A stretch of DNA of 64,000 nucleotides from an uncultured Oscillospiraceae bacterium (GTDB taxonomy: Bacteria; Bacillota; Clostridia; Oscillospirales; Oscillospiraceae), in contig CALXCU010000060.1 of NCBI GenBank assembly GCA_944386885.1, forward strand, positions 6,650 through 70,649, given 5' to 3'. The stretch's first letter is position 1, and each line of letters starts with the position of its first letter. Of this stretch, positions 1 through 64,000 are shown one piece after another. The position numbers and the translations under genes were made by a program. The notes below the pieces were generated by a model. That model was not told where the DNA came from, did no database searches, and saw only the letters and a list, made by a program, of their open reading frames with translations.

Positions 1-728
1 ACAGTGGCGGAAATCTCGTCAATGGCGGCCTGGAGTTCCTCCGCCGTCTCCATGGGATAGTCCTCCGGGAAGAAGTCCAGCGTCTTGATGGTGGTCACAT
101 TCAGATCCTGCCGCAGGCGGATCAGGTCCCCGTTGTTCATCTTCAGCTCCCAGACCATCTGGGCGGTAAAGTCCCTCTGGGCCACAAAATCCACATAGCT
201 CACCAGCGCGGCGTCCGGGGCGTAGTCCGGAGACGGGGCGGGTGCCGTGCACATGACGCTGCCGCCCTTTTCCGGCGGGATAAAGTAGGCCTGTACCGAG
301 TCCACTTTCCGCAAAAAGGCCTGCCCGGCTTTGGCGTCGTTTTCCACATAGTTGATATACAGCCGCACAGGGAAACGGTACTGCTTATCCACCTCCGCAT
401 TCTGGTTGACCACATAAAGGGGCTCAAAATGCGTATCGGAGTAGGCGAACACCAGCTGATAAGCGCCGTCGGGATCTCGGTAGAGCACCTCGCCCTGCCC
501 CTCGTAGACCTGGGGCCGGAGGGCAAAGTAGGCCGCCAGGATCGCCGCCGCCAGCACCACCAGCAGCACCAGCGCCCGCGCCACTCTCCCGCGGATGGGA
601 GAACCGGGGGGATGGAGGCAGGTACGGCGATTGATGCGCTGGACGCAATAGGGACAAAAAGACGCCTCCCCAGGCAGGGACGCGCCGCAGTGGGGACAGG
701 TCTTCTGTAAGACCAGCTCGTTCTCCAT
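1..728 (-). CDS. Zinc-ribbon membrane protein; the 3' end runs off the left edge of the window
   Basis: Absent from the ORF track because it runs off the window edge. The reverse complement of 1-728 reads MENELVLQKTCPHCGASLPGEASFCPYCVQRINRR (CxxC..CxxC zinc ribbon), then a hydrophobic span ALVLLVVLAAAILAAYFAL, then a soluble region. The ATG at 728 lies 2 nt after the kinase stop (731-733). Confidence 0.7.
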   Translation of the reverse strand, partial: MENELVLQKTCPHCGASLPGEASFCPYCVQRINRRTCLHPPGSPIRGRVARALVLLVVLAAAILAAYFALRPQVYEGQGEVLYRDPDGAYQLVFAYSDTHFEPLYVVNQNAEVDKQYRFPVRLYINYVENDAKAGQAFLRKVDSVQAYFIPPEKGGSVMCTAPAPSPDYAPDAALVSYVDFVAQRDFTAQMVWELKMNNGDLIRLRQDLNVTTIKTLDFFPEDYPMETAEELQAAIDEISAT

Positions 729-730
729 GT

Positions 731-1486
731 TCACAGGGCCTCCATGAGACGGATAATATTGGGGTAGCGCTTTTTGGGGTTGACCTGGGTACAGCGCCCC
801 ACCACGCGGCCCAGATGTCCCCGGGCCAACTGCTTGGAGGGGTGCTGCCCGGTAAGCATGACATTGATCAGGATGCCGAGGGCATAAATATCCGCCCGCG
901 GGCCGCTCTGGGAGAGGCCGTACTGCTCCGGGGCGGCAAAGCCGGTGGTACCTAAAATCTGGGTATCTGTATCCCGCTCCTGCTTATACAGGCGCGCGGC
1001 ATCAAAGTCAATGAGCACCGCCTCCCGGCCCCGCAGGATGATATTCTCCGGCTTGATATCCCGGTGCACCGCGCCCATAGAATGGAGCGCCCACAGGGCC
1101 TGGCACACCTGGGTGACGATCTGCCGGGTCTCTTTGGGCGAAAACAGGGCTTCTTGCAGCAAAAAATCTAACGTGTCGCCCTCAATGTACTCCTCCAGGA
1201 CCAGATTTTCCTCCCCCTGGCTAGCCACCTCCAGCACGGCGGGCAGATTCCAGCAGGAAATGGAAAGCATCTTGCGGTAGACCTCCGTATTTCCGGTAAA
1301 TTGCCGCAAAATCAGCCTCTTTCCAGACTTTTTGTGCCGGATCAGGCGCACACTGCCGCGGGAGCTCTCTTTGATGAGGCGCGCCTGCTCATACTCCTCC
1401 CGCAGTGTGTCCAAAAGCCATGTATAAATCGGAATCACCTCAAAATTTGACACACTATGCAATGGGCATATTGTTTCGTTTCGCAA
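731..1486 (-). CDS. Hanks-type Ser/Thr protein kinase-like protein (catalytic domain only, atypical ATP site)
   Basis: HRDIKPEN catalytic loop, DFD (a DFG variant) and APE motif are present. There are no extra domains. The start codon is uncertain. Confidence 0.8.
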   Translation of the reverse strand: MRNETICPLHSVSNFEVIPIYTWLLDTLREEYEQARLIKESSRGSVRLIRHKKSGKRLILRQFTGNTEVYRKMLSISCWNLPAVLEVASQGEENLVLEEYIEGDTLDFLLQEALFSPKETRQIVTQVCQALWALHSMGAVHRDIKPENIILRGREAVLIDFDAARLYKQERDTDTQILGTTGFAAPEQYGLSQSGPRADIYALGILINVMLTGQHPSKQLARGHLGRVVGRCTQVNPKKRYPNIIRLMEAL

Positions 1487-1541
1487 AGTGCTGTAGACTT
1501 AGTATATACGATTTTGGGTGAAAAGTAAAGAGGAGGATACT

Positions 1542-1967
1542 ATGGAGCATAAGTCTACCGGCGATTTGACGAAGGCCATGCTGGGCAAATCCAGTCTGGA
1601 TTCCTACTTGCGGGAGAATGAGCCCTTTTTCGCCGACTACAGTGTGGCGGAATTGCTTACCGGGCTCTATGAGAAAAAGAGCATCTCTAAGGCGGCCCTG
1701 GCCCGGGCGGCCGGTATGAGCGAGGTCTATCTCCACCAGGTCTTTTCCGGCCGGAGAAATCCCTCCCGGGACCGGCTCATCTGTCTGTGCATCGGGCTGG
1801 AGGCCAGTCTGGAGGAAATTCAGGAACTGCTCAAGCACGCCGCCCTGGCCCCTCTCTACCCCCGTCTCAAGCGGGACTCCATCATCTGCCACGGCATCCT
1901 TCACCACGCCAGTCTGGCCGAGATCAACGACCGGCTCTTTGCAGAAAACGAGAAGACGCTCTTCTGA
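1542..1967 (+). CDS. XRE-family helix-turn-helix protein
   Basis: SISKAALARAAGMSEVYLHQVFSGRRNPSRDRL is HTH_3-like. AGAGGAGGA lies 6 nt before the ATG at 1542, so the track start at 1518 (GTG) is probably too early. Confidence 0.7.
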   Translation: MEHKSTGDLTKAMLGKSSLDSYLRENEPFFADYSVAELLTGLYEKKSISKAALARAAGMSEVYLHQVFSGRRNPSRDRLICLCIGLEASLEEIQELLKHAALAPLYPRLKRDSIICHGILHHASLAEINDRLFAENEKTLF

Positions 1968-2018
1968 CTTCCCAAATCTCCGTCCCAAAATCAACTGAGA
2001 AAAAAGGAGTGCAACTGT

Positions 2019-3713
2019 ATGAAGAAACGATTCCTGTCCCTGCTGCTGGCGCTGGCCATGTGCCTGTCGCTCTCTGTGCCCGCCCTGGCGGCAGAGGGGG
2101 ATGGAGCCCCCTATTCCCTGCCCTATCTGGAAGATATCGACAGCCTGGAGTTCCTGACCGTACTGCGGGACGGCGAGGAACTCGATGTCGACCTCGACAT
2201 GCCCGGCGTAACTCAGGTGACTTCGGAGATCTATCAATACACCGGCCCCAGCGCTACCTGGTCTGAGATGATCTCCCCCATCCGGGAGGCCCTGAGGGAC
2301 GCCGGGTTTGAGGAAACGCTGAACGTGGACGACAATGGCGACGATGAGTACTACTACGACCGTGGAGGCGAGACCTTCATCCTCCCCGGCGAGACAGACT
2401 CCGGCTCCATCCTGGACTCCGATGACATCATTTATCTCTTCCACTACTACTATGCCGGCGACGATAACGGGTCCGAAGGCCAGCCCAGCCAGAGTACCGG
2501 GACCGCCGGTCTCTCCAACTTTACCAAGAGCAACTCCTACACCGCCGGCCAGTTTACCGACGTGGCCGCCGGAGCCTGGTACGCCTCCGCGGTGCAGTCG
2601 GCCTATGAGTACGGCCTGATGCAGGGCGTGGGCAGCAATACCTTCAACACCACTGGAAATCTGACCATCGGCGAGACCATCGCCATCGCCAGCCGCCTGC
2701 ACGCCACCTACGCCGGCGGGGGCTATACCTTCCCCGCCGGTACTCCCTGGTATCAGCCCTATGTGGACTACGCCATTGAGAACGGCATCTCCTCGGCCTA
2801 CCCCGACTACAACGCCGTCATCAGCCGGGCCTCCTTCGCCATGATCCTCACCAACGCCCTCCCCGCCGAGGCCCTGGCCGAGATCAACAGCGTGGAGGAG
2901 AACGGCATCCCCGATGTGCCCGCCGATGCCAACTATCACGACGCCGTCTACCGCCTCTACCGGGCGGGTGTCCTCTCCGGCACCGACTCCGCCGGCACCT
3001 TTGCTCCCTTTCAGAACATCACCCGGGCCGAGGTGGCCGTCATCCTCACCAACATGGTGGACCCCGCCCAGCGCCAGCACTTTACTCTGAAGGCCGTGGT
3101 CAAGCCCACCGCTCTGACCCTGAGCGCCTCCAGCTTCACGGTGAACACCGGCGACAGCCAGCAGCTTAAGGCGACCCTGACCCCTGTGAACACGACTCTG
3201 CCCGTGACCTGGACCTCCTCGAACACCAGCGTGGCCACCGTGGCCGCGGACGGCACCGTCACCGGCGTGGCCGCCGGCAGCGCTACCATCACCGCCAAGT
3301 GCGGCGACCTCACCGCCACCAGCGCGGTCACCGTGCAGAAGCCGCCGGTCCTCGACATTGACCCCGATTTCTTCTACTACGAGATGAACAGTGTCAACGG
3401 CGTGAAAATGCACCTGAGCGCCTGGAACCGCAGCGGCAAGGTCATCAACTACTATACCCTGAATTTCACTTACATTGACCCGGTGGGCAATCCCGCTGTG
3501 GACGAGATCCAGGGCAACACCACCGTGAACCTGCGGGGCGTGGGTCCCGTCCGGGATGACGGCCAGATCTTCGTCTGGCAGGTGGTCGGCTATGTGCCCT
3601 TCTGCGGCGGCATCCGGCTCAATTACATCGACCTGGAGTACGCCGACGGCACCACGGAGCGGGTCAATATCAATATGACAACCACCCGCACCTCCGCCCC
3701 TGATCTCTGGTAA
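2019..3713 (+). CDS. Secreted cell-surface protein with SLH repeats and a Big_2 (bacterial Ig-like) domain
   Basis: Signal peptide MKKRFLSLLLALAMCLSLSVPALA. SLH-like FTDVAAGAWYASAVQSAYEYGLMQG and YHDAVYRLYRAGVLSG. Big_2-like LTLSASSFTVNTGDSQQLKATLTPVNTTLPVTWTSSNTSVATV. Confidence 0.8.
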   Translation: MKKRFLSLLLALAMCLSLSVPALAAEGDGAPYSLPYLEDIDSLEFLTVLRDGEELDVDLDMPGVTQVTSEIYQYTGPSATWSEMISPIREALRDAGFEETLNVDDNGDDEYYYDRGGETFILPGETDSGSILDSDDIIYLFHYYYAGDDNGSEGQPSQSTGTAGLSNFTKSNSYTAGQFTDVAAGAWYASAVQSAYEYGLMQGVGSNTFNTTGNLTIGETIAIASRLHATYAGGGYTFPAGTPWYQPYVDYAIENGISSAYPDYNAVISRASFAMILTNALPAEALAEINSVEENGIPDVPADANYHDAVYRLYRAGVLSGTDSAGTFAPFQNITRAEVAVILTNMVDPAQRQHFTLKAVVKPTALTLSASSFTVNTGDSQQLKATLTPVNTTLPVTWTSSNTSVATVAADGTVTGVAAGSATITAKCGDLTATSAVTVQKPPVLDIDPDFFYYEMNSVNGVKMHLSAWNRSGKVINYYTLNFTYIDPVGNPAVDEIQGNTTVNLRGVGPVRDDGQIFVWQVVGYVPFCGGIRLNYIDLEYADGTTERVNINMTTTRTSAPDLW

Positions 3714-3726
3714 CCACACATGCTAT

Positions 3727-3758
3727 GCCGGCCCGGCGGGTTCTCCCGCCGGGCCGGC
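3727..3758. terminator. GC-rich hairpin after the SLH/Big_2 gene (no clear U-tract)
   Basis: gccggcccggcggg-ttct-cccgccgggccggc, a perfect 14-bp stem. Confidence 0.45.
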
Positions 3759-3794
3759 ACGCCTGACCGTACCGGCCGAGGCAATTCCCACATG

Positions 3795-3840
3795 CAAAAC
3801 GGCGCGGGCCCCAGTGTGAATCACTGCGGCCCGCGCTTTT
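3795..3840. terminator. Possible bidirectional terminator between the convergent SLH gene and treR
   Basis: Stem gcgcgggcc (3802-3810) / ggcccgcgc (3828-3836). TTTT follows on the + strand and GTTTTG follows on the - strand. The loop contains the treR stop codon. Confidence 0.5.
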
Positions 3841-4579
3841 CTGCTATCGAATGATGTTCCGGCGTGCGCACGGCATTATCCTGGAAGCGAAAAATGCCAG
3901 GATAATGCCGGGACTGGGTGTACTCAAACATGACCCCGTCGCTGTTGTAGGTCTGGCTGCTCATCACTGCCAGGCAGTCGTACTCCCCCAGCTCCAGCCA
4001 CTGCCGGTCCTCCTCCGTCGCCCGCTCCACGGTGATGGTGCGCTTACTGGTGACGATGGACATCCCCAGCTTCTCCTCCAGGTAGCGGTAACTGGAGCCC
4101 GCGGCAATCTGGGCCGTCAAGCCGGGCATGCAGTCCCAGCGGAAATAGTTGTGGTTCAGGATACGGGGGACGCCGTCCAGGTCGTGGACCCGCTGGAGAT
4201 AAAAGAGCTCCGTCCCCGCGGGAAAGCCGGTGCGCCGGGCCAGCTCTTCCCCCGCGGTGCACAGGGTGAAAAGGACCACCCGGGTACTGCTGTGCTGCCC
4301 GGTGCGGCGGGAGGTTTCGGCGAAGGACTCGATGGTCCCCATGGTATAGGAGGAGGGCTCAATGGGCTGGAAAATATTGCACACGCCCCAGCCCTGCCGG
4401 GTCTGGACGTAGCCGTCCCGCACCAACCCCGCCAGAGCGCGGCGCACCGTGTTGCGGGAACAGCCGAACTCCCCGATCAGAGTGTTCTCCGAGGGCAGCA
4501 ACTGCCCCACCGGGTACTCCCCCGCCTCGATACGCCCCTTCAGCGCCCGGTAGATCTCCCCGTATTTTTGACGCGGCAC
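3821..4579 (-). CDS. treR: GntR/HutC-family repressor with a UTRA effector domain; likely trehalose operon repressor
   Basis: N-terminal wHTH LPSENTLIGEFGCSRNTVRRALAGLVRDGYV. Divergent from the trehalose PTS/hydrolase operon. Confidence 0.85.
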   Translation of the reverse strand: MPRQKYGEIYRALKGRIEAGEYPVGQLLPSENTLIGEFGCSRNTVRRALAGLVRDGYVQTRQGWGVCNIFQPIEPSSYTMGTIESFAETSRRTGQHSSTRVVLFTLCTAGEELARRTGFPAGTELFYLQRVHDLDGVPRILNHNYFRWDCMPGLTAQIAAGSSYRYLEEKLGMSIVTSKRTITVERATEEDRQWLELGEYDCLAVMSSQTYNSDGVMFEYTQSRHYPGIFRFQDNAVRTPEHHSIAEKRGPQ

Positions 4580-4591
4580 TCTGGTTTCCTC

Positions 4592-4605
4592 CTTGTTTGA
4601 ACAAG
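4592..4605. promoter_or_regulatory. Operator-like palindrome O1 (CTTGTT-TG-AACAAG) overlapping the treR ribosome-binding site
   Basis: 6-bp perfect arms. It shares the core TTGTTnAACAA-like sequence with O2. Confidence 0.55.
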
Positions 4606-4710
4606 TTTTGATTCTCTTCTACTTTACCACTTTTCCCAGGGAAAAGTCAATCGCTTTTTCACCTGTAAATCTGAACAAAAAAGCCTCCCTAAATTTATCC
4701 AAACAGCCCA

Positions 4711-4739
4711 TTGACTTGTTTAAACAAGTTAGGTATGAT
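4711..4739 (+). promoter_or_regulatory. tre operon promoter (TTGACT-N17-TATGAT) with the perfect 16-bp palindrome O2 (ACTTGTTTAAACAAGT, 4714-4729) in the spacer
   Basis: -35 at 4711-4716 and -10 at 4734-4739. The palindrome occupies the spacer. Confidence 0.7.
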
Positions 4740-4819
4740 GTCTTTACCGGCCCGGGCGGAAGAACCGCGCAAAACCGGGCAAACTGCAAAGGCAAGATTT
4801 TAAAGGAGGGACCGCACCC

Positions 4820-6766
4820 ATGGCAGACTATCGCTCCGACGTCCAGGCGCTGCTCCGTTTGGTGGGCGGCAAAGAAAACATCCAGGCGGTATCCCACTGC
4901 ATGACGCGCATGCGCTTCGTGCTGGTGGATGCCGCCAAGGCGGACACCGCCCAGATCGAACAGCTCCCCTCAGTGAAGGGAACCTTTACTCAGGCGGGCC
5001 AGTTCCAGGTCATCATCGGCAACGATGTGGCCAATTTCTACAACCAGTTCACCGCCTTCGCCGGCATTGAGGGCGTGAGCAAGGACGCGGTAAAAGCCGC
5101 CGCCAAGACCAATCAGTCTCCCATCCAGCGCATCATGGGCACCCTAGGTGAGATCTTCGCACCCATCATCCCCGCCCTGATCTGCGGCGGCCTGATCCTT
5201 GGCTTCCGCAACGTCATCGGCGAGATCAGCTTTTTTGGCGGCGGCACCCAGAGCCTGGCCGACGTGTCCCAGTTCTGGGCGGGCATGTACAGCTTCCTCT
5301 GGCTCATCGGCGAGGCGGTCTTCCATATGCTCCCCGTGGGCATCGTCTGGTCCATCACCAAGAAGATGGGCACCACCCAGATCCTGGGCATTATCCTGGG
5401 CCTGACTCTGGTCTCCCCCCAGTTGCTCAACGGTTTCTCAGTGGCCACCACCGCCGCCGAGGACATCCCGGTCTGGGACTTTGGCTTTCTCCAGGTGCAG
5501 ATGATTGGCTATCAGGGCCAGGTCATCGCCGCCATGCTGGCGGGCTTTGTGCTGGTGTATCTGGAAAAGTTCTTTAAAAAGCACTGCCCCGAGGTAGTCA
5601 GCATGATCGTGGTGCCCTTCTGCTCCCTGGTGCCCGCGGTCATCATCGCCCACACCATTGTGGGCCCCATTGGCTGGCGTATTGGCGACGCCATCGCCAC
5701 GGTCGTCAACCTGGGCCTCACCTCCAATGTGAAGTGGCTCTTTGCGGCCATCTTCGGTCTGGTCTACGCCCCGCTGGTCATGACCGGCCTGCACCACATG
5801 ACCAACGCCATCGACTCCCAGCTGGTGAACCTCTACGGGGGCACCAACCTCTGGCCCATGATCGCCCTGTCCAACATCGCCCAGGGCTCCGCCGTGCTGG
5901 CCATGAGCGTTTTGCAGAAGAAGAACGAGCGGGCCCAGCAGGTGAACATCCCCGCGTGCATCTCCTGCTACCTGGGCGTCACCGAGCCCGCCCTCTTCGG
6001 CGTAAACCTGAAGTACGGCTTCCCCCTGGTCTGCGGCATGATCGGCTCGGCCTGCGCCGCGGTCATCTCCATCGGCACCGGCGTGTACGCCTACTCCATC
6101 GGCGTGGGCGGCCTGCCCGGCATCCTGTCCATCATGCCCCAGTACTGGCTCAACTTTCTCATCGCCATGCTGGTGGCCATCGTGGTGCCCTTTGTCCTGA
6201 CCATCCTGGTGGGCAGCCGGAAGCTCTCGGCGGAGGACCGGGCCGGGAAGGCTCCCGCCGTCCCGGCGGAGCCCGCCCCCGAGGCTGCTCCAGAAGCCTC
6301 CTCCGCCCCCGCCGGCGCTCTGACTGTTGCCTCCCCCATCACCGGGCGCATCCTGCCCCTGGATGAAATTCCCGACCAGGTCTTCTCCCAGGGCGTGCTG
6401 GGGGAGGGCGTAGGCATTGACCCCACCGGCAATGTGGTGGTTGCCCCTGCCGACGCCACGGTCTGCTCCGTCATGGAGGAGAGCCGCCACGCCGTGGGCC
6501 TGACCCTGGACAACGGCGCAGAGCTGCTCATCCACGTGGGTATGGACACCGTGGCCATGGGCGGCGACGGCTTCCAGCTCCATGCGAAGGAGGGCGACCG
6601 GGTCCGCCGGGGCGAGAAGCTCATCACCTTTGACCCGGAGAAGATCAAGGCCGCCGGACACCCCACCATCACCGCTTTCATTGTCAGCGACCCCGGCGAC
6701 ACCACCCCCACCTTTACTACCGGTATGGACGCGGTGGCCGGCGAGACCCCGGTCATCCAGTTTTAA
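4820..6766 (+). CDS. treP: PTS trehalose-type EIIBCA component (three domains fused)
   Basis: EIIB motif AVSHCMTRMRF, a long polytopic EIIC, an Ala/Pro linker, and a C-terminal EIIA-Glc domain (LIHVGMDTVAMGGDGF). Adjacent to the phosphotrehalase and treR. Confidence 0.85.
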   Translation: MADYRSDVQALLRLVGGKENIQAVSHCMTRMRFVLVDAAKADTAQIEQLPSVKGTFTQAGQFQVIIGNDVANFYNQFTAFAGIEGVSKDAVKAAAKTNQSPIQRIMGTLGEIFAPIIPALICGGLILGFRNVIGEISFFGGGTQSLADVSQFWAGMYSFLWLIGEAVFHMLPVGIVWSITKKMGTTQILGIILGLTLVSPQLLNGFSVATTAAEDIPVWDFGFLQVQMIGYQGQVIAAMLAGFVLVYLEKFFKKHCPEVVSMIVVPFCSLVPAVIIAHTIVGPIGWRIGDAIATVVNLGLTSNVKWLFAAIFGLVYAPLVMTGLHHMTNAIDSQLVNLYGGTNLWPMIALSNIAQGSAVLAMSVLQKKNERAQQVNIPACISCYLGVTEPALFGVNLKYGFPLVCGMIGSACAAVISIGTGVYAYSIGVGGLPGILSIMPQYWLNFLIAMLVAIVVPFVLTILVGSRKLSAEDRAGKAPAVPAEPAPEAAPEASSAPAGALTVASPITGRILPLDEIPDQVFSQGVLGEGVGIDPTGNVVVAPADATVCSVMEESRHAVGLTLDNGAELLIHVGMDTVAMGGDGFQLHAKEGDRVRRGEKLITFDPEKIKAAGHPTITAFIVSDPGDTTPTFTTGMDAVAGETPVIQF

Positions 6767-6778
6767 GGAGGGCGCCCC

Positions 6779-8428
6779 ATGGCTGATTTCAAAAAAAGCA
6801 CCGTCTATCAGATCTATCCCAAATCCTTCCTGGACACCAACGGGGACGGCCTGGGGGAACTCCGGGGTGTCACGGCCAAGCTGGACTACCTGAAGGAGCT
6901 GGGCGTGGACTACCTCTGGCTCACCCCCTTCTTCGTCTCCCCCCAGAACGACAACGGCTACGACGTGGCCGATTACCGCAGCATTGACCCCCGGTACGGG
7001 ACCATGGACGACTTTGACGAGCTGGTCCGGGAGGCCGGGAAGCGGGGCATCGGCCTCATGCTGGACATGGTCTTCAACCACACGTCCACCGAACACGAGT
7101 GGTTCCAAAAGGCCCTGGCCGGGGACCCCAAATATAAGGACTATTATATTTGGAAGAAGGGCAGGCCCAATGGGGAGCCCCCCACCAACTGGGAGAGCAA
7201 ATTCGGCGGAAACGCCTGGGAATACGTCCCCAAGTTTGACGAGTACTACCTCCACCTCTTCGACCGGACCCAGGCCGACCTGAACTGGGACAACCCGGAG
7301 GTCCGCTCTGAGGTGGCCGATGTGGTCCGCTTCTGGATGGCCAAAGGGGTAAAGGGCTTCCGCTTCGACGTCATCAACCTCATCAGCAAAGGCGCCTTTG
7401 AGGACGACCAGGAGGGGGACGGCCGCCGGTTCTACACCGATGGCCCCCGCATCCACCAGTACCTCCGGGAGCTCAACGAGGCCACGTTTGGTCAAGACCC
7501 GGGGATCATCACTGTGGGAGAGATGTCCTCCACCTCCATGGAGAACTGCTTCCGGTACGCCGGAGCCGAGAGCCATGAGCTCAGCATGGTCTTTTCCTTC
7601 CACCACCTGAAGGTGGACTTCATGGGCAACGAGAAGTGGGTATTGGTGCCTGCCGACTTCCACAAGCTCAAGGACATCCTCTTCTCCTGGCAGAAGGGCA
7701 TGGCGGCGCACGACGCCTGGAACGCGGTGTTCTGGTGCAACCACGACCAGCCCCGGGTAGTCTCCCGCTTTGGGGACGAGGGCGCGTACTGGAAGCAGTC
7801 GGCCAAAATGCTGGCCAATGTCATCCACTGCCTGCGGGGCACCCCCTATATCTACCAGGGCGAGGAGATCGGCATGACCAACGCCGGCTTCACCAGCCTG
7901 TCCCAGTACCGGGATGTGGAGAGCCTGAACCATTTCCAGATCCTGCGGGACAAGGGCATGAGCGAGGAGAGCGCCTACAACATCCTGAAAGTCCACTCCC
8001 GGGACAACGCCCGCACCCCCATGCAGTGGGACGCCTCCCCCAACGGCGGCTTTACCGGCGGCACCCCCTGGATCAGCGTCAATTCAAACTGTAAGACCAT
8101 CAACGCCGCTTCCCAGGTGGACGACCCGGACTCCATCTTCTCCCACTACCGGGCTCTGGTGCAGCTGCGCAAGGAGTACGACGTGATCGCTTACGGCGAT
8201 TTTGAAGCTCTGGACCAGGCCCACCCCTCGGTGCTGGCCTACCGCCGCCGCTGGAAGGGGGATACCCTCTACTGCATCAGCAATTTCTACCCCAAGCCCT
8301 GCGCCTGGACCTGTCCTGAGGCCCTGGAAGGCTGTCAGGTTCTTCTGTCCAACTACCCGGACGCCAAGGCTTCCTCGACCCTGGAGCTGCGGCCCTACGA
8401 GTCCCTGGTGCTTCTGCGCCGGAGCTGA
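6779..8428 (+). CDS. treC: Alpha,alpha-phosphotrehalase (GH13 trehalose-6-phosphate hydrolase)
   Basis: GH13 motifs: YQIYPKSF, DMVFNHTS, GFRFDVINL, GEMSS, FWCNHDQPR. Confidence 0.9.
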   Translation: MADFKKSTVYQIYPKSFLDTNGDGLGELRGVTAKLDYLKELGVDYLWLTPFFVSPQNDNGYDVADYRSIDPRYGTMDDFDELVREAGKRGIGLMLDMVFNHTSTEHEWFQKALAGDPKYKDYYIWKKGRPNGEPPTNWESKFGGNAWEYVPKFDEYYLHLFDRTQADLNWDNPEVRSEVADVVRFWMAKGVKGFRFDVINLISKGAFEDDQEGDGRRFYTDGPRIHQYLRELNEATFGQDPGIITVGEMSSTSMENCFRYAGAESHELSMVFSFHHLKVDFMGNEKWVLVPADFHKLKDILFSWQKGMAAHDAWNAVFWCNHDQPRVVSRFGDEGAYWKQSAKMLANVIHCLRGTPYIYQGEEIGMTNAGFTSLSQYRDVESLNHFQILRDKGMSEESAYNILKVHSRDNARTPMQWDASPNGGFTGGTPWISVNSNCKTINAASQVDDPDSIFSHYRALVQLRKEYDVIAYGDFEALDQAHPSVLAYRRRWKGDTLYCISNFYPKPCAWTCPEALEGCQVLLSNYPDAKASSTLELRPYESLVLLRRS

Positions 8429-8445
8429 GCGTTCTCTCCCGGCTG

Positions 8446-8481
8446 CCCCGGTCCGTTCCCCGAACGGGCCGGGGTATTTTT
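8446..8481 (+). terminator. Rho-independent terminator of the tre operon
   Basis: ccccggtccgttc-ccc-gaacgggccgggg followed by tattttt. Confidence 0.8.
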
Positions 8482-8485
8482 CCTC

Positions 8486-8514
8486 TTGACTTTCACACCA
8501 AAATGTGTTAAAGT
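8486..8514 (+). promoter_or_regulatory. Promoter TTGACT-N17-TAAAGT for the aro leader
   Basis: -35 at 8486-8491 and -10 at 8509-8514. The same hexamer pair recurs at 13268-13296. Confidence 0.6.
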
Positions 8515-8544
8515 GCAGGTATCTTCCATCAGGAGGTAGCATTT

Positions 8545-8619
8545 ATGCTCTGCACCACCGGTTATGCGTATGGCGATTACCGCTACTATTTTAGCAGCGG
8601 TCATTTTGCCTGCCCATAA
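8545..8619 (+). CDS. Putative 24-aa leader peptide MLCTTGYAYGDYRYYFSSGHFACP (Tyr/Phe-rich)
   Basis: AGGAGG at 8531-8536 lies 8 nt before the ATG. The peptide has 5 Tyr and 2 Phe codons, with the run Y-R-Y-Y-F at codons 12-16. It lies between a promoter and a terminator, upstream of aroF-tyrA. Confidence 0.55.
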   Translation: MLCTTGYAYGDYRYYFSSGHFACP

Positions 8620-8673
8620 CCGGCCTGTCAGGATGGAAGTCCCGCCCCCGAATCGGGGGAGTTTCGGAACTGG

Positions 8674-8711
8674 AACCCGCGGCAGCCCAGTTGGGCGGCC
8701 GCGGGTTTTTT
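8674..8711 (+). terminator. Attenuator terminator in the aroF leader
   Basis: AACCCGCGGCAGCCCA-GT-TGGGCGGCCGCGGGTT: 16 stem positions with one A.G mismatch. The T-run TTTTTT spans 8706-8711, its first two T forming the last two positions of the 3' arm. It ends 31 nt before the aroF ATG. Confidence 0.75.
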
Positions 8712-8741
8712 CACGCACAAAAAGAAAGGCAGGGAATTTCT

Positions 8742-9761
8742 ATGGTCGTCATTATGAAACCACACTTTACCCCCGAGCAGCTCCAGGAGGCCATCCAGGC
8801 CATGAAGGCCGGGGGCGTCCAGGTCAACATCTCCAAGGGCGCCGAGACCACCGTGCTGGGCGCAGAGGGAGATGCGGCCCACATTGACCAGGAGCTGCTG
8901 GAACAGCTCCCCGGTGTCGAGCGGGTTATGCGGGTCACCGAGCCCTACAAAAAGGCCAACCGGAAGTACCACCCCGACGACACCGTCGTCGGCCTGGGCG
9001 CAGGCGCCCAGGTCGGGGGCAAACGCCTGGCCGTCATTGCCGGGCCCTGCTCCGTGGAGAACGAAGCGCAGATCACCGCCGTGGCCCGCTCGGTGCAGAA
9101 GAGCGGAGCCTGCGCCCTGCGGGGCGGCGCCTTCAAACCCCGCACCTCCCCCTACGCCTTCCAGGGCCTGGAGTGCCAGGGCCTGGAGCTCCTCCAGAGG
9201 GCCAAGGAGGCCACCGGCCTGCCCATCGTCACGGAAATCATGAGCACCGAGTATATCGAGCTCTTTGAGGAGTGCGTGGACGTCATCCAGGTGGGGGCCC
9301 GGAATATGCAGAACTTCGCCCTTCTGAAGGCCCTGGGCCGCCGGACCACCAAGCCCATCCTCCTGAAGCGCGGCCTCTCCTCCACCATTGAGGAGTGGCT
9401 CATGTCCGCCGAATACATCCTGGCCGGGGGCAACCCCAACGTGATTCTCTGCGAGCGGGGCATCCGCACCTTTGAGACCTACACCCGCAACACCTTGGAT
9501 CTATCGGCGGTATTGGCGGTGAAGACCCTCTCCCTCCTACCGGTGGTGTTGGACCCCTCCCACGCCTGCGGGAAAGCCTGGATGGTGGAGCGCATGGCCA
9601 TGGCGGCGGTGGCCGCCGGGGCCGACGGCCTGATTATCGAGGTCCACAACGATCCCAAAAACGCCCTGTGCGACGGGCAGCAGTCCCTGACCCCGGAGCA
9701 GTTCCAGGGCGTGATGGACCGCCTCGCGGCGCTGGCCCCCTGCGTTGGCCGGGAGGTGTGA
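8742..9761 (+). CDS. aroF: 3-deoxy-7-phosphoheptulonate (DAHP) synthase, type I-beta, with an N-terminal ferredoxin-like regulatory domain
   Basis: Core motifs: IAGPCSVE, LRGGAFKPRTSPY, QVGARNMQN, KRG. The track start at 8691 (TTG) lies inside the terminator hairpin, so I use the ATG at 8742. Confidence 0.9.
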   Translation: MVVIMKPHFTPEQLQEAIQAMKAGGVQVNISKGAETTVLGAEGDAAHIDQELLEQLPGVERVMRVTEPYKKANRKYHPDDTVVGLGAGAQVGGKRLAVIAGPCSVENEAQITAVARSVQKSGACALRGGAFKPRTSPYAFQGLECQGLELLQRAKEATGLPIVTEIMSTEYIELFEECVDVIQVGARNMQNFALLKALGRRTTKPILLKRGLSSTIEEWLMSAEYILAGGNPNVILCERGIRTFETYTRNTLDLSAVLAVKTLSLLPVVLDPSHACGKAWMVERMAMAAVAAGADGLIIEVHNDPKNALCDGQQSLTPEQFQGVMDRLAALAPCVGREV

Positions 9762-9764
9762 GCC

Positions 9765-10631
9765 ATGGAGGAGAAAAAACGCCTGGTCGTGGTGGGCCTG
9801 GGCCTGATCGGGGGCTCCCTGGCCCTGGCCCTGAAGGGCTTTGAGGATTATGAAATCGTAGGCGTAGACATTTCGGAGCCCACCCTGCGCTTTGCCGCCG
9901 AGCACGGCGTGGGCGATGCGGTCACCAGCGACGCCGCCAGCGTCCTCCCCGGCGCCGATGTGGTCGTGCTGGCCCTCCACCCCCGGGGCATCGTCCGTTT
10001 TCTCCAGGAACACCGGGACCGTTTCCGGCCTGGGAGTCTGGTTACCGACGTGTGCGGCGTCAAGACCGCCATTCTGGAGGGGGCACAGGTCCTGCCCGAG
10101 GGCGTGGACTTCATCGGCTGCCACCCCATGGCGGGCACCGAGTTCTCGGGCATTGAGCACGCTTTTGCCGAAATGTTCCAGGGCAGCCACCTGATCCTGG
10201 TCCCCCGGGAGAGCAGCGCGCCGGAGCATGTCGCCCTCCTGGAGCGGCTGGGGGCGTACCTCGGGTGCCGGGATGTGTACCGGACCACCGCTCAGGAACA
10301 CGACGCCATGATCGCCTATACCAGCCAGCTCATGCACATCATCGCCGTGAGCGTATGCGACGACCCCATGCTCTTTGCCTGCCGGGGATTCGAGGGCTCC
10401 TCCTTCCGGGGCTGCACCCGGGTGGCCGCCCTGGATGTGGGGCTTTGGACCGAGCTCTTCTCCATGAACCGCCCTGCCCTCACCGCCGCTCTGGACCGGC
10501 TCATCGGCCACCTGAGCGCCTACAAAGAGGTGCTGGACCAGAACGACCCCAAAGCCCTGGCCGAAAAGCTCTCCGTCTCCGCCGCCCGAAAGCGGAAGAT
10601 GGACCTGCCCGGCCCGGACCTGCTGGAGTAA
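9765..10631 (+). CDS. tyrA: Prephenate dehydrogenase
   Basis: Rossmann motif VVGLGLIGGSLA, plus CHPMAG and TSQLMHIIA. Confidence 0.9.
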   Translation: MEEKKRLVVVGLGLIGGSLALALKGFEDYEIVGVDISEPTLRFAAEHGVGDAVTSDAASVLPGADVVVLALHPRGIVRFLQEHRDRFRPGSLVTDVCGVKTAILEGAQVLPEGVDFIGCHPMAGTEFSGIEHAFAEMFQGSHLILVPRESSAPEHVALLERLGAYLGCRDVYRTTAQEHDAMIAYTSQLMHIIAVSVCDDPMLFACRGFEGSSFRGCTRVAALDVGLWTELFSMNRPALTAALDRLIGHLSAYKEVLDQNDPKALAEKLSVSAARKRKMDLPGPDLLE

Positions 10632-10661
10632 CGCCCGGCGGCCTCCGGGAAAACATACAGC

Positions 10662-10701
10662 AAAAACAGCATGTGCCCCGTTCCGGCACATGCTGTTTTT
10701 T
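10662..10701. terminator. Bidirectional terminator between tyrA and the convergent RNHCP gene
   Basis: aaaaacagcatgtgcc-(7-nt loop)-ggcacatgctgttttt. The A/T runs are part of the stem arms on both strands. Confidence 0.85.
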
Positions 10702-11129
10702 TAGGCGTGCAGGCATCCTTCGCCCCCCATCAGCGCGGTCATCTCTTCTATGCGCTCCAGAGGGAAGGGAGGCTGGGACAAGGGTTTCATGGCGATCGAC
10801 ATCAGCTTCATAGGGTTGTCGTCCGCAGCCACCCGGTTGGAGCTCAAATGGCCGCAGCGCCGGCAGCGGTGGATAATCGCCCACTCTCCGTTCTTGCGCA
10901 CCCACACCCCCACCGGGTCCATGATACCACCGCAGTCGGACGCCCGGTCCCCGGGTTCCACATCGACATGTAAGCTGCACAGGCAGTTGGGACAGTGGTT
11001 GCGGTGACCGCTGCCCGCTCCGGCCGCCACCACCAACCGCCCGCATACCTTGCAGGTAAAGCTGTCCTTGCACGGATGGGTCTTATAATAGCCCTTTTCC
11101 AAGGATCTTCTCTTGTTCTCGCGATTCAT
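10701..11129 (-). CDS. RNHCP domain-containing protein (Cys-rich zinc-binding)
   Basis: Literal GHRNHCPNCLCSLHVD motif plus CRRCGH. Confidence 0.8.
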   Translation of the reverse strand: MNRENKRRSLEKGYYKTHPCKDSFTCKVCGRLVVAAGAGSGHRNHCPNCLCSLHVDVEPGDRASDCGGIMDPVGVWVRKNGEWAIIHRCRRCGHLSSNRVAADDNPMKLMSIAMKPLSQPPFPLERIEEMTALMGGEGCLHA

Positions 11130-11156
11130 GATACATTCTCCTTAAAATTTGGAAGG

Positions 11157-11603
11157 TCACAACCGGGCGTTGAGATATTTCTTGAGCGCGTCCCGGTATT
11201 TCTGCGTCAGGCGCAGGTACTCCTGCTGTTCCTCCGGCGTCCACTCATTCCAAATTGCATTTTCAATTTCAAACAGAGGGTCGATTTTTTCCCTGGCATA
11301 CGCCTCCCCCTTTTCTGTCAGGCAGACGAGGGTATTGCGCCCTCTGCCCGGTTCCAGATAGGCGATCCCCTCTTGTTCCAGCTTCCGAACGGCTGAATTG
11401 ATCGTCTGCCTGCTGATGCCGGTCAACCGGCTGATCTCGCTCTGGGAGCAGCCCGCCCCTTTTTCGCGGATCACATATAAGATATTCTGTACACTGTCCG
11501 AGACCCCCATCTTTACGGCCGCTTCGTGGTATAGGGCATTGATCTCTCCGGCTAAGTAGGTATATTCGCCCGCTTTTAAATAGTGCATCCTTCCGCCCTC
11601 CAT
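11157..11603 (-). CDS. MarR-family transcriptional regulator
   Basis: wHTH CSQSEISRLTGISRQTINSAVRKLEQEGIAY. An alternative start at 11588 (MHYLK) has better SD spacing. Confidence 0.85.
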   Translation of the reverse strand: MEGGRMHYLKAGEYTYLAGEINALYHEAAVKMGVSDSVQNILYVIREKGAGCSQSEISRLTGISRQTINSAVRKLEQEGIAYLEPGRGRNTLVCLTEKGEAYAREKIDPLFEIENAIWNEWTPEEQQEYLRLTQKYRDALKKYLNARL

Positions 11604-11605
11604 TA

Positions 11606-11655
11606 TGTACGATTTCGTACAAGTAATATTATATCCGATTTCGGATATCTGTCAA
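11606..11655 (-). promoter_or_regulatory. marR promoter (TTGACA-N16-TATAAT on the - strand) with two related inverted repeats
   Basis: -35 at 11650-11655 and -10 at 11628-11633. IR2 is ATATCCGA-TT-TCGGATAT (11631-11648) in the spacer/-10. IR1 is TGTACGA-TT-TCGTACA (11606-11621) at about +1. Both share the core CGA-TT-TCG. Confidence 0.65.
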
Positions 11656-11740
11656 CCTTTTTTTCCACAAAAGAAAAACTCTATGTAAATAGGAACTTCC
11701 CATTTACATAGAGTTTTCACATAGGTCCACCTTTTCCCGC

Positions 11741-12772
11741 TCAGGATGCCTGAACCATGTCCGTCATCTCGAGGGTGATGGGGGTCGTATAGGGATTGAG
11801 CATTTCGTTGAGGATGTCCAGAACCTCCTCCGGGTAGAGCTCATAACAGTAGGTCCAGCCGTGATAGGTCACTGTGCCGTCCCCGGGCAGGGTGGCAGTG
11901 CGCAGGCCGGAGGACAGGTCAAAGCCCAGAGCCGGCTCCACAAACCAGAGCATCTCCCCCAGCTCCAAGTCGGTCTCCACATGCTCGGAGATCAGCTCCA
12001 GATAGCCGGGGATCTTGTCCGGCTGGGCGAGCATCTTCTGGGCGATCAGGGTCAGGATCTGCTGCTGGGTCTGGGTCCGCTCTACATCGGTATAGGCCAC
12101 CTGGATCTTGCCCTCGTTGTTGTGGCGGAACCGGCAGACCTCCATGGCCTCCTGGCCGTCCAGGTGGGTCATGCCCCTCTGAAAATGAATGTGCAGATCC
12201 TGGGTGGGGTCGTCGTAGTCCATATACACCGGGATCTCAAAGTCCACGCCCCCCACCATATCCACCAGCTCGGGGAAGGTGTCCACCTCGATGGCCACAT
12301 AGTAGTCGATGGGGATGCCCAGCAGGTCGGAGACCGCCTCCTTGAGCTCCTCAATGCCGTAGTGGTAGGAGCTGTTGATTTTATAATAGCGGTTCCCGCC
12401 GGGGGACGCCCGGTCCACCAGCGTGTCCCGGGGGATGGAGACCAGCCCCGCCTGCTGGTTCACCGTGTCATACATGGCCACCATGATGGAATCGGCGTTG
12501 CCGCTGGCCTCATCCGGACAGGTGAGCAGGACGGTATACGTCCCCTCCTTTCGGGTCAGGCCCTGGGGTTCCCCCGAGTTCTCCGGGCCCTGGGGTACGG
12601 AGGCCGCTGGCGGCGAGGCTGGGTCCTGGGCCATGGTCGGCTCCCGCTTTATCACATGATAGACCACATACAGCGCCACCACCACGGCGGACAGCGCCAC
12701 CAGCAGTCCGTACAGTGTCCCCGCAACCCGGCGCAGGAAGGATTTTTTCCGGCGCAGTACCCGTTTTCCCAT
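11741..12772 (-). CDS. LytR-CpsA-Psr (LCP) family cell-wall polymer ligase
   Basis: N-terminal TM segment, then SIPRDTLVD, INSSYHYG and VRFRHNNEG. Confidence 0.85.
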   Translation of the reverse strand: MGKRVLRRKKSFLRRVAGTLYGLLVALSAVVVALYVVYHVIKREPTMAQDPASPPAASVPQGPENSGEPQGLTRKEGTYTVLLTCPDEASGNADSIMVAMYDTVNQQAGLVSIPRDTLVDRASPGGNRYYKINSSYHYGIEELKEAVSDLLGIPIDYYVAIEVDTFPELVDMVGGVDFEIPVYMDYDDPTQDLHIHFQRGMTHLDGQEAMEVCRFRHNNEGKIQVAYTDVERTQTQQQILTLIAQKMLAQPDKIPGYLELISEHVETDLELGEMLWFVEPALGFDLSSGLRTATLPGDGTVTYHGWTYCYELYPEEVLDILNEMLNPYTTPITLEMTDMVQAS

Positions 12773-12903
12773 GGAGCAAGGGCCCCTTTCTTTCCATACA
12801 TCCTGATTATGTCAACAGTCAGCATGAAATAGTATACCGAAAAAAGTGACGCTGGGCAAGCTCCAATTTTCGAATTTCATATTTTCGTAAGAACTCTCCG
12901 CCC

Positions 12904-13203
12904 TCAGGGGTTGCGGCACAGAGTCGCCAGCACCGCCGACGTAAGGGAGTTCACCGCCGCTATCAGGTCGGTGAGCAGCTGGTTCTGCTCCATGAGGGTC
13001 TCCAGGATGCGGGTCTGGACGGGGTCCCTCGCCTCCTGACAGGGCCGCTGGGATGCCGGCGCTACCGGATATGTATAGCGGCGCATAGGCTCTCCGTCGG
13101 CATCCCGCCCGGCAGACAGAGCCCGTCCGGCCTGGAGCAGCGCCTGGGCATCCTGCCGGGCCCGCTCCTCCCGGGACCGGGCGCAGTGGGATGATTGCTT
13201 CAT
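12904..13203 (-). CDS. Hypothetical 99-aa protein
   Basis: AGGAGG lies 6 nt upstream of the ATG at 13203, and third-codon positions are GC-rich. No family recognised. Confidence 0.5.
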   Translation of the reverse strand: MKQSSHCARSREERARQDAQALLQAGRALSAGRDADGEPMRRYTYPVAPASQRPCQEARDPVQTRILETLMEQNQLLTDLIAAVNSLTSAVLATLCRNP

Positions 13204-13267
13204 ATGGCTGCCTCCTTTCCACTGGTTGGATACCCCATGCTATGCGCCCGGCCTGTCCGCCGCGCCC

Positions 13268-13296
13268 TTGACTTTTTCTCGTAAAGTGTGTAAAGT
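13268..13296 (+). promoter_or_regulatory. Promoter TTGACT-N17-TAAAGT upstream of the ABC importer
   Basis: -35 at 13268-13273 and -10 at 13291-13296. Confidence 0.55.
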
Positions 13297-13440
13297 ATTA
13301 GACCAAAGGGTTTAGGTAAGATCCGCCCTGTTTTTTTAGATCAACCGGTTAAACTGGGCGTATGTCTCCATTGCGCAGGTCCATTTCGTTTCCATTTTGT
13401 TATGAGATAGCTGTAATATACGGAAAGGATTGTGATTTTC

Positions 13441-14484
13441 ATGAAATCTCGCACCTGGGTTGCCCTGACTCTGGTAACGGCTCTGCTCACCGGGCTACTG
13501 GCCGGCTGCGGCGGCAGCGCCCAGCCCACCGCGGAGCCCACACCCTCTCCCTCTGCGGAGGCTGCCGCCCCAACGCCCTCTCCCACCCCGGAGGCCCAGC
13601 GTCCAGTGGTCAGCCTGGCCATGCTCAACGGCCCCACCGGCATGGGCGCCGCCAAGCTCCTCTCTGACAACACCGCCGGCACCACCCTCAATCAATATCA
13701 TGTGGAGGTGGCCGCCCAGCCCACCGACCTGACTGGAAAGCTCACCAGCGGCGAGGTAGACATCGCCGCCCTGCCCACCAATGTGGCCGCCAACCTCTAC
13801 AACAAGACTGGCAGCATCCAGATGCTGGCCCTCAATACCCTGGGCGTTCTCTATATCCTGGAAAACGGCGATACGGTCCACTCCTTTGCCGATTTGGCGG
13901 GCCGGACCATCTACGCCACCGGCCAGGGGGCCAATCCGGAGTATGTGCTGGACTATTTGCTCACCCAAAACGGGCTGGACCCGGACACCGATGTGGACGT
14001 GCAGTGGATGACCAGTGAGGAAGTACAGGCCCGGATGGTCTCCGGCGAGGCCGAGCTGGCCATGCTGCCCGTGCCCGCCGCCACCGCCGTGATGATGCAG
14101 AACAGCGATGTGCGCGCCGCCATCGACTTCAACACTGCCTGGGAGGAGTCGGGCGCCGAGGGGGTGTTCACCATGGGCTGCGTGGTGGCCCGCACGGAAT
14201 TCATCCAGGAAAATCCCCAGGCTGTGGAAAACTTCCTGGAGGAGTACGCCGCTTCCATTGACTTTGTGAAGAACAACCCGGAGGAGGCCGCCCCCATGGT
14301 GGTGGAGGCCGGCATTGTCCCCAAGGAGCCCATCGCCGTGGCCGCCATCCCCCAAGCCAACCTGGTCTGCATCACCGGCAGCGACATGCTCTCCATCCGG
14401 GATTACTATGCGGTGCTCTATGCCGCCGACCCCGACTCCATTGGCGGGGCCAACCCGGACGACGGCTTCTTCTATCTGCCCTGA
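13441..14484 (+). CDS. ABC transporter substrate-binding lipoprotein (NMT1/THI5-like, NitT/TauT-type)
   Basis: Lipobox LLAGC. Periplasmic-binding fold features, with the cognate permease and ATPase downstream. Confidence 0.75.
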   Translation: MKSRTWVALTLVTALLTGLLAGCGGSAQPTAEPTPSPSAEAAAPTPSPTPEAQRPVVSLAMLNGPTGMGAAKLLSDNTAGTTLNQYHVEVAAQPTDLTGKLTSGEVDIAALPTNVAANLYNKTGSIQMLALNTLGVLYILENGDTVHSFADLAGRTIYATGQGANPEYVLDYLLTQNGLDPDTDVDVQWMTSEEVQARMVSGEAELAMLPVPAATAVMMQNSDVRAAIDFNTAWEESGAEGVFTMGCVVARTEFIQENPQAVENFLEEYAASIDFVKNNPEEAAPMVVEAGIVPKEPIAVAAIPQANLVCITGSDMLSIRDYYAVLYAADPDSIGGANPDDGFFYLP

Positions 14485-14492
14485 GCGGACGG

Positions 14493-15272
14493 ATGAAGCG
14501 TTGGAGGCGTTTTTTGGCCAGGGGGGTCCTCCCCCTGGCCTTTTGGCTGCTGGTGTGGCAGGGGGCAGTCTGGTACTTACAGGAGGTCCAAGGCATCCAG
14601 ACCACACTGATCCTCCCCGGCCCCCTTCTGGTGGCCCGGACATTGGCGGAGCTGGCGGGGACAGCGGACTTCTGGCGTACCGCCCTCATGAGCCTGCTGC
14701 GCATTTTCGCCGGGCTGCTCTGGGGCGTATTGGCCGGGGCGGCCCTGGGGGCGGCTACCCGGGCCTCCCGGTGGGCCGGCTGGCTGCTCTCTCCGGCGGT
14801 GCGGGTCATACGGGCCACTCCGGTGGCCTCTTTCAGCCTGCTGGTCATCCTGTGGGCCCCTACGGGCTGGGTACCGGTGGTGGTCTCGGGCCTAATGGTC
14901 TTACCGGTAGTCTGGGGCAATGTCTCCCGGGGCATCGCCCAGACGGACCCGCTCCTGCTGGAGGCCGCCCGCGCCTATCGCTTCGGCCGGTGGAAGACGG
15001 TGCGCCTGGTGTACGTCCCCTCGGTGCTGCCCTATTTCGCCAGCGCCTGCCATACCGCCCTGGGCCTGGCCTGGAAGGCCGGGGTAGCCGCCGAGGTCCT
15101 CTGTGTCCCCCGGCTGGCCATCGGCACTCAGGTATATTTTTCTAAAATCTATTTGGAGACGCCGGCCCTGTTCGCCTGGACCCTGGTGGTCCTGGTGCTC
15201 AGCTTCCTGTTGGAGCGGGCGCTCGGGGGGCTGCTGAGCCGTCTGGAAGGGGGGATCGGCCGTGAAGATTGA
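14493..15272 (+). CDS. ABC transporter permease (NitT/TauT-type)
   Basis: Six-TM BPD_transp_1-like protein. Overlaps the ATPase gene by 11 nt. Confidence 0.8.
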
Positions 15273-15864
15273 GGGCATGACGGCGGGCTACGGCGGCCGC
15301 GCTATTTTGGAGGACTTTTCTCTCTCCTGGCCCGATACGGGGATCACCGCCCTCTCCGGGCCCTCCGGGTGCGGCCAGACCACCCTGCTGCGCTGTCTAG
15401 CGGGGCTGCTGCCCTGCACGGTCCGGACCCTGGAGCTGCCGGAGCGGCCGGTCATCCTCTTCCAAGAGGACCGCCTTCTCCCCTGGCGGACGGCAGAGCA
15501 GCACGTGACCGACGTCCTCCCCCGCGCCCGCTGGGGAGAAGCGGGGGAGTGGCTCGCCCTGGTCGAACTGGAGGGGGAAGGGGCCCATTACCCCCGGGAA
15601 CTCTCCGGGGGCATGCGCCGGCGGCTGGCCCTGGCCCGGGCGCTGGCCTGCGGCGGGGGACTCTACCTGCTGGACGAGCCCTTTACCGGCGTGGACGAGG
15701 CCCGGACCGCACGCATCCTGGCGCGCATTCGGACCCTGGGCACGCCGGTGCTCCTCTCGGGGCACGAGGCCGCTCTGGTAACCCTGGCTGATACGGTGAT
15801 CCCCCTCTCTGGGCCGCCGCTGCGCCCCGCTGGACCGGCGGAAAATCCTGCCTGCCGTTTTTAA
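15262..15864 (+). CDS. ABC transporter ATP-binding protein with a Walker A Lys-to-Gln variant
   Basis: GPSGCGQTT (Q39, CAG at 15376-15378), [20 protein letters not shown], and an H-loop SGHE. GTG start. Confidence 0.8.
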
Positions 15865-16003
15865 AGATTTTATGAAGATTCCCTTCAAAAGTTCGAAATA
15901 CCAGTTGCGTTTTCGGACTTTTGTGGTATCATAAGGACTGCTGAGCCGTCCCCTTTCCAGCCGGCCGTCCAGCGCAAACTCGTCCGCAGGAGGCTTATCA
16001 CCT

Positions 16004-17893
16004 ATGCACCTACCTTCCATCGTCCGGAGGCGCGGGGAGCGCCGCTTCCACTACCCGAAGCTCCCCCTCACAGAGCGCCAAGCCGTGTGGCTTTCCCGGC
16101 TTTTTTTCCTGCTGGGACCGCTGGTCTCCTATATGATGGTGGAGATCCTCAACAGCAACAACCCCTGGGGCTTTACCTCCCTCCAGCTGGCCCTCAATCT
16201 GGTGTGGTACTACATGGGGGAGATCTTCTTTTATTTCGTCCTGGGCAACCGGGAGCGGGCTATCCGTGCGGCCATGTTTTTCGCCTGGGCCATCGGCATC
16301 ATTAACAGCTACGCCTACCGCTTCCGGGGGCGGACCATTTTCCCCAGCGATATTGTCACCATCCGCACCGCCCTGAACGTGGCGGGCAATTACAATTACA
16401 TGCCCGGAGCCAAAGAGCTGCTTACCCTGGCCATTTTGGCGGCCTTCTGGGCGGTCCTGGCCCTGCTGCCCACCCCCAAAGGGCGGCAGCCCTTCTCTTG
16501 GAAGCTCTTTGTTCCCTCCCAGGTCCTGTGCCTCTCCTTTCTCTGGATGTTCTTCTGTACCAATACCGTCTCCGACGCGGGCATCTCCCCTTCTATGTGG
16601 ACCACCCGGGGCAACGGTTTGGCCTTGAATTTCTCTCTGTGCGTGCGCTACAGCTGGGTCACGCCCCCGGACGGCTACTCCGCTCAGGCGATGGAGGCCG
16701 TGGCGGAGCAGCATCCCTCGGATGAGGCGGCGGAGAGCGCCGCCTCGGACGGGGGTACCCGTCCGGTGAACCTGATCGTCATCATGAACGAGTCCTTCTC
16801 CGACCTGAGCGTTCTGCCCGGTGTGGAGACCAATCAGGATGTGATGCCCTTCTTCCACTCCCTCCAGGAGAACACCGTCAAGGGCTATGCCTACTCCTCG
16901 GTCTTCGGCGGCACCACCGCCAATTCCGAGTACGAGTTCCTTACCGGCAACACCACCGCCTTCCTTCCCGCAGGCACCGTGCCCTACCACATGTACATCA
17001 GCAGCAACGAGCCCGGCCTGGCCCGGCAGATGGGCGATCTGGGCTACCGCACCGTGGCGATGCACCCCTATTATTCCTCCGGATGGAACCGGGTGGCCGT
17101 CTATGAGGACATGGGCTTTGACGAACAATATTTTCTGGAGGATTTTACCTATACGGAGGATGACATCATCCGGGAGTACCTCTCCGATGAGGCTGACTAC
17201 GAAAACCTCATCGCCCGCTATGAGGCCAAGGAGGCGGGCGAACCCCTGTTTCTCTTCAATGTGACCATGCAGAACCACAGCGGCTACACCGGCGAGTGGA
17301 CCAACCTGTCCCGGGAAGTCTGGCTCACCTGGGCATATGAGGGGCAATTTGATACGGTGGACCAATACCTGAATCTGATCTACCAGAGCGACCAGGCCCT
17401 GGAAACATTGATCTCCTATTTCTCCCAGGTGGAGGAGCCCACCCTGATCTGCCTCTTCGGCGACCACCAGCCCCAGGTGGACACGGAGTTTTACGACGCC
17501 GTTCTGGGGGCCGAAGTGGACTTCCTGGCCCCCGCCACTGCGCAGAAGAAGCAGATGGTCCCTTTCCTCATCTGGGCCAACTACGACATTCCCGAGTCCG
17601 ATGGGGTCCAGCTCTCCCTGAACTATCTCTCCTCCCTGCTCACCGAGATCGCTCAGCTCCCCCAGACCGGCTATCAGAAGTACCTGAAGGCGCTCTGGCA
17701 GCAGCTCCCTATTATCAATACGGTGGGCTATGTGGACAATCAGGGTGAATGGGTCCACACCGCCGACGAGGAGGAGCTCTCCTCCGCCGCCCAGAGCGCC
17801 CTGGACGGGTACAAACAGGTGCTCTACAACAATATTTTCGACAAGTCCAACCGGCCCGCCGGGTTTTTCACCCTGCGCTCCGCCGGAGATTAA
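16004..17893 (+). CDS. LTA-synthase/sulfatase family protein (phosphoglycerol-transferase-like)
   Basis: N-terminal polytopic region followed by an alkaline-phosphatase-superfamily domain (IVIMNESFSD, GGTTANSEYEFLTGN, FGDHQP). Confidence 0.85.
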   Translation: MHLPSIVRRRGERRFHYPKLPLTERQAVWLSRLFFLLGPLVSYMMVEILNSNNPWGFTSLQLALNLVWYYMGEIFFYFVLGNRERAIRAAMFFAWAIGIINSYAYRFRGRTIFPSDIVTIRTALNVAGNYNYMPGAKELLTLAILAAFWAVLALLPTPKGRQPFSWKLFVPSQVLCLSFLWMFFCTNTVSDAGISPSMWTTRGNGLALNFSLCVRYSWVTPPDGYSAQAMEAVAEQHPSDEAAESAASDGGTRPVNLIVIMNESFSDLSVLPGVETNQDVMPFFHSLQENTVKGYAYSSVFGGTTANSEYEFLTGNTTAFLPAGTVPYHMYISSNEPGLARQMGDLGYRTVAMHPYYSSGWNRVAVYEDMGFDEQYFLEDFTYTEDDIIREYLSDEADYENLIARYEAKEAGEPLFLFNVTMQNHSGYTGEWTNLSREVWLTWAYEGQFDTVDQYLNLIYQSDQALETLISYFSQVEEPTLICLFGDHQPQVDTEFYDAVLGAEVDFLAPATAQKKQMVPFLIWANYDIPESDGVQLSLNYLSSLLTEIAQLPQTGYQKYLKALWQQLPIINTVGYVDNQGEWVHTADEEELSSAAQSALDGYKQVLYNNIFDKSNRPAGFFTLRSAGD

Positions 17894-17897
17894 AGCG

Positions 17898-17935
17898 GCC
17901 CCGCCCGGAGCTTGAGATCCGGGCGGGGCGTTTTT
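17898..17935 (+). terminator. Rho-independent terminator
   Basis: gccccgcccgg-(10 nt)-ccgggcggggc followed by gttttt. Confidence 0.8.
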
Positions 17936-18032
17936 GGGCCTGGCACATGGGGCGCAGCCTCCAACCCTCCTGCTTGCGGGGGAAAGGCGGGCGTGGTACA
18001 CTGGAACAAATGGAGAAATTGGGGGAATTTTC

Positions 18033-18863
18033 ATGGAACTTGCCTACCGCCCCGGAGGCGCTGTCCGCGCCTGCTTTTTTAGTCCCACCGGGACCACCCG
18101 CACAGTGGTCTCTGCTGTTGCAGACGTTCTGGCCCGGGCGCTGGGCGCTCTGTCGGAGCCGTTCGATTTCACTTTGCCCGCCGCCCGCAGCGCCCCGCCC
18201 CCTATAGGGCCGGGGGATGTGGCGGTGGTGGGCCTGCCGGTGTACGCCGGACGGCTGCCCAATCTGATGCTGCCCTATCTGAACACCTGGGCAGGCCGGG
18301 ACGCCCTGGCCGTACCGGTGGTCCTCTTCGGCAACCGGAACTTCGACGACGCCCTGATGGAGCTACGGGAGGTACTGGAATGCCGGGGCTTCCACACGGC
18401 GGCGGGAGCCGCCTTTGTGGGGGAGCACGCCTTCTCCACCACGCTGGCCGCCGGGTGCCCGGACGGGGAGGACCTGGCCCGGGCCCGGGATTTCGGCCGC
18501 GCTGTGGCCCAAAAGCTGCGCTCCGGGCCCTTTGAGAGCCCCGTTCCGGTCCCCGGCCGTAACCCCGCGGGCCCCTACTACCAGCCCCGGGACCGCGTCG
18601 GCCGGCCCATCGACATCCGCAAAGTCAAGCCCAAGGTCTCCTCCGCCTGCATCCGCTGCGGCCGCTGCGCGGCGGTCTGCCCCATGGGGGCCATTGATCC
18701 GGCCGACGTGGCCCAGTGTCCCGGCGTGTGCATCAAGTGCGGCGCCTGCGTCAAAGGCTGCCCGGTCCAGGCCCGGTATTACGACGACCCCGGCTACCTC
18801 TACCATAAGCGGGAGCTGGAGCTGGGCTACCCCGGCCGGGCCCAGGTGCAGCTGTTTCTGTAA
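18033..18863 (+). CDS. Flavodoxin-like / 2x[4Fe-4S] ferredoxin-domain fusion protein (EFR1-like)
   Basis: ACFFSPTGTTRTV N-terminus. CIRCGRCAAVCP and CIKCGACVKGCP clusters. The ATG at 18033 follows GGGGGA. Confidence 0.75.
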   Translation: MELAYRPGGAVRACFFSPTGTTRTVVSAVADVLARALGALSEPFDFTLPAARSAPPPIGPGDVAVVGLPVYAGRLPNLMLPYLNTWAGRDALAVPVVLFGNRNFDDALMELREVLECRGFHTAAGAAFVGEHAFSTTLAAGCPDGEDLARARDFGRAVAQKLRSGPFESPVPVPGRNPAGPYYQPRDRVGRPIDIRKVKPKVSSACIRCGRCAAVCPMGAIDPADVAQCPGVCIKCGACVKGCPVQARYYDDPGYLYHKRELELGYPGRAQVQLFL

Positions 18864-18991
18864 TTTTTTCCGCTGGAGAAAAATTTTTTGTGCAGCCCTC
18901 TTCCCAAATCAACTTCATTGTGTTAATATACTAAAGTGACAGCGCTGTACTGTGCTGGATTCCCTGAAACAACACGATGGAGGATACGGAA

Positions 18992-19852
18992 ATGAAAGAA
19001 AAACTGCTTGCACTCGCCCTGGCCGGCGCCATGGGCCTGACTCTGGCCGCCTGCTCCGGCGGCGGGACCGCCTCCGCACCCAGCAGCGCCCCCTCCGGCA
19101 CGCAGGAGAGCGCCGCCCCTGCTGAGAGCGACCTGGCCTATGTCCAGGACAAGGGCACCCTGGTGGTGGGCATTACCTACTTCGCCCCCATGGACTACAA
19201 GGAGGAGGGCAGCGACGAGTGGATCGGCTTTGATGCCGACTTGGCCAAGGCTTTCGCCGAGAGCCTTGGCGTGGACGTGGAGTTCCAGGAGATCACCTGG
19301 GACTACAAGGTGGAGGAGCTGAACTCCCGGGCCATCGACTGCGTGTGGAACGGCATGACCCTCACCGACGACGTGCTCTCCGCCATGGGCACTTCCACCC
19401 CCTACTGCACCAACTACCAGACTCTGGTCTACTCCGCCGGCCGGGCCGCGGAATTTGAGGGCCTGACCAGCCTGGAGGGCCTGAACATCGCCGTGGAGTC
19501 CGGCTCCGCCGGCGAGGATGCCGCCGAGGCTCTGGGCGCCACTACCGTGCCGGTCCAGGCCCAGTCCAATGCCCTGATGGAGGTCTCCGCCGGCACCTCC
19601 GACGCCGCCGTCATCGATGTGCTGATGGCCGCCGAGATGACCGGCGAGGGCACCAGCTACAGCGACCTGGTCTACAGCCTGAACCTGAACGAGGCCCAGG
19701 ACCTGCCCTCCGAGGAGTACGGCGTGGGCTTCCGGCAGGGCTCCGACCTGGTGGATGCATTCAACACATTTTGGGCGGAGAAGGTGGCCGACGGCACCGT
19801 GTCGGACACCGCCACCACCTACGGCCTGCAGGACGCCGTGATCCTGGACTAA
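18992..19852 (+). CDS. Polar amino-acid ABC transporter substrate-binding lipoprotein
   Basis: Lipobox LAAC and an SBP_bac_3-like sequence (IDCVWNGMT). GGAGGA lies 7 nt before the ATG at 18992. Confidence 0.85.
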   Translation: MKEKLLALALAGAMGLTLAACSGGGTASAPSSAPSGTQESAAPAESDLAYVQDKGTLVVGITYFAPMDYKEEGSDEWIGFDADLAKAFAESLGVDVEFQEITWDYKVEELNSRAIDCVWNGMTLTDDVLSAMGTSTPYCTNYQTLVYSAGRAAEFEGLTSLEGLNIAVESGSAGEDAAEALGATTVPVQAQSNALMEVSAGTSDAAVIDVLMAAEMTGEGTSYSDLVYSLNLNEAQDLPSEEYGVGFRQGSDLVDAFNTFWAEKVADGTVSDTATTYGLQDAVILD

Positions 19853-19960
19853 GTCCCAATACAGCGGGCGCTGTGCGCGCAGCCAAGGCAGAGGGCGGGT
19901 TCGCCCTCTGCCTTTGGACGGCTTTTCCCCCTGATCACACCATCCGGAGAGGACGATACC

Positions 19961-20650
19961 ATGCTTGAATTTTTTACTTCCAGCACCTTTCAAACGGTGA
20001 TATCCGCCCTGAACAGCGGCTTCCTCAAGACCCTCCAGCTGTTCTTCATCACCCTTGTGGGGGCGCTGCCTCTGGGCCTGATCATCAGTTTCGGCTCCAT
20101 GAGCCGCTTTGCTCCCCTGCGGTGGGTCACCCGCACGGTGGTGTGGGTCATCCGCGGCACCCCTCTGGTGCTGCAGATCATCGCGCTGTTCTATGTGCCC
20201 GGGATACAGAAGTGGTTCAACTGGCCCAGCGGCGAGTCGGGCCGGATGCTGGCCGTGTGCGTGGCCTTCATCATCAACTACGCCTGCTACTTCTCGGAAA
20301 TCTACCGGGGCGGCATCCAGGGCGTGCCCAAGGGGCAGCAGGAGGCCGGTCTGGTGCTGGGCATGACCCGGCGGCAGATCTTCTTCCACGTCACGCTCCT
20401 GCAGATGATCAAGCGCATCGTCCCCCCCATCTCCAATGAGATCATCACCCTGGTCAAGGACACCTCTCTCGCCCGGGTCATCGCGCTGCAGGAGGTCATC
20501 TGGATGGGCGAATCCTTTATGAAGGGCAACTCCGGCATCGCGGGGCTGACCTGGCCGCTGTTCTTTACCGCGGTATACTACCTGATCTTCAGCGGCATCG
20601 TCACGGTGCTTCTGGGCAAGCTGGAGCGCAAGCTCTCCTTCTTTCAGTAA
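19961..20650 (+). CDS. Amino-acid ABC transporter permease (HisMQ family)
   Basis: EAGLVLGMTRRQIFFHVTLLQ (EAA loop). Confidence 0.9.
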   Translation: MLEFFTSSTFQTVISALNSGFLKTLQLFFITLVGALPLGLIISFGSMSRFAPLRWVTRTVVWVIRGTPLVLQIIALFYVPGIQKWFNWPSGESGRMLAVCVAFIINYACYFSEIYRGGIQGVPKGQQEAGLVLGMTRRQIFFHVTLLQMIKRIVPPISNEIITLVKDTSLARVIALQEVIWMGESFMKGNSGIAGLTWPLFFTAVYYLIFSGIVTVLLGKLERKLSFFQ

Positions 20651-20665
20651 CTAGGAGGACCGGAT

Positions 20666-21448
20666 ATGGCAATCTTAGAGGTACATCACATCGAAAAACA
20701 TTTCGGCGCCACCCGTGTGCTGGAGGATATCAGCTTCTCTCTGGAGCAGGGGCAGGCCCTGGCCATCATCGGCTCCTCGGGCAGCGGCAAGACTACCCTG
20801 CTGCGCTGCCTCAATTTTCTGGAAAAGCCCGACCGCGGCTCCATCTCAGTGGGCGGGTCGGTCATCTTTGACGCAGACAATCCCGCCACCCAGCGGGAGA
20901 GCGAGGTGCGGAAAAAACGCCTCCACTTCGGCCTGGTGTTTCAATCCTTCCACCTCTTTCCCCAGTATACCGCCCTGCGGAACGTGACCCTGGCCCGGGA
21001 GCTGCTGGCCCAGGAGCAGCCCGACTTTAAGCAGAACAAGAAGCAGATCTTGGAGCAGATCGAGGCCGAGGGCCGGGAGCTGCTGGCCAAAATGGGCCTC
21101 TCCGAGCGCGCCGGCCACTACCCCAGCCAGCTCTCCGGCGGGCAGCAGCAGCGGGTTGCCATCGCCCGGGCTCTGGCCCTCCACCCGGACATTCTCTGCT
21201 TTGACGAGCCCACCTCCGCCCTGGACCCGGAGCTCACCGGAGAGGTTCTCAAAGTCATCCGCTCCCTGGCCGAGCAGAAGACCACTATGATTATTGTCAC
21301 CCACGAGATGGCCTTTGCCCGGGACGTGGCGGACGAGGTGGTCTTTATGGACGGAGGAGTCATTGTCGAGAAAGGCCCCGCCCGGCAGGTCATTGAGCAC
21401 CCCCGGGAAGAGCGCACCCGGCAGTTCCTCTCTCGCTATCAGGGCTAA
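20666..21448 (+). CDS. Amino-acid ABC transporter ATP-binding protein (GlnQ-like)
   Basis: GSSGSGKTT, LSGGQQQRVAIARAL, ILCFDEPTSALD. Confidence 0.9.
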   Translation: MAILEVHHIEKHFGATRVLEDISFSLEQGQALAIIGSSGSGKTTLLRCLNFLEKPDRGSISVGGSVIFDADNPATQRESEVRKKRLHFGLVFQSFHLFPQYTALRNVTLARELLAQEQPDFKQNKKQILEQIEAEGRELLAKMGLSERAGHYPSQLSGGQQQRVAIARALALHPDILCFDEPTSALDPELTGEVLKVIRSLAEQKTTMIIVTHEMAFARDVADEVVFMDGGVIVEKGPARQVIEHPREERTRQFLSRYQG

Positions 21449-21458
21449 CGCATTCCGG

Positions 21459-21490
21459 CGCCCCGGTCTTGCACCGGGGCGTGTCTTTTT
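21459..21490 (+). terminator. Rho-independent terminator
   Basis: cgccccggt-cttgc-accggggcg followed by tgtcttttt. Confidence 0.75.
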
Positions 21491-21564
21491 GCTTTCGCGC
21501 TCTTGTGGCGGGGCCCGGGAGGCATTATAATGGGAGCAGAAACAGCGAAAAGGAGCAATGTCCC

Positions 21565-21903
21565 ATGGAGGAATTCTTTCTGCCCGTCCTCTCGCACTTC
21601 CTCAACGGAAATTTCTGGACCGCCAGCGCCGGCCGGATGCGCTATCGGGCCGTCCCGTCGGAGGACAAGAGCACCCTGACCGCCCAAGTTTGGGAGGGTC
21701 CTTATGGCTTTGCGTTCAGCCAGATTGAGGAGGAGGCCGCTTTCCCCCTCTCTCAGGAGGGACTGGACGCGCTGCGGGCCTGGGCGGTGGGTTGGGCAGA
21801 GACGATCAACGCCCGCCCCCGCCGCACTCTGGCCGAGGACCTGGCGCGCCGGGAGGCCGCCCTGGCCCAAAAAGCCGCCCCCAGGCCCGGGCAGAACCCG
21901 TAA
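21565..21903 (+). CDS. Hypothetical 112-aa protein
   Basis: AAGGAG lies 8 nt upstream of the ATG at 21565. The upstream part of the track ORF overlaps the terminator. No family recognised. Confidence 0.5.
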   Translation: MEEFFLPVLSHFLNGNFWTASAGRMRYRAVPSEDKSTLTAQVWEGPYGFAFSQIEEEAAFPLSQEGLDALRAWAVGWAETINARPRRTLAEDLARREAALAQKAAPRPGQNP

Positions 21904-21918
21904 ACGCCCGCTTTCCCC

Positions 21919-21947
21919 TTGTCAGAAGGCCCCTTGTGGGATATAAT
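21919..21947 (+). promoter_or_regulatory. Promoter TTGTCA-N17-TATAAT upstream of murC
   Basis: -35 at 21919-21924 and -10 at 21942-21947. Confidence 0.6.
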
Positions 21948-21991
21948 GGTTTGATTTCAATTGACATTTATTTGGAAAGGGTGTATGACCC

Positions 21992-23365
21992 ATGACTGAC
22001 AGCAGCATCCACGACTATCTGGTCCCCGGCCGCCGGGCCCATCTGGTGGGCATCGGCGGGGTGTCCATGGCTCCCCTGGCCGAGGTCCTCCACGGCATGG
22101 GGATGACGATCACCGGCTCCGACATGCGGGAGAGCCCCGCCGTGGACCATCTGCGGTCCCTGGGCGTCCCCGTAGCCATTGGGCAGCGGGCGGAGAACGT
22201 GGCGGGGGCTGAGCTGGTCATCCGCACCGCCGCCGCCCACGACTCCAACCCCGAAATTGCCGAGGCCCACCGGCTGAGCATCCCCGTCTATGAGCGGGCC
22301 CAGGCCTGGGGGTCCATTATGCGCGCCTACCGCAATGCCCTGTGCATCGCCGGCACCCATGGCAAGACGACCACCACTTCCATGTGCACCCATATCGCCA
22401 TGGCCGCCCACGCTGACCCCACCGTCATGATTGGCGGCACCCTCCCCCTTCTGGGCGCGGGCCACCGGGTGGGGCATGGCGACACCATCATCCTGGAGAG
22501 CTGCGAGTACTGCAACTCCTTCCTCCATTTTTACCCTACCATCGCCGTGATCCTAAACATTGAAGCCGACCACCTGGACTTTTTCAAGGATCTGGATGAT
22601 GTGGAGCATTCCTTCCGGGCCTTTGCCGACCGGGTACCCGCAGATGGCTTCATCATCGCCAACCGGGACGATGCGAACACCATGCACACCCTGATTGGGG
22701 AGAAGCGCCGGATGCTCACCTTTGGCCTGGAGGAGGGGGATGTCCACGGGGAGAACCTTACCTGGCACAATGGCTTCCCCGCCTTCGACGTAGTGGTTCA
22801 GGGGGAGCCCTTCGCCCATGTGGAACTCCAGGTGCCGGGGCTGCACAATGTAAAGAACGCCCTGGCTGCCGCGGCCGCCGCCTGGGTCCTCCACTTCCCC
22901 GCCTCCGCCGTGGAGCAGGGGCTCTCCGCCTTCCTGGGGGCAGGGCGCCCCTTTGAGCGGAAAGGGGAGTACCACGGTGCGGCGGTCTACGACGACTATG
23001 CCCACCATCCCGGGGAGCTGGAGGCCCTCTTCGCCGCCGCCCGGCAGCTCCACTACCAGCGCCTGATCTGCGCCTTCCAGCCCCACACCTACTCCCGGAC
23101 CAAGGCCCTCTTCTCCGACTTCGTCCGGGTCCTGCGGGAGCCCGATGTGACCATCCTGGCCGAGATCTACGCCGCCCGGGAGACCAATGAGCTGGGTATC
23201 TCCTCCGCCGACCTGGCCCGGGAGATCCCCGGCAGCCGCTACTGCGCCACCCTGGAGGAGGTCACCGCCTGCCTGCGGGAGCTGGCCCGGCCGGGAGACC
23301 TGATCCTCACCGTGGGGGCGGGGGACATCTATACCGCCGGGGAGGCTCTCCTGCGGGAGGGATAA
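21992..23365 (+). CDS. murC: UDP-N-acetylmuramate--L-alanine ligase
   Basis: IAGTHGKTTTTSM P-loop and Mur ligase middle and C-terminal motifs. Confidence 0.92.
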   Translation: MTDSSIHDYLVPGRRAHLVGIGGVSMAPLAEVLHGMGMTITGSDMRESPAVDHLRSLGVPVAIGQRAENVAGAELVIRTAAAHDSNPEIAEAHRLSIPVYERAQAWGSIMRAYRNALCIAGTHGKTTTTSMCTHIAMAAHADPTVMIGGTLPLLGAGHRVGHGDTIILESCEYCNSFLHFYPTIAVILNIEADHLDFFKDLDDVEHSFRAFADRVPADGFIIANRDDANTMHTLIGEKRRMLTFGLEEGDVHGENLTWHNGFPAFDVVVQGEPFAHVELQVPGLHNVKNALAAAAAAWVLHFPASAVEQGLSAFLGAGRPFERKGEYHGAAVYDDYAHHPGELEALFAAARQLHYQRLICAFQPHTYSRTKALFSDFVRVLREPDVTILAEIYAARETNELGISSADLAREIPGSRYCATLEEVTACLRELARPGDLILTVGAGDIYTAGEALLREG

Positions 23366-23402
23366 AGAAGCCCTTTCTCTTCCCATTTTGGTGTGTTATA
23401 AT

Positions 23403-23440
23403 GGGGGGCGGACTTGTTCCGCCCCCCTAACTCTTTTCCG
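23403..23440 (+). terminator. Hairpin after murC with a weak U-tract
   Basis: ggggggcgga-cttgt-tccgcccccc followed by taactctttt. Confidence 0.5.
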
Positions 23441-23451
23441 GAGGAACCGCG

Positions 23452-24933
23452 ATGCTGTTCAATTCACTGGACTTTCTCATCTTCTTCCCCGTCGTCACCC
23501 TCTTCTATTTCGTCCTCCCCCACCGGGTGCGCTGGGTATGGCTGCTCATCGCCAGCTATTATTTCTATATGTGCTGGAATCCCCGCTATGCCCTGTTGAT
23601 GCTCACCTCCACCGCCATCACCTTCCTGAGCGGCGTGCTCATCCACCGCTCCAACCAGATTCCCGACGCCAAGCGCCGCGCCTGGATGCGCAGGCTCTGG
23701 GTCGCTCTGAGCTTTGGGAGTAATCTGGCCATCCTCTTCTTCTTCAAATACTGGGGCTTCTTCTGGGACAACCTGGAGGCGGTGTTCGCTCTGGGCGGGA
23801 TCGCCCTGCACCGTCCGGTCTTTGATGTTATTTTGCCGGTGGGCATCTCCTTTTACACCTTCCAGGCCCTGAGCTATACCATGGACGTGTACCGGGGGGA
23901 GATCGAGGCTGAGCCCAATTTCTTCCGCTATGCTCTCTTTGTCTCCTTTTTCCCCCAGCTGGTGGCCGGCCCTATCGAGCGCTCCAAGAACCTTCTGCTC
24001 CAGGTCCACGAGCGCCATACCTTTGACGCCCAGCGGGCCCGGGACGGGCTGCTGCTGATGCTCTGGGGCCTGTTTCAGAAGATGGTGGTGGCCGACCGGG
24101 TGGCCATTGTGGTGGACAACGTCTTTGACAACTATGCCGCCATGCCCGCCTGGGCGGTGATTTTAGCTGTGGTCCTCTTCGCCTTCCAGATCTACTGCGA
24201 CTTTGGCGGCTATTCCAACATCGCCATCGGCGCGGCCCAGGTCATGGGCTTTCGCCTGATGGAGAACTTCCGTCAGCCCTATTTGTCCCAGTCCTGCGGG
24301 GAGTTCTGGCACCGCTGGCACATCTCCCTCTCCACCTGGTTCCGGGACTACCTCTATATCCCGCTGGGGGGCAACCGGAAGGGGACGGCCCGGAAATATG
24401 TGAACAATCTCATCACCTTCACTGCCTCCGGCCTTTGGCACGGGGCCAGCTGGAACTATGTGGTCTGGGGGGCTCTCAACGGCGTGTATCAGGTGCTGGG
24501 CGGCATCCTCCGCCCCGTGCGGGAGCGCTTGTGCGCTGCCCTGCACCTGCCCACCAGGACCCTGGTATGGAAAGCGGTGCGCATCGCCCTGACCTTTGTG
24601 CTCATCGACTTCGCCTGGCTTTTCTTCCGGGCCCCTTCTTTCTCCACCGCTCTGGACATCCTGGCTCATGTGGCCGCCGGGGGCGCGGCGGCGGCAGAGG
24701 GTTTCTCCCTGGGACTGGGCGGGGCCGAGCTGCGGGTGATGCTCCTCTCTCTGGCGGCACTTTTTGCGGTGGACCTGTGCAACAGCGCTGGAATCCAGGT
24801 GCGCCGGTACCTGCTGCGCCTGCCGCTGCCGGTGCGGTGGGTCTGTTATCTGGCTGTGGTCTATGTGATCCTGATTTTCGGCATCTACGGGCCTGATTTC
24901 TCCGAGTCCCAGTTTATCTACTTCCAGTTCTGA
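23452..24933 (+). CDS. MBOAT-family membrane O-acyltransferase (AlgI/DltB-like)
   Basis: Polytopic, with the conserved WHISLSTWFRDYLYIPLGGNR histidine region. Confidence 0.9.
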   Translation: MLFNSLDFLIFFPVVTLFYFVLPHRVRWVWLLIASYYFYMCWNPRYALLMLTSTAITFLSGVLIHRSNQIPDAKRRAWMRRLWVALSFGSNLAILFFFKYWGFFWDNLEAVFALGGIALHRPVFDVILPVGISFYTFQALSYTMDVYRGEIEAEPNFFRYALFVSFFPQLVAGPIERSKNLLLQVHERHTFDAQRARDGLLLMLWGLFQKMVVADRVAIVVDNVFDNYAAMPAWAVILAVVLFAFQIYCDFGGYSNIAIGAAQVMGFRLMENFRQPYLSQSCGEFWHRWHISLSTWFRDYLYIPLGGNRKGTARKYVNNLITFTASGLWHGASWNYVVWGALNGVYQVLGGILRPVRERLCAALHLPTRTLVWKAVRIALTFVLIDFAWLFFRAPSFSTALDILAHVAAGGAAAAEGFSLGLGGAELRVMLLSLAALFAVDLCNSAGIQVRRYLLRLPLPVRWVCYLAVVYVILIFGIYGPDFSESQFIYFQF

Positions 24934-24942
24934 GGTGGCGCC

Positions 24943-25968
24943 ATGACTTCCAACAAGAAATTTTTTCTCAGCGCCCTGGCCCTGCTCCTCATTTTCCTGC
25001 TGACGGCGGGCCCGGTGACTTGGCTCTTTGCCCGCAAGTCCCTGGAGCCCCCCTGGGACATGTCCAACAAGGTGGGGGGGTTCTTCAACGAACCGGAGGG
25101 GGAGTTCTCCGTCCTTTTCTTCGGCTCTTCCCATGTCTACGCCTCGGTCTCCCCCCTGGAGCTGTGGTACAACACAGGAATCAAAAGCTATGTCTTTGCC
25201 ACCCAGCTTCAGCCCATGTGGGCCACCTACTACTATGTGAAGGAGGCCCTCAAGACCCAGGACCCCCAGCTCATCGTGGTCGAGTGCAATATGATGGGGG
25301 ATGATCAGAAGTACTACGACGACGGGGTGAACTTCTCCTTCATGGACGACCTGCCCCTGTCCCTGGACAAAATCAAGCTGGCCATGGTCTCCGCCCCAGC
25401 GGGGGAGCGGGCTCCCCTGGTGTGGAATTTTATGAAGTACCACAGCCGCTGGGACGAGCTGGAGGACGCCGACTACCACACCCGCCGTTCCGATCTGCAC
25501 GACTCCTATAAGGGCCATGTGCTCCTGCCCGACCGGCAGGTGGCCGCACCGGAGACCATCCCCATGGAGGCAGGGGAGAGCGGCGCCCTGCTGGAGAAGA
25601 ATGTGGAATACCTGGTGAAGATCATTGAGCTGTGCGAAGCTGAAGGCATTGACCTCTGGCTGATCAAATCTCCCTCTAACACCGCCCTGGAGGAGACCCA
25701 GGCCCTGCGCATGGAGTCGGTGGGGGAGCTGGCCGCCGCCTACGGGGTACCCTTTGACGATTTCAACGGCTCCTACGAAGCCATCGGCCTGACCACTGCC
25801 GACTTCTATGACCAGCGCCATCTGACGGGGGTGGCCGCGGCACGGTTCACCGACTATCTCAGCCTTCTCATCAGCCAGCGCTATCCTGACTTGGCCGCCG
25901 ACTCAGGCGACGAGGCGTGGGCCGCTGACTACGAGGCCTACCGCCAGACCCTGGCCAGCTACACCTAA
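24943..25968 (+). CDS. SGNH-fold accessory protein partnered with the MBOAT (DltD/AlgX-like)
   Basis: N-terminal TM anchor, a block-I-like FFGSSH, and a C-terminal DQRHL (DxxH). Gene order is typical of MBOAT pairs. Confidence 0.6.
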   Translation: MTSNKKFFLSALALLLIFLLTAGPVTWLFARKSLEPPWDMSNKVGGFFNEPEGEFSVLFFGSSHVYASVSPLELWYNTGIKSYVFATQLQPMWATYYYVKEALKTQDPQLIVVECNMMGDDQKYYDDGVNFSFMDDLPLSLDKIKLAMVSAPAGERAPLVWNFMKYHSRWDELEDADYHTRRSDLHDSYKGHVLLPDRQVAAPETIPMEAGESGALLEKNVEYLVKIIELCEAEGIDLWLIKSPSNTALEETQALRMESVGELAAAYGVPFDDFNGSYEAIGLTTADFYDQRHLTGVAAARFTDYLSLLISQRYPDLAADSGDEAWAADYEAYRQTLASYT

Positions 25969-26804
25969 AGCAAAACACACGTATCCAAGGGGACAAGTCC
26001 CCCTGGCATACGTGTGTTTTTGCGCTTGCCGGCCGCCTGGATCGGGAACTTCTGGTCAGGGACGCTCAAAAAAAGGAGGCTCACGCTCCCCATCTGGCAC
26101 TGAACCTGGATGGTCTTGTCTGCTCCGCAGTCAATGGGCACATCCCCGTGCATGCCGGCATACGCTTCCCCGCCCAGCTCAATATGGCCCAGCTCATACT
26201 CCAGCTCATAGTTGAAGTCCTCCTCGCTCCCCGCCAGCTCTAAGGTCGTTTTCCCCTGGAACTGCTCCACTCGGGCCGTCTCTTCTAAATACCCGGAGTA
26301 ATAAATACTTCCTTTATCGCAATTAGTGGTTAATTCGTTGGTATGGAGCCCCTCTGCTGTCAGCGCCCCGCCGGTCACCGACAGCTCCACGCTCTGAAAA
26401 AGGTACTCCGCCGGGACCGTCACAACAAGATGGTTTTCATACGCTGCGGTCACCACATAAACCCCATCCTCTATGTACGCCTCGCAGGTGTTGCCGCTTA
26501 ATTCTGACACGCCAAATGCCTCGCCCTCTACGAGCTCCAAAGTGCCAAGCTGCACGGAGCAGCGAAGGCCCGTAATCTCACTTTTTGCCTCCGCCTCTTG
26601 ACGGCTCGCCCCATTTTCCTCCGGAGCCTCTGTTTCTGAAGTCGCGTTATCGTCGGATTGCCCCGGCCGAGATGGTTCTTGGGAGAAAGCCGGTGCAGCG
26701 GCATGCTCCGCACCATATCTTTGATAGAGGTAACATACCGCGACAGCAAGGATCGTTACAGCAAGCAGTAAAAACGCCATAAGAAACCCTGTCAGTTTTT
26801 TCAT
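25965..26804 (-). CDS. Membrane-anchored DUF4097-like (putative adhesin / beta-rich) protein
   Basis: N-terminal TM segment, an acidic linker, then repetitive beta-strand-like segments. The last ~35 codons run through the terminator hairpin, so the true C-terminus is of low information. Confidence 0.55.
   Translation of the reverse strand: MKKLTGFLMAFLLLAVTILAVAVCYLYQRYGAEHAAAPAFSQEPSRPGQSDDNATSETEAPEENGASRQEAEAKSEITGLRCSVQLGTLELVEGEAFGVSELSGNTCEAYIEDGVYVVTAAYENHLVVTVPAEYLFQSVELSVTGGALTAEGLHTNELTTNCDKGSIYYSGYLEETARVEQFQGKTTLELAGSEEDFNYELEYELGHIELGGEAYAGMHGDVPIDCGADKTIQVQCQMGSVSLLFLSVPDQKFPIQAAGKRKNTRMPGGLVPLDTCVLL
25972..26021 (+). terminator. Long hairpin terminator after the MBOAT pair
   Basis: aaaacacacgtat...atacgtgtgtttt with a nested GC hairpin. 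It is also read through as coding by the convergent gene. Confidence 0.7.
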
Positions 26805-26993
26805 CTTCTTAATTCCTCCTTTGTTTCATTTTACACCGCATCTCCCCTCTGATGTAAGTTTTTTGGGAATATAAATGAAAATTTTGTTTCTTTTTAACAA
26901 TTCTTTCTCTCTAGTCTATCAGTCAATCCGCCCTAGCTGCGCCCGATTTCTTCCCTTCTTTTCCGCTGTGAACGCATCTGGCTTCCGGTCTGT

Positions 26994-27035
26994 AAAAAGG
27001 AAAGCCCGGCGGACCCAAATGGGTCCGCCGGGCTT
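26994..27035 (-). terminator. Rho-independent terminator of ilvBNC
   Basis: aagcccggcggaccc-(4 nt)-gggtccgccgggctt, followed on the - strand by tccttttt. Confidence 0.85.
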
Positions 27036-27052
27036 GCTTCCGGGAGCGGTAT

Positions 27053-28072
27053 TTAGTTGGACGCGGTGTCCAGATCCGAGTCATTGCCCCAAATCATGTT
27101 CTTGCGCAGCTGCTCGCCCACGATCTCCATCTGGTGCTTCTTGAGCTGCTGGCGCTTGGAGTTAAAGAAGGTGCGGCCGTTCTTGTTCTCGGCGATCCAG
27201 CGCCCGGCAAAGGTGCCGTCCTGGATGTCGGAGAGGACCGCCCGCATATTGGCCTTGATCTCCTCCTTGGGCAGGACGCGGGGACCGGAGACATACTCGC
27301 CAAACTCGGCGGTGTCCGAGATGGAGTAGTTCATGGCAGCCACGCCGCCCTTGTTGATCAGGTCAATGATGAGCTTCATCTCGTGGATGCACTCGAAGTA
27401 GGCGTTCTCGGGCTCGTATCCGGCCTCCACCAGCACCTCGAAGCCGCAGCGCATCAGGTCCACCACGCCGCCGCACAGGACGGTCTGCTCGCCGAAGAGA
27501 TCGGTCTCAGTCTCGTCGTGGAAGGTGGTCTCCATCACGCCAGCCCGGGCGCCGCCAATGCCGGCGATGTAGGCCAGGGCGATCTTATAGGCGTTGCCGG
27601 TGGCGTTCTGCTCCACAGCCACCAGGCAGGGCACGCCCTTGCCGTTGACATAGGTGGAGCGGACGGTGTGGCCGGGCCCCTTGGGGGCGGCCATGAATAC
27701 ATCCACGCCGGCAGGCGGGACGATCTGCTGATAGCGGATATTGAAGCCGTGGGCAAACGCCAGGGCCTTGCCCTCTGTCATATAGGGCGCGATGTCCTTC
27801 TTGTAGACCTCAGCCTGGACCTCGTCGTTGATGAGCATCATGACAATGTCGCCCCACTGGGCGGCCTCGGGGACGGTCTTGACGGTCAGTCCGGCCTGCT
27901 CGGCCTCAGCCCAGCGCTTGGAGCCCTGGCGCAGGCCCACACAGACCTCACAGCCGGAATCCTTCAGATTCAGGGCGTGGGCGTGGCCCTGCGAGCCGTA
28001 GCCGATGATGGCAATCTTCTTACCGTCCAGATAGCTCAGGTCACAGTCCTTCTCGTAGTACATCTTTGCCAT
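27053..28072 (-). CDS. ilvC: Ketol-acid reductoisomerase
   Basis: [19 protein letters not shown] and the full-length class I KARI pattern. Confidence 0.95.
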
Positions 28073-28178
28073 GTGAATACACTCCTTTATTGGTCAAGAT
28101 ATCCCTCTCGGCCCCATCATACCACAGAGCCGGGAAAAAGAATGATAACTAGGTTACAATTGGAGAGAAAAATCTCTC

Positions 28179-28748
28179 TCACATCACGTTCTTCCCCAGG
28201 CTGAACTCAGCCTTCTCCTTATTCTCGTCGCTGATGGTGTAGGCGCCCCGCTCCAGGGCCACCATGCCGGTGCGCACCAGCTCCAGAATGCCGAAGGTAT
28301 CCAGCAGCCGCTCCATCGCCTCGGCCTTGCTCTCATCGCCGATCAGGGCAAGGGTCAGGGACTTCAAAGACACGTCAATGATAGAGGCCCGGAAGATATT
28401 GGCGATCTGAATGACCTCGTTGCGGATGTCGTGGGTCTCGGCCTTGACCTTGAACATGACCAGCTCCCGGCGGATAGACCGCTCAGGCAGGAGCTCCTGC
28501 ACCGAGTAGACCGTGAAAAGCTTGCGCAGCTGGTTCATGATCTGGCGGGTGCTCATCTGGTCGGCCAGCACCTCGATGGTGATACGGCTGACTGTGGGGT
28601 CATTGGTGGTGCCCACAGCCAAAGACTCGATGTTATACCCCTTCCGGGAGAAGAGGCGGGAGACCTGGGAGAGTACGCCGGCGGCGTTCTCCACCAGAAC
28701 GGAAAGGGTGTGGCGGGTGACGGCATTCGGATTCTCTTTCATCGGCAT
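28179..28748 (-). CDS. ilvN: Acetolactate synthase small (regulatory) subunit
   Basis: ACT domain HTLSVLVENAAGVLSQVSRLFSRKGYNIESL. Confidence 0.92.
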   Translation of the reverse strand: MPMKENPNAVTRHTLSVLVENAAGVLSQVSRLFSRKGYNIESLAVGTTNDPTVSRITIEVLADQMSTRQIMNQLRKLFTVYSVQELLPERSIRRELVMFKVKAETHDIRNEVIQIANIFRASIIDVSLKSLTLALIGDESKAEAMERLLDTFGILELVRTGMVALERGAYTISDENKEKAEFSLGKNVM

Positions 28749-28763
28749 AAGTACCCCTCCTTC

Positions 28764-30473
28764 TTAGTCCAGCAGGAAATCGGTGGCCTTCGCGCCGCCG
28801 GAGACCATGGGATGGACCATGGCATCCTTGTCAATGGCGCAGTCGATGACCCAGGCCTCGCCGCTGTCCACGGCGGTGCGCAGGACGGCCTCAAATTCCG
28901 CCTGGTCCTTGGCCCGGGCCCCGTGAAGCCCATAGGCCTCCGCCAGCTTGACGAAGTCGGGCCCCCGGTCCAGGTCGGTCTGGGAATAGCGCTCGCCATA
29001 GATCAGGTGCTGCCACTGCCGGACCATGCCCAGCGTATGGTTGTCAAAGATGACGATGATGATGGGGATGCGGTAGTGCTCCACGGTGGAGAGCTCGTGG
29101 CAGTTCATACGGAAGCAGCCGTCGCCGGTGCACAGGACCACCGTCTGATCGGGGTTGCCCAATTTGGCGCCCATGGCGGCCCCCACGCCGAAACCCATGG
29201 TGCCGAATCCGCCGGAGGTAATGAGCTGTCCCGGCCGGGAGAAGTGGTAGTACTGGGCCGACCACATCTGGTGCTGGCCCACGTCGGTGGCGATGATGGC
29301 CTGCCCGTCGGTCACGTCAGAAATGGTCTCCAAAATCTCATGCGGGTGGAGGATATCGTCCTTTTTCAGGGGAACCTCCTTTTGGGAGAAGACGAACTCC
29401 TTCCACTCGGGGTAGTCGTGGGCGGGAAGCTTCTCGTTCAAGAGCTCCAGCACCCGCCGGGCATCCCCGATGATGTGGTGGTCGGTGGCCACATTCTTGT
29501 CGATCTCGGCCCGGTCGATGTCGATCTGGACGATCTTGGCCTGGCTGGCGAAGGTGGCCGGGTCGGTGGCCACCCGGTCGGAGAACCGGCAGCCGATGGC
29601 AATGAGCAGGTCGCACTGGCTGGAGGCGATGTTGGAGGCGTGGGAGCCGTGCATCCCGATCATGCCGGTGAAAAGCGGGTGGTTGCCCGGGCACGCGCCG
29701 CCGCCCATGATGGTGGATGCCACCGGGGCGCCCAGCCGCTCAAAAAACTTGCGGAACTCGGGCACCGCCCCCTTGGAGCGGATGACGCCGCCGCCCACCA
29801 GCACCAGGGGGCGCTTGGCCTCCTCGATCATGTCGAGCAGCTTCTCAATGTCTCCGTAATCGGGCTCGGGAGTCTTCAAATCGTGGCTGGCCCGGCGGAG
29901 CATGGCCCCCAGGCGACCGTGGCGGCCGTGCTCGGAGACGGGCAGGAACTCGTATTCAGCCGAGTCATAGGTCACATTTTTCAGAATGTCGATGAGCACC
30001 GGGCCCGGCCGGCCGGAGCGGGCGATGGCAAAGGCCTCCCGGATCACGTCGGCCAGGTCCTCCGCCCGGCGCACCAGGTAATTGCATTTTGTGATGGGCA
30101 TGGTAATGCCGGTGATGTCCACCTCCTGGAAGGAATCCTTGCCGATCAGATTTTCGGCCACGTTGACCGTGATGAAAACCACCGGAGAGGAGTCCATATA
30201 GGCCGTGGCGATGCCGGTGGTCAGGTTGGTGGCCCCCGGGCCAGAGGTGGCAAAGCATACGCCCACCTTCCCGGTGGAGCGGGCATAGCCGTCGGCGGCG
30301 TGGGAGGCGCCCTGCTCATGGGCCGTCAGGATATGGCGGATCTTGTTCTTATATCCGTGGAGCTCCAGCTCGTCATAGATATTCAAAATGGTGCCGCCGG
30401 GGTAGCCAAACACGGTATCCACCCCCTGCTCCAGCAGGCACTCCATCAAGATCTGAGGGGTCTTCATTAACAT
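28764..30473 (-). CDS. ilvB: Acetolactate synthase large subunit
   Basis: ThDP enzyme motifs (GYPGG, TGDGCF). GAAGGAGGA lies 8 nt before the ATG at 30473. The track extension to 30542 overlaps the T-box terminator. Confidence 0.92.
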   Translation of the reverse strand: MLMKTPQILMECLLEQGVDTVFGYPGGTILNIYDELELHGYKNKIRHILTAHEQGASHAADGYARSTGKVGVCFATSGPGATNLTTGIATAYMDSSPVVFITVNVAENLIGKDSFQEVDITGITMPITKCNYLVRRAEDLADVIREAFAIARSGRPGPVLIDILKNVTYDSAEYEFLPVSEHGRHGRLGAMLRRASHDLKTPEPDYGDIEKLLDMIEEAKRPLVLVGGGVIRSKGAVPEFRKFFERLGAPVASTIMGGGACPGNHPLFTGMIGMHGSHASNIASSQCDLLIAIGCRFSDRVATDPATFASQAKIVQIDIDRAEIDKNVATDHHIIGDARRVLELLNEKLPAHDYPEWKEFVFSQKEVPLKKDDILHPHEILETISDVTDGQAIIATDVGQHQMWSAQYYHFSRPGQLITSGGFGTMGFGVGAAMGAKLGNPDQTVVLCTGDGCFRMNCHELSTVEHYRIPIIIVIFDNHTLGMVRQWQHLIYGERYSQTDLDRGPDFVKLAEAYGLHGARAKDQAEFEAVLRTAVDSGEAWVIDCAIDKDAMVHPMVSGGAKATDFLLD

Positions 30474-30540
30474 AGGCGTTGTCCTCCTTCTTTGTCGCTC
30501 CATCCAGAGAGGCGGGCCAAGGCCCGCCCCGCCGGCATAC

Positions 30541-30857
30541 AAAAAAGCCCCGTCCTAATTTCTAGGACGAAGCTTCTCCTCCGTGGTACCACCTAATTTC
30601 ACGGCGGCATGATCCACCGTGCACTCGTCGCCCCGGTAACGGGGGGCCCGCCGGTCCGGTCTACTGACGGGGCAGGGACCCCGCGTTCCTCCGAACGGCT
30701 CCTGGGAGATGTTCCCTCCTCGGCCCTCACGGGGACTTACACCAACCGTCCCCTCTCTGCGCATCTTAAGCCGCGGGTACTTTTCCAGTCATTGCCACAT
30801 TTTCCATCTTTATCTCCCCAGCCCGAGCTGCTGTTCCAGCCAGAAAGGAGTGAAATT
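30541..30857 (-). promoter_or_regulatory. T-box riboswitch leader of ilvBNC
   Basis: On the - strand: the T-box sequence AAATTAGGTGGTACCACGG (plus-strand 30581-30599); the terminator CGTCCTA-GAAAT-TAGGACG + GGGGCTTTTTT (30541-30569); an AG bulge GCAGAGAG; a distal loop GGTTGGTGTAA closing GGGGAC/GTCCCC; AGTA in the specifier-loop 5' side; and a K-turn-like GGC-AATGA-CTGG / CCAG-GA-GCC. Confidence 0.85.
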
Positions 30858-30864
30858 ACTGATA

Positions 30865-30893
30865 ATCATACTCGTAAGTTCGCTATTTGTCAA
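30865..30893 (-). promoter_or_regulatory. Promoter TTGACA-N17-TATGAT for the ilv T-box leader
   Basis: -35 at plus-strand 30888-30893 (TGTCAA) and -10 at plus-strand 30865-30870 (ATCATA). Confidence 0.7.
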
Positions 30894-31184
30894 TGGTCTT
30901 TTTTGACAAATACCCCTCCTTCTCCCCCCGGAATAGGTCTAGAATGTGGCCAAGCTGTTTTGTGAAATTTCAAACAATCCGCCTCACTTAATCACTATAC
31001 TCGTCAGTTTAGCTAGGAAAACAGAATTTTTTTGCCAGAATGGCTGGACATTTTTTACGAGCTGCGTTATGATAATAGCTGTCAAAACTAAGCGCCTTTC
31101 GGGCGCGGAGAAAAGAGGGCGGTGGGCGGAGCGTTCCGTACCGCCGTCTGGCCCCGTCAGGGGCCTGATTTGTGAGGTGGACCT

Positions 31185-32531
31185 ATGAAACTATCCTTCT
31201 ATGGCGGCGTGCACCCGGACGAGCGGAAGGATGCAACCTGCGGGAAAGCCGTGGAGCCTCTCCACGAGGCGCCCGCTCAGGTCGCTCTTGCCATGTCCAT
31301 GCACGTCGGTGCGCCCTGCGCGCCAGTTGTCCAGGTCGGCGACACGGTCACGATTGGGCAGAAAATTGCCCAGCCCACCGGCCTGGGCGCCCCCATCCAC
31401 GCCAGCGTCTCCGGCAAGATCGTGGCCATTGAGCCGCGGCCCTACTGCGGCGGCGGCATGATGAACGCGGTGGTCATCGAGAACGACTTCCAAAACACCT
31501 TTGGCTCGGAGCTCACCCCCCATCCCGACTACCAGAAGCTCTCCACCCAGGAGATCGTGGACATCGTCCGCGAGGCCGGCATCACCGGCATGGGCGGCGC
31601 CGGCTTCCCCACCCATGTGAAAATCAGCTCGGGCCTGGGCAAAGTGGACACCCTTATCATCAACGCCGCCGAATGCGAGCCCTACATCACCGCCGACCAC
31701 CGGCTCATGCTGGAGCAAGGTGAGCGGATTATCGAGGGCACCCGTATCCTGATGCAGACCTTCGGCCTGGAGAAAGGCTACATTGCCATTGAGGACAATA
31801 AGCCCGACGCCATTGAGAAGATGAAGAGCCTGGCCGGAAATGGGATCGAGGTTGTGGCCTGCCGCACCCGCTACCCCCAGGGCGCTGAGAAGCAGCTCAT
31901 CCAGCGCATCACCGGCCGGGAGGTGCCCCCCGGCGGCCTGCCCGCCCATGTGGCCTGTGCCGTCTTCAACGCCGGAACCACCGCTGCGATCTACGACGCC
32001 GTGGTCACGGGCAAGCCCCTCACCGAGCGCATCGTCACCCTCACCGGCGGCGCCCTCCGGGAGCCCCGCAATGTGGTCGTGCCCTTCGGCACCCCCATGG
32101 AGCACCTGGTCAAAGAGGCCGGCGGCTTCCAGGAGGAGCCCGACCGGGTCCTGGTAGGCGGCCCCATGATGGGTATCGCCCTGTATGACCTCTCCGCCTG
32201 CACCATCAAGGGCAACAACGCCCTGCTCTGCATGACCAAGGCCGAGGCCGCCCAGCATGTGGACAACCCCACCTGCATCCGCTGCGGCAAGTGCGTCAAC
32301 GCCTGCCCCATGCACCTGACTCCTGTGTACATGCACCTGTATGCCGAGCACCGCCGCTGGGATGAGGCCGAACAGCTCAACGTCATGGACTGCATTGAAT
32401 GCGGCTCCTGCAACTATATTTGTCCGGCCCGCGTGCCGCTGGTCCAGTCCTTCCGCATGGCCAAGTTTGAAATCCGCACCCTGGCCATGAAGCGCAAGGC
32501 TGAGGCCGAGAAGGAGGCCAAGAAAGCATGA
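31185..32531 (+). CDS. rnfC: Rnf electron-transport complex subunit C
   Basis: GMGGAGFPTHVK and two CxxCxxCxxxCP clusters. First gene of rnfCDGEAB. Confidence 0.93.
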   Translation: MKLSFYGGVHPDERKDATCGKAVEPLHEAPAQVALAMSMHVGAPCAPVVQVGDTVTIGQKIAQPTGLGAPIHASVSGKIVAIEPRPYCGGGMMNAVVIENDFQNTFGSELTPHPDYQKLSTQEIVDIVREAGITGMGGAGFPTHVKISSGLGKVDTLIINAAECEPYITADHRLMLEQGERIIEGTRILMQTFGLEKGYIAIEDNKPDAIEKMKSLAGNGIEVVACRTRYPQGAEKQLIQRITGREVPPGGLPAHVACAVFNAGTTAAIYDAVVTGKPLTERIVTLTGGALREPRNVVVPFGTPMEHLVKEAGGFQEEPDRVLVGGPMMGIALYDLSACTIKGNNALLCMTKAEAAQHVDNPTCIRCGKCVNACPMHLTPVYMHLYAEHRRWDEAEQLNVMDCIECGSCNYICPARVPLVQSFRMAKFEIRTLAMKRKAEAEKEAKKA

Positions 32532-33589
32532 TGGATACCAAGAATCTGAAGCTCACCGTGGCTTCCTCTCCCCACATCTCCTCCCCGGTCGACACCCGCC
32601 GGCTGATGATGGACGTACTCATCGCCCTGCTGCCCGCCCTGTGCATGGCGGTATATGTGTTTGGCCCCCGGGCCCTGACGATGACCGCCGTCTCGATTCT
32701 GGGCTGTGAGTTCTTCGAGTGGGGCTACCGCAAGCTCCTGAAAAAGCCCGCCTCCAATGGAGACCTGTCCGCCGCCGTCACCGGCGTGCTGCTGGCCTTT
32801 GTCTGCCCCGTGACGCTGCCCTACTGGACCCTGCTCATCGGCGACTTCTTCGCTATCGTGGTGGTCAAGCAGCTCTTTGGCGGCCTGGGTCAGAACTTCC
32901 TCAACCCCGCCCTGGCCGGCCGCGCCTTCCTCATGATGTGCTACCCGGTGGCCATGACCACCTGGGTGCTCCCCGGCATGGACAATTGGGCCGGCCTGGT
33001 CTCCGCCTCCGACGCGGTTACCGGCGCCACCCCCATGGCCTCCCTGCACAGCCACCTGGACGTGGCCAGCGGCCTGAACGTACATACGCTCCCCGCGGAC
33101 AGCCTCATGGACCTTTTTGTGGGCACCATCGGCGGCTGTCTGGGCGAGACTTCCGCCCTGCTGCTGCTGGTGGGCGGCGTATACCTGATCTGGCGCGGGG
33201 TCATCCGCTTCCGCATCCCCGTGGCCTATCTGGGCACCGTGGCGGTGCTCTGCCTCCTCTTCCCCCAGGGCGGCATTGACCGGGTGGACTGGATGCTCTA
33301 CAACCTGTGCGGCGGCGGCCTGATGCTGGGCGCTTTCTTCATGGCCACCGACTATGTGACCAGCCCTGTCACCAAAATGGGCGAGATCTACTACGGCATC
33401 GGCTGCGGCCTGCTGACCGTCTTCATCCGCTACTTCGGCGGTTATCCCGAGGGCGTCAGCTATGCCATCCTCATCATGAACATCTGCGTGTGGCTGCTGG
33501 ATAAAGCCGGCAAGCCCGCCCGTTTCGGCGTGACCAAGGAAATGAAAGCCAAGGCCAAAGCCGAAAAGAAAGCGGCAAAGGAGGGGTAA
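32528..33589 (+). CDS. rnfD: Rnf complex subunit D
   Basis: Polytopic, with the flavin-attachment region SDAVTGATP. 4-nt overlap with rnfC. Confidence 0.92.
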   Translation: MMDTKNLKLTVASSPHISSPVDTRRLMMDVLIALLPALCMAVYVFGPRALTMTAVSILGCEFFEWGYRKLLKKPASNGDLSAAVTGVLLAFVCPVTLPYWTLLIGDFFAIVVVKQLFGGLGQNFLNPALAGRAFLMMCYPVAMTTWVLPGMDNWAGLVSASDAVTGATPMASLHSHLDVASGLNVHTLPADSLMDLFVGTIGGCLGETSALLLLVGGVYLIWRGVIRFRIPVAYLGTVAVLCLLFPQGGIDRVDWMLYNLCGGGLMLGAFFMATDYVTSPVTKMGEIYYGIGCGLLTVFIRYFGGYPEGVSYAILIMNICVWLLDKAGKPARFGVTKEMKAKAKAEKKAAKEG

Positions 33590-33594
33590 TCGCT

Positions 33595-34140
33595 ATGCCT
33601 GAAACCAAAAAGGAGTCCAGCGCTCAGCTGGTCATCGTGCTTTTTTCCATCTGTCTTATTACCTCGCTGCTGCTGGGCCTGACCAATATGCTCACCGCCG
33701 ACGCCATCGCGGCCAACAACCAGCGGGTGTCCGACGAGGCTATGGCCGAGGTCCTGCCCTCTGAAAGCGGCTATACCGACATCACAAGCCAGTACACCGG
33801 CGGCGATTCCACCGTCCAGCACGTGTATCAGGCCGGTGAGGACGGCTATGTGGTGGAGGTAGCTACCTCCGGCTTCGGCGGCTTGGTGAACATGATGGTG
33901 GGCGTAGGCCCAGACGGCGCCTGCACCGGCGTGTCCATCACCTCCCACTCTGAGACCTCCGGCCTGGGCGCCAACGCTACCAAAGCTGAGTGGCGGGAGC
34001 AGTTCAAGGGTGCCACCGGCACCGTGTCGGTCACCAAGGACGGCGGCACCATCGAGGCGCTCACCGGTTCCACCATTACCTCCCGGGCGGTCTGCACCGG
34101 CGTCACCACGGCGCTGGAAGTCGTCGCGTCCCTGGGCTAA
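33595..34140 (+). CDS. rnfG: Rnf complex subunit G
   Basis: N-terminal TM segment and FMN-binding domain (SGFGGLVNMMVG, HSETSGLG, GSTITS). Confidence 0.9.
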   Translation: MPETKKESSAQLVIVLFSICLITSLLLGLTNMLTADAIAANNQRVSDEAMAEVLPSESGYTDITSQYTGGDSTVQHVYQAGEDGYVVEVATSGFGGLVNMMVGVGPDGACTGVSITSHSETSGLGANATKAEWREQFKGATGTVSVTKDGGTIEALTGSTITSRAVCTGVTTALEVVASLG

Positions 34141-34153
34141 GGAGGGTGCAGAT

Positions 34154-34801
34154 ATGAATATCAAACAGCAATTTAAAGAGGGCCTCATCACCCAGAACCC
34201 GGTTACTGTGCAGTTGCTTGGCATGTGCTCCACCATGGCTATTACCACCACCCTCTTCAACCGCATCGGTATGGGCCTGTCGGTTCTGGTGATCCTGACC
34301 CTGTCCAACATCATCATCTCTCTGCTGCGGAAGATCATCCCCGATAAGGTGCGCATCGCCTGCTTTATCGTGGTCATCGCCGGCTTCGTGACCATCGTGG
34401 ACCTGGCGCTGAAGGCCTACCTGCCCGACCTCTCTTCCAGCCTGGGCCTGTTCATCCCCCTGATCGTGGTCAACTGCATCATCCTCGCCCGCGCCGAGGG
34501 TTTCTGCTACAAGAACGGCGTGGCCGCCTCCGCCATTGACGGCATCGCCCAGGGTCTGGGCTATACCGTGATCCTGGTCATCATGTGCGTGGTGCGCGAG
34601 TTTTTGGGCAACGGCACCTTCGGCGGCGGCATCCTCAACGGGGGCGACGGCATCCGCATCCTCCCGGAGAGCATCCCCGCTCTTGACATGATCCTGCCGG
34701 TGGGCGGCTTCCTCACCCTGGCCTGCGTCATTGCCGCCATGCAGTATTTCCTCAATCGGCCCAAGAAGGGCGCTGAGAAGCACGAGGAGGTGTCCAAGTA
34801 A
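34154..34801 (+). CDS. rnfE: Rnf complex subunit E
   Basis: QNPVTVQLLGMCSTMA. GGAGGG lies 7 nt before the ATG at 34154; the track start is too early. Confidence 0.9.
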   Translation: MNIKQQFKEGLITQNPVTVQLLGMCSTMAITTTLFNRIGMGLSVLVILTLSNIIISLLRKIIPDKVRIACFIVVIAGFVTIVDLALKAYLPDLSSSLGLFIPLIVVNCIILARAEGFCYKNGVAASAIDGIAQGLGYTVILVIMCVVREFLGNGTFGGGILNGGDGIRILPESIPALDMILPVGGFLTLACVIAAMQYFLNRPKKGAEKHEEVSK

Positions 34802-35385
34802 TGGCTTTCGCCAATTTGTTCGAGATCGCCTTGGGCGCGATTCTGGTCAACAACTTTATTTTCTCCCAGTTCCTGGGTATCTGCCCCTTCATGGGCGTGT
34901 CCAAGAAGATCGACACTGCCATGGGCATGGGCATGGCCGTTATTTTCGTCATGGGCGTGGCCAGCGCCGTGTGCTGGCCCATCAACCAGCTGCTGCTGAA
35001 CCTGAACCTGGACTTCATGCAGACGGTGGTCTTCATCCTGGTCATCGCCTCTCTGGTACAGTTCGTGGAGATGTTCCTGCAGAAAGCCATGCCCGCGCTG
35101 TACCAGGCCCTGGGCGTGTACCTGCCTCTCATCACCACCAACTGCGCCGTACTGGGCGTGGTGCTCCAGAACACCCAGAACAACTACGATTTCATCCAGA
35201 GCGTGGTCTACGGCGTCACCGGCGGCGTGGGCTTCCTGCTGGCCATTGTGCTCTTTGCCAGCGTGCGGGAGCGCCTGGAGTTCTCCGAGTGCCCCAAGGC
35301 GTTTGAGGGCTTCCCCATCGCTCTGGTGACCGCTGGTCTGATGGCACTGGCCTTCCTGGGCTTCTCCGGCCTGAAGGTATTTTAA
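34801..35385 (+). CDS. rnfA: Rnf complex subunit A
   Basis: NNFIFSQFLGICPFMGVS. Its ATG overlaps the rnfE stop (TAATG). Confidence 0.92.
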   Translation: MAFANLFEIALGAILVNNFIFSQFLGICPFMGVSKKIDTAMGMGMAVIFVMGVASAVCWPINQLLLNLNLDFMQTVVFILVIASLVQFVEMFLQKAMPALYQALGVYLPLITTNCAVLGVVLQNTQNNYDFIQSVVYGVTGGVGFLLAIVLFASVRERLEFSECPKAFEGFPIALVTAGLMALAFLGFSGLKVF

Positions 35386-35400
35386 GGGAGGCGCGAAATT

Positions 35401-36243
35401 ATGACGACTGTGATTGCTGCTGTTGCCGTGCTCGGTATCATGGGCGCGGTGTTCGGCGGGATCCTGGCGGTTGCCGCCAAGGTCTTCGCCGTGGAGAAGG
35501 ATCCCCGGGAAGAGGCCATCGCCGGCGTACTGCCCGGCGCCAACTGCGGCGGGTGCGGCTACCCCGGCTGCGCGGGCTATGCTGCCGCTGTGGCCGCCGG
35601 TAAGGCCGCCACCAACTGCTGCGCCGCCGGCGGCGACGCCGTGGCCGCCCAGATCGCCGAGATCATGGGCGTGAAGGCCGAGGCCACCGTGAAAGAGGTC
35701 GCCCAGGTACAGTGCACCGGCGGCTGCCGCGGCCGGGAGAAGTACAATTATGTGGGCATCTCCGACTGTTCCGCCGCCGCCCGCCTGCCCGGCGGGGGCC
35801 CCGCCGGCTGCGCCTACGGCTGCCTGGGCCTGGGCACCTGTGAGAAGGTATGCCCCTTTGACGCCATCCATGTGGTGGACGGCGTGGCCAAGGTGGACGA
35901 GGACAAGTGCAAGGCCTGTAAGAAGTGCGTGGACGCCTGTCCGCGGCACATCATTCTGCTGGCCCCGCACAAGACCAAGCGCCATGTGGCCATTACCTGC
36001 TCTTCGAAGGACAAGGGTGTCACCGTCCGCCAGGTGTGCGACAACGGCTGTATCGGCTGCGGCCTGTGCGCCAAGGCCTGCCCCAAGCAGGCCATCACGG
36101 TGGACAAGAATCTGGCCGTGATCGATTATGACAAGTGCGTGGGCTGCGGCCTGTGCGCCCAGAAGTGCCCCCGCAAGCTGATCACCGTGGACGGCAAGGT
36201 CCCCGAGATCAAGCCTGTTGCCCCTGCGGCCAAGGCACAGTAA
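35401..36243 (+). CDS. rnfB: Rnf complex subunit B (poly-ferredoxin)
   Basis: N-terminal TM segment, CGGCGYPGC, and several CxxCxxCxxxCP motifs. Confidence 0.92.
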   Translation: MTTVIAAVAVLGIMGAVFGGILAVAAKVFAVEKDPREEAIAGVLPGANCGGCGYPGCAGYAAAVAAGKAATNCCAAGGDAVAAQIAEIMGVKAEATVKEVAQVQCTGGCRGREKYNYVGISDCSAAARLPGGGPAGCAYGCLGLGTCEKVCPFDAIHVVDGVAKVDEDKCKACKKCVDACPRHIILLAPHKTKRHVAITCSSKDKGVTVRQVCDNGCIGCGLCAKACPKQAITVDKNLAVIDYDKCVGCGLCAQKCPRKLITVDGKVPEIKPVAPAAKAQ

Positions 36244-36265
36244 GAGGCTGCTATCTTTTCGAGGC

Positions 36266-36301
36266 GTGCGCCGCGGAACCAGTTCCGCGGCGCACTTTTT
36301 T
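36266..36301 (+). terminator. Rho-independent terminator of the rnf operon
   Basis: gtgcgccgcggaac-ca-gttccgcggcgcac followed by tttttt. Confidence 0.9.
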
Positions 36302-36412
36302 CCCTTTTCTTCCGAAACCTCTTTCCCCAAGGCCGTTCTTGCGGTATACTATTTCTCGAACGACAGCAAGTAGTGGGGCGGCTCAGCCGCCCCGGAAATA
36401 GGAGGATGTCCC

Positions 36413-37585
36413 ATGGACTATGCAAGCGAATCGCTGAAGAAGCACTACGAGTGGAAAGGAAAGCTGGAGGTGACCCCCCGGGCCGCCGTGGACAGCAAGG
36501 AGGCTCTCTCCCTGGCCTATACCCCCGGTGTGGCCCAGCCCTGTCTGGAGATCCAAAAGGACGTAAGCAAGAGCTATGAACTCACCCGCCGCTGGAATAC
36601 CGTGGCGGTGGTCACCGACGGCACCGCCGTGCTTGGCCTGGGGGACATCGGCCCCGAGGCCGGCATGCCCGTCATGGAGGGCAAGTGCGTTCTCTTCAAG
36701 GCCTTCGGGGACGTGGATGCCATCCCCCTGTGTGTGCGCTCCAAGGACGTGGACGAGATCGTCCGCACGGTGGCCCTCCTGGCCGGCTCCTTCGGCGGGG
36801 TAAATCTGGAGGACATCTCCGCCCCCCGCTGCTTCGAAATTGAGCGCAAACTCAAGGAGCAGTGCGACATCCCGATCTTTCACGACGACCAGCACGGCAC
36901 CGCCGTCATCACTCTGGCCGGGCTTCTCAACGCCCTGAAGGTGGTGGGCAAGAAAATTGAGGATGTGAAGATCGTCACCTCAGGCGCGGGGGCCGCAGGC
37001 ATTGCGATCATCAAGCTCCTGATGAGCATGGGCCTGAAGAACGTCATCATGACCGACCGCACCGGCGCCATCTACGAGGGCCGGGAGGGCCTCAACCCGG
37101 TAAAGGAGGAGATGGCCCGGATCACCAACTTCCAACATGAAAAGGGTACCCTTGCCCAGGTCATTCAGGGCGCCGATGTATTCATCGGCGTCTCCGCCCC
37201 TGGAACCCTCACTAAAGAGATGGTCCAGACCATGGCCAAGGACCCCATCATCTTCGCCTGTGCCAACCCCGTGCCCGAGATCTTCCCCGACGAGGCCAAG
37301 GCTGGCGGCGCGGCGGTGGTCTCCACCGGCCGCAGCGACTTCCCCAATCAGGTCAACAATGTCCTGGCCTTCCCCGGCATCTTCCGTGGGGCTCTGGACG
37401 TGCGGGCCAGCGACATCAACGACGCCATGAAGGTGGCCGCCGCTAGGGCTCTGGCCGCCCTGGTCAGCGATGAGGAACTCTGCGCCGACTATATCCTCCC
37501 CGCCGCCTTCGACCCCCGGGTCAAGGACGCCGTGGCCGCCGCTGTGGTCCAGGCCGCCCGAGACTCTGGTGTGGCCCGTATTTAA
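36413..37585 (+). CDS. maeB: NAD(P)-dependent malic enzyme (short form)
   Basis: LSLAYTPGVA, FHDDQHGTA, SGAGAAG. Confidence 0.9.
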   Translation: MDYASESLKKHYEWKGKLEVTPRAAVDSKEALSLAYTPGVAQPCLEIQKDVSKSYELTRRWNTVAVVTDGTAVLGLGDIGPEAGMPVMEGKCVLFKAFGDVDAIPLCVRSKDVDEIVRTVALLAGSFGGVNLEDISAPRCFEIERKLKEQCDIPIFHDDQHGTAVITLAGLLNALKVVGKKIEDVKIVTSGAGAAGIAIIKLLMSMGLKNVIMTDRTGAIYEGREGLNPVKEEMARITNFQHEKGTLAQVIQGADVFIGVSAPGTLTKEMVQTMAKDPIIFACANPVPEIFPDEAKAGGAAVVSTGRSDFPNQVNNVLAFPGIFRGALDVRASDINDAMKVAAARALAALVSDEELCADYILPAAFDPRVKDAVAAAVVQAARDSGVARI

Positions 37586-37599
37586 TTCCCGCCCCAACT

Positions 37600-37638
37600 A
37601 GAGTCCGGTATGGCTCTTTTCCATGCCGGACTCTTTTG
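37600..37638 (+). terminator. Rho-independent terminator
   Basis: agagtccggtatgg-(7 nt)-ccatgccggactct followed by tttgg (one G.U pair). Confidence 0.75.
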
Positions 37639-37771
37639 GATTCTCTAGGACGGCGCCTAGCCTCTGAGAACAATCTAAGGGAACCCTTGCATTTTTTGGA
37701 TGAACCCGCTATAATGAAGCCCAATCAGGCCCACCGGATTTTGTCCGATACGGGCGAAAGGAGGACAGGCC

Positions 37772-39106
37772 GTGCGCTTGGCTGTGATCACGACGAAATT
37801 TTTGGAAGAGTATGCACGGTATGCCGTGGGCCAGCTGAATCCGCGGTGTGACGTAGAGTTTTTTGTCTATCGGGACTTCCGGCATGTTGGAGAGCTCTAT
37901 CTGGAGCTGGAGAATCGGTTTGACGGTTTTTTGGTCAGTGGGCCGGTCCCCAAAGAGGCGATCCTCCGCCGGGCTGGGAGGCCCAAAAAGCCTGTGGAGT
38001 CCTTTGGCTCCGATGCCCAATGCTATTACGAGGTCTTTTTCCGCGTCCAGTACGAACAGCAAGACTTCCAGCTGGAACATGGCTACTTCGATCTGACTGA
38101 GTGGATGGATAATCCGCAGCCCATCGCCTCCTACCTGGCCGCCGGGACGTTTGGAAAGCTCCTGGACCAAGTCTATGAGTTAACCATGTTGCGCAGCCTG
38201 GAAGAGATTACCGAGCTGGAGCAGCGTGTTTTGGAAAAGCATCTGTCGCTGTGGCGGGAGGGAAAGATCCGCTACTCAGTCACCCGTTTCAGCAACATGG
38301 TCCCTCAGCTCCAGGCCGCAGGCGTGAAAGTCTATTTTGTCCACCCCCATTTGAATATCATCCGCTCGGCGCTGGAGGCCCTGCTCAAGGAAATCGATTT
38401 GGGCCAGATGTACGGCAACCAGCTGGCTATGATCCGCCTTTCCCTCCGGGACGAGGGGCTTTCTCCCGAGAAAACGTCGGTACGCCTGGACCAGCTGGAA
38501 GCCATTCTCTCCGCCTTCAATCAGGAGGAGTTCTGCGGTTTCGTGGTCCAGCGGGACCAGCGCGGCCTGAATGTCTTTACCCAGATCCGGGAGGTGCGCC
38601 GCCTGACCGAACAGTTCCAGTCGTGCGCTCTGCGCCCCGCCCTGGAGCGGCAGTGCGGCTTTCCCATTGCAGTGGGCTACGGCCTGGGGCGGGACGCCAG
38701 CCATGCCATGTTCCATGCCGTCTCCGCCGCACGGGCCTCCGCCGCCGATCCCAACGGTTACAGCTATTTCCGCGATGAGCGGGAGCAGGACCTCCCTCTT
38801 ACGAAAGAGCGTCCCGCCACAGTCTACCGCCCGGAGGCGAAGCTGCTGCGCAGCGACGCCCGGCGGCTGGGGGTGTCGGCCATGACCTTGCAGCGCCTGC
38901 TGGACGCCGTGGAGCATCTGGGGACCGATCAGGTGACCTCCCAGTCCCTGGCCTCCGCCCTGGGCGTCACCACCCGCAGCGCCAACCGCATTTTGAGCAT
39001 CTTGGCCCGTCAGGGCGGAGCACAGCTCCTCTTTCAGCACCAGAGCTGCGCCAAGGGCCGCCCGGAGCGGGTATACCGCCTGACCCTTGAAGCCCAGTCC
39101 TCATAA
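37772..39106 (+). CDS. Putative transcriptional regulator: unrecognised N-terminal half, degenerate GGDEF-like module, C-terminal winged-helix
   Basis: GTG start 6 nt after AAAGGAGGA. FPIAVGYGLGRDASHAMFHAVSAARASAADPNGY resembles the C-terminal part of a GGDEF fold but lacks the GGDEF signature. The C-terminus TSQSLASALGVTTRSANRILSILARQG is HTH-like. Confidence 0.5.
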   Translation: MRLAVITTKFLEEYARYAVGQLNPRCDVEFFVYRDFRHVGELYLELENRFDGFLVSGPVPKEAILRRAGRPKKPVESFGSDAQCYYEVFFRVQYEQQDFQLEHGYFDLTEWMDNPQPIASYLAAGTFGKLLDQVYELTMLRSLEEITELEQRVLEKHLSLWREGKIRYSVTRFSNMVPQLQAAGVKVYFVHPHLNIIRSALEALLKEIDLGQMYGNQLAMIRLSLRDEGLSPEKTSVRLDQLEAILSAFNQEEFCGFVVQRDQRGLNVFTQIREVRRLTEQFQSCALRPALERQCGFPIAVGYGLGRDASHAMFHAVSAARASAADPNGYSYFRDEREQDLPLTKERPATVYRPEAKLLRSDARRLGVSAMTLQRLLDAVEHLGTDQVTSQSLASALGVTTRSANRILSILARQGGAQLLFQHQSCAKGRPERVYRLTLEAQSS

Positions 39107-39121
39107 AGACCGCCTATTGGG

Positions 39122-39152
39122 GCCGGACAGCAAAAGCTGTCCGGCTCTTTTT
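39122..39152 (+). terminator. Rho-independent terminator after the regulator gene
   Basis: gccggacagc-aaaa-gctgtccggc followed by tcttttt. Confidence 0.85.
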
Positions 39153-39153
39153 G

Positions 39154-39373
39154 TGTCGATTTAAAGACATCAATTGTCTATATTTATTCTAGACATTATA
39201 GACAAATATCTTTGTCCTCTTTTTCGCAAATGGCCGAAATATAAAAATATACTTGAAAAATGTCGACTTTCTTTTATAATTATGTCTGTAATCATCTGAC
39301 ATTTGGTCTATTATTGTCTAAAATATGTCCTTTATATTTACATCCTCAGCTTCATTTCCTCTATTTAAGGACA
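39154..39373. repeat. AT-rich island with 12 TGTC/GACA half-sites (extended consensus about WTTGTCTAW) in both orientations
   Basis: Exact 4-mers at 39154, 39166, 39175, 39192, 39201, 39213, 39261, 39283, 39298, 39315, 39326 and 39370. Includes the inverted repeat TTGTCTATA (39174-39182) / TATAGACAA (39197-39205) flanking TCTAGA. Confidence 0.7.
39253..39280 (+). promoter_or_regulatory. Promoter TTGAAA-N16-TATAAT inside the AT-rich island
   Basis: -35 at 39253-39258 and -10 at 39275-39280. It would give a ~185-nt leader before the GTG at 39471. Confidence 0.5.
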
Positions 39374-39470
39374 TTTTTAGAGATAATATTCCTCCTGTGC
39401 GCACGGGAAAGCCAGATGACCGGGGCCCCTCCGTTATGACCACTCGAGCTTTGAAGAAGGAGGAATTATT

Positions 39471-40679
39471 GTGACATTTTGGAACCCCCTAACCTGTCTG
39501 ACTGGTTGTCTCCTGGTCTACGCCATCGGCGAATTCCTGTCCAAGAAAACCAAGGGCACCATCTCATCCCTGCTCTTTGCCTGCATCCTGTTCCTGGCTG
39601 GCTTCTGGAGCGGCGTGCTGCCCTCTGACATCACCACTCAGTCGGGCCTGACCACCGTGATGAGCAATTTCGGCACCGCCCTGATGATTACTAACATCGG
39701 CACCCTCATTGACCTGGAGGACATGATCCGCGAGTGGAAAACTGTCGTTATCGCCGTTTGCAGCATTGTAGCCATCGCAATTATCTGCTTTACTGTGGGC
39801 TCCTGGGCCTTCGGCCGGGACTTCGCTCTCATCGCCGCACCCCCGGTGGCCGGTTCCACCGTAGCCGGCATCATCGTTACCTCCGCCGCCGAGGCCGCTG
39901 GCCGGCCCGAGCTGGCCGCTTTTGCCGTGCTGGTGCTCTCGGTGCAGAAATTCTTCGGCATTCCCATCTCTACCTGGGGCCTGCGCCGGGATCTGAAGGG
40001 CAAGCTGGCCAGCGGTTATTTTGACAGCGACGCCAACGTCCACAGCAAGATCCACCTGCCCAGTATGCGTCTCTTCCCCGAGACCCCCAAGTACCTGCGC
40101 AGCAGCACCGTTTACCTAGTAAAGGTAGCAATTGTGGCCTGCATCGCTGACTTTGTGGGCAAAGCCACCCTCATTCCTGGCTCCGACCCGGCAAACTACT
40201 GGCTCAACCCCAATATCTCCTACCTGCTCTTCGGCCTGATTTTCGCCCGCATCGGCTTTTTGGAGAAAGACATCTTTGGTAAGGCCCAGTCCACCGGCAT
40301 CATCACGTTCGGCCTGTTGCTCATGCTCCCGGGCTCTCTAGCCTCGGTGGAGCCGGGCAACCTGCTCTCCATGCTCGTTCCCACCTTCGGCATCCTGCTC
40401 TTCTGCTCCATCGGCATTATCCTTGTCTGCGGCCTGGTGGGCAAGCTGCTGGGCTACTCCCCCTTCACCTCTGCCGCCATTGGCGCGACCTGTATGTTGG
40501 CCTACCCCGCCACCCAAATCATCACCACGGAGTGCGTGGAGTCCCTGGAATGTACCCCTGAGCAGCGCCAGAGGGCCATGGATTATGCCCTCCCCAAGAT
40601 GATCATCGCCGGATTTGTAACAGTGACCATTTGCTCGGTCATCTTCGCCGGCATCATCGTCCCCATCCTCTTCGCATAA
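39471..40679 (+). CDS. Polytopic membrane protein, putative transporter (family not recognised)
   Basis: GTG start 8 nt after GAAGGAGGA. About 10-12 hydrophobic spans. Sits upstream of two M20 amidohydrolase genes. Confidence 0.65.
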   Translation: MTFWNPLTCLTGCLLVYAIGEFLSKKTKGTISSLLFACILFLAGFWSGVLPSDITTQSGLTTVMSNFGTALMITNIGTLIDLEDMIREWKTVVIAVCSIVAIAIICFTVGSWAFGRDFALIAAPPVAGSTVAGIIVTSAAEAAGRPELAAFAVLVLSVQKFFGIPISTWGLRRDLKGKLASGYFDSDANVHSKIHLPSMRLFPETPKYLRSSTVYLVKVAIVACIADFVGKATLIPGSDPANYWLNPNISYLLFGLIFARIGFLEKDIFGKAQSTGIITFGLLLMLPGSLASVEPGNLLSMLVPTFGILLFCSIGIILVCGLVGKLLGYSPFTSAAIGATCMLAYPATQIITTECVESLECTPEQRQRAMDYALPKMIIAGFVTVTICSVIFAGIIVPILFA

Positions 40680-40719
40680 TCGCCCTGCTCCCCGCGGGAA
40701 AAAAGGAGTTGACAGCTTT

Positions 40720-42102
40720 ATGATCGGCAGCATTGCCATCCAAGAAATCGAGGCAAAGCGTCCCGCCCTGGACGCCCTCAGCCAGGCTATCTGGAGTCAT
40801 CCCGAGGCCGGCTTTCACGAATATGAGGCCTGCAAGAATGTTTCCGAACTTCTGCGCAAAGAAGGCTTTCAGGTAGAGGTGGGCGCCGGCGGTGTTCCCA
40901 CCGCCATCAAGGCTACCTTCGGTAGCGGCCACCCCGTCATCGGCTTTATGGGGGAGTTTGATGCCCTGCCCGGCCTGAGCCAGAAAGTCTCCACAGTGAA
41001 AGATCCCGTAGAGGAGGGCGCCTACGGCCACGGCTGCGGCCATAACCTGCTTTGTACTGCCCATGTGGGGGCCGTCATCGGCCTGAAGGAGGAGATGAGG
41101 CGCCAGAACCTACCCGGCACCATCATTTTCTACGCCTGTCCCGCCGAGGAGCTGCTCATCGGCAAGCCCCTTATGGCCCGCGGCGGCGCCTTTGAGGGCC
41201 TGGACGTGGCGGTGAATTTTCACCCCAACAAAATCAGCGAGGCCACCGTGGGGGTCTCCACCGCTGTGAATTCCATGAAATTTCACTTCAAAGGCCGCTC
41301 CTCTCACGCTGCCAACGCCCCTGAAAACGGCCGCAGCGCACTGGACGCGGTAGAACTCACTGACATTGGGGCCAACTACCTGCGGGAGCATGTGAGCAGC
41401 GACGTGCGCATTCACTATACCATCACCGACGGCGGCGTGGTGCCCAATGTGGTCCCTGACAAGGCCTGTGTATGGTACTATGTCCGGGCCTTCAGCCGGG
41501 AGGCAGTGGAGAACGCCTATGAGCGCCTGGTGAAAATCGCCCAGGGCGCAGCCATGATGACCGAGACCGAGGTAGAGGTGGAGTTCCTGGGCGGGTGTTA
41601 CAACACCATGAATAACCATGTTCTGGCTGAGCTGGTAGCCGAGTGCATGAACCGGATCCCCCAGGAGCCCTGGACCGAGGAGGAGATTTCCTTTGCCGCC
41701 GCCTTGGACGAGCAGAGCCCCGATTCCGCTGCCGCTACCCGGGCCAAGTACGGCCTGAGCCCCGACACCCACCTCTACTGCGGTCCGGGCAAGGTCACCA
41801 ATTTCAACAGCTATGGCTCCACCGACATCGGTGATGTGATGCATCTGGTCCCTACCGCCTATTTCTTTACCGGCTGCACCAACATGGGCGCCCCCGCCCA
41901 CAGCTGGCAGTTCGCTTCCTGCGCGGGCAGCTCCATCGGTGAAAAAGGCATGATCTACGCCGCCAAAATCATGGCTATGTACGGTGCGCGCATCCTCAAC
42001 GACCCCTCTATCGTGGCGCGGGCCAAGGAGGAATTCGACCGCCAGATGGCCGGCAAGACCTATAAGTGCCCTGTGCCCGACCATGTGGGCATTCCCAAGT
42101 AA
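40720..42102 (+). CDS. M20-family amidohydrolase, AbgB-like
   Basis: IWSHPEAGFHEYEA, GEFDALPGLSQK and GHGCGHN resemble the p-aminobenzoyl-glutamate hydrolase B subunit. Confidence 0.8.
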   Translation: MIGSIAIQEIEAKRPALDALSQAIWSHPEAGFHEYEACKNVSELLRKEGFQVEVGAGGVPTAIKATFGSGHPVIGFMGEFDALPGLSQKVSTVKDPVEEGAYGHGCGHNLLCTAHVGAVIGLKEEMRRQNLPGTIIFYACPAEELLIGKPLMARGGAFEGLDVAVNFHPNKISEATVGVSTAVNSMKFHFKGRSSHAANAPENGRSALDAVELTDIGANYLREHVSSDVRIHYTITDGGVVPNVVPDKACVWYYVRAFSREAVENAYERLVKIAQGAAMMTETEVEVEFLGGCYNTMNNHVLAELVAECMNRIPQEPWTEEEISFAAALDEQSPDSAAATRAKYGLSPDTHLYCGPGKVTNFNSYGSTDIGDVMHLVPTAYFFTGCTNMGAPAHSWQFASCAGSSIGEKGMIYAAKIMAMYGARILNDPSIVARAKEEFDRQMAGKTYKCPVPDHVGIPK

Positions 42103-42115
42103 AGGAGCGTGCGCC

Positions 42116-43312
42116 ATGTCTGATCTCCATCAAGAGGCCCTCAACCTGCGGGAGGAACTGGTCCGCTGGCGGCGCTGGCTGCATACCCACCCGGAACTGG
42201 GCATGGATCTGCCCGGGACGGCGGCGTATGTCCGCACCCAGCTGGAGGAGATGGGCTACACCGTTCAATCCCTGTGCGGCACCGGCCTAGCGGCTCTGCT
42301 GGAGGGGTCAAAGCCCGGCAAAACCCTGCTGCTTCGGGCTGATATGGATGCCCTTCCCATTCAGGAGGAAAGCGGTGAGCCCTTTTCCAGTCAGAACCCA
42401 GGTGTCTGCCACGCCTGCGGCCACGATACCCATACTGCCATGCTCCTGGGAGCCGCCAAGCTGTTGATGGCCCACCGAGAAGAGGTCTGCGGCCGGGTCA
42501 AGCTGGTCTTTCAGCCCGGCGAGGAGGGGGCTGGCGGCGCGCAGGCCATGGTGAAAGCCGGCGTGCTGGAGTCCCCCCATGTGGACGCCGCCATGGCCCT
42601 GCACCAAGTAGTCACCCGGCACAACGTCCCCTCAGGCACCCTGTGCTACACCCCCGGCGGGACCATGGCCAGCTGCGATGTCTTCCGCATTACCGTCCGC
42701 GGCAAGGGCTGCCACGGCGCAGCCCCCGAGTTGGGTGTGAACCCCATTCATCTGCTGTGTTCCATCTATCAGGCCATCCAGACTATCGAGTTCTGCGAAA
42801 AAAAGCGCCAGAGGCCCATGGCTCTCTCGGTTGGTCAGATCCAGGCCGGAGCGGCGGGAAATGTGATTCCCGGCGACGGTTTCCTCTGCGGCAGCCTGCG
42901 CTGCTTTGACACGGAAACCCGTACTTTGGCCAAGCGCCGCCTTCGGGAGATTGCCGAAGGCGTGGCCGCCACCCTCGGGGGCCGCGCCGAGGTGGAATTT
43001 TCCCTGGAGATGCCCCCCACCGTCAACGACACAGCTGTAGGCAACGAGATGTTCACCTATGCCAAAGAGGTGCTGGGCCCGGAGCGCACCGCCTATCTGG
43101 ACCCGGTCATGGGCTCGGAGGATTTTGCCGAAATCCTCACCCGGGTGCCCGGCGTATATTTCCGCCTCAGCATGGGCAGCTGGGAGGAGGGTTATCGCAT
43201 CAACAGCCACCATCCTGCCGTCCGTTTCGACGAGGATGCCATGCCCAACGGCGCGGCGGTGTTCGCCCACTGCACTCTGCGCTGGCTGGAACGCCATGCC
43301 TTTGAATCCTGA
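42116..43312 (+). CDS. M20D-family amidohydrolase (AbgA / N-acyl-amino-acid hydrolase-like)
   Basis: WRRWLHTHPELG, LLLRADMDALPI, ACGHDTH. AAAGGAG lies 8 nt before the ATG at 42116. Confidence 0.85.
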   Translation: MSDLHQEALNLREELVRWRRWLHTHPELGMDLPGTAAYVRTQLEEMGYTVQSLCGTGLAALLEGSKPGKTLLLRADMDALPIQEESGEPFSSQNPGVCHACGHDTHTAMLLGAAKLLMAHREEVCGRVKLVFQPGEEGAGGAQAMVKAGVLESPHVDAAMALHQVVTRHNVPSGTLCYTPGGTMASCDVFRITVRGKGCHGAAPELGVNPIHLLCSIYQAIQTIEFCEKKRQRPMALSVGQIQAGAAGNVIPGDGFLCGSLRCFDTETRTLAKRRLREIAEGVAATLGGRAEVEFSLEMPPTVNDTAVGNEMFTYAKEVLGPERTAYLDPVMGSEDFAEILTRVPGVYFRLSMGSWEEGYRINSHHPAVRFDEDAMPNGAAVFAHCTLRWLERHAFES

Positions 43313-43330
43313 ACGTTTTCTCTTCCATCC

Positions 43331-43368
43331 AAGACCGGCGCGGCCTGATCGGCCGCGCCGGTCTTTTC
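43331..43368 (+). terminator. Rho-independent terminator
   Basis: aagaccggcgcggcc-tgatc-ggccgcgccggtctt followed by ttcc. Confidence 0.8.
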
Positions 43369-43404
43369 CTGTTCCAAGCTTCTGATTACGGGTTAATTGG
43401 TTCG

Positions 43405-43437
43405 AATTTTACCTAAATTTTACTAAAATTTGACCAG
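43405..43437 (+). repeat. Three tandem 11-bp direct repeats (AATTTTACCTA AATTTTACTAA AATTTGACCAG)
   Basis: Read directly. One-helical-turn periodicity, about 85 bp upstream of the sigI promoter motif. Confidence 0.6.
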
Positions 43438-43518
43438 GTACAGAATACGCCCATCCCTTTTTTACCGTAAAATAGGAAAATAGCATTTCGTATTCTCTTT
43501 TTTTGAATGATTCGCATA

Positions 43519-43554
43519 GCGACCCCGAAAATCCGGCTGCAGCTTCGTATGCTA
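43519..43554 (+). promoter_or_regulatory. Sigma-I-type promoter candidate P1 (gcGACCCCG-N18-CGTATGCTA) upstream of sigI
   Basis: One of three copies of the same motif with identical 18-nt spacing. C-rich -35 and CGTA -10. Confidence 0.6.
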
Positions 43555-43577
43555 TTGCTGGAGGAGAAGATGGAGGG

Positions 43578-44330
43578 ATGCAGATGGTACGCACGGCGGA
43601 ACATGAAATCGTTTCCCAGGTCCGGGCGGCCAAGGCGGATACCGGTGCAGCTGACGCGCTGATCCGTCAGTACATGAGCTTTATCCGCAGCGAGACGGTG
43701 AAGTTTATCCACGCCCAGCCGGAAAACGGCCATGAAGATGAACTGAGCATCGCTATGCTGGCCTTTTATGAGGCGATCCTCGCCTATCAGCCGGGACGAG
43801 GCGCTTTCCTCTCCTTCGCGGCCAGAGCCATTCGAAACCGCCTCATCGACCACTACCGCACAGAGAAGCGCCACGGGAATGTCATCTCCCTCAATGCCCC
43901 CGCCGGGGCGGAAGAGGAGGAGCGGAGCCTGCTGGATACCCTGCCTGACGGGGCGGCAGATCACGCGGAGGACTATGCCCTCCGTACAGCCAGCCAGGCG
44001 GAAATCCAGGAATTTTCCGCCAAACTCTCCGGCTTTGGCATTACCTTTTCCGACGTGGCGGACAACTGTCCCCGGCAGGAGCGCACTTTGGCGGCCTGCC
44101 GCCGGGTGCTCGCCTGTGCCAGGGCCAACCCGGCGCTGCTCTCCCAGGTGGAAGAGACGGGCCGGCTGCCCATGGCCGAACTGGCAAAGCGCTCTGGGGT
44201 AGAGAAAAAGACTCTGGAGCGACACCGGAAATACCTGGTGGCCATTCTGCTGGCATTTACCAACGGCTATGAGATCATCCGGGGCCATCTCTGTCAGATT
44301 GGGCCCGCCAAGGGAGGGAGTGTGGAATGA
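43578..44330 (+). CDS. sigI: RNA polymerase sigma-I factor
   Basis: Region-2-like DELSIAMLAFYEAILAYQPGRGAFLSFAARAIRNRLIDHYR plus a SigI-type C-terminal domain (ITFSDVADNCPRQERT..., KYLVAILLAFTNGY). The start is 43578 or 43584. Overlaps rsgI by ATGA. Confidence 0.85.
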   Translation: MQMVRTAEHEIVSQVRAAKADTGAADALIRQYMSFIRSETVKFIHAQPENGHEDELSIAMLAFYEAILAYQPGRGAFLSFAARAIRNRLIDHYRTEKRHGNVISLNAPAGAEEEERSLLDTLPDGAADHAEDYALRTASQAEIQEFSAKLSGFGITFSDVADNCPRQERTLAACRRVLACARANPALLSQVEETGRLPMAELAKRSGVEKKTLERHRKYLVAILLAFTNGYEIIRGHLCQIGPAKGGSVE

Positions 44331-45349
44331 ACTATCTCGTGCTGGAGACCCACCCGGCCTATGCGGTCCTGTTGGACGAGGAGGGGCGCTTCCTCAAGGC
44401 GGCCAACCTCCACTACCAAGTGGGCGACACGGTGCAGAATATTGTGGAGCTGCGTCCCCCCCAGCCCCGCCGGGTCCATCCCGCCAAGCCTTTGGCGGGG
44501 GTGGCCGGCCTGGCCGCCTGCCTGTGCCTGGCCTTCTTCGGCTACTATCAGCCCAATTTTGTGGCCTACGGCACCCTGCGCATCCAGATCAATCCGGATG
44601 TGGAGATGACCCTCAGCCGCACCGACCGGGTCCTGGGGCTGGAAGGCCTCAATGCAGACGGCCTGATCCTGATAGACGGCTACGACTACCGGGGTAAAGA
44701 CCGGGATACCGCAGCGGAGGAACTGGTAGAACGGGCCATTGATATGGGCTACCTCTCCGACGGCGACACCATTTCCATTACGGTCAACAGCGGCGACGCT
44801 GGCTGGCAGAGCCGGGAGGAGGAGGAACTCCAGGCCCGGCTGGAGGAGAACTATGGTGAAACCATTGTCATCCAGGTTGGGGAGGCCGGGTCAGCCCCCG
44901 CCACAGAGGTGGTCATCCCCCTGCCGGTGGAAACCTCCGCACCGGCCCCCACTCCTCCGCCCACTGCCGCCCCCACCGCCGGGCCGGCCACATCCACCCC
45001 TGTCCCGATGCCGGAACCCACTTCCAGACCTACCGCGGCCCCTTTCCCCACACCGGTTCCTACGCCGGTCCCCACTCCAACGCCCGTGCCCGCCTCAACC
45101 CCCGGCGGTGACACGGACTACGGCCCCGGCGGCGACGGCGTCACCGATTACGGCCCCAACAACGACGGCGTCACCGACTATCAGGAGTCCTATGATCCCT
45201 ACCGAGATGGAGATACCGACTATGACAGGCGAGAAAACATTCTGAATGGCGGCCGGGACGAGGACGATGAGGATGATGAGGATGAAGATGACGGCGGGGA
45301 CGATGACGGAGATGACGGGGATATGGAAGAAGATGACGATAAGCGGTAA
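44327..45349 (+). CDS. rsgI: Anti-sigma-I factor RsgI-family protein with a Pro/Thr linker, acidic DYG repeats and a poly-acidic tail
   Basis: RsgI N-domain [34 protein letters not shown], a single TM segment [19 protein letters not shown], and a juxtamembrane domain INPDVEMTL...GLNADG. The C-terminus reads [24 protein letters not shown]...[22 protein letters not shown]. Confidence 0.85.
45110..45181 (+). repeat. Two copies of the DYGPxxDGVTDY repeat inside rsgI, with nucleotide identity to the downstream array
   Basis: tacggccccaacaacgacggcgtcaccgacta is identical to units of the 46329-46709 array. Confidence 0.8.
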
Positions 45350-45359
45350 TCTTTTTCCC

Positions 45360-45395
45360 GCAGCCCCGGTTTTCTCAGCCGCCTCTCGTATGCTA
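45360..45395 (+). promoter_or_regulatory. Sigma-I-type promoter candidate P2 (gcAGCCCCG-N18-CGTATGCTA)
   Basis: Same motif and spacing as P1. Located 11 nt after the rsgI stop. Confidence 0.55.
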
Positions 45396-45442
45396 CAGAT
45401 AGAAGCGGCGGGACCAGAAAAAAATCTTCATTTTTTCTCCCC

Positions 45443-45478
45443 GCGGCCCCGGTCTTCCAAGCCCCGCCCCGTATCCTA
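45443..45478 (+). promoter_or_regulatory. Sigma-I-type promoter candidate P3 (gcGGCCCCG-N18-CGTATCCTA)
   Basis: Same motif and spacing. Located 65 nt upstream of the lipoprotein start. Confidence 0.55.
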
Positions 45479-45542
45479 CCAACACAGAACACAAGCACCT
45501 GGAATACAAACCACACCCACTGTTTTTAAGGAGATGAACGAG

Positions 45543-46802
45543 ATGAAAAAGAAGTTCTATGGTAAGCTGTTCGGCCTGGGCCTGACCACCGCCCTGACCC
45601 TGACGGACCTGACCGCCTGTTCGGGCGGCACCGCAGCGGCCCCCACCGGTTCGGCCGCCCTCACGTCCCCCCCTTCCACCGCGCAGGAGGCCGGTTCCGA
45701 CTCTGTGGGCACCGTCCTGCTCAGCGTCAACCCCGAGATTGAGATGGACTATGACGATGCGGGCAACGTGGTGGCCCTCAACGGCCTCAACGACGACGGG
45801 AAGGCTGTCCTGGCCTCCTACACCGGCTATGAGGGCAGGGCCTGCACCACCGTCATCGGCGAGCTGGTGGACGAGATCAACGCCGGCGGCTATTTTGACG
45901 GCACCGTGGGCGGCCATGAGAAAAACATTGTCCTGAAGCTGGAACGGGGCTCCAAATACCCCAGCGAGACCTTCCTCACCGACCTGGCCGACGCGGTTCG
46001 GGTCACCGTGGAGACCGAGCAGATCGGCTCCCAGACTGTGGCTCTGGACGACGATGACTATGATGATACCTACGCCGATCAGGGCTACATCAACGCTACC
46101 GCCGCCCAGAGGATCGTCTCTACCCAGCTGGGCCGGGATGACCTCCAATTTGTGGAAAAAGAGTACGATCTGGATGACGGCGACTATGAGGTAGAATTCA
46201 CCCTGGACGGCGTGGAGTATGAGTATGAGGTCAACGCCGTCACCGGCAAAGTGACCGAAGTAGAAATAGACGGCTCCCGCCCCATTTCCAGCAGCCCTGT
46301 CACCACGACCGCCACTCCTGCACCCAACTATGACGACACCGATTACGGCCCCAACAGCGACGGCGTCACCGACTACGACGACACCGATTACGGCCCCAAC
46401 AGCGACGGCGTCACCGACTATGACGACACCGATTACGGCCCCAACAGCGACGGCGTCACCGACTATGACGACACCGATTACGGCCCTAACAACGACGGCG
46501 TCACCGACTACGACGACACCGATTACGGCCCTAACAACGACGGCGTCACCGACTACGACGACACCGACTACGGCCCTAACAACGACGGCGTCACCGACTA
46601 CGACGACACCGACTACGGCCCCAACAACGACGGCGTCACCGACTACGACGACACCGACTACGGCCCCAACAACGACGGCGTCACCGACTATGACGACACC
46701 GACTACGGGAACTGGGACGATGATGACGACGATGACGACGACTGGGACGGCGAAGACCATTGGAATGACGATGACGACGGTGATGACCGCTGGGACGACT
46801 AA
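45543..46802 (+). CDS. Lipoprotein with an RsgI-ectodomain-like domain, a PepSY domain, 8.5 x 15-aa acidic repeats and a poly-Asp/Trp tail
   Basis: AAGGAGA lies 8 nt before the ATG at 45543. Lipobox [13 protein letters not shown]...GLNDDG parallels RsgI. PepSY-like [13 protein letters not shown]...[23 protein letters not shown]. Repeats YDDTDYGPN(S/N)DGVTD. Tail [30 protein letters not shown]. Confidence 0.85.
46329..46709 (+). repeat. Tandem 45-bp repeat: 8 full units plus a 21-bp partial unit (in-frame, coding)
   Basis: Units start at 46329, 46374, 46419, 46464, 46509, 46554, 46599, 46644 and 46689. Only synonymous or near-synonymous differences occur (agc/aac, gat/gac, ccc/cct). Confidence 0.95.
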
Positions 46803-47481
46803 GCCCCTCCGCCTGCGGCATGAGGAAAAGCACCAGATCTCTCCCCTGGAGGATCTGGTGCTCGCCGGACGGCTGCGCCGCCTCTTTCCCTGGGACGCCC
46901 ACGCAGGGCGGGACGGTTCCTATCGGGTGAACAGCCTCTATTTTGATACCCCCTACGACGCTGCTCTGCGGGAGAAGCTGAACGGGGTGGACCGCCGGGA
47001 GAAGTTCCGCCTGCGCTATTACGGCACCGATCTCTCCTTCCTGCGCCTGGAGAAAAAATGCAAGCTCAACGGCCTGTGCGGCAAGCGCTCCGCCCGCCTG
47101 ACCCTGGATGAGGTCCAGCGCCTGCTCTCCGGGGACTACCGCTTCCTGCTGAAGCGGAAGGACCCTCTGCTCTGTGAATTTTACAGCAAGCTGCGGGGCA
47201 GCGCCCTCTCCCCCAGGGCCGTGGTATGCTACGACCGGGAGGCCTTTCTCTACCCGCCGGGCAATGTGCGCATTACCCTGGACCGGAACGTGCGCACGGG
47301 TCTGAGCTGGCAGAATTTCCTGGTCCCGGCGGCCCATCCGCTCAAGCCCCTGGGGAAGTTGACCGTACTGGAGGTCAAATACGACGCATTCCTGCCCGAC
47401 CTGGTCCGCCAGGCTGTCCAGGTGCCCGGCCGCCGGGCCGGCGCCTGCTCCAAATACGCCCTGTGCCGCCGGTACGACTGA
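46783..47481 (+). CDS. VTC domain (polyphosphate-polymerase domain) protein
   Basis: RHEEKHQIS...[12 protein letters not shown]...EKFRLRYY...LEKKCKLNG...VLEVKYD pattern. The start is uncertain: the only in-frame ATG/GTG codons (46765, 46771, 46780, 46783) lie inside the 3' end of the upstream gene. Confidence 0.75.
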
Positions 47482-47506
47482 ATCAAAACGCTAAGGAGGC
47501 CCACCC

Positions 47507-48181
47507 ATGACCACCTTTCAGGATATTTTCAAATCCAGCTTTTTGGAGCGCATGGACAGCGTCTCCCTGCTGGACACCGCCGCCGCCCTGGCCCTGGCCT
47601 TCCTGCTGGGCCTGTTCATCTTCCTGGTCTATAAACGCAGCTACAGCGGCGTCATGTACTCCCCCAGCTTTGGTGTGACACTCATCGCTCTGACTCTGAT
47701 CACCACGCTGCTGATTCTGGCGGTAACCAGCAACATTGTCCTCTCCCTGGGCATGGTGGGCGCACTGTCCATCGTCCGCTTCCGCACCGCCATCAAAGAA
47801 CCCCTGGACATCGCCTTCCTCTTCTGGGCCATTGCGGTGGGCATCGTGCTGGCCGCGGGGCTGCTGATCCTGGCGGTGGCGGGGAGCCTGTTCGTGGGCC
47901 TGGTGCTGCTGGCCTTCTCCCGGCAGAAGAACGGCGAGTCACCCTACATCCTGGTCGTCCGCTGCGCCTCTTCCCGGGAGGAGGCACAGGTCCAGGCTCT
48001 GGTAGCGGAGCGGGTGCGGCGGCTGAACCTGAAGAGCAAGAGCGTCTCTCCCGGGGAGATCGAGCTCAATTACGAGGTGCGCCTGCGGGAGGGGGACACT
48101 GGCTTTCTCAACGAGCTGGGCGCTATGGAGGGCGTGGAACATGTGGTATTGGTCTCCTACAACGGGGACTACATGGGCTGA
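47507..48181 (+). CDS. DUF4956 domain membrane protein
   Basis: AAGGAGG lies 7 nt upstream of the ATG. GALSIVRFRTAIKEPLDIAFLFWAIAVG motif, four TM segments and a soluble C-terminal domain. Confidence 0.8.
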   Translation: MTTFQDIFKSSFLERMDSVSLLDTAAALALAFLLGLFIFLVYKRSYSGVMYSPSFGVTLIALTLITTLLILAVTSNIVLSLGMVGALSIVRFRTAIKEPLDIAFLFWAIAVGIVLAAGLLILAVAGSLFVGLVLLAFSRQKNGESPYILVVRCASSREEAQVQALVAERVRRLNLKSKSVSPGEIELNYEVRLREGDTGFLNELGAMEGVEHVVLVSYNGDYMG

Positions 48182-48184
48182 GCC

Positions 48185-49603
48185 ATGATCCGCCACCGCT
48201 ACATCGACGGGATCTGCGCCCTGGCCATGGCATTGGCCCTGGTCTTGACCGCCCTGCTGGCCCACGGGGAGACTTTGGGCATCCAGAAAGCCTCCGCCGC
48301 ACCGGAGTACGCCTTCCGCCTCTTTGATGATAGCCGGGTCCACACCGTGGACCTCCAGGTGGAGGATTGGGAGGGATTCCTGGCCGCCGCACCGGCGGAG
48401 GAGTACGTCCCCTGTACCGTCACCGTGGACGGCGAGGCATTTTCCCAGGTCGGCCTGCGGGCCAAGGGGAACAATTCTCTGCGCCTGACCGAGGAATACG
48501 GCCTGTCCCGGTACAGCCTGAAGCTGGAGTTCGACCACTATTTGGACGGAGGCAGCTACCACGGCCTGGACAAATTCTCCCTAGACGCCTCCTTCCAGGA
48601 CAACAGTTACCTCAAGTCTTTTCTGGTCTACGACATGATGGACTCTATGGAGGTGCCCGCGCCCCTGTGCAGCTACGCCTGGGTCACGGTGAACGGGGTG
48701 CCCTGGGGGCTCTTTCTGGCCGTGGAGGAGCCGGAGGAGGCCTTCGCCCGGCGGAACTTCGGCGCGGACCACGGCCTGCTCTACAAGCCGGACTATCGCT
48801 CCCTGCGGGAGGAAAATGCCGATGTGGCCCTTCGGTATGTGGACAGCGACCCGGCGAGTTATCCCAATCTGTTCGAAAACGCCAAATTTGAGGTAGACGC
48901 GGCCGGTCAGGCCCGGCTCATCGAAGCCCTGCGGGTGCTCTCCACCGGGGAAGACCTGGAGCGGGCCGTAAATGTGGACGAGGTGCTGCGCTATTTCACG
49001 GTCCAGGTCTTTGTCATGAACTGGGACAGCTACCTGGGCCACACAGGGCACAATTACTTCCTCTACGAGGAGGACGGCGTGCTCTCCATCCTGCCCTGGG
49101 ATTACAACCTGGCCTTCGGCACCTACGCTCTGGGCATGACGGACCCCATCCGGGACCCCAACATCCTCATAAACTGGCCCATCAACACCCCCGCCCGGGG
49201 GGAGACTATGCTGGAGCGGCCTCTCTACCACAATCTCATGAAGAATAACGCCTATTTCGCACAGTACCACGCCTATTTCGACCAGTTCCTCACGGAGTAT
49301 CTGGAGAGCGGCCGCTGCGAGGCCCTGCTGCGGGAGACCCAGGCCCTCATCGCCCCCTATGTGGCCGCCGACCCCACCGCCTTCTGCACCTATGAGGACC
49401 ACCTCCTGGCAGTGGACACCCTGATCGAGGTCTGCCGCCTGCGCGCCCAGAGCGTCCGGGGACAGTTGGACGGGGCATATCCCGCCACCCTGGCCCAGCA
49501 GGCGGAGCACCCAGATCTGGGGGTGGACGCCTCCCATATCTCCCTCCAGGATCTCGGGGACTTTGAGGACCTGGAAGAGGCCGCCCGGCGGCTTTCCCGC
49601 TGA
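48185..49603 (+). CDS. CotH-family atypical kinase with an N-terminal signal/anchor (extracytoplasmic)
   Basis: Signal-like ICALAMALALVLTALLAHG. CotH-like FSLDASFQDNSYLKSFLVYDMM, LLYKPD, NWDSYLGHTGHNYFLY, LPWDYNLAFG. Starts 3 nt after the DUF4956 stop. Confidence 0.85.
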   Translation: MIRHRYIDGICALAMALALVLTALLAHGETLGIQKASAAPEYAFRLFDDSRVHTVDLQVEDWEGFLAAAPAEEYVPCTVTVDGEAFSQVGLRAKGNNSLRLTEEYGLSRYSLKLEFDHYLDGGSYHGLDKFSLDASFQDNSYLKSFLVYDMMDSMEVPAPLCSYAWVTVNGVPWGLFLAVEEPEEAFARRNFGADHGLLYKPDYRSLREENADVALRYVDSDPASYPNLFENAKFEVDAAGQARLIEALRVLSTGEDLERAVNVDEVLRYFTVQVFVMNWDSYLGHTGHNYFLYEEDGVLSILPWDYNLAFGTYALGMTDPIRDPNILINWPINTPARGETMLERPLYHNLMKNNAYFAQYHAYFDQFLTEYLESGRCEALLRETQALIAPYVAADPTAFCTYEDHLLAVDTLIEVCRLRAQSVRGQLDGAYPATLAQQAEHPDLGVDASHISLQDLGDFEDLEEAARRLSR

Positions 49604-49616
49604 ACCAAAACAGAAA

Positions 49617-49649
49617 GCCGCGCCCATCTCATCTGGGCGCGGCCTTTTT
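49617..49649. terminator. Bidirectional terminator between CotH and the convergent serA
   Basis: gccgcgccca-(7 nt)-tgggcgcggc followed by cttttt. An A-run lies upstream for the opposite strand. Confidence 0.8.
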
Positions 49650-49665
49650 GCCTGTTCAGCTGTCT

Positions 49666-50835
49666 TTAATCCTGGATCAGACGGATGCGGAAGACTCCCT
49701 CCACCGCCTTGAGGGCGGCCAAGTCCGCCTCGCTCACCGTTCCGCTCACGTCGATGAGGGTATAGGCGTACTCGCCCCGGGCCTTGTTGGTCATGTGCTC
49801 AATGTTGAACCCGCCCTGAGAGAGGACGGTGGTCAGCTTCAGAAGCATATTGGGCACGTTCCGGTGCAGGGCGCACACCCGGGCGCAGTCTCCCCGCTCC
49901 ATGGACACGTCGGGGAAGTTCACCGAGTGGACAATATTGCCCTCCAGCAGGTACTCCTTCAGAGACTGGGCGGCCATGACGGCGCAGTTGAGTTCGCTCT
50001 CCGGCGTAGAGGCGCCCAAATGGGGCAGGGCCGTTACATTGGGGGCAGCCAGGATGCCCGCGCTGGGGAAGTCGGTGACATAGCGGGCCACCCGACCGGT
50101 ATTCAGGGCCTCCACCAGAGCAGCCTCGTTCACCAGGCCGCCCCGGGCCAGGTTAATGATCCGCACGCCGGGCTTAGTCTGGGCGAGCACCTGGGCGTTG
50201 ATGGTGTCCTTGGTGCTCTCGTTATAGGGCAGATGGAGGGTGATGTAGTCGGCCTTCTGCCAGAGCTCCGTCTCGTCCTTGACGCAGTGGACGTGCCGGT
50301 CCAGGCGCAGGGCAGTCTCCACCGACAAATAGGGGTCGTAGCCGTAGACCTCCATGCCCAAAGCATAGGCGGCGTTGGCCACCAGCACGCCGATGGCCCC
50401 CAGCCCCACCACAGCCAGAGTCTTGCCCATGATCTCGGGCCCGGCAAAGACCGACTTGCCCTTCTCCACGGCGGTGGACAGATCCACGCCGGCCTCGGCC
50501 TGCTCCCGTACCCAAGCCGCGCCCCCCACCAGGTTGCGGGAGGCCATCAGAAGGGCGGCCAGGGCCAGTTCCTTCACGGCGTTGGCGTTGGCGCCGGGGG
50601 TATTGAAGACCACTACCCCCGCCTGGGCGCAACGGTCCAGGGGGATGTTGTTCGTCCCCGCCCCCGCCCGGGCAATGGCCCGCAGGTTAGGGCCGAACTC
50701 CATCTCGTGGAGGGAGGCCGAGCGGACCAGGATGCCGTCCGGGTCGCCGACTTCCGCCCCCACCTGGAAGCGGTCCCCCGGCAATACGTCCAAGCCCGCC
50801 TGGGCGATGTGGTTCATGGTCTTAATGGAATACAT
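49666..50835 (-). CDS. serA: D-3-phosphoglycerate dehydrogenase with a C-terminal ACT domain
   Basis: GLGAIGVLVA Rossmann motif, NLARGGLV, HLGAST, and an ACT-like tail. Confidence 0.9.
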   Translation of the reverse strand: MYSIKTMNHIAQAGLDVLPGDRFQVGAEVGDPDGILVRSASLHEMEFGPNLRAIARAGAGTNNIPLDRCAQAGVVVFNTPGANANAVKELALAALLMASRNLVGGAAWVREQAEAGVDLSTAVEKGKSVFAGPEIMGKTLAVVGLGAIGVLVANAAYALGMEVYGYDPYLSVETALRLDRHVHCVKDETELWQKADYITLHLPYNESTKDTINAQVLAQTKPGVRIINLARGGLVNEAALVEALNTGRVARYVTDFPSAGILAAPNVTALPHLGASTPESELNCAVMAAQSLKEYLLEGNIVHSVNFPDVSMERGDCARVCALHRNVPNMLLKLTTVLSQGGFNIEHMTNKARGEYAYTLIDVSGTVSEADLAALKAVEGVFRIRLIQD

Positions 50836-50853
50836 GGCGTCTCTCTCCCTCTC

Positions 50854-51939
50854 TTAATGCTTCCGGTCAAAGTCCCGGATAAACTGGCACAGCTTCTCCA
50901 CGCCCTCCACCGGCATGGCGTTGTAGATGGAGGCCCGCATACCCCCCACCGACCGATGGCCCTTCAGATTGGAGAACCCGGCTGCGGCGGCCTCGGAGAC
51001 GAACTGGGCGTCCAGGTCCGCGTCGCCGGTGCGGAAGGTCACGTTCATTCCCGAACGGGAGCCCTTCTCAGCGTGGCAGTGGAAGAGCTTGGAGCTATCC
51101 AGGGTCTCATAGAGCATGGAGGAGCGCAGATTGCGCAGCTTCTCCATGCCGACTAGCCCCCCCTGTTCCTCGATCCAGTCCAGCACCAGGCCCAGCATAT
51201 AGATGCACCAGCAGGGCGGCGTGTTGTACATGGAGTCCTTGTCAATGAGGGTCTTATAGGTGAGCATCAGGGGCGTGTAGGGCAGCTCATGGCCGGCCAG
51301 GTCCTTTCGGATGATGACCACCGTCAGGCCCGCCGGGGCCATGTTCTTCTGGGCGCCGGCAAAGATGATGCCATATTTGCTCACATCCACCGGCCGGGAG
51401 AGGATATTGGAGGACATATCGCACACCAGGGGTACCGCCCCGGTCTCGGGGACATAGTTCCACTCGGTGCCGTAAATGGTGTTGTTGGCACAGTAATAGA
51501 AATAGGATGCCTCGGGATCCAGCTTGAGCGCCTCCTGAGGAGGGATCGCGGTGAACTGCTTCGCCGAGGTGTCGGCCGCCAGGGAGACCTCCCCATATTT
51601 CCGGGCCTCCTTGGCTGCGGACTGGGCGAAGTGGCCGGTGACAGCGTAGTCGGCTTTCCCGCTCCGGCTCATCAAATTCAGGGGCACGGCGGAAAACTGG
51701 GTGCTGGCCCCCCCCTGGAGGAAAAGGATCTCGTGGGTCTCCGGGATCTGGAGCATCCTGCGCAGCTTGGCCTTGGTGTCCTGGAAGATCTGGTCGAACA
51801 CCTTAGAGCGGTGACTCATCTCCATGACGGACATACCGGAACCGCCGTAATTGGTGATCTCGGACCCGGCACGGGTAAGAGCCTCCAGCGGGAGCATGGA
51901 GGGGCCTGCGGAAAAATTGTAAATGCGGTGATTTTCCAT
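50854..51939 (-). CDS. serC: Phosphoserine aminotransferase
   Basis: IYNFSAGPSMLP, FLQGGAS, GAQKNMAPAG. I chose the ATG at 51939 (family-typical N-terminus, GAAAGGGG upstream). Confidence 0.92.
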   Translation of the reverse strand: MENHRIYNFSAGPSMLPLEALTRAGSEITNYGGSGMSVMEMSHRSKVFDQIFQDTKAKLRRMLQIPETHEILFLQGGASTQFSAVPLNLMSRSGKADYAVTGHFAQSAAKEARKYGEVSLAADTSAKQFTAIPPQEALKLDPEASYFYYCANNTIYGTEWNYVPETGAVPLVCDMSSNILSRPVDVSKYGIIFAGAQKNMAPAGLTVVIIRKDLAGHELPYTPLMLTYKTLIDKDSMYNTPPCWCIYMLGLVLDWIEEQGGLVGMEKLRNLRSSMLYETLDSSKLFHCHAEKGSRSGMNVTFRTGDADLDAQFVSEAAAAGFSNLKGHRSVGGMRASIYNAMPVEGVEKLCQFIRDFDRKH

Positions 51940-52016
51940 GGATATACCCCTTTCATCAGCTGGGCGAGGCGCCCACATTACCGCTTCTGCCAGAAAGGCG
52001 GAAGCGTATGCTTCAT

Positions 52017-52045
52017 ATTATAACAATTTAGCGCGTTGAATGCAA
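52017..52045 (-). promoter_or_regulatory. Promoter TTGCAT-N17-TATAAT for serC-serA
   Basis: -35 at plus-strand 52040-52045 (ATGCAA) and -10 at plus-strand 52017-52022 (ATTATA). Confidence 0.65.
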
Positions 52046-52145
52046 GGGACGCACTGCACAATTCCCCCCGCACCCCATTCTTGCTCTTTGGAGAAAGCAG
52101 GTGCTCCGCTGGCGTTTCCGCCAAAAAACATGGATATTTTTTGTT

Positions 52146-52181
52146 AGAAATGCCGGTCTCCCCGAGGAGACCGGCATTTCT
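52146..52181 (-). terminator. Perfect 16-bp hairpin downstream of the SLH-peptidase gene (no adjacent U-tract)
   Basis: agaaatgccggtctcc-ccga-ggagaccggcatttct, located 9 nt after the stop codon. Confidence 0.55.
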
Positions 52182-52189
52182 GGCGTTCC

Positions 52190-53647
52190 CTACATGCCCA
52201 TGTAAGAGAAATGCATATAGTCGTGATAGCCCGACTCGTCGTAGGCCCCGCTGGACCAGGCATCCCCACCCCAGCTCCAGCCGTGGGCCTTGAAAATGCG
52301 CACCACCGAGCAGTCGGGGCCCATGGAATAGGGATTGCTTCCCGGCGCCCAGAGGCTGCCCACCAGGGCCTGGCCGCTCCGGACCTGGTAGTTTTCATTG
52401 GAGTTGATGTCGATGGCGCTGCCGCAGTTGTGCTCGCCGCTGGCGTTGTCCCCCCTCCAGGAGTAGCCCCCCGCCTCATAGATGGGGAACTGCTCAGGGT
52501 CATTGTAGATCTCCGTAAAGATGGCCTTCACATCCTCGGCCAAGCCCGCGTTGACGGTGAGGGACAGGCTGGAGGACACCTTCTGGCCGTTGGAGAGCTT
52601 CCAAACCGGCACGGTGACCGTTGTCATGGCTGTCTGGGCCTCTGTCTGGTTCTCAAAGCGGCGCTTGTCCCCCCGGCCGAAAAGCTGGGTATACTTGCGG
52701 GGGTTCTCCCCCTCCTGCCGCAGCCAGAAGTCCTGCTGCAAATACTCGTCGTAGGTAATCTCCCCGTTCCGGTACTGCTCCCAGGCCTGCTCCTCCGCGA
52801 TCTCGTCCGCCGTCATAGTCCGGTACTGGAGGGTAATTTCCTGAGAGAGTGTGCTGACCTGGTAACTGGGCCCCACAAAGCGGTAGCCCTCCGGATCTGC
52901 GGCCAAGGTGACATAGTTATAACACACCTTGGTCTGGACTGTCTGGTCGGGCGCGATGGTCTGCCCGCTCTGATCCACAAAGTGGACCGTGACGGTGTGG
53001 GGCTCCCAGCGGTGCTCCTGGTCCACCAGGTCCAGCACCCCCATCAAGAGGACTGCGCCCTCCGCCCGGGTCAAAGTCTTCTCCCCCTGAAAGTTGCCGC
53101 CGCCGGTGCCGTTTACAATGCCAGCCCGGTAGAGTGCGTCTACCCCTTCCCGGTAGGCCGCGGGGATCTGCATCCAGTCGGGGAAGTCCGCGGCGGCATC
53201 CCGGATCTCATACATCCAGCCTTCGGTGAGACCCTCCTCAGGGGCCAGGCGGTAGAGCACCTCTACCGCCCCTTTCCGGTCCACCGGTGTCTCCAGGCTC
53301 TCCGCCGACACGGGCAGGAAATCTCCTTCCTCCACCACACCCGCATCCAGGGCCGCCCGATAGCCCTGACCGGCCCAGTTCTCCCCCTTGGGCGCCGCGT
53401 CGTAGGTCTCCCGGTAGAAGGTCCGCCCCACCATCGTCAGAAACTGCCCCCAAGTCAGGGTGCCATTCGGGTCCATTGCCCCGCCGGAGCCGCCGGACAA
53501 GATGCCCAGCTCCCGGGCCTGATCCATCTGCTCATAGGCCCAGTGGCTCTCGTCCAAATCAGGGTATGCCGCCGCCCCGGCCGGGGCCGCCAGAGCCGCA
53601 CAGAGCCCCAGCGCCAAAGCACGCCGCCGCCATTTCTTCCAATCCAC
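52190..53647 (-). CDS. Secreted SLH-domain protein with a C-terminal M15 (VanY/LAS-type) peptidoglycan peptidase domain
   Basis: GTG start 6 nt after GAGGGAGGAA. Signal peptide ALALGLCAALAAPAGAAA. SLH-like YPDLDESHWAYEQMDQARELGILSG. GEHNCGSAIDIN and DYMHFSY metal ligands. Confidence 0.8.
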   Translation of the reverse strand: MDWKKWRRRALALGLCAALAAPAGAAAYPDLDESHWAYEQMDQARELGILSGGSGGAMDPNGTLTWGQFLTMVGRTFYRETYDAAPKGENWAGQGYRAALDAGVVEEGDFLPVSAESLETPVDRKGAVEVLYRLAPEEGLTEGWMYEIRDAAADFPDWMQIPAAYREGVDALYRAGIVNGTGGGNFQGEKTLTRAEGAVLLMGVLDLVDQEHRWEPHTVTVHFVDQSGQTIAPDQTVQTKVCYNYVTLAADPEGYRFVGPSYQVSTLSQEITLQYRTMTADEIAEEQAWEQYRNGEITYDEYLQQDFWLRQEGENPRKYTQLFGRGDKRRFENQTEAQTAMTTVTVPVWKLSNGQKVSSSLSLTVNAGLAEDVKAIFTEIYNDPEQFPIYEAGGYSWRGDNASGEHNCGSAIDINSNENYQVRSGQALVGSLWAPGSNPYSMGPDCSVVRIFKAHGWSWGGDAWSSGAYDESGYHDYMHFSYMGM

Positions 53648-53813
53648 GCAAGATTCCTCCCTCTCTGCCCGTGTTTTCCGCAGGCGCTGTTCTGTTTTAC
53701 GGAACCTAGCATAGCACATTTCCAACAAAATGCAATTTCCCAAGATAATATTCTCTCTAATTTGTAAGATTTTTCTCCTCCCCTGGGATAAAAAAGAAAA
53801 GGAGGTTTTCCCC

Positions 53814-55346
53814 ATGCGCAAGCGATTTTCCCGGCTGTGGCCCTGGCTGCTGCTGGCGGTCTTTCTGCTCTCCCTGCTGCCGGTGGTGTCCCTGGGCCGG
53901 TATGCCCGCGCCGCAGCCGACGACTACTGCTATGGCATTGCCACCCACCGCGCCCTCCTGGCGGGGGAGGGGATTCCGGGGCTGCTGGGCGCGGTATGGC
54001 ACACCATGTGGGGCTATTACCAGAGCTGGCAGGGCACCTTCTCCGCCCTGGCCCTCATGTCCCTCACTCCCTGTATTTTTTCCGAGGGAGCCTACTGGCT
54101 CACCGCAGTGGTGATGCTCGCCTCCCTGGTGGGCGGCACCTTCCGCCTGAGCCTCACCCTGTGCCGGCGGGTGCTGGGTGGAACGGGGCGAGACGGAATG
54201 CTGGTCGCCCTGGCCCTCCTTTTTCCATCAGTGCACTGCCTGGCTGAGCCCCTGCACAGCTTTTTCTGGTGGAACGGCGCGGTGTACTACACCTTTACCT
54301 ATGGCCTCTCCCTGTGCTACGCGGCCCAGCTGGCGCAACTCTTCTGCCCGGAGCGGCCCGGCGCCCGGGTGTGGCTGCCCGGGCTGCTGCTGGGGCTTTT
54401 TCTGGGCGGGAGCAACTACGTCTCCGCCCTGCTCTCCGCCCTTTTGGGCCTTACCGCCCTGCTCTGGACGGCCTGGCAGAGGCGGGACCGGGCCGGCCCC
54501 GCCCTGGCTATGGTCCTGCCTCTGCTGGCCGCCTTCGCGGTGAGCGTCCTGGCCCCGGGCAACCAAGTCCGCCAGAGCGGCGAGACCCCCATGTCCGCCC
54601 CAGAGGCCATTCTGGCCTCTCTGCAGCAGGGGTGGGGCGACCTGCTGGACTGGCCCAGCTGGCTGACCTTGATCGCCGCCCTGACCCTGATCCCCCTCCT
54701 GTGGAGACTTGCTGGGCGGAAGCATTGGCGCTTCCCTCTGCCCGTCTTTTTCTCCCTGGCCACCTTTCTCTTTTTCTCCGCCCAAAACGCCCCTCACTTC
54801 TATGCCGCCTCCAGTGCAGGACCCGACCGGCTGCGAAACATCATCTACTTCTCCCACTACTGGGTGGTGCTGCTCAACGAGTTCTATTGGCTGGGCTGGC
54901 TGCGGCGGGCACTGGGCGGGAGATTGCCCGCCCCGGGGCCTTGGCTCCGGCGGACGGCCGCCTTGGCTCTGGTCCTCCTGTTTCTGGGCTGGTTGCCCCA
55001 CTACCTCCCCGGCCTCACCGCCGTGCGCTGCTGGAGGGCCCTTGCCGACGGCAGCGCTGCGGCCTATGCCCAGCAGCGGGACGCGCGCCTGCCCGCCCTC
55101 CTGGACCCGGAAAACACCGACCCACGGTTCCCACTGCTCACCGTCCGCCCGCCTCTGCTCTTTCTGGGGGACATCACCCAGGACCCCGCCGACTGGCATA
55201 ACAACACCCTCGCGGTCTTTTATGGGAAAGATTCTGTGGCTCTTCTCGTGTCCTCAGTGTCCTTGGATAAGGAACATGAAATGTTCCTTATCCCGCCCGA
55301 AACGGGAGTTCGGGCGGGCGCGCCGTTTCTGCTGCCGCCTCTCTAA
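53814..55346 (+). CDS. Large polytopic membrane protein, possibly a GT-C-like glycosyltransferase (DUF6056-like)
   Basis: GGAGG lies 8 nt before the ATG at 53814. About 12 hydrophobic spans. The functional assignment is weak. Confidence 0.55.
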   Translation: MRKRFSRLWPWLLLAVFLLSLLPVVSLGRYARAAADDYCYGIATHRALLAGEGIPGLLGAVWHTMWGYYQSWQGTFSALALMSLTPCIFSEGAYWLTAVVMLASLVGGTFRLSLTLCRRVLGGTGRDGMLVALALLFPSVHCLAEPLHSFFWWNGAVYYTFTYGLSLCYAAQLAQLFCPERPGARVWLPGLLLGLFLGGSNYVSALLSALLGLTALLWTAWQRRDRAGPALAMVLPLLAAFAVSVLAPGNQVRQSGETPMSAPEAILASLQQGWGDLLDWPSWLTLIAALTLIPLLWRLAGRKHWRFPLPVFFSLATFLFFSAQNAPHFYAASSAGPDRLRNIIYFSHYWVVLLNEFYWLGWLRRALGGRLPAPGPWLRRTAALALVLLFLGWLPHYLPGLTAVRCWRALADGSAAAYAQQRDARLPALLDPENTDPRFPLLTVRPPLLFLGDITQDPADWHNNTLAVFYGKDSVALLVSSVSLDKEHEMFLIPPETGVRAGAPFLLPPL

Positions 55347-55476
55347 TTTTTAATTTTTTCCGAATTTTCTTTCGAAAATTTCAGAAATTTCCTCTCATTT
55401 TTGCTAATTTATCCGCTTGTCGCTCCTCTCCATCTCTGCTATCATGGGAGAAAGGATATGGAAAGGAGGTCCTTTT

Positions 55477-55959
55477 ATGACGGACAAATGGACCTGGTTT
55501 GAGTCGCTCTACCGGGCGAGCTACTCCCATCTGCTCTCCGTGGCCGCCCGCCGCCTGCCCCGGTGGGAGCTGGCCGAAGACGCCGTGCAAGAGGCCTTTC
55601 TGCGGCTCTGGACCCGGGCTGACCAGCTGATCCGCCATCCAAATCCAGGCGGCTGGCTGATGGTGACCCTGCTGCATATTGTGGCCCATCTGCTTCAGTC
55701 AGACTGCCCCGGTCCCCTCCCCCTGCCGGAGTATCTGCCGGCCCCGGGCTGTCTGGAGGACATGGTGTTCACGCTCTCCGACGCCCTTCCCGCCGGACTC
55801 TCCTCTCAGGACCGTGAGGTCCTCCTCCTCTTTTATGAGGGACAGTGCTCTTACCGGGAGGCCGCAGGCCTGCTGGGTATTTCCATCTCCAACTGCGGCG
55901 TCCGCCTGACCCGAGCCCGCCGGAACTGCCGTGCCCTCTGGCTGGCCGGGGAAGCTTAA
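55477..55959 (+). CDS. ECF-type sigma-70 family sigma factor
   Basis: Region 2 AEDAVQEAFLRLW and region 4 DREVLLLFYEGQCSYREAAGLLGISISNCGVRLTRARR. AAAGGAGG lies 8 nt before the ATG at 55477. Confidence 0.8.
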   Translation: MTDKWTWFESLYRASYSHLLSVAARRLPRWELAEDAVQEAFLRLWTRADQLIRHPNPGGWLMVTLLHIVAHLLQSDCPGPLPLPEYLPAPGCLEDMVFTLSDALPAGLSSQDREVLLLFYEGQCSYREAAGLLGISISNCGVRLTRARRNCRALWLAGEA

Positions 55960-56189
55960 AACGGTCTGTAATCAATCTTTGCTCCCCCGAACCACATCCA
56001 CTTTTCCACATTGTCCACCGACTTATCCACATCTTGTGTGTATTACTAACTCTGCTACTAAATCCTGTATTTCACCCGCATTCCCTTCTCTTCTCCCGGC
56101 GTCGACAGCCGGTTCCAGATACAACAGCACGTAATTCCAGCGCCGGGCAGGATCGGAACATGAAAATCGTGCATATTATCCTTTTTGGG

Positions 56190-56218
56190 TTGTCTCCTGC
56201 GGTATTTTCATGTATAAT
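56190..56218 (+). promoter_or_regulatory. Promoter TTGTCT-N17-TATAAT for ptsH
   Basis: -35 at 56190-56195 and -10 at 56213-56218. Confidence 0.65.
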
Positions 56219-56287
56219 ATCCCCATAGCCGGCAGCCTCTTTACCGCCGGCCACACTTGAGGAAACCACAAGAAGGAGCGAACCACC

Positions 56288-56554
56288 ATGAAACAGTTCA
56301 CTTACACGATTACCGATCCTGTGGGCATCCACGCCCGTCCCGCCGGCCTTCTGGTCAAAGAGGCTAAGAAATACGCAGACAGCGCCATTACCCTCTCTGT
56401 GGAGGCCACTGGGAAGAGCGCCAACGCCCTCAAGCTGATGGCCCTTATGAGCATGGGCGTCAAGGGCGGCGATACCGTCACCGTCACCGTGGAGGGCGGC
56501 GACGAAGAGGCCGCCGCCGCCGGGATGCAGGCTTTCCTCTCCGCCAACCTGTAA
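56288..56554 (+). CDS. ptsH: Phosphocarrier protein HPr
   Basis: GIHARPA (His15) and GKSANALKLM (Ser46). Confidence 0.95.
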   Translation: MKQFTYTITDPVGIHARPAGLLVKEAKKYADSAITLSVEATGKSANALKLMALMSMGVKGGDTVTVTVEGGDEEAAAAGMQAFLSANL

Positions 56555-56564
56555 GACAAAGCAA

Positions 56565-56605
56565 AGCGCGCCGCGGACCAAAAGTCCGCGGCGCGCTCTG
56601 TTTTT
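56565..56605. terminator. Rho-independent terminator after ptsH
   Basis: agcgcgccgcggac-caaaa-gtccgcggcgcgct followed by ctgttttt. Confidence 0.85.
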
Positions 56606-56621
56606 GGGGGAACCGGCGTGC

Positions 56622-56804
56622 TCAGCGGCTTTTGCAGCCCCCGGCGCACAGCTGGAACGAGGCGCACTCGGTGGAGGCGCAGGTCTTGGCGTTGGCATCG
56701 GTGCAGCCCACCTTAATGGTATTCAAGGTGCAGTAGTTCTCCGCACAGTGGTGGGTGCAGTTGGAGACGGAACACTGGATACTGTGATTGGCATTCTGAT
56801 TCAT
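56622..56804 (-). CDS. DUF1540 Cys-rich small protein
   Basis: CSVSNCTHHC...CTL...VGC...CASTECASF pattern, duplicated. Confidence 0.8.
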   Translation of the reverse strand: MNQNANHSIQCSVSNCTHHCAENYCTLNTIKVGCTDANAKTCASTECASFQLCAGGCKSR

Positions 56805-56891
56805 GGCGCAATCCTCCTTTGCGGTGATGGCCTTAGTATGGCCCGTTCCCGCCGAGAGATACGCCCGCTCTTCAAAAAATTTTTCCAGTTT

Positions 56892-57410
56892 TTAGGCTTT
56901 CCCCACCGGCGGCAGCAGTTCCTTAGACAGCTCCCGGTACTCCGCCGCCGCGGAGCGCAGCTCCTCATACTCCTCGGGGCGGAGGGGACGCTTGACCTTG
57001 GCGGGAGAGCCCATCACCAGGCTGCCCGCCGGGACCTCCATGCCCTGGGTCACCAGCGCACCGGCAGCCACCAGACAATCGGGGCCGATTTGGCAGCCGT
57101 TGAGCAGCACCGCCCCCATACCGATCAGGGTCCGCTCTCCCACGGTGCAGCCGTGGAGAATGGCCCCGTGGCCCACTGTCACATCCTCCCCCACATGGAG
57201 GGGATAGCCCTCGTCGCTGTGGAGAATACAGTTGTCCTGGATATTGGCTCCGGCGTCCACCTGGATGGTGGCGCAGTCCCCCCGGAGCACCGCGCCATAC
57301 CACACGCTGGCCCCCTCGCCCAAGGCCACCCGACCCACCACAGTGGCGTTCTCCGCCACCCGTGCGGCGGGGTGCAGGTCGGGCTCTTGCCCGCGAAATG
57401 AACGGATCAT
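56892..57410 (-). CDS. Gamma-carbonic-anhydrase-family / hexapeptide-repeat protein
   Basis: Left-handed beta-helix repeats, SVWYGAVLRGD and HVGHGAILHGC. Confidence 0.88.
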   Translation of the reverse strand: MIRSFRGQEPDLHPAARVAENATVVGRVALGEGASVWYGAVLRGDCATIQVDAGANIQDNCILHSDEGYPLHVGEDVTVGHGAILHGCTVGERTLIGMGAVLLNGCQIGPDCLVAAGALVTQGMEVPAGSLVMGSPAKVKRPLRPEEYEELRSAAAEYRELSKELLPPVGKA

Positions 57411-57530
57411 GGCTCTGCCTCCCTCATAGATTCTATCGCGTGTTTTATTATATCCGTCTCCGCCGCCGCCGTCAAATCTTCCCGCCCGGGCGCATACACT
57501 GAACCATCCTGGATTTAGGAGGAATGAGCT

Positions 57531-57743
57531 TTGGACTTAAAACGCAATCAGATCACCCTGGGGGAGCTGCTGGACGATCCCCGCTCCCTGGCGGTGCTGC
57601 AAAGGCGCTTTCCCGCCGCCCTGCGCCATCCCCTCTCCGGAGCCGGGCGCACGGTGACGCTGGAGCAGCTCCTCTCCGTCGTGTCGGCCTGGCTGCCCCG
57701 GCGGAAGCTGGACGAGGCCCTGGAGGAACTGCGCCGGATTTAG
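57531..57743 (+). CDS. Hypothetical 70-aa protein (TTG start)
   Basis: AGGAGGA lies 7 nt before the TTG at 57531. GC-rich third positions. The overlapping +1 ORF (57524) has an SD spacing of 0. Confidence 0.45.
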   Translation: MDLKRNQITLGELLDDPRSLAVLQRRFPAALRHPLSGAGRTVTLEQLLSVVSAWLPRRKLDEALEELRRI

Positions 57744-57765
57744 CGAAAAAAATTGCCCTCCATCC

Positions 57766-57794
57766 TTGCCTTCCCCAGGAAAGTGTGATATGAT
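57766..57794 (+). promoter_or_regulatory. Promoter TTGCCT-N17-TATGAT for pyrB
   Basis: -35 at 57766-57771 and -10 at 57789-57794. Confidence 0.6.
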
Positions 57795-57832
57795 AGACCG
57801 AAAAAAATAAAATGGGAATGGAGCGGATGGGT

Positions 57833-58891
57833 ATGCGGCATCTGATCGATTTTGGAGACCTTTCTCGGGCGGAGTGGGAAGCGCTGTATCAGAAGACCAG
57901 CGCAATAATCGACCACCCCGCCGATTTTATGGACGCCTGCCGGGGACGGGTGGCCGCTACGCTCTTTTTTGAGCCCTCTACCCGGACGAATTTCTCCTTC
58001 CAGACCGCCATGCTCCGGGTCGGCGGCACGGTGTTCGGTTTCTCCGACCCCAACTCCTCCTCGGTGGCCAAGGGCGAGTGCCTGAAGGACACCATCAAAA
58101 TGGTCTCCGGCTATGCCGATGTGGTCATCATGCGCAACCCCCGGGAGGGGGCTGCCAAGGCAGCCTCTCTCTACTCCGACGTGCCCGTCATCAACGCCGG
58201 CGACGGCGGCCACATGCACCCCACCCAGACCACCACGGACCTGACCACCATCACCCGTCTGCTGGGCGGGGTGGACGGCATCTCCATCGGCCTGTGCGGC
58301 GACCTGAAGAACGGCCGCACGGTCCACTCCCTGATCAAGGCCCTGGCCAAGTTCGAGAATGTGAAGTTCTATCTCATCTCTCCCCGGGAGCTGGCCGTGC
58401 CCGAGTATATCCGCGCCTTTATGAAGGAGCGCAAGCTCTGGAGCGTGGAGGTCACCGGCCTGGAAAACGTCATTCCACAGTTGGACGTGCTCTATATGAC
58501 CCGCATCCAGCGGGAGCGCTTTGTAGACCCCCTGGAGTACGAGCGCAACAAGGGCGTCTATATTCTCACCCGGCGCAAGCTTGAGCGGGCCCGGAAAAAT
58601 ATGCTGGTCATGCACCCCCTGCCCCGGGTGGATGAGATCGCCCTGGATGTGGACGCCGCCCCCCGGGCCGCCTATTTCGAGCAGGCCCGCTTTGGCATGT
58701 TCTCCCGCATGGCCCTGCTCACCGATCTAGCCAATCAGCCCCGGCAGAAGCCCGAACCCGTGGAGATCGGAACGACCCCGGTGTGCTCCAACCACCGCTG
58801 CATTACCCAGACCGACCACTACCTGCCTCCTCTGGTCAAACAGAACGGCGGAGTGGACTGCTGCGCCTACTGTGACGCGGCCCTGCACTAA
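57833..58891 (+). CDS. pyrB: Aspartate carbamoyltransferase catalytic chain fused to a PyrI-type C-terminal zinc domain
   Basis: FFEPSTRTN, KGE, HPTQ, MTRIQRERF, HPLPRVDEI. The C-terminal ~50 aa, PVCSNHRCITQTDHYLPPLVKQNGGVDCCAYCD, match the CxNxxCIT...CxYC pattern of the PyrI zinc domain. The start could be 57812-57833. Confidence 0.85.
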   Translation: MRHLIDFGDLSRAEWEALYQKTSAIIDHPADFMDACRGRVAATLFFEPSTRTNFSFQTAMLRVGGTVFGFSDPNSSSVAKGECLKDTIKMVSGYADVVIMRNPREGAAKAASLYSDVPVINAGDGGHMHPTQTTTDLTTITRLLGGVDGISIGLCGDLKNGRTVHSLIKALAKFENVKFYLISPRELAVPEYIRAFMKERKLWSVEVTGLENVIPQLDVLYMTRIQRERFVDPLEYERNKGVYILTRRKLERARKNMLVMHPLPRVDEIALDVDAAPRAAYFEQARFGMFSRMALLTDLANQPRQKPEPVEIGTTPVCSNHRCITQTDHYLPPLVKQNGGVDCCAYCDAALH

Positions 58892-58911
58892 CACCGCCCC
58901 CGAAAACGCCG

Positions 58912-58947
58912 CGTGGGGAGAGACCGTTGTCTCTCCCCACGTTTTTT
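58912..58947. terminator. Bidirectional terminator between pyrB and the convergent arsC-like gene
   Basis: cgtggggagagac-cgtt-gtctctccccacg followed by tttttt. AAAA lies upstream for the other strand. Confidence 0.88.
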
Positions 58948-58953
58948 CTTATT

Positions 58954-59313
58954 TTATGGCTCCACGCCCAGGGCTTTGGCCCATTCCTCCGGCCGGAAGC
59001 CCACCAGCACAAAGTCCTCTCCCACCAGGATGGGCCGCTTGACCAGCATCCCGTCGGAGGCCAGGAGGGCGAACTGCTCCGCCTCGCCCATACCCGGGAG
59101 GCGGTCTTTCAGGCCCAGGGAGCGGTAGAGCTGCCCGCTGGTGTTGAAAAAGCGCTTGAGGGGCGCTCCGCTTCGGCCCTGCCAGTCCCGGAGCTCCGCC
59201 TCGCTGGGGCGCTCCCCCTTGACGTCCCTGGAAAGATAGTCCACGCCATGCCCGTCCAGCCAGGCTTTGGCCTTCTTGCAGGTGCCGCAGGTGGGATAAT
59301 ACACAAATGTCAT
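58954..59313 (-). CDS. ArsC/Spx/YffB-family thioredoxin-fold protein
   Basis: YYPTCGTCKKAKAWL and LVKRPIL. Confidence 0.85.
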   Translation of the reverse strand: MTFVYYPTCGTCKKAKAWLDGHGVDYLSRDVKGERPSEAELRDWQGRSGAPLKRFFNTSGQLYRSLGLKDRLPGMGEAEQFALLASDGMLVKRPILVGEDFVLVGFRPEEWAKALGVEP

Positions 59314-59948
59314 GCCGTTTCCTCCGTTTCTTCACTGCCCTCCGGCCAGATCATGTCAATGCCTGTCTGGAGGGTCTCCCGATCCAGGGGCCCCACCGCC
59401 CGGGCGATGGCGTAGCCCTCCGGGTCAATGAAATAAGTTGTGGGCAGAGAGTAGGCCCCATAGGCAATGGCCGCCGACATCTGGGTGTCGTAGACCACCG
59501 GGAAGGTATAGCCATGCTCCTCCAGGAAGGCCGAGGCGGTCTCCACCGTCTCCTGGGACCCGTCGGTCATATTAATCATCAAAAACTGCACATTCTCCCC
59601 CAGCTCGCTGTGGGCCGCATTGAAGTCGGCCATCTCACTCTGGCAGGGGCCGCACCAGCTGGCCCAGAAATTGAGCACCACCGGCTTCCCCCGGTAGTCC
59701 GTCAGGTGGACCTCATTCCCCTCGGCGTCAAAGACCGCGAAGTCTGGGGCAGTCACAGGCTGCGGCGGGGCGGAGGCTTCTCCGGCCTCGCCGGCCTCAG
59801 CCGCTGTGGTAGGCGCGGATGGGGGCGTGCTCTGTACTGCCAGCTGTTCCCGCGCCACGCGCCCGCTCAGGGTCCCATAGAGGGCCCCCGCGCCCACTAA
59901 GACCGCCACCAGGACCGCGGCGGCGATCAGAACCGTCCGATGCTTCAT
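59310..59948 (-). CDS. TlpA/ResA-like membrane-anchored thiol:disulfide oxidoreductase
   Basis: N-terminal TM segment and VLNFWASWCGPCQSEM. Confidence 0.9.
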   Translation of the reverse strand: MKHRTVLIAAAVLVAVLVGAGALYGTLSGRVAREQLAVQSTPPSAPTTAAEAGEAGEASAPPQPVTAPDFAVFDAEGNEVHLTDYRGKPVVLNFWASWCGPCQSEMADFNAAHSELGENVQFLMINMTDGSQETVETASAFLEEHGYTFPVVYDTQMSAAIAYGAYSLPTTYFIDPEGYAIARAVGPLDRETLQTGIDMIWPEGSEETEETA

Positions 59949-59957
59949 CTCTGCCTC

Positions 59958-60617
59958 CTAGCTGAGCAGGCGGAGCAGCCGCCCCAGGGTCCCGGTGGCC
60001 ATCAACACGCCCACCAGGACCAGGAAGGCCCCGCATACCCGGTTGATTGTCTGATAATTGCGCTTGATCCAGTCGAAGGCGCCCTTGAGCTGGTCAATGA
60101 GCACCGCGCTGATGAGGAAGGGCACCCCAAGCCCCAGGGAGTAGGCCAGCAGCAGGCACACCCCCAGCAGGGCGCTCCCCTGCTGGGAGGCCAGCATCAG
60201 CGCCGAGCCCAAAAAGGCCCCCACGCAGGGCGTCCACCCCACTGAGAAGATCATCCCGAAGAGCATCGCGGGGAAAAAGCCTCCGGCGGGCGTCCGCCCG
60301 TGCTGGATCCCCCGGAAGACATTCAGCTGGAACACCCCCAGGTAGTTCAGGCCAAAGAGGATCACCACCGCGCCGGAGATCCCATTTACGGCGCTCTGGT
60401 GGCTCTTGAGGAAGCTGCCCACTGTCCCCGCCAGGGCCCCCATGGCCAGAAAAACCAGGGTGAAACCCACGACAAACCCCGCCGCGCCGGTCAGCGTCTT
60501 CCGGGTGCTGCGCACCCCGCCGCCGGCAAAGTAGGAGATATAGATGGGCAGCATGGGCAGCAGGCAGGGGGAGATGAAGGTGATGATACCCTCCAGAAAG
60601 GAGATCAGATACTGCAT
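59958..60617 (-). CDS. ccdA: Cytochrome-c-biogenesis-type thiol-disulfide transporter CcdA (DsbD family)
   Basis: FISPCLLPMLPIY and GWTPCVGAFLG. Confidence 0.9.
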   Translation of the reverse strand: MQYLISFLEGIITFISPCLLPMLPIYISYFAGGGVRSTRKTLTGAAGFVVGFTLVFLAMGALAGTVGSFLKSHQSAVNGISGAVVILFGLNYLGVFQLNVFRGIQHGRTPAGGFFPAMLFGMIFSVGWTPCVGAFLGSALMLASQQGSALLGVCLLLAYSLGLGVPFLISAVLIDQLKGAFDWIKRNYQTINRVCGAFLVLVGVLMATGTLGRLLRLLS

Positions 60618-60643
60618 CCGGTCATATTCCTCCGCATCTGCCC

Positions 60644-61432
60644 TCAGCCGTGGCAGCCCTGGCCGCAGGGGCCGTGCCCATGGCCCTCATGGTGCGCGCA
60701 GGCGTGGCTCCCGCCGTGTTCCTGGCCGTGGTGATCGCAGTGGGCCTGGGGATCATAGTCCAATTTTCCCGCCAGCAGGGCCTCCACCGCCCGGTCGGCC
60801 TCTCCCGTGACTCCGCCGTAGAGCCGGATGCCCTGGGCGTCCAGGGCGGCCCGGGCGCCGCCGCCGATGCCCCCGCAGATCAGCACATCCACCCCCAGGG
60901 CCTTCAGCACCCCCGCCAGGGCCCCATGTCCCTGGCCGTTGGTCCCCACCACTTGGGCAGAGGCCACCTTGCCGTCCGCCACATCGTAGAGCTTGAACTG
61001 CTCCGTATGGCCGAAGTGCTGAAAAATCTGGCCGTGGTCAAAGGTCACTGCAATTCTCATATCCATCTCTCCTTTTGGTTTTCCGAATGCCCGGCTCAGC
61101 CGGCATTTCAGGCACCCGCTGCACCGGCTGTCCCGCGCCGTCCCGTCGCAGAGCTGGTACTCCCCGCCCTGAATCCGCAGCCCACGCCCCTCCACCAGGG
61201 CGTCGGCCACCTTTTTCCGCGCCGAGGCGTAAATCAGCTGCACAGTGGTCCGGGCCACTCCCATATGGGTCCCGCACTGGGCCTGGGAGAGCCCCTCCCG
61301 GTCGATCAGGCGAAGGGTCTCGTACTCGTCCACTGTGAGCACAATGGAGGGCAGGCCGCTCCGCTCCGCGGGCTGGAAGCCTCCGGCCTCGGGGAGGTCG
61401 CAGACCATGCGGTTTTTTCTGGGTCTCGCCAT
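60644..61432 (-). CDS. DUF134 (putative DNA-binding) - NifB/NifX-type FeMo-cofactor-binding domain fusion with a His/Cys-rich tail
   Basis: MARPRKNRMVC...LTVDEYETLRLID...GVARTTVQLIYASARKK (DUF134). MRIAVTFDHGQIFQHFGHTEQFKLYDV...LICGGIGGGA (Nitro_FeMo-Co-like). Tail HCDHHGQEHGGSHACAHHEGHGHGPCGQGCHG. The start could instead be 61450. Confidence 0.75.
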   Translation of the reverse strand: MARPRKNRMVCDLPEAGGFQPAERSGLPSIVLTVDEYETLRLIDREGLSQAQCGTHMGVARTTVQLIYASARKKVADALVEGRGLRIQGGEYQLCDGTARDSRCSGCLKCRLSRAFGKPKGEMDMRIAVTFDHGQIFQHFGHTEQFKLYDVADGKVASAQVVGTNGQGHGALAGVLKALGVDVLICGGIGGGARAALDAQGIRLYGGVTGEADRAVEALLAGKLDYDPQAHCDHHGQEHGGSHACAHHEGHGHGPCGQGCHG

Positions 61433-61476
61433 ATCCTCCCGTCCTATCATGCTGCGTTAATCCGCCATTTGAACTA

Positions 61477-61505
61477 AGTATAGTTCTATTTTTGGCATAT
61501 GTCAA
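61477..61505 (-). promoter_or_regulatory. Promoter TTGACA-N17-TATACT for the DUF134-NifX/ccdA/tlpA/arsC operon
   Basis: -35 at plus-strand 61500-61505 (TGTCAA) and -10 at plus-strand 61477-61482 (AGTATA). Confidence 0.65.
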
Positions 61506-61564
61506 TATTATCTTCTCAAAACAGGCCGCTCTGGCTGCTCCTTTCCCTGGGCACAAGGGCTTTG

Positions 61565-61604
61565 TCAAAAATTTCGCCCGCCAACCATTTCTGGCTGACG
61601 GGCG
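61565..61604 (-). terminator. Imperfect hairpin plus U-tract after the dockerin-protein gene
   Basis: cgcccgccaacca-tttc-tggctgacgggcg (11 of 13 positions paired). On the - strand it is followed by aaattttt. Confidence 0.5.
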
Positions 61605-61634
61605 AAGGATGGGGTAACCTGAGCTGGAACTGGT

Positions 61635-64000
61635 TTACTGAACTGCCAGCCAGGCCTTGGCAATAATAATCAGGTCTTCCAAGTCGATGACGCCGCTGCC
61701 GTCGAAATCGCCCCGCTGGGCCTCTTCCCACGTGCTCTCGCCCTGGCGCACCTGATAATAGTGCTGCACCGCTGTGATGTCCGCCTGGGTAAACCTGCCG
61801 TCCCCGTTGACATCATAGAGCTCCCCAGTCACCTGAGTCGCAGCAGCTCCGCCCAGCTGGGCATTGTAGTCGTTTGGATCCAGATCATAGGTGAAGATCG
61901 CTTTCTCCAGCTCCACCTGGATACGGCCCTGGACCTCTGCGCCGGTACGGAGCACATAGGTGAAGAGAGGCTCGTTCTCTGCCGAGCCGGCGGCGCTCTC
62001 CTCGCCCAGCTTGTAGGCCAGGGTAACTTCCACCCGGCGGACGGTATCGCTGACATCGGTCTTTTCCACAGCCAGCACCTGCACGCCCTCCGCGGGCTCC
62101 AGGGCGTCGGTGGTAAAGAGGCCGGCCTGGTCGCCCGAGACGCGGAAGATCACCGTTACATTGGCCAGGCCCTCCTGGTCGCCGGAGAAGGTAACGGCAT
62201 AGGGCACCCGCTGGTCCTGGCCAGCCACGCCGGCACCCTGGACCGCCACGGATACGTCCTTCTCCGCCGGCTCCTCCTGGGCTGTGCGGCGGATCGTGAA
62301 GGTATCCACCACCGAGCCACTGCTCACCCGGTATGTCGTGATGGTGAACTCCGTGCCGGTAACCGTCACTTTGGAGTAAGTAGGTACATGCTCCTGGTTC
62401 TTCACGGCCGCATAGGGGAACGCCATGTTCTGAATCTCGTAGTACTTGCTGCCCGAGGCAGAGTTCGCGGTGACATAGAGGATGTCGTCGGTGTCGGTGA
62501 CGCTGGTCATCTCCGCGTTGTCATATTCCGCCGGGTCAGTGACGGGATTGAAGCCGTCCATCATGTAGGTGCGCACATACACATGGTCGTGGCCCTGGAG
62601 AACCACGTCAATGTCCAGCTCCTCAAAGATGGGCACCAGCTCCTCCCGGCGCTGGAGGATATCCCCCTCCACGGCGTGGTTGGCCACCGAGTAGACCGAG
62701 TGGTGCATGGCCACGATCTTCCACTCCGCATCCGGATTCTGACGGATGGCCTCTTCCAAAAACGCCTTATGCTCGGCAGCGCTCATGTTGTTCACATTGA
62801 GCACCAGGAAGAGGGCGTTGCCGTAGCGGAACCAGTAATCGCTGCTGGCGTTGGTGGCGCCGTACGCACTCTGATTGGCCACGTTGAAGTGCTGGTCATA
62901 GGAGCTGCTGGAAGAATCGTGGTTGCCCACCACCGTGGCCACCGGCAGCTGCCGGAGCTCCTCGTGTTCCAGATAGGCGCTGTACTGGCTCTCGTTGTCG
63001 GCGGTGTTCACCTGGTCGCCGGCGGAGAGGAGGAAGGCCGCGTCGCTCACCCGCTGAGCGGCATCGCTGAGGGTGGCCGCCCAGCCGCTCTCATCGCTGT
63101 TCAGGTCGCCGCCCGCGCCCAGCTGGGGATCTCCCATGAAGAGGAAGGTAAAGCCATCGCTGGTGTCATCGGTCGTAAAGGTGTAGATGGGGGACTCCTT
63201 CTCCCCGTTGACCACCTGGTAGGCATAGCGCACGCCCCCCTCCAGGCCGGTCATAGTGGCCTGGTAGGACCAGTATCCGGTCTTGTTGGCGCTCTGGCCA
63301 GCGGCCTGGACGCTCTGGGCGTCCTCCGGCATCTGTCCGTCGGAGAGCGCGCTCTCCTTCGCCCACAAGAGGGTGCCCGCGCCGTCGGTATTGGCATACC
63401 AGGTCAGGTTCATCTCAGTCTCATTACTGCCGGGGGCAAGGGAGATGCTGTTCTGCACCACGGCCGGCTCGTTTTCGTCCATGGGTACTTCGGGCACATT
63501 CTTCAGCTCAGGGCGGCCCTCCTCGCTCATGGTCCAAACATTCTCAAAGTCCCAGCCAATGGCCTCATAGGTCGCCTGCTGCTTGAGCTCGTCGGCGGTC
63601 TTGTCCTGGCCGTTCTTGTTGTTGGCCGCGCCGCCGGTCACCGTGGAGCCATTGACGGTAATCTCAGCGCAGGCCAGGTTGTTCTGGTAGGTCGTCGCCT
63701 CATCCACGCCATTGTTCCGTCCGCAGATGCGGGCAGTGTTCTGATTGGCGCTCAGGGTGCCGCTCAGGGCTACATTTCCGGTCATGCGGGTCCCATTATA
63801 GGCGTAGCCGCTGATGAAGCCGATGTTGTTGTGGTGGGAAACGTAGTTCCCCGCAGCATAGCAGTGCTCCACGGTGGCCGAGGCATTATGGTTCCAGGAA
63901 GTGATGCCGCCGGTCTCATAGTTGGACTCCAGGTCCCCCATGAAGTAGCAGTTGCGGATGGTATTGTAGTTCTCGGACACCAGGCCGCCGTTGCGGTGGC
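61635..64000 (-). CDS. Large secreted metallophosphoesterase (purple-acid-phosphatase-like) with a C-terminal type-I dockerin; the N-terminus lies beyond the window
   Basis: MGDPQLG, GNHD, VAMHH and GHDHVY calcineurin-like motifs. Dockerin F-hand pairs DVNGDGRFTQADITAVQ and DFDGSGVIDLEDLIIIAK. The N-terminal beta-helix/GLUG-like repeats continue to the window edge. Confidence 0.85.
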   Translation of the reverse strand, partial: HRNGGLVSENYNTIRNCYFMGDLESNYETGGITSWNHNASATVEHCYAAGNYVSHHNNIGFISGYAYNGTRMTGNVALSGTLSANQNTARICGRNNGVDEATTYQNNLACAEITVNGSTVTGGAANNKNGQDKTADELKQQATYEAIGWDFENVWTMSEEGRPELKNVPEVPMDENEPAVVQNSISLAPGSNETEMNLTWYANTDGAGTLLWAKESALSDGQMPEDAQSVQAAGQSANKTGYWSYQATMTGLEGGVRYAYQVVNGEKESPIYTFTTDDTSDGFTFLFMGDPQLGAGGDLNSDESGWAATLSDAAQRVSDAAFLLSAGDQVNTADNESQYSAYLEHEELRQLPVATVVGNHDSSSSSYDQHFNVANQSAYGATNASSDYWFRYGNALFLVLNVNNMSAAEHKAFLEEAIRQNPDAEWKIVAMHHSVYSVANHAVEGDILQRREELVPIFEELDIDVVLQGHDHVYVRTYMMDGFNPVTDPAEYDNAEMTSVTDTDDILYVTANSASGSKYYEIQNMAFPYAAVKNQEHVPTYSKVTVTGTEFTITTYRVSSGSVVDTFTIRRTAQEEPAEKDVSVAVQGAGVAGQDQRVPYAVTFSGDQEGLANVTVIFRVSGDQAGLFTTDALEPAEGVQVLAVEKTDVSDTVRRVEVTLAYKLGEESAAGSAENEPLFTYVLRTGAEVQGRIQVELEKAIFTYDLDPNDYNAQLGGAAATQVTGELYDVNGDGRFTQADITAVQHYYQVRQGESTWEEAQRGDFDGSGVIDLEDLIIIAKAWLAVQ

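Follow-up and report, generated by a model that had tools for sequence, protein, structure and literature searches.

In Bacillus subtilis, the anti-sigma factor RsgI carries a SEAL domain followed by a disordered C-terminal region that works by composition and tolerates scrambling. The Asn-Pro cleavage site of the SEAL domain has been defined (PMC10328401), and the sigma-I promoter consensus of Bacillales is ACCCCC--AA N15 CGAA (PMC4711584). B. subtilis cotH adjoins the genes of its tandem-repeat substrates (PMC7821199). The gene trio VTC-DUF4956-CotH is required for full Pel-dependent aggregation in Streptococcus intermedius, and for Clostridium perfringens NELoc-2 a published table places sigI beside VTC/DUF4956/CotH without comment. 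Here we describe a locus in which these elements are joined. On balance, and with confidence slightly better than even, we read it as a sigma-I/RsgI signalling module whose regulon would consist of its own genes and an envelope operon of four genes with a proposed surface function.

A six-gene unit between two terminators

The locus, a gene cluster of gut Clostridia, lies in a 64-kb window (the whole stretch of DNA analysed) from an uncultured Oscillospiraceae bacterium. Six co-directional genes, sigI, rsgI, a lipoprotein gene, VTC, DUF4956 and CotH, are flanked by intrinsic terminators:

43331..43365, + strand: intrinsic terminator, left module boundary, hairpin then T-run
43578..44330, + strand: sigI, sigma-I family sigma factor, 250 aa, Sigma70_r2 and NCBIfam SigI models
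44327..45349, + strand: rsgI, anti-sigma-I factor, with RsgI_M (E 8.6e-21), TM and repeats
45543..46802, + strand: lipoprotein, 419 aa, with lipobox, SEAL, PepSY, tandem repeats and poly-Asp/Trp tail
46783..47481, + strand: Vtc4-like polyphosphate-polymerase-domain protein, 232 aa, Pfam VTC E 2e-30
47507..48181, + strand: DUF4956 membrane protein, 224 aa, Pfam DUF4956, 46 bits
48185..49603, + strand: CotH-family kinase, 472 aa, N-terminal signal/anchor, Pfam CotH E 4.5e-56
49617..49643, + strand: intrinsic terminator, right module boundary, bidirectional hairpin then T-run

The left terminator, a 15-bp stem with 12 GC pairs ahead of its T-run (folding energy -34 kcal/mol, z -6.6), marks the end of the upstream M20-peptidase genes. 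Beyond the right one (-26.5 kcal/mol, z -5.4), serA and serC lie on the opposite strand. Between them, rsgI overlaps sigI by 4 nt (ATGA), 193 nt separate rsgI from the lipoprotein gene, the lipoprotein gene and VTC overlap by 20 nt counted from the last in-frame ATG of VTC, and gaps of 25 nt and 3 nt precede DUF4956 and CotH, respectively. An earlier note made from the sequence alone had already described the six genes with their junctions, the two terminators and a promoter motif in three copies; all of these details were correct, and the six-gene unit it delimited is conserved.

We sampled trio loci in 80 species-level genomes. Complete sigI-rsgI-lipoprotein-trio loci numbered 16, with 4 more cut at a contig end, and loci of this type come from Oscillospiraceae, from MAGs named as Lachnospiraceae and from one Tissierellia MAG; their flanks are unrelated. 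The trio is recurrent, as the earlier note had stated. Its suggested co-occurrence with sigI and a repeat protein was found in one clade, but most trios in the sample lack both, and linkage to sigma-I is confined to a single clade of the trio. In 26 loci of the sample a two-component system lies directly upstream of the trio. This system is extracytoplasmic-sensing and takes the position of sigI/rsgI, a replacement that fits an inducible envelope response.

Sigma-I, RsgI and their promoters

The open reading frame of sigI begins at TTG 43503; we prefer ATG 43578, which follows a GGAGG and yields 250 aa as in homologues. SigI matches Sigma70_r2 (E 2e-9) and, over its full length, ten NCBIfam SigI models (best E 1e-45), scoring below the equivalog cut-offs of all ten; topology prediction found no TM segment in it. 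RsgI is built of an N-terminal anti-sigma segment (RsgI_N match weak, E 0.012, below threshold), one predicted TM (residues 56-74), a SEAL/RsgI_M domain with the Asn-Pro site INPDVE and, behind a Pro/Thr linker, an acidic D/Y tail in which the DYGPNxDGVTDY repeat occurs 2.3 times (DNA 45112-45180); its sequence family is that of the lipoprotein repeats. Topology prediction supports the earlier placement of this tail outside the cytoplasm.

Three candidate promoters precede the two transcription units:

43523..43549, + strand: sigma-I-type promoter of sigI-rsgI, CCCC-ga-AA-N15-CGTA, predicted transcription start near 43560
45364..45390, + strand: first sigma-I-type promoter of the lipoprotein operon, CCCC-gg-TT-N15-CGTA
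45447..45473, + strand: second sigma-I-type promoter of the lipoprotein operon, predicted start near 45484, 59-nt leader

Their motif, CCCC-N2-WW-N15-CGTA (searched as CCCC-N19-CGTA), agrees in layout with the Bacillales consensus. Across both strands of the whole window CCCC-N19-CGTA has four matches, three of them on the coding strand of the module's two intergenic regions. The layout before sigI is kept in most related loci, and the first lipoprotein-operon promoter is conserved in position in Flavonifractor, Intestinimonas and Pseudoflavonifractor loci. At least one sigma-I-type promoter stands upstream of the lipoprotein gene in 18 of the 19 sigI-linked loci examined (the exception is L021), and also in two loci without an adjacent sigI. 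A strict motif, CCCC..WWW-N14-CGTA, yielded 42 matches in the 19 sigI-linked loci (350 kb), 40 of which fall between sigI and VTC, and only 4 matches in 967 kb of sigI-less loci. Promoter spacers vary between genera and the boxes are fixed.

The motif reported earlier before sigI and the lipoprotein gene was seen in some 20 species belonging to several families of Clostridia. Because it fits the consensus and recurs with a drifting spacer, and because the module recurs in unrelated contexts, the predicted control of lipoprotein-VTC-DUF4956-CotH by sigma-I is well supported in silico. The claim of novelty was roughly right: this output of a sigma-I/RsgI system is undescribed, although the NELoc-2 table already shows the adjacency of sigI and the trio.

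The lipoprotein, a paralogue of the sensor

The lipoprotein has an LTAC lipobox, a SEAL (RsgI_M) domain (E 1.6e-14) with the Asn-Pro site VNPEIE, a PepSY domain (27.5 bits), 8.5 copies of a 45-nt unit (DNA 46327-46708, TRF score 666) and, after the repeats, a terminal poly-Asp/Trp tail. In its AF2 model the core has pLDDT 80-96 and the repeats about 35, and its best structural match is the B. subtilis RsgI SEAL domain (8T9N, E 4e-6, TM 0.78). We identify the lipoprotein as a paralogue of the RsgI sensor, in which an autoproteolytic-type SEAL domain with Asn-Pro and a PepSY domain are joined to a disordered acidic tail of D/Y repeats from the family found in RsgI. Asn-Pro is kept in the SEAL domains of both proteins at almost every locus. 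The RsgI_M (SEAL) and PepSY domains of the lipoprotein were absent from the earlier note.

That the repeats of RsgI and the lipoprotein match, and that the lipoprotein is extracytoplasmic, were earlier proposals that our analysis supports: the tails form one family of acidic D/Y tails. They are slightly more alike within a genome (3-mer overlap 0.31 versus 0.23, permutation p 2e-4), and at the DNA level cognate tails are no more alike than non-cognate ones. The 15-residue D/Y repeat motif, with its aromatic residues, is nearly invariant across homologues and genera, and even the most distant tails keep a minimal (S/T)-(D/N/G)-Y-D-D, which sets a hydroxyl residue in acidic surroundings. Read from sequence, a stretch N-x-D-G-x-x-D-x-x-D within the repeat resembles calcium-binding loops; a Pfam search at E up to 10 returned no calcium-binding repeat family. 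Some RsgI proteins of the clade (Intestinimonas) are without the DYGPNxDG repeat and have a short acidic tail only.

These tails bear on whether RsgI is a generic cell-wall-integrity sensor like that of B. subtilis, its tail a disordered probe of peptidoglycan gaps and the operon one of many envelope-stress outputs. The order of SEAL domain and disordered C-terminal region is the same, but the near-invariance of the motif here differs from the composition-based B. subtilis region, the motif is duplicated on a second protein, and the promoter motif marks only this module within the window. We consider this explanation very improbable.

We favour a sigma-I/RsgI signalling module. By homology with studied RsgI proteins, RsgI would keep sigma-I at the membrane, its SEAL domain already cut at Asn-Pro. 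A stimulus on the acidic tail would release the outer fragment, and subsequent intramembrane proteolysis would free sigma-I. As the conserved promoters suggest, sigma-I would then transcribe sigI-rsgI from one promoter and lipoprotein-VTC-DUF4956-CotH from two in tandem. The first product of the operon would be a lipid-anchored copy of what the sensor exposes outside (SEAL, PepSY, same acidic tail), and this copy could probably be shed. Because it carries the sensor's own tail, the lipoprotein may serve as a competitor or partner that feeds the surface state back to RsgI.

The trio and its proposed product

The VTC family profile matches the catalytic domain of Vtc4 (3G3Q, E 5e-11), and the Arg/Lys/Glu residues of the tunnel are invariant; no TM is predicted, as expected for the cytoplasmic protein assumed earlier. 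The VTC start codon sits within the poly-Asp codons of the lipoprotein gene. Of 26 loci, 22 have the RHExK motif of VTC starting 14-23 nt past the lipoprotein stop codon, so VTC must start inside the lipoprotein gene, and this overlap is conserved among related loci. DUF4956 has about 5 predicted TM helices, and its C-terminal domain is ACT-like and placed in the cytoplasm (AF2 pLDDT 66; hydropathy). It matches MgtC/SapB (E 3.6e-5), and its top structural matches are MgtC C-terminal domains (2LQJ, 7QA5). This resemblance, TM helices plus an ACT-like domain, is to a regulator rather than a channel, and neither the AF2 model nor the structural matches revealed channel-like features.

CotH can be aligned with B. 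cereus CotH (5JD9), whose catalytic aspartates D228 and D251 have their counterparts here in NWD and PWD. Its single predicted hydrophobic segment is N-terminal (residues 7-25) and has a counterpart in 79 of 80 homologues, in agreement with the extracytoplasmic location proposed before. In the 24 sampled loci where the lipoprotein gene is present and CotH could be scored, CotH is minimal. At other loci it usually bears disordered inserts of its own, and in most relatives, which are two-component-linked, it has both such inserts and a C-terminal membrane anchor. These patterns speak for some link between CotH and disordered tails.

One form of that link is a closed loop, in which VTC makes polyP, DUF4956 exports it, CotH uses polyP or ATP to phosphorylate Thr/Tyr in the repeats of the lipoprotein and RsgI, and phosphorylation of the RsgI tail or its polyP-cation state sets sigma-I. 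The predicted topology agrees with it, VTC and CotH retain their catalytic residues, the minimal tail motif offers a hydroxyl residue, the lipoprotein gene and VTC are translationally coupled, CotH has no inserts of its own wherever the lipoprotein gene is present and CotH scorable, and the B. subtilis cotH neighbourhood is a precedent. However, DUF4956 shows no channel-like feature, and polyP export by VTC/DUF4956 is argued by analogy only. The repeats that CotH is known to modify are basic and Ser-rich rather than acidic, and the Intestinimonas RsgI has no repeat. Most lineages have the trio without any repeat protein, which therefore cannot be its universal substrate. We judge the full loop unlikely.

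The trio could also act on a surface glycan or exopolysaccharide, as its distant relatives seem to, with the acidic tails purely a sensing device, held by divalent cations or bound by cationic polymers or peptides, and neither substrate nor product. Distant trios sit within exopolysaccharide clusters: the trio directly adjoins pel genes in streptococci, clostridia and bifidobacteria (full Pel-dependent aggregation of S. intermedius needs it), lies in an EPS cluster on a Pseudobutyrivibrio plasmid, and adjoins a chitin-synthase-like GT2 and a HEAT protein in Planococcus and C. perfringens NELoc-2. The D/Y repeats, with their calcium-loop-like stretch, occur only alongside the sigma-I type of regulation. 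Yet genes for glycan synthesis are absent up to 10 kb from the sigma-I-type loci, Pfam recognizes no calcium-binding repeat family, the conserved lipoprotein-VTC overlap argues for more than co-regulation, and the lipoprotein gene stays joined to the trio even at loci with no sigI beside it. This reading seems unlikely to us.

In the module that we favour, the operon would further supply a Vtc4-like polyphosphate polymerase in the cytoplasm, a membrane partner resembling MgtC, and a CotH-type kinase that is secreted or anchored. Together these three would most likely produce a cell-surface modification or polymer rich in phosphate, for which the acidic Ser/Thr/Tyr-rich tails may be scaffold, cation-bridged binding partner or substrate. 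A trio and a strongly acidic repeat lipoprotein placed under a surface sensor and its own sigma factor would offer a practical handle on the function of these little-understood genes.

Gene set and sigma-I promoters

The module is a sigma-I/RsgI system with an undescribed sensor tail, a paralogous SEAL-domain lipoprotein in its regulon, and the VTC-DUF4956-CotH trio as its output. The earlier note had described six co-directional genes with tight junctions and bracketing terminators; the ORF list, the sequence and hairpin folding bear out this arrangement, and Pfam and NCBIfam searches return the gene families it had named.

Features of the module, in window coordinates
43331-43365: left hairpin with T-run, folding z-score -6.6
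43523-43549, + strand: sigma-I-type promoter motif, CCCC-N2-WW-N15-CGTA
43578-44330, + strand: sigI, with its ATG at 43578 behind GGAGG (the mechanical ORF begins earlier, at a TTG)
44327-45349, + strand: rsgI, 4-nt ATGA overlap with sigI
45364-45390, + strand: the same promoter motif
45447-45473, + strand: the same promoter motif
45543-46802, + strand: lipoprotein gene, 193-nt gap 3' of rsgI; lipobox LTAC
46783-47481, + strand: VTC, 20-nt overlap with the lipoprotein gene, counted from the last in-frame ATG
47507-48181, + strand: DUF4956, 25-nt gap from VTC
48185-49603, + strand: CotH, 3-nt gap from DUF4956
49617-49643: right hairpin with T-run, folding z-score -5.4

M20 peptidase genes flank the module upstream and serA/serC downstream, the latter on the other strand. 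The GC content of the module is the same as that of its flanks, giving no sign of recent transfer, and megablast found no match to it among plasmids. Rfam had no match inside the module; the sole Rfam match in the window is a full-length T-box leader (RF00230, 97 bits) at 30560-30801 on the - strand. None of the six proteins matched a PADLOC anti-phage defence model. Two longer ORFs were rejected as artefacts of repeat DNA that lacks stop codons in its other frames: a 383-aa ORF (46330-47481, + strand) that extends VTC upstream and has an Extensin-like Pfam match, and a 455-aa antisense ORF (45393-46760, - strand).

SigI carries Sigma70_r2 (Pfam, E 2e-9) and matches ten NCBIfam SigI models near full length (best E 1e-45), all below their equivalog cut-offs, and is therefore a divergent member of the sigma-I family. 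As here, rsgI lies directly downstream of sigI in related loci, with two divergent exceptions. In two species (L022 and L024), sigI-rsgI sits on the opposite strand, divergent from the lipoprotein operon, and each unit has its own sigma-I-type promoter. RsgI has a single transmembrane helix (residues 56-74) followed by an RsgI_M/SEAL domain (E 8.6e-21); the match to the N-terminal anti-sigma domain RsgI_N (PF12791) is weak (E 0.012, 15.9 bits against a cut-off of 25). The Asn-Pro pair that serves as the autocleavage site of RsgI proteins (PMC10328401) is present as INPDVE in RsgI and as VNPEIE in the lipoprotein, and is kept in nearly all related loci. By homology and conservation, the sigma-I/RsgI pair would comprise an autocleaving SEAL domain.

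We compared the three promoter sites with the published consensus sequences, C-----AAA N13-14 CGWA for clostridial sigma-I and ACCCCC--AA N15 CGAA for Bacillales (PMC4711584; PMC10575876). The A/T tract of the motif is mostly T, not A. The loose pattern CCCC-N19-CGTA occurs four times in the 64 kb, both strands counted, and three of these matches fall in the two intergenic regions of the module, on the coding strand. With the first site 29 nt upstream of the sigI ATG, the predicted leader is 18 nt long, close to the 16-22 nt given for several sigI genes of C. thermocellum (PMC4711584). The consensus gaCCCCgrTTTT-N13-CGTAwtCTA, with a spacer that varies in sequence, recurs before both sigI and the lipoprotein gene in the 19 non-redundant sigI-linked loci taken from other genomes, of which L021 lacks it before the lipoprotein gene. 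A strict form of the motif has 42 matches in the 350 kb of these loci, 40 of them between sigI and VTC; the sigI-less loci, 967 kb in all, yield just four. The layout CCCC-N2-WW-N15-CGTA is kept in about 20 species, with strong enrichment against the background. The doubled lipoprotein promoter recurs in five related loci, from the Flavonifractor/Intestinimonas/Pseudoflavonifractor group and one Oscillospiraceae MAG (L020). The promoter motif that the earlier note saw before both sigI and the lipoprotein gene thus fits the published consensus and recurs in 19 loci.

The periplasmic domains of the C. thermocellum RsgI1-9 proteins, which with SigI1-8 serve polysaccharide sensing, likewise carry Asn-Pro, their autoproteolysis site, in their first hairpin, and that system also shares the CGWA -10 box, a C-rich -35 element with an A/T tract, and a dedicated small regulon per sigma-I. 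Unlike in C. thermocellum, RsgI of the module has no carbohydrate-binding module, the regulon is not cellulosomal, and a single sigI/rsgI pair per locus moves together with its target operon. Predicted control by sigma-I of both transcription units, sigI-rsgI and lipoprotein-CotH, is well supported in silico. We hold with good confidence the regulatory part of our explanation, in which a sigma-I/RsgI pair would drive the two units from conserved sigma-I promoters.

A paralogue of the sensor and the acidic tails

The lipoprotein is a paralogue of the RsgI sensor, a relationship that had escaped the earlier note. Pfam assigns it a SEAL domain (RsgI_M, E 1.6e-14) and, at 27.5 bits where the cut-off is 24, a PepSY domain. 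Its AlphaFold model has a confident core (residues 52-242, pLDDT 80-96) whose closest structure is the SEAL domain of B. subtilis RsgI (8T9N; Foldseek E 4e-6, TM 0.78), followed by C. thermocellum RsgI periplasmic domains. The repeats and the tail beyond this core (residues 243-416) are predicted to be disordered. A signal peptide, SEAL and PepSY also make up the SEAL-PepSY proteins, of which EIO64_09220 of Dysosmobacter welbionis autocleaves (Brunet 2023). Those proteins were described without a disordered region, whereas the window lipoprotein has about 175 disordered acidic-repeat residues and, unlike them, is encoded between rsgI and VTC.

RsgI and the lipoprotein end in the same kind of tail, as the earlier note had recognized: in the lipoprotein gene Tandem Repeats Finder counts a 45-nt unit 8.5 times, and the 3' end of rsgI has 2.3 copies belonging to that sequence family. 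In Flavonifractor both tails consist of perfect 15-residue repeats, five in RsgI and 6-10 in the lipoprotein; Intestinimonas RsgI has only a short acidic Tyr-containing tail, and in the most distant loci the common core is reduced to (S/T)-(D/N/G)-Y-D-D. D/Y-rich acidic tails occur in RsgI and the lipoprotein only, and never in loci where a two-component pair accompanies the trio. Repeat number in the lipoprotein varies between strains with otherwise identical context, being 6, 10 and 9 in Flavonifractor contigs (L001-L003; 6878/6698/6743-8035) and 7, 5 and 5 in Intestinimonas (L004-L006); the Pro/Thr linker of RsgI varies in length as well.

Tails from the same genome resemble each other slightly more than tails from different genomes (3-mer overlap between RsgI and lipoprotein 0.31 versus 0.23; permutation p 2e-4). 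The exact DNA words shared by cognate pairs are no longer than those shared by non-cognate ones, so we found no evidence for ongoing gene conversion between rsgI and the lipoprotein gene, and the likeness of cognate tails is modest and at the protein level only.

The closest precedent for the sensor is B. subtilis SigI/RsgI (Brunet 2022, 2023), with which the module shares the sigI-rsgI pair, a single-pass SEAL anti-sigma factor, a disordered extracytoplasmic tail and an autoregulated promoter with the spacing of ACCCCC--AA N15 CGAA. The module departs from it in having a second, lipid-anchored SEAL protein with the same tail in its regulon, and the trio rather than cell-wall genes as output. 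The tails differ too: the B. subtilis disordered region works by composition and tolerates scrambling, whereas the module tail is a conserved, almost purely acidic, Tyr-containing repeat whose motif is near-invariant across lipoprotein homologues. This conservation suggests that the tail has a specific partner, which may be an ion, a polymer or an enzyme; that the tail is instead a generic sensor of gaps in the cell wall seems to us scarcely credible. The repeat stretch N-x-D-G-x-x-D-x-x-D may be read as resembling calcium loops, which is a reading only, and Pfam searches up to E 10 found none of the calcium-binding repeat families (thrombospondin type 3, EF-hand, dockerin-like) in RsgI or the lipoprotein. 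Because it presents the sensor's own tail on a cleavable SEAL stalk, the lipoprotein would compete with RsgI or partner it, closing a feedback loop.

The trio and its coupling to the lipoprotein gene

The lipoprotein and VTC genes are interlocked. A conserved RHExK motif close to the start of VTC lies only 14-23 nt past the lipoprotein stop codon in 22 of 26 loci, or 18 of 22 once strain duplicates are removed, so the VTC start codon must lie inside the poly-Asp codons of the lipoprotein. The start is built from these codons: GAT GAC shifted by one base reads ATG AC (window 46765-46802). Homology and conservation argue that lipoprotein-VTC-DUF4956-CotH is a translationally coupled four-gene operon.

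CotH also differs with the presence of the lipoprotein gene. It is minimal (440-535 aa) in the 24 loci that have both a lipoprotein gene and a scorable CotH; L007, another lipoprotein locus, falls outside this count because a contig end truncates its CotH. Where the lipoprotein gene is missing, CotH is usually larger by a low-complexity insert within the protein and a long disordered stretch at the C-terminus, which in 35 of 60 cases ends in a membrane anchor. The residues D, G, M, P, S and F abound in the insert (as in DFSDMDFSNMDFSDM); inserted CotH genes occur in L027-L086, as at L037 8462-10642 and L041 11385-13877. This pattern, which is only a correlation, fits disordered tails that work with CotH either in cis or in trans.

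The window VTC protein (PF09359, E 2e-30) consists of the VTC domain only, at 232 aa and with no transmembrane helix. A single-sequence search against the PDB returned nothing, and Vtc4 was reached by the family profile only, which matches its catalytic domain (3G3Q) with E 5e-11. The residues invariant in the bacterial family (R76, R78, K92, E197, K199 and K224) align with the Vtc4 tunnel motifs HRLRWY, VERK, LEVK and SKF. The yeast VTC complex likewise combines a catalytic tunnel domain of conserved Arg, Lys and Glu with a membrane protein. Unlike in yeast, the window protein lacks both an SPX domain and the VTC-type (DUF202) transmembrane domain, and its neighbour is a separate, MgtC-like membrane protein of the DUF4956 family. 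In yeast the tunnel leads to a membrane channel; by analogy, coupling of synthesis to translocation in the module is putative. Three longer VTC relatives (P0191, P0206 and P0252; 442-620 aa) have N-terminal extensions of 190-390 residues, which are Lys-, Arg- and Glu-rich, in part tandemly repeated, and match no Pfam family. The idea that such longer database proteins are frame artefacts was rejected, as the extensions are real and Lys/Arg/Glu-rich; basic disordered extensions on a putative polyphosphate polymerase might bind its product.

DUF4956 scores 46 bits against a Pfam cut-off of 30.6. It has about five transmembrane helices, and the positive-inside pattern places its C-terminal domain in the cytoplasm. 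Its match to the MgtC/SapB model NF007431 is weak (E 3.6e-5) and, at 23.5 bits against a cut-off of 214, below family membership. The top Foldseek matches of the C-terminal domain are the ACT-like C-terminal domains of MgtC (2LQJ, 7QA5; E 4e-3, TM 0.67), structural relatives for the ACT-like domain alone and from an AF2 model with a pLDDT of only 66. The S. intermedius homologue SIR_1592 has likewise been described as MgtC-like (mBio 2025). Neither the AF2 model, at this pLDDT, nor Foldseek gave any hint of a channel feature.

CotH (PF08757, E 4.5e-56), aligned to B. cereus CotH (5JD9), has NWD and PWD at the equivalents of the catalytic D228 and the metal-binding D251. The two aspartates are 23 residues apart in 5JD9, and the gap in the window protein is wider by four extra residues (LGHT). 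An N-terminal hydrophobic segment is present in window CotH and in 79 of 80 homologues. Together with the lipobox and the absence of transmembrane helices from VTC, this segment agrees with the locations assigned in the earlier note, outside the cytoplasm for CotH and the lipoprotein and inside it for VTC. In B. subtilis, CotH acts with CotG and CotB, and the module resembles that system in its conserved catalytic aspartates and in an adjoining gene for a tandem-repeat disordered protein. CotG and CotB are spore-coat proteins of the mother cell with basic, Ser-rich repeats, whereas the proteins of the module are exported and have acidic, Thr/Tyr-rich repeats in a vegetative envelope operon. 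The N-terminal signal or anchor on CotH, the vegetative-type sigma-I operon and the lack of coat genes nearby speak against a spore-coat setting.

The earlier note had these enzymes form a loop in which VTC and DUF4956 make and export polyphosphate or phosphate derived from it, CotH modifies the repeats or these bind cation-polyphosphate, and RsgI reads their state. The Vtc4-type tunnel residues and the conserved CotH aspartates speak for this loop, and the lack of any channel-like feature in DUF4956 speaks against it; in its specific form, with polyphosphate as donor for phosphorylated repeats, we consider it unlikely.

Distribution, mechanism and meaning

A profile built on 90 diverse VTC proteins, run against one genome per species, gave at least 598 matching places. 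We took the best 80, a sample biased towards relatives of the window, with 10-kb flanks. DUF4956 is next after VTC in nearly all sampled loci, and 76 of the 87 analysed sources have CotH after it.

Upstream context of the trio in the sampled loci
sigI-rsgI-lipoprotein, complete: 16 loci
Truncated by a contig end (lipoprotein 3' end visible in 3, same-clade VTC in 1): 4 loci
OmpR-type response regulator and histidine kinase directly upstream: 26 loci
Response regulator/histidine kinase pair within 10 kb: 12 loci
No regulator detected: 12 loci
Lipoprotein with no sigI within 10 kb: 2 loci
Cut upstream, unclassifiable: 8 loci

Loci with a VTC at least 60% identical to that of the window are all of the sigma-I type, as is one Tissierellia MAG at 50%, and lipoprotein homologues at 53-55% identity again lie in the full six-gene module with different flanks. 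The two loci with a lipoprotein gene only keep the sigma-I promoter layout before it, one with CGCA for CGTA. In 26 species (among L026-L086), a two-component pair, co-directional with the trio or divergent from it, replaces sigI-rsgI-lipoprotein about 2 kb upstream of VTC. Of the 22 histidine kinases scored in two-component-type loci, 21 have an outside loop of 110-160 residues, and HMMs built from the 19 sigI proteins and from the SEAL proteins found no hidden sigI or SEAL genes near these loci. The co-occurrence of the trio with sigI, rsgI and a repeat protein, as anticipated in the earlier note, thus holds in one clade (16 complete loci) and fails in most sampled loci: the sigma-I link is real and conserved, yet specific to one trio clade, itself a small part of the 4,795 VTC clusters found.

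The trio has been known as a set of accessory genes beside pel loci in streptococci, clostridia and bifidobacteria (Whitfield 2020). In S. intermedius (SIR_1592-1594), mutation of the DUF4956 and CotH genes lowers both Pel production and aggregation, and the authors reported that they did not find the trio outside Pel loci (mBio 2025). Our survey shows the contrary, the trio being common as a stand-alone operon among the best 80 of at least 598 loci. The window module has the same three families in the same predicted locations (secreted CotH, cytoplasmic polymerase-like protein, MgtC-like membrane protein). It differs from the Pel accessory trio in its order, VTC-DUF4956-CotH, in its control by sigma-I and in having neither pelDEA(DA)FG nor DUF4832 between its peptidase and serA/serC flanks. 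A full-text literature search found no functional study of DUF4956 or bacterial VTC domains.

A further relative is C. perfringens NELoc-2, where the gene table of Lepp 2010, from its descriptions only, places a sigI-like gene and a 348-aa cell-wall protein directly before VTC, DUF4956 and CotH. Unlike the module, NELoc-2 goes on to encode a 685-aa protein, a HEAT protein and a chitin-synthase-like glycosyltransferase, and no lipoprotein is listed. The same gene order appears on a Planococcus maritimus plasmid (L088, NZ_CP059541.1 4470-12824), where a distant trio is followed by a 689-aa protein with no Pfam match, a HEAT protein and a chitin-synthase-like GT2. On the Pseudobutyrivibrio xylanivorans plasmid pNP95 (L087), a distant trio in the order CotH-VTC-DUF4956 lies in a large polysaccharide/exopolysaccharide-synthesis cluster. 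Given the Pel phenotypes, one may ask whether the target of the trio is a glycan and the tails merely sense cations or a cationic polymer. No recurrent glycan-synthesis gene was found near sigma-I-type loci, and we regard this alternative as doubtful.

Our preferred explanation joins sigma-I regulation to a surface function. The trio would make a phosphate-rich product or modification at the cell surface, and either the acidic tails would bind that product through cations or CotH would modify the tails. Taken as a whole, regulation and surface function together, this is an explanation towards which we lean only slightly. A more specific reading is an outward-facing bacterial phosphorylation system with a phosphoryl donor of its own making. 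Docked on the MgtC-like protein, a Vtc4-like polymerase would feed polyphosphate to the membrane's outer face, and a CotH-type kinase would use it on Ser, Thr and Tyr of acidic disordered tails, carried by the SEAL lipoprotein here and by CotH itself in two-component-regulated relatives. RsgI, with the same tail, would sense phosphorylation or the polyphosphate-cation state via mechanical release at the autocleaved SEAL domain. That all these steps hold jointly is quite improbable.

For polyphosphate biology, the module offers a candidate bacterial Vtc4-type enzyme beyond the PPK1/PPK2 paradigm. To the sigma-I/RsgI field it adds a sensor type, the conserved acidic Tyr-repeat tail, and a design new to it, with the sensor's own ectodomain copied in a lipid-anchored, probably sheddable protein of the regulon. 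The main value is practical. The trio is widespread in Firmicutes, with at least 598 matches in the species-level genome set and VTC relatives that form 4,795 clusters, and the sole genetics on it links it to Pel-dependent aggregation. Here it has a predictable on-switch, a sigma-I with a defined promoter and a deletable anti-sigma factor, and this dedicated switch makes the function of the trio directly testable in the culturable gut genera Flavonifractor, Intestinimonas and Pseudoflavonifractor.

Follow-up and report, generated by a model that had tools for sequence, protein, structure and literature searches.

Predicted SigI-type promoters of a sigI-rsgI pair and an adjoining lipoprotein-VTC-DUF4956-CotH operon in an uncultured Oscillospiraceae bacterium

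One bipartite sequence motif occurs three times in a 64-kb stretch of genomic DNA from an uncultured Oscillospiraceae bacterium, hereafter the window. The first copy (P1) precedes a gene for a SigI-type sigma factor and its partner rsgI, and the other two (P2 and P3) stand in tandem before the adjoining operon, which encodes a lipoprotein, a VTC-domain protein, a DUF4956 membrane protein and a CotH-family protein (Table 1). From sequence comparison, the three motifs are very probably promoters for RNA polymerase with the SigI-type sigma factor encoded in this same locus. The resulting circuit is well supported and yet largely of an expected kind, with one unusual detail. The predicted promoters of the target operon carry a T-tract, and in this they depart from the published rule that an A-tract is essential.

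SigI and RsgI have been studied in Bacillus in the context of cell-wall stress, and in cellulolytic clostridia in the context of polysaccharide sensing. Published sigma-I promoters are modelled in three parts, a specificity region, an A-tract and a -10 element (PMC4711584, PMC6056542, PMC10575876), with the consensus ACCCCC--AA-15N-CGAA----T in Bacillales (PMC4711584) and AAA-13/14N-CGWA in C. thermocellum (PMC4711584, PMC6056542). A preliminary description of this DNA had cited this promoter architecture correctly: PMC4711584 gives both ACCCCC--AA-15N-CGAA for Bacillales and CGWA for C. thermocellum.

Table 1 Features of the sigI-to-CotH region, in window coordinates
Feature	Position	Strand	Basis or detail
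Intrinsic terminator after upstream M20 amidohydrolase gene	43331..43365	+	15-pair stem, then T run
Three direct repeats, TTTAC-N6-TTTAC-N6-TTGAC	43408..43437	+	11-bp period
P1, predicted autoregulatory sigma-I-type promoter	43519..43554	+	Motif match and relatives
P1, GACCCCG	43521-43527	+	
P1, A-tract	43528-43531	+	
P1, CGTA	43546-43549	+	
P1, CT	43552-43553	+	
sigI-type sigma factor gene (248 aa)	43584..44330	+	NCBIfam SigI models, PDB alignments
rsgI-type anti-sigma factor gene	44327..45349	+	Pfam RsgI_M E 9e-21; RsgI_N weak, E 0.012
P2, predicted upstream member of tandem sigma-I-type promoter pair	45360..45395	+	T-tract GTTTT after CCCCG
P3, predicted downstream member of tandem pair	45443..45478	+	T-rich tract GTCTT
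Lipoprotein gene, first target gene (lipobox LTAC)	45543..46802	+	Pfam RsgI_M E 2e-14, PepSY E 4e-6
45-nt tandem repeat within lipoprotein gene	46327-46708		
VTC-domain gene, polyphosphate-polymerase-like	46783..47481	+	Pfam VTC E 5e-31
DUF4956 membrane protein gene	47507..48181	+	Pfam DUF4956 E 6e-12
CotH-family kinase-like gene, last of operon	48185..49603	+	Pfam CotH E 5e-56
Bidirectional intrinsic terminator closing operon	49614..49646	.	Terminator search

The predicted promoter motif in the window and in related loci

The preliminary description had placed the motif GCRRCCCCG-N18-CGTATSCTA at P1, P2 and P3. Our search of the window returned exactly these three sites, all on the plus strand and all with an 18-nt spacer, where 0.08 would be expected by chance, and they remained the only matches when two mismatches were tolerated. 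In 100 dinucleotide-preserving shuffles of the window the count averaged 0.08 and never came to three. A weight matrix trained solely on sites from other species scored P1, P2 and P3 at 33.4, 27.6 and 16.0 bits, compared with -1.6 bits for the next best position in the 64 kb and 11.5 bits for the top shuffle. The loose pattern CCCCG-N16-20-CGTA was not significant alone (7 found against 3.5 expected), and the longer blocks are needed.

The three copies agree with one another at 15 of their 18 flank positions, in line with the roughly 15 counted previously. The spacers had been called unrelated; this holds for P1 against P2 and P3 (3/18 and 6/18 identical) but not for P2 against P3, which have 11 of 18 positions in common, including a T-rich start.

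The comparison set comprised the window and 80 loci (853 kb in all) from Oscillospiraceae and a few Lachnospiraceae, with SigI proteins 59-80% identical apart from one near-identical locus. It contains 203 motif sites, and 202 of them fall in just two kinds of place, upstream of sigI or upstream of the lipoprotein gene. Seventy-four lie within 150 nt upstream of sigI, typically about 60 nt away, and the interval from rsgI to the lipoprotein gene accounts for another 127. In one locus (L077) the lipoprotein operon has the reverse orientation, and the motif has turned with it, lying on the opposite strand 74 nt before the operon. The sole stray site is a weak match inside a terminator hairpin. 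Counted by locus, the motif stands upstream of sigI in 74 (the window included) and upstream of the lipoprotein operon in 72, and five loci that fell below threshold at sigI have one-mismatch versions there. The comparison thus lends support to two predictions of the preliminary description, autoregulation of sigI-rsgI and sigma-I control of the lipoprotein-VTC-DUF4956-CotH genes, the second also through the inverted locus.

The conserved part of the motif is somewhat shorter than first proposed. Its core is kept among relatives as (G/A)(A/G)CCCCG, an A4 or T4 tract, N13-14 and CGTA-NN-CT, but the leading GC and the final A are not conserved. CCCCG, CGTA and CT are the sole invariant columns in an alignment of 23 sigI upstream sequences. 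Between rsgI and the lipoprotein gene, the invariant elements are the two motifs, the ribosome-binding site and the start codon, and the spacers vary. The (G/A)(A/G)CCCCG block lies directly upstream of the tract, and its invariant CCCCG is comparable to the ACCCCC and CCC specificity regions of PMC4711584. All three window sites have CGTA, a CGWA-type -10 tetrad that does not vary in the aligned relatives, and a conserved T lies one base nearer to it than in the published CGWA----T.

More distant loci carry recognisable variants. L201 (SigI identity 44%) has GACCCCG-18-CGTATTCTA; L202 (41%) has TCCCG-18-CGTATTCTA upstream of sigI and GCCCCG-18-CGCATTCT after rsgI; and L205 (37%) has ACCCCC-19-CGAATACTA, which is the Bacillales spacing. 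Among distant sigI loci, the -10 tetrad is CGCA in one and CGAA in another.

We also scanned metagenomes for the T-tract form of the motif, a search confined to that form, with A-tract sites outside its reach. Of 129 matches, 59 precede lipoprotein homologues and 25 precede sigI. About 12 more stand before other PepSY or SEAL lipoproteins, most of which adjoin sigI-rsgI, one lies directly upstream of VTC-DUF4956, and most of the rest are inside long ORFs. A site also precedes an ECF-like sigma gene (L098), and others precede YukD/EssC-like genes (L193, L200); these may be chance.

The region upstream of P1 holds further conserved elements. The terminator after the M20 amidohydrolase gene shields the sigI unit from upstream transcription. 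The three direct repeats downstream of it have counterparts in 36 of the 66 unique regions upstream of sigI, at 105-120 nt from CCCCG in all but one (at -75), and just 49 plus-strand occurrences in the 853 kb; they are found in the distant locus L201 as well. We suggest that they may be a response-regulator site serving a second sigI promoter. A TAnAAT hexamer is also conserved upstream of P1. A scan of 43300-45700 against Rfam returned no RNA family at E <= 1, so a leader or riboswitch is without support.

The sigma factor, the anti-sigma factor and the operon

The protein encoded upstream of rsgI belongs to the SigI family. Its ten best NCBIfam matches are all SigI models, with E values down to 1e-45, yet they fall below the equivalog cut-offs. 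Residues 13-237 align with C. thermocellum SigI6 (PDB 8I24) over both domains (E 5e-24), and the protein aligns full-length with SigI1 (PDB 8I23) and also with the SigI1 C-terminal domain (6IVU). This full-length alignment gives the family's arrangement, in which a sigma-2 domain is followed by a SigI-specific C-terminal domain and not by sigma-4. In alignments of relatives, the conserved start is the ATG at 43584.

One departure lies in the minor-groove motif of SigI6, K-H-R-x-S, in which His171 is essential. PKHRDS of SigI6 aligns here with PRQERT, placing a Gln at the His171 position, and this Gln does not vary within the clade. At this position, the nearest 94 full-length representatives of the family have Q (50), H (20), S (9) and A (8), a spread from which it follows that His171 is not universal in the family. 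We considered whether the change to Gln explains the use of T-tracts and rejected the idea, as Gln is the commonest residue among the 94 and the His-type locus L205 has a T-tract promoter too.

The rsgI gene overlaps the sigI stop codon. Its product has an N-terminal inhibitory domain (RsgI_N, weakly detected), a transmembrane helix read off the sequence by eye, and a SEAL (RsgI_M) domain with an IN/PDVEM cleavage motif. Beyond this domain come a disordered stretch rich in Pro and Thr, TDYGPxxDGVTDY repeats and an acidic tail. In a comparison with PDB chains, Pro90 of the cleavage motif aligns with the first residue of the post-cleavage RsgI9 chains 8U9O_B and 8HEP_B. The domain order, the Asn-Pro site and the position next to sigI are those of an anti-sigma-I factor.

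The first gene of the target operon encodes a lipoprotein with a SEAL domain (motif VN/PEIEM), then a PepSY domain and an acidic tail, and about 8.5-9 copies of DDTDYGPN(S/N)DGVTDY. By its domains, its repeats and BLASTP, it resembles the extracellular sensor region of RsgI. The VTC gene follows from a probable ATG at 46783, with a 20-nt overlap with the lipoprotein stop, and the DUF4956 and CotH-family genes complete the operon.

Terminators bracket the unit from sigI to the CotH gene. A simple consensus scan found no sigma-70-like promoter in 43200-45700 or 45300-52400, and no terminator stands after rsgI to shut off the lipoprotein operon, so transcription from P1 probably runs on into the operon too. 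Beyond the unit, ORFs at 49648-51156 and 51289-52023 (both plus strand) were treated as spurious; they have no family matches and lie opposite real minus-strand genes.

The VTC-DUF4956-CotH module recurs beside Gram-positive Pel polysaccharide loci. The same gene neighbourhood as in the window is found in the NELoc-2 locus of C. perfringens, here compared through its published gene table, where a SigI-like sigma factor and a hypothetical cell-wall protein of 348 aa come before VTC, a membrane protein with the annotation 'tubulin/FtsZ, GTPase' and CotH (PMC2879425). The 'tubulin/FtsZ' protein is likely to be DUF4956. Unlike the window, NELoc-2 has a resolvase insertion and duplicated VTC genes (PMC2879425).

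A-tracts, T-tracts and competing readings

P1 has the canonical sigma-I arrangement, with AAAA followed by 14 nt and CGTA, within the published 13-14 nt before CGWA. Applying the published distance of 11 nt from the last A of CGWA to +1, the predicted starts are at about 43560 for P1, 45401 for P2 and 45484 for P3. The P1 leader would then be about 24 nt to the start codon, comparable to the 16-18 nt leaders of C. thermocellum sigI1 and sigI8, and the P3 start would lie 59 nt before the lipoprotein ATG. Tandem sites like P2 and P3 occur in 55 of 72 loci, most often 68-72 nt apart, and P2-type and P3-type sites are each marked by distinct features conserved between species.

P2 and P3 have GTTTT and GTCTT where an A-tract would be expected, and we therefore class them as T-tract variants that work like sigma-I promoters and not as canonical members. 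The split is general in the comparison set: an A-tract is found in 67 of 74 sigI-side promoters, with a T-tract in six, and a T-tract in all 127 target-side sites. Single A-tract mutations abolished recognition by sigma-I3, and the T-tract has been described as a feature of ECF sigma promoters, with the A/T difference proposed to prevent cross-talk (PMC6056542). Our literature search returned nothing relevant on SigI in Oscillospiraceae or on T-tract sigma-I promoters, and the eLife paper PMC7478892 gives no promoter consensus.

The T-tract of P2, P3 and all 127 equivalents is accordingly a point against the SigI reading, as are the Gln at the SigI6 His171 position, the T one base closer to the -10 tetrad, the NCBIfam scores and the faint RsgI_N match. 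The same split underlies the strongest competing explanation, that P1 is a SigI promoter and the T-tract sites are read by another alternative sigma factor, for example an ECF type encoded elsewhere, and it can draw as well on the metagenome site before an ECF-like sigma gene. We regard this as unlikely: P2 and P3 have the CCCCG block, the 18-nt spacing and the CGTA-NN-CT block in common with P1, they do not have the defining AAC of ECF -35 elements, such sites accompany sigI-rsgI in 72 loci, and T-tracts occur in sigI promoters themselves, in the six sigI-side cases and in the distant loci L202 and L205.

Conservation alone cannot tell a promoter from an operator, and the motif might be bound by a non-sigma regulator, with transcription starting from other, unrecognised promoters; upstream of P1, the TTKAC repeats and the TAnAAT hexamer could form such a separate promoter. 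The probability of this is slight. The two blocks are not palindromic and do not form a direct repeat; they stand a constant 18-19 nt apart, are oriented in every case like the gene downstream (the inverted locus included), lie as far from the ribosome-binding site and start codon as a promoter would, and have the layout of experimentally defined sigma-I promoters. In addition, sigI-rsgI are the sole regulator genes conserved in the locus. That the copies are functionless remnants of a local duplication or small repeat element would suit the adjacency and similar spacers of P2 and P3, which fit an old tandem duplication, but this is effectively refuted by positional conservation, with the blocks invariant while surrounding intergenic DNA has diverged across genera, class-specific features kept in P2 and P3, no copies elsewhere in the window or loci and an empty Rfam scan, and we consider its probability negligible.

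The SigI reading also fits the known systems, with differences. The B. subtilis sigma-I regulon comprises cell-wall genes such as mreBH and lytE, and in place of these the targets here would be a SEAL-PepSY lipoprotein and VTC-DUF4956-CotH. In common with B. subtilis and other Bacillales, there is a C-rich -35 block 18-19 nt before a CG(A/T)A tetrad, an A-rich stretch in P1 and a promoter before sigI-rsgI, as in autoregulation; the -10 region differs (CGTA-NN-CT here, CGAA----T there), as do the -35 block, GACCCCG here, and the tandem T-tract target promoters. The disordered extracellular region of RsgI has a counterpart in B. subtilis RsgI (PMC9732909).

The C. thermocellum sigma-I1 to sigma-I8 systems are alike in the three-part layout, the short sigI leader and the alignment with SigI6 and SigI1 over both domains (8I23/8I24; PMC10575876), and sigma-I3 likewise prefers a CCC specificity region. 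They differ in having many polysaccharide-sensing paralogues, whereas here one sigI-rsgI pair sits beside its target operon, RsgI lacks a carbohydrate-binding module, all target promoters have T-tracts and Gln takes the place of His171. ECF promoters combine an AAC -35 element, a T-tract and a CGT -10 element. Our system resembles ECF systems in its CGT-containing -10, in the T-tract after the -35 block, in autoregulation and in the adjacent membrane anti-sigma factor, but it has no AAC in the -35 and, from the SigI structure alignment, a SigI C-terminal domain instead of sigma-4.

The proposed circuit and its significance

In the mechanism that we propose, the C-terminal domain of SigI would recognise GACCCCG through the major groove and, next to it, the A4 or T4 tract through the minor groove. 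CGTA and the CT two bases on would be read by the sigma-2 domain, after a fixed spacer, with 18 nt from CCCCG to CGTA, and transcription would start some 11 nt past the A of CGTA. P1 would give positive autoregulation of sigI-rsgI, and the P2/P3 tandem would drive the lipoprotein-VTC-DUF4956-CotH operon. At rest, the membrane anti-sigma factor RsgI, its SEAL domain cut at N89/P90, would hold SigI; an envelope signal would lead to intramembrane proteolysis and release of SigI.

A more elaborate version, which we offer only tentatively and consider doubtful, is that one SigI serves two grades of promoter, an A-tract form at its own gene and a tandem T-tract form at the target operon, with the lipoprotein feeding back on RsgI either as decoy or as co-sensor. 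In this reading the lipoprotein amounts to a lipid-anchored version of RsgI's sensor region, as it has the SEAL domain, the NP site and the same TDYGPNxDGVTDY repeats. If the two-grade reading is true, the split would be conserved across a whole family of gut Clostridia as a built-in expression hierarchy, and it would overturn both the A-tract requirement of sigma-I and the rule that a T-tract means ECF. If the decoy or co-sensor reading is true, an envelope-sensing circuit would be tied to the uncharacterised VTC-DUF4956-CotH module.

The analysis provides a precise promoter model and a minimal predicted regulon for a SigI system with a wide distribution among gut Oscillospiraceae, in genera that include Flavonifractor, Pseudoflavonifractor, Intestinimonas, Faecalibacterium and Gemmiger. 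Among cultured relatives, Pseudoflavonifractor capillosus, P. gallinarum DSM 107456 and Intestinimonas aquisgranensis have this locus. The predicted T-tract promoters of sigma-I type matter for regulon scans built on the published A-tract rule. The model also links SigI to VTC-DUF4956-CotH, a module present in a C. perfringens pathogenicity locus as well.

Probable sigma-I-type promoters of the sigI unit

Position, orientation, footprinting and family assignment strongly support the reading of three motif copies as sigma-I-type promoters, P1 before sigI and P2 and P3 in tandem between rsgI and the lipoprotein gene (see table), through which sigI would be autoregulated and would control the downstream operon. 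As the preliminary description had it, the copies lie at 43519, 45360 and 45443; nothing else in the 64 kb fits the motif, even when two mismatches are permitted, and shuffles of the window yielded a mean of 0.08 matches for the full motif. The looser CCCCG-N16-20-CGTA is not significant alone in the window, so the signal resides in the longer blocks. Some 15 flank positions had been said to match, and indeed 15 of 18 are identical in all three copies. The spacers, described as unrelated, are so for P1 against P2 and P3 (3/18 and 6/18 identical), but P2 and P3 have 11/18 positions in common. When the window and its near-identical relative are left out of the training set, a weight matrix picks out exactly P1–P3 (33.4, 27.6 and 16.0 bits), with the next best window position at −1.6 and a shuffle maximum of 11.5.

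Features of the sigI unit and its surroundings (window coordinates)
Feature	Position	Strand	Remarks
Terminator	43331-43365		flanks unit
Triple direct repeat	43408-43437		TTTAC-N6-TTTAC-N6-TTGAC; 11-bp period; ~115 nt upstream of P1
TAnAAT hexamer	43468-43473		
P1	43519-43554	+	match to GCRRCCCCG-N18-CGTATSCTA
sigI-type sigma factor gene	43584-44330	+	248 aa; P1 30 nt upstream
rsgI-type gene	44327-45349		overlaps sigI; RsgI central (SEAL) domain E 9e-21; RsgI_N match weak
P2	45360-45395	+	match to GCRRCCCCG-N18-CGTATSCTA
P3	45443-45478	+	match to GCRRCCCCG-N18-CGTATSCTA
Lipoprotein gene	45543-46802		followed by VTC, DUF4956 and CotH genes
VTC gene	46783 (probable start)		overlaps lipoprotein stop
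Terminator	49614-49646		flanks unit

All ten top NCBIfam matches of the sigma factor are SigI models (best E 1e-45, under the equivalog cut-offs), and its best solved relative is C. thermocellum SigI6 (8I24, E 5e-24, residues 13-237 aligned), alongside SigI1 (8I23) and the SigI1 C-terminal domain (6IVU). In solved RsgI structures, the post-cleavage chains start exactly at the residue aligned with Pro90 in IN|PDVEM of the rsgI product. No terminator was found between rsgI and the lipoprotein gene, and a simple scan of the unit gave no sigma-70-like promoter.

The sigma-I layout given in the preliminary description, a C-rich −35 and a CGWA −10, agrees with the tabulated consensus, ACCCCC--AA-15N-CGAA----T in Bacillales and AAA-13/14N-CGWA in clostridia (PMC4711584). 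P1 fits this model, reading GACCCC-GA-AA-15N-CGTA or, equivalently, AAAA-14N-CGTA. At the C. thermocellum sigI1 promoter, +1 lies 11 nt after the last A of CGWA (PMC4711584); the same distance predicts starts at 43560, 45401 and 45484, near those predicted previously.

Conservation across related and distant loci

Genomes scanned with an alignment of SigI yielded 80 loci, belonging to Oscillospiraceae apart from a few in Lachnospiraceae. Their SigI identities are 59-80% except for one near-identical locus (99%); the order sigI-rsgI-lipoprotein-VTC-DUF4956-CotH is widely kept. Scanning both strands of these loci and the window (853 kb) for CCCCG, 17-20 nt and CGTAnnCTA (at least 11/12 positions) returned 203 distinct sites: 74 within 150 nt upstream of sigI (in 74 loci), 127 in the rsgI-lipoprotein intergenic region (72 loci), one on the minus strand 74 nt upstream of an inverted lipoprotein operon in Merdimonas faecis, and one elsewhere. 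This last site, at window 52160, is the only other weak match in the window (11/12 positions, 19-nt spacer) and sits within a perfect hairpin, AGAAATGCCGGTCTCC...GGAGACCGGCATTTCT (52135-52185), probably the terminator adjoining an SLH/peptidase M15 gene (52190-53821, minus strand). Five loci fall below threshold although the region upstream of sigI is intact, and these carry one-mismatch versions. CCCCG, CGTA and CT are the sole invariant columns of 23 aligned sigI upstream regions; in 20 aligned rsgI-lipoprotein intergenic regions, invariance is confined to the start codon, the ribosome-binding site and both copies of the motif.

Some genomes hold two sigI copies (L022 and L036; L007 and L019; L006 and L039); in the first, Pseudoflavonifractor capillosus An827, each copy heads a full unit with its own motif sites. 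In the Faecalibacterium-like loci L060, L064 and L053 the scan found the sigI-side promoter only, with no P2/P3 site downstream of sigI, so any targets must be elsewhere in those genomes; in L064 a short ORF (211 aa) follows sigI.

The architecture persists upstream of more distant sigI genes: GACCCCG-18 nt-CGTATTCTA in L201 (44% identity), TCCCG-18 nt-CGTATTCTA before sigI and GCCCCG-18 nt-CGCATTCT after rsgI in L202 (41%), and ACCCCC-19 nt-CGAATACTA, the Bacillales spacing, in L205 (37%). A metagenome scan with the T-tract form of the motif (16 specified bases) gave 129 matches across 120 stretches, 59 before lipoprotein homologues, 25 before sigI, about a dozen before short PepSY or SEAL lipoproteins, mostly adjoining sigI-rsgI, and one directly before VTC-DUF4956. 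Most of the rest lie inside long ORFs, as chance would produce in a very large collection. One match precedes an ECF-like sigma gene (L098:926, minus strand). Another lies in low-GC DNA ahead of YukD/EssC-like genes for type VII secretion (L193:5606, minus strand), and its site sequence recurs identically at L200:1016 (minus strand). Such sites could mark additional regulon members of other organisms or could be due to chance.

Upstream repeats and the predicted target lipoprotein

Of 66 unique sigI upstream regions, 36 have the triple repeat seen before P1; it is almost absent from the rest of the 853 kb, and the distant L201 has it too. TAnAAT often stands 40-55 nt before CCCCG. Taken together, these look like candidate response-regulator boxes and a second, housekeeping-type sigI promoter.

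The lipoprotein (lipobox LTAC) combines a SEAL domain bearing VN|PEIEM, 35% identical to that of RsgI, with a PepSY domain. It carries about nine DDTDYGPN(S/N)DGVTDY repeats (8.5 near-perfect 45-nt DNA copies, 46327-46708) against 2-3 in RsgI (2.3 copies, 45112-45180), and each of the two proteins terminates in an acidic tail. In its predicted SEAL domain, Asn-Pro motif and TDYGPNxDGVTDY repeats, the product of this first predicted target gene mimics the RsgI extracellular region. Fusions of SEAL and PepSY that lack an anti-sigma domain have been noted (PMC10556640). Next to Pel loci of Gram-positive bacteria, CotH, polyphosphate polymerase and DUF4956 occur as an accessory trio, and the order sigI-hypothetical-VTC-membrane protein-CotH is present in the C. 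perfringens NELoc-2 table.

Putative A-tract and T-tract promoters

Sigma-I promoters are built of three parts, the −10 tetrad, the A-tract and, upstream of these, a region of specificity (PMC6056542). The C-terminal domain of SigI recognises this last region through the major groove and the A-tract through the minor groove (PMC10575876). Directly after CCCCG, sigI-side promoters carry an A-tract in 67 of 74 cases and target-side promoters a T-tract in 127 of 127. For sigma-I3, recognition is abolished by single mutations in the A-tract, and T-tracts in this position have been described as an ECF feature (PMC6056542); we found no paper on T-tract sigma-I promoters. SigI6's essential minor-groove His171 is invariantly Gln in the clade (NCPRQERT, window 44071-44088). 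This exchange does not account for the T-tract, since Gln is commonest among the 94 nearest full-length family representatives (Q 50, H 20, S 9, A 8) and a His-type relative has a T-tract promoter.

A block rich in A/T, 8-18 nt before CCCC, is common to all three promoter classes and may be a UP-like element. The P2 class conserves CGTATCCTC followed by CCnnTGTAAG, the P3 class CGTAATCTA. In relatives (L002-L075), CCnnTGTAAG comes directly after the P2 −10 element and spans the predicted start; the corresponding window sequence, CAGATAGAAG (45396-45410), is divergent. The tandem pair is itself conserved, with two sites in 55 of 72 loci, mostly spaced 68-72 nt apart. Compared with known sigma-I circuits, the new aspect would be the conserved tandem target promoters with T-tracts.
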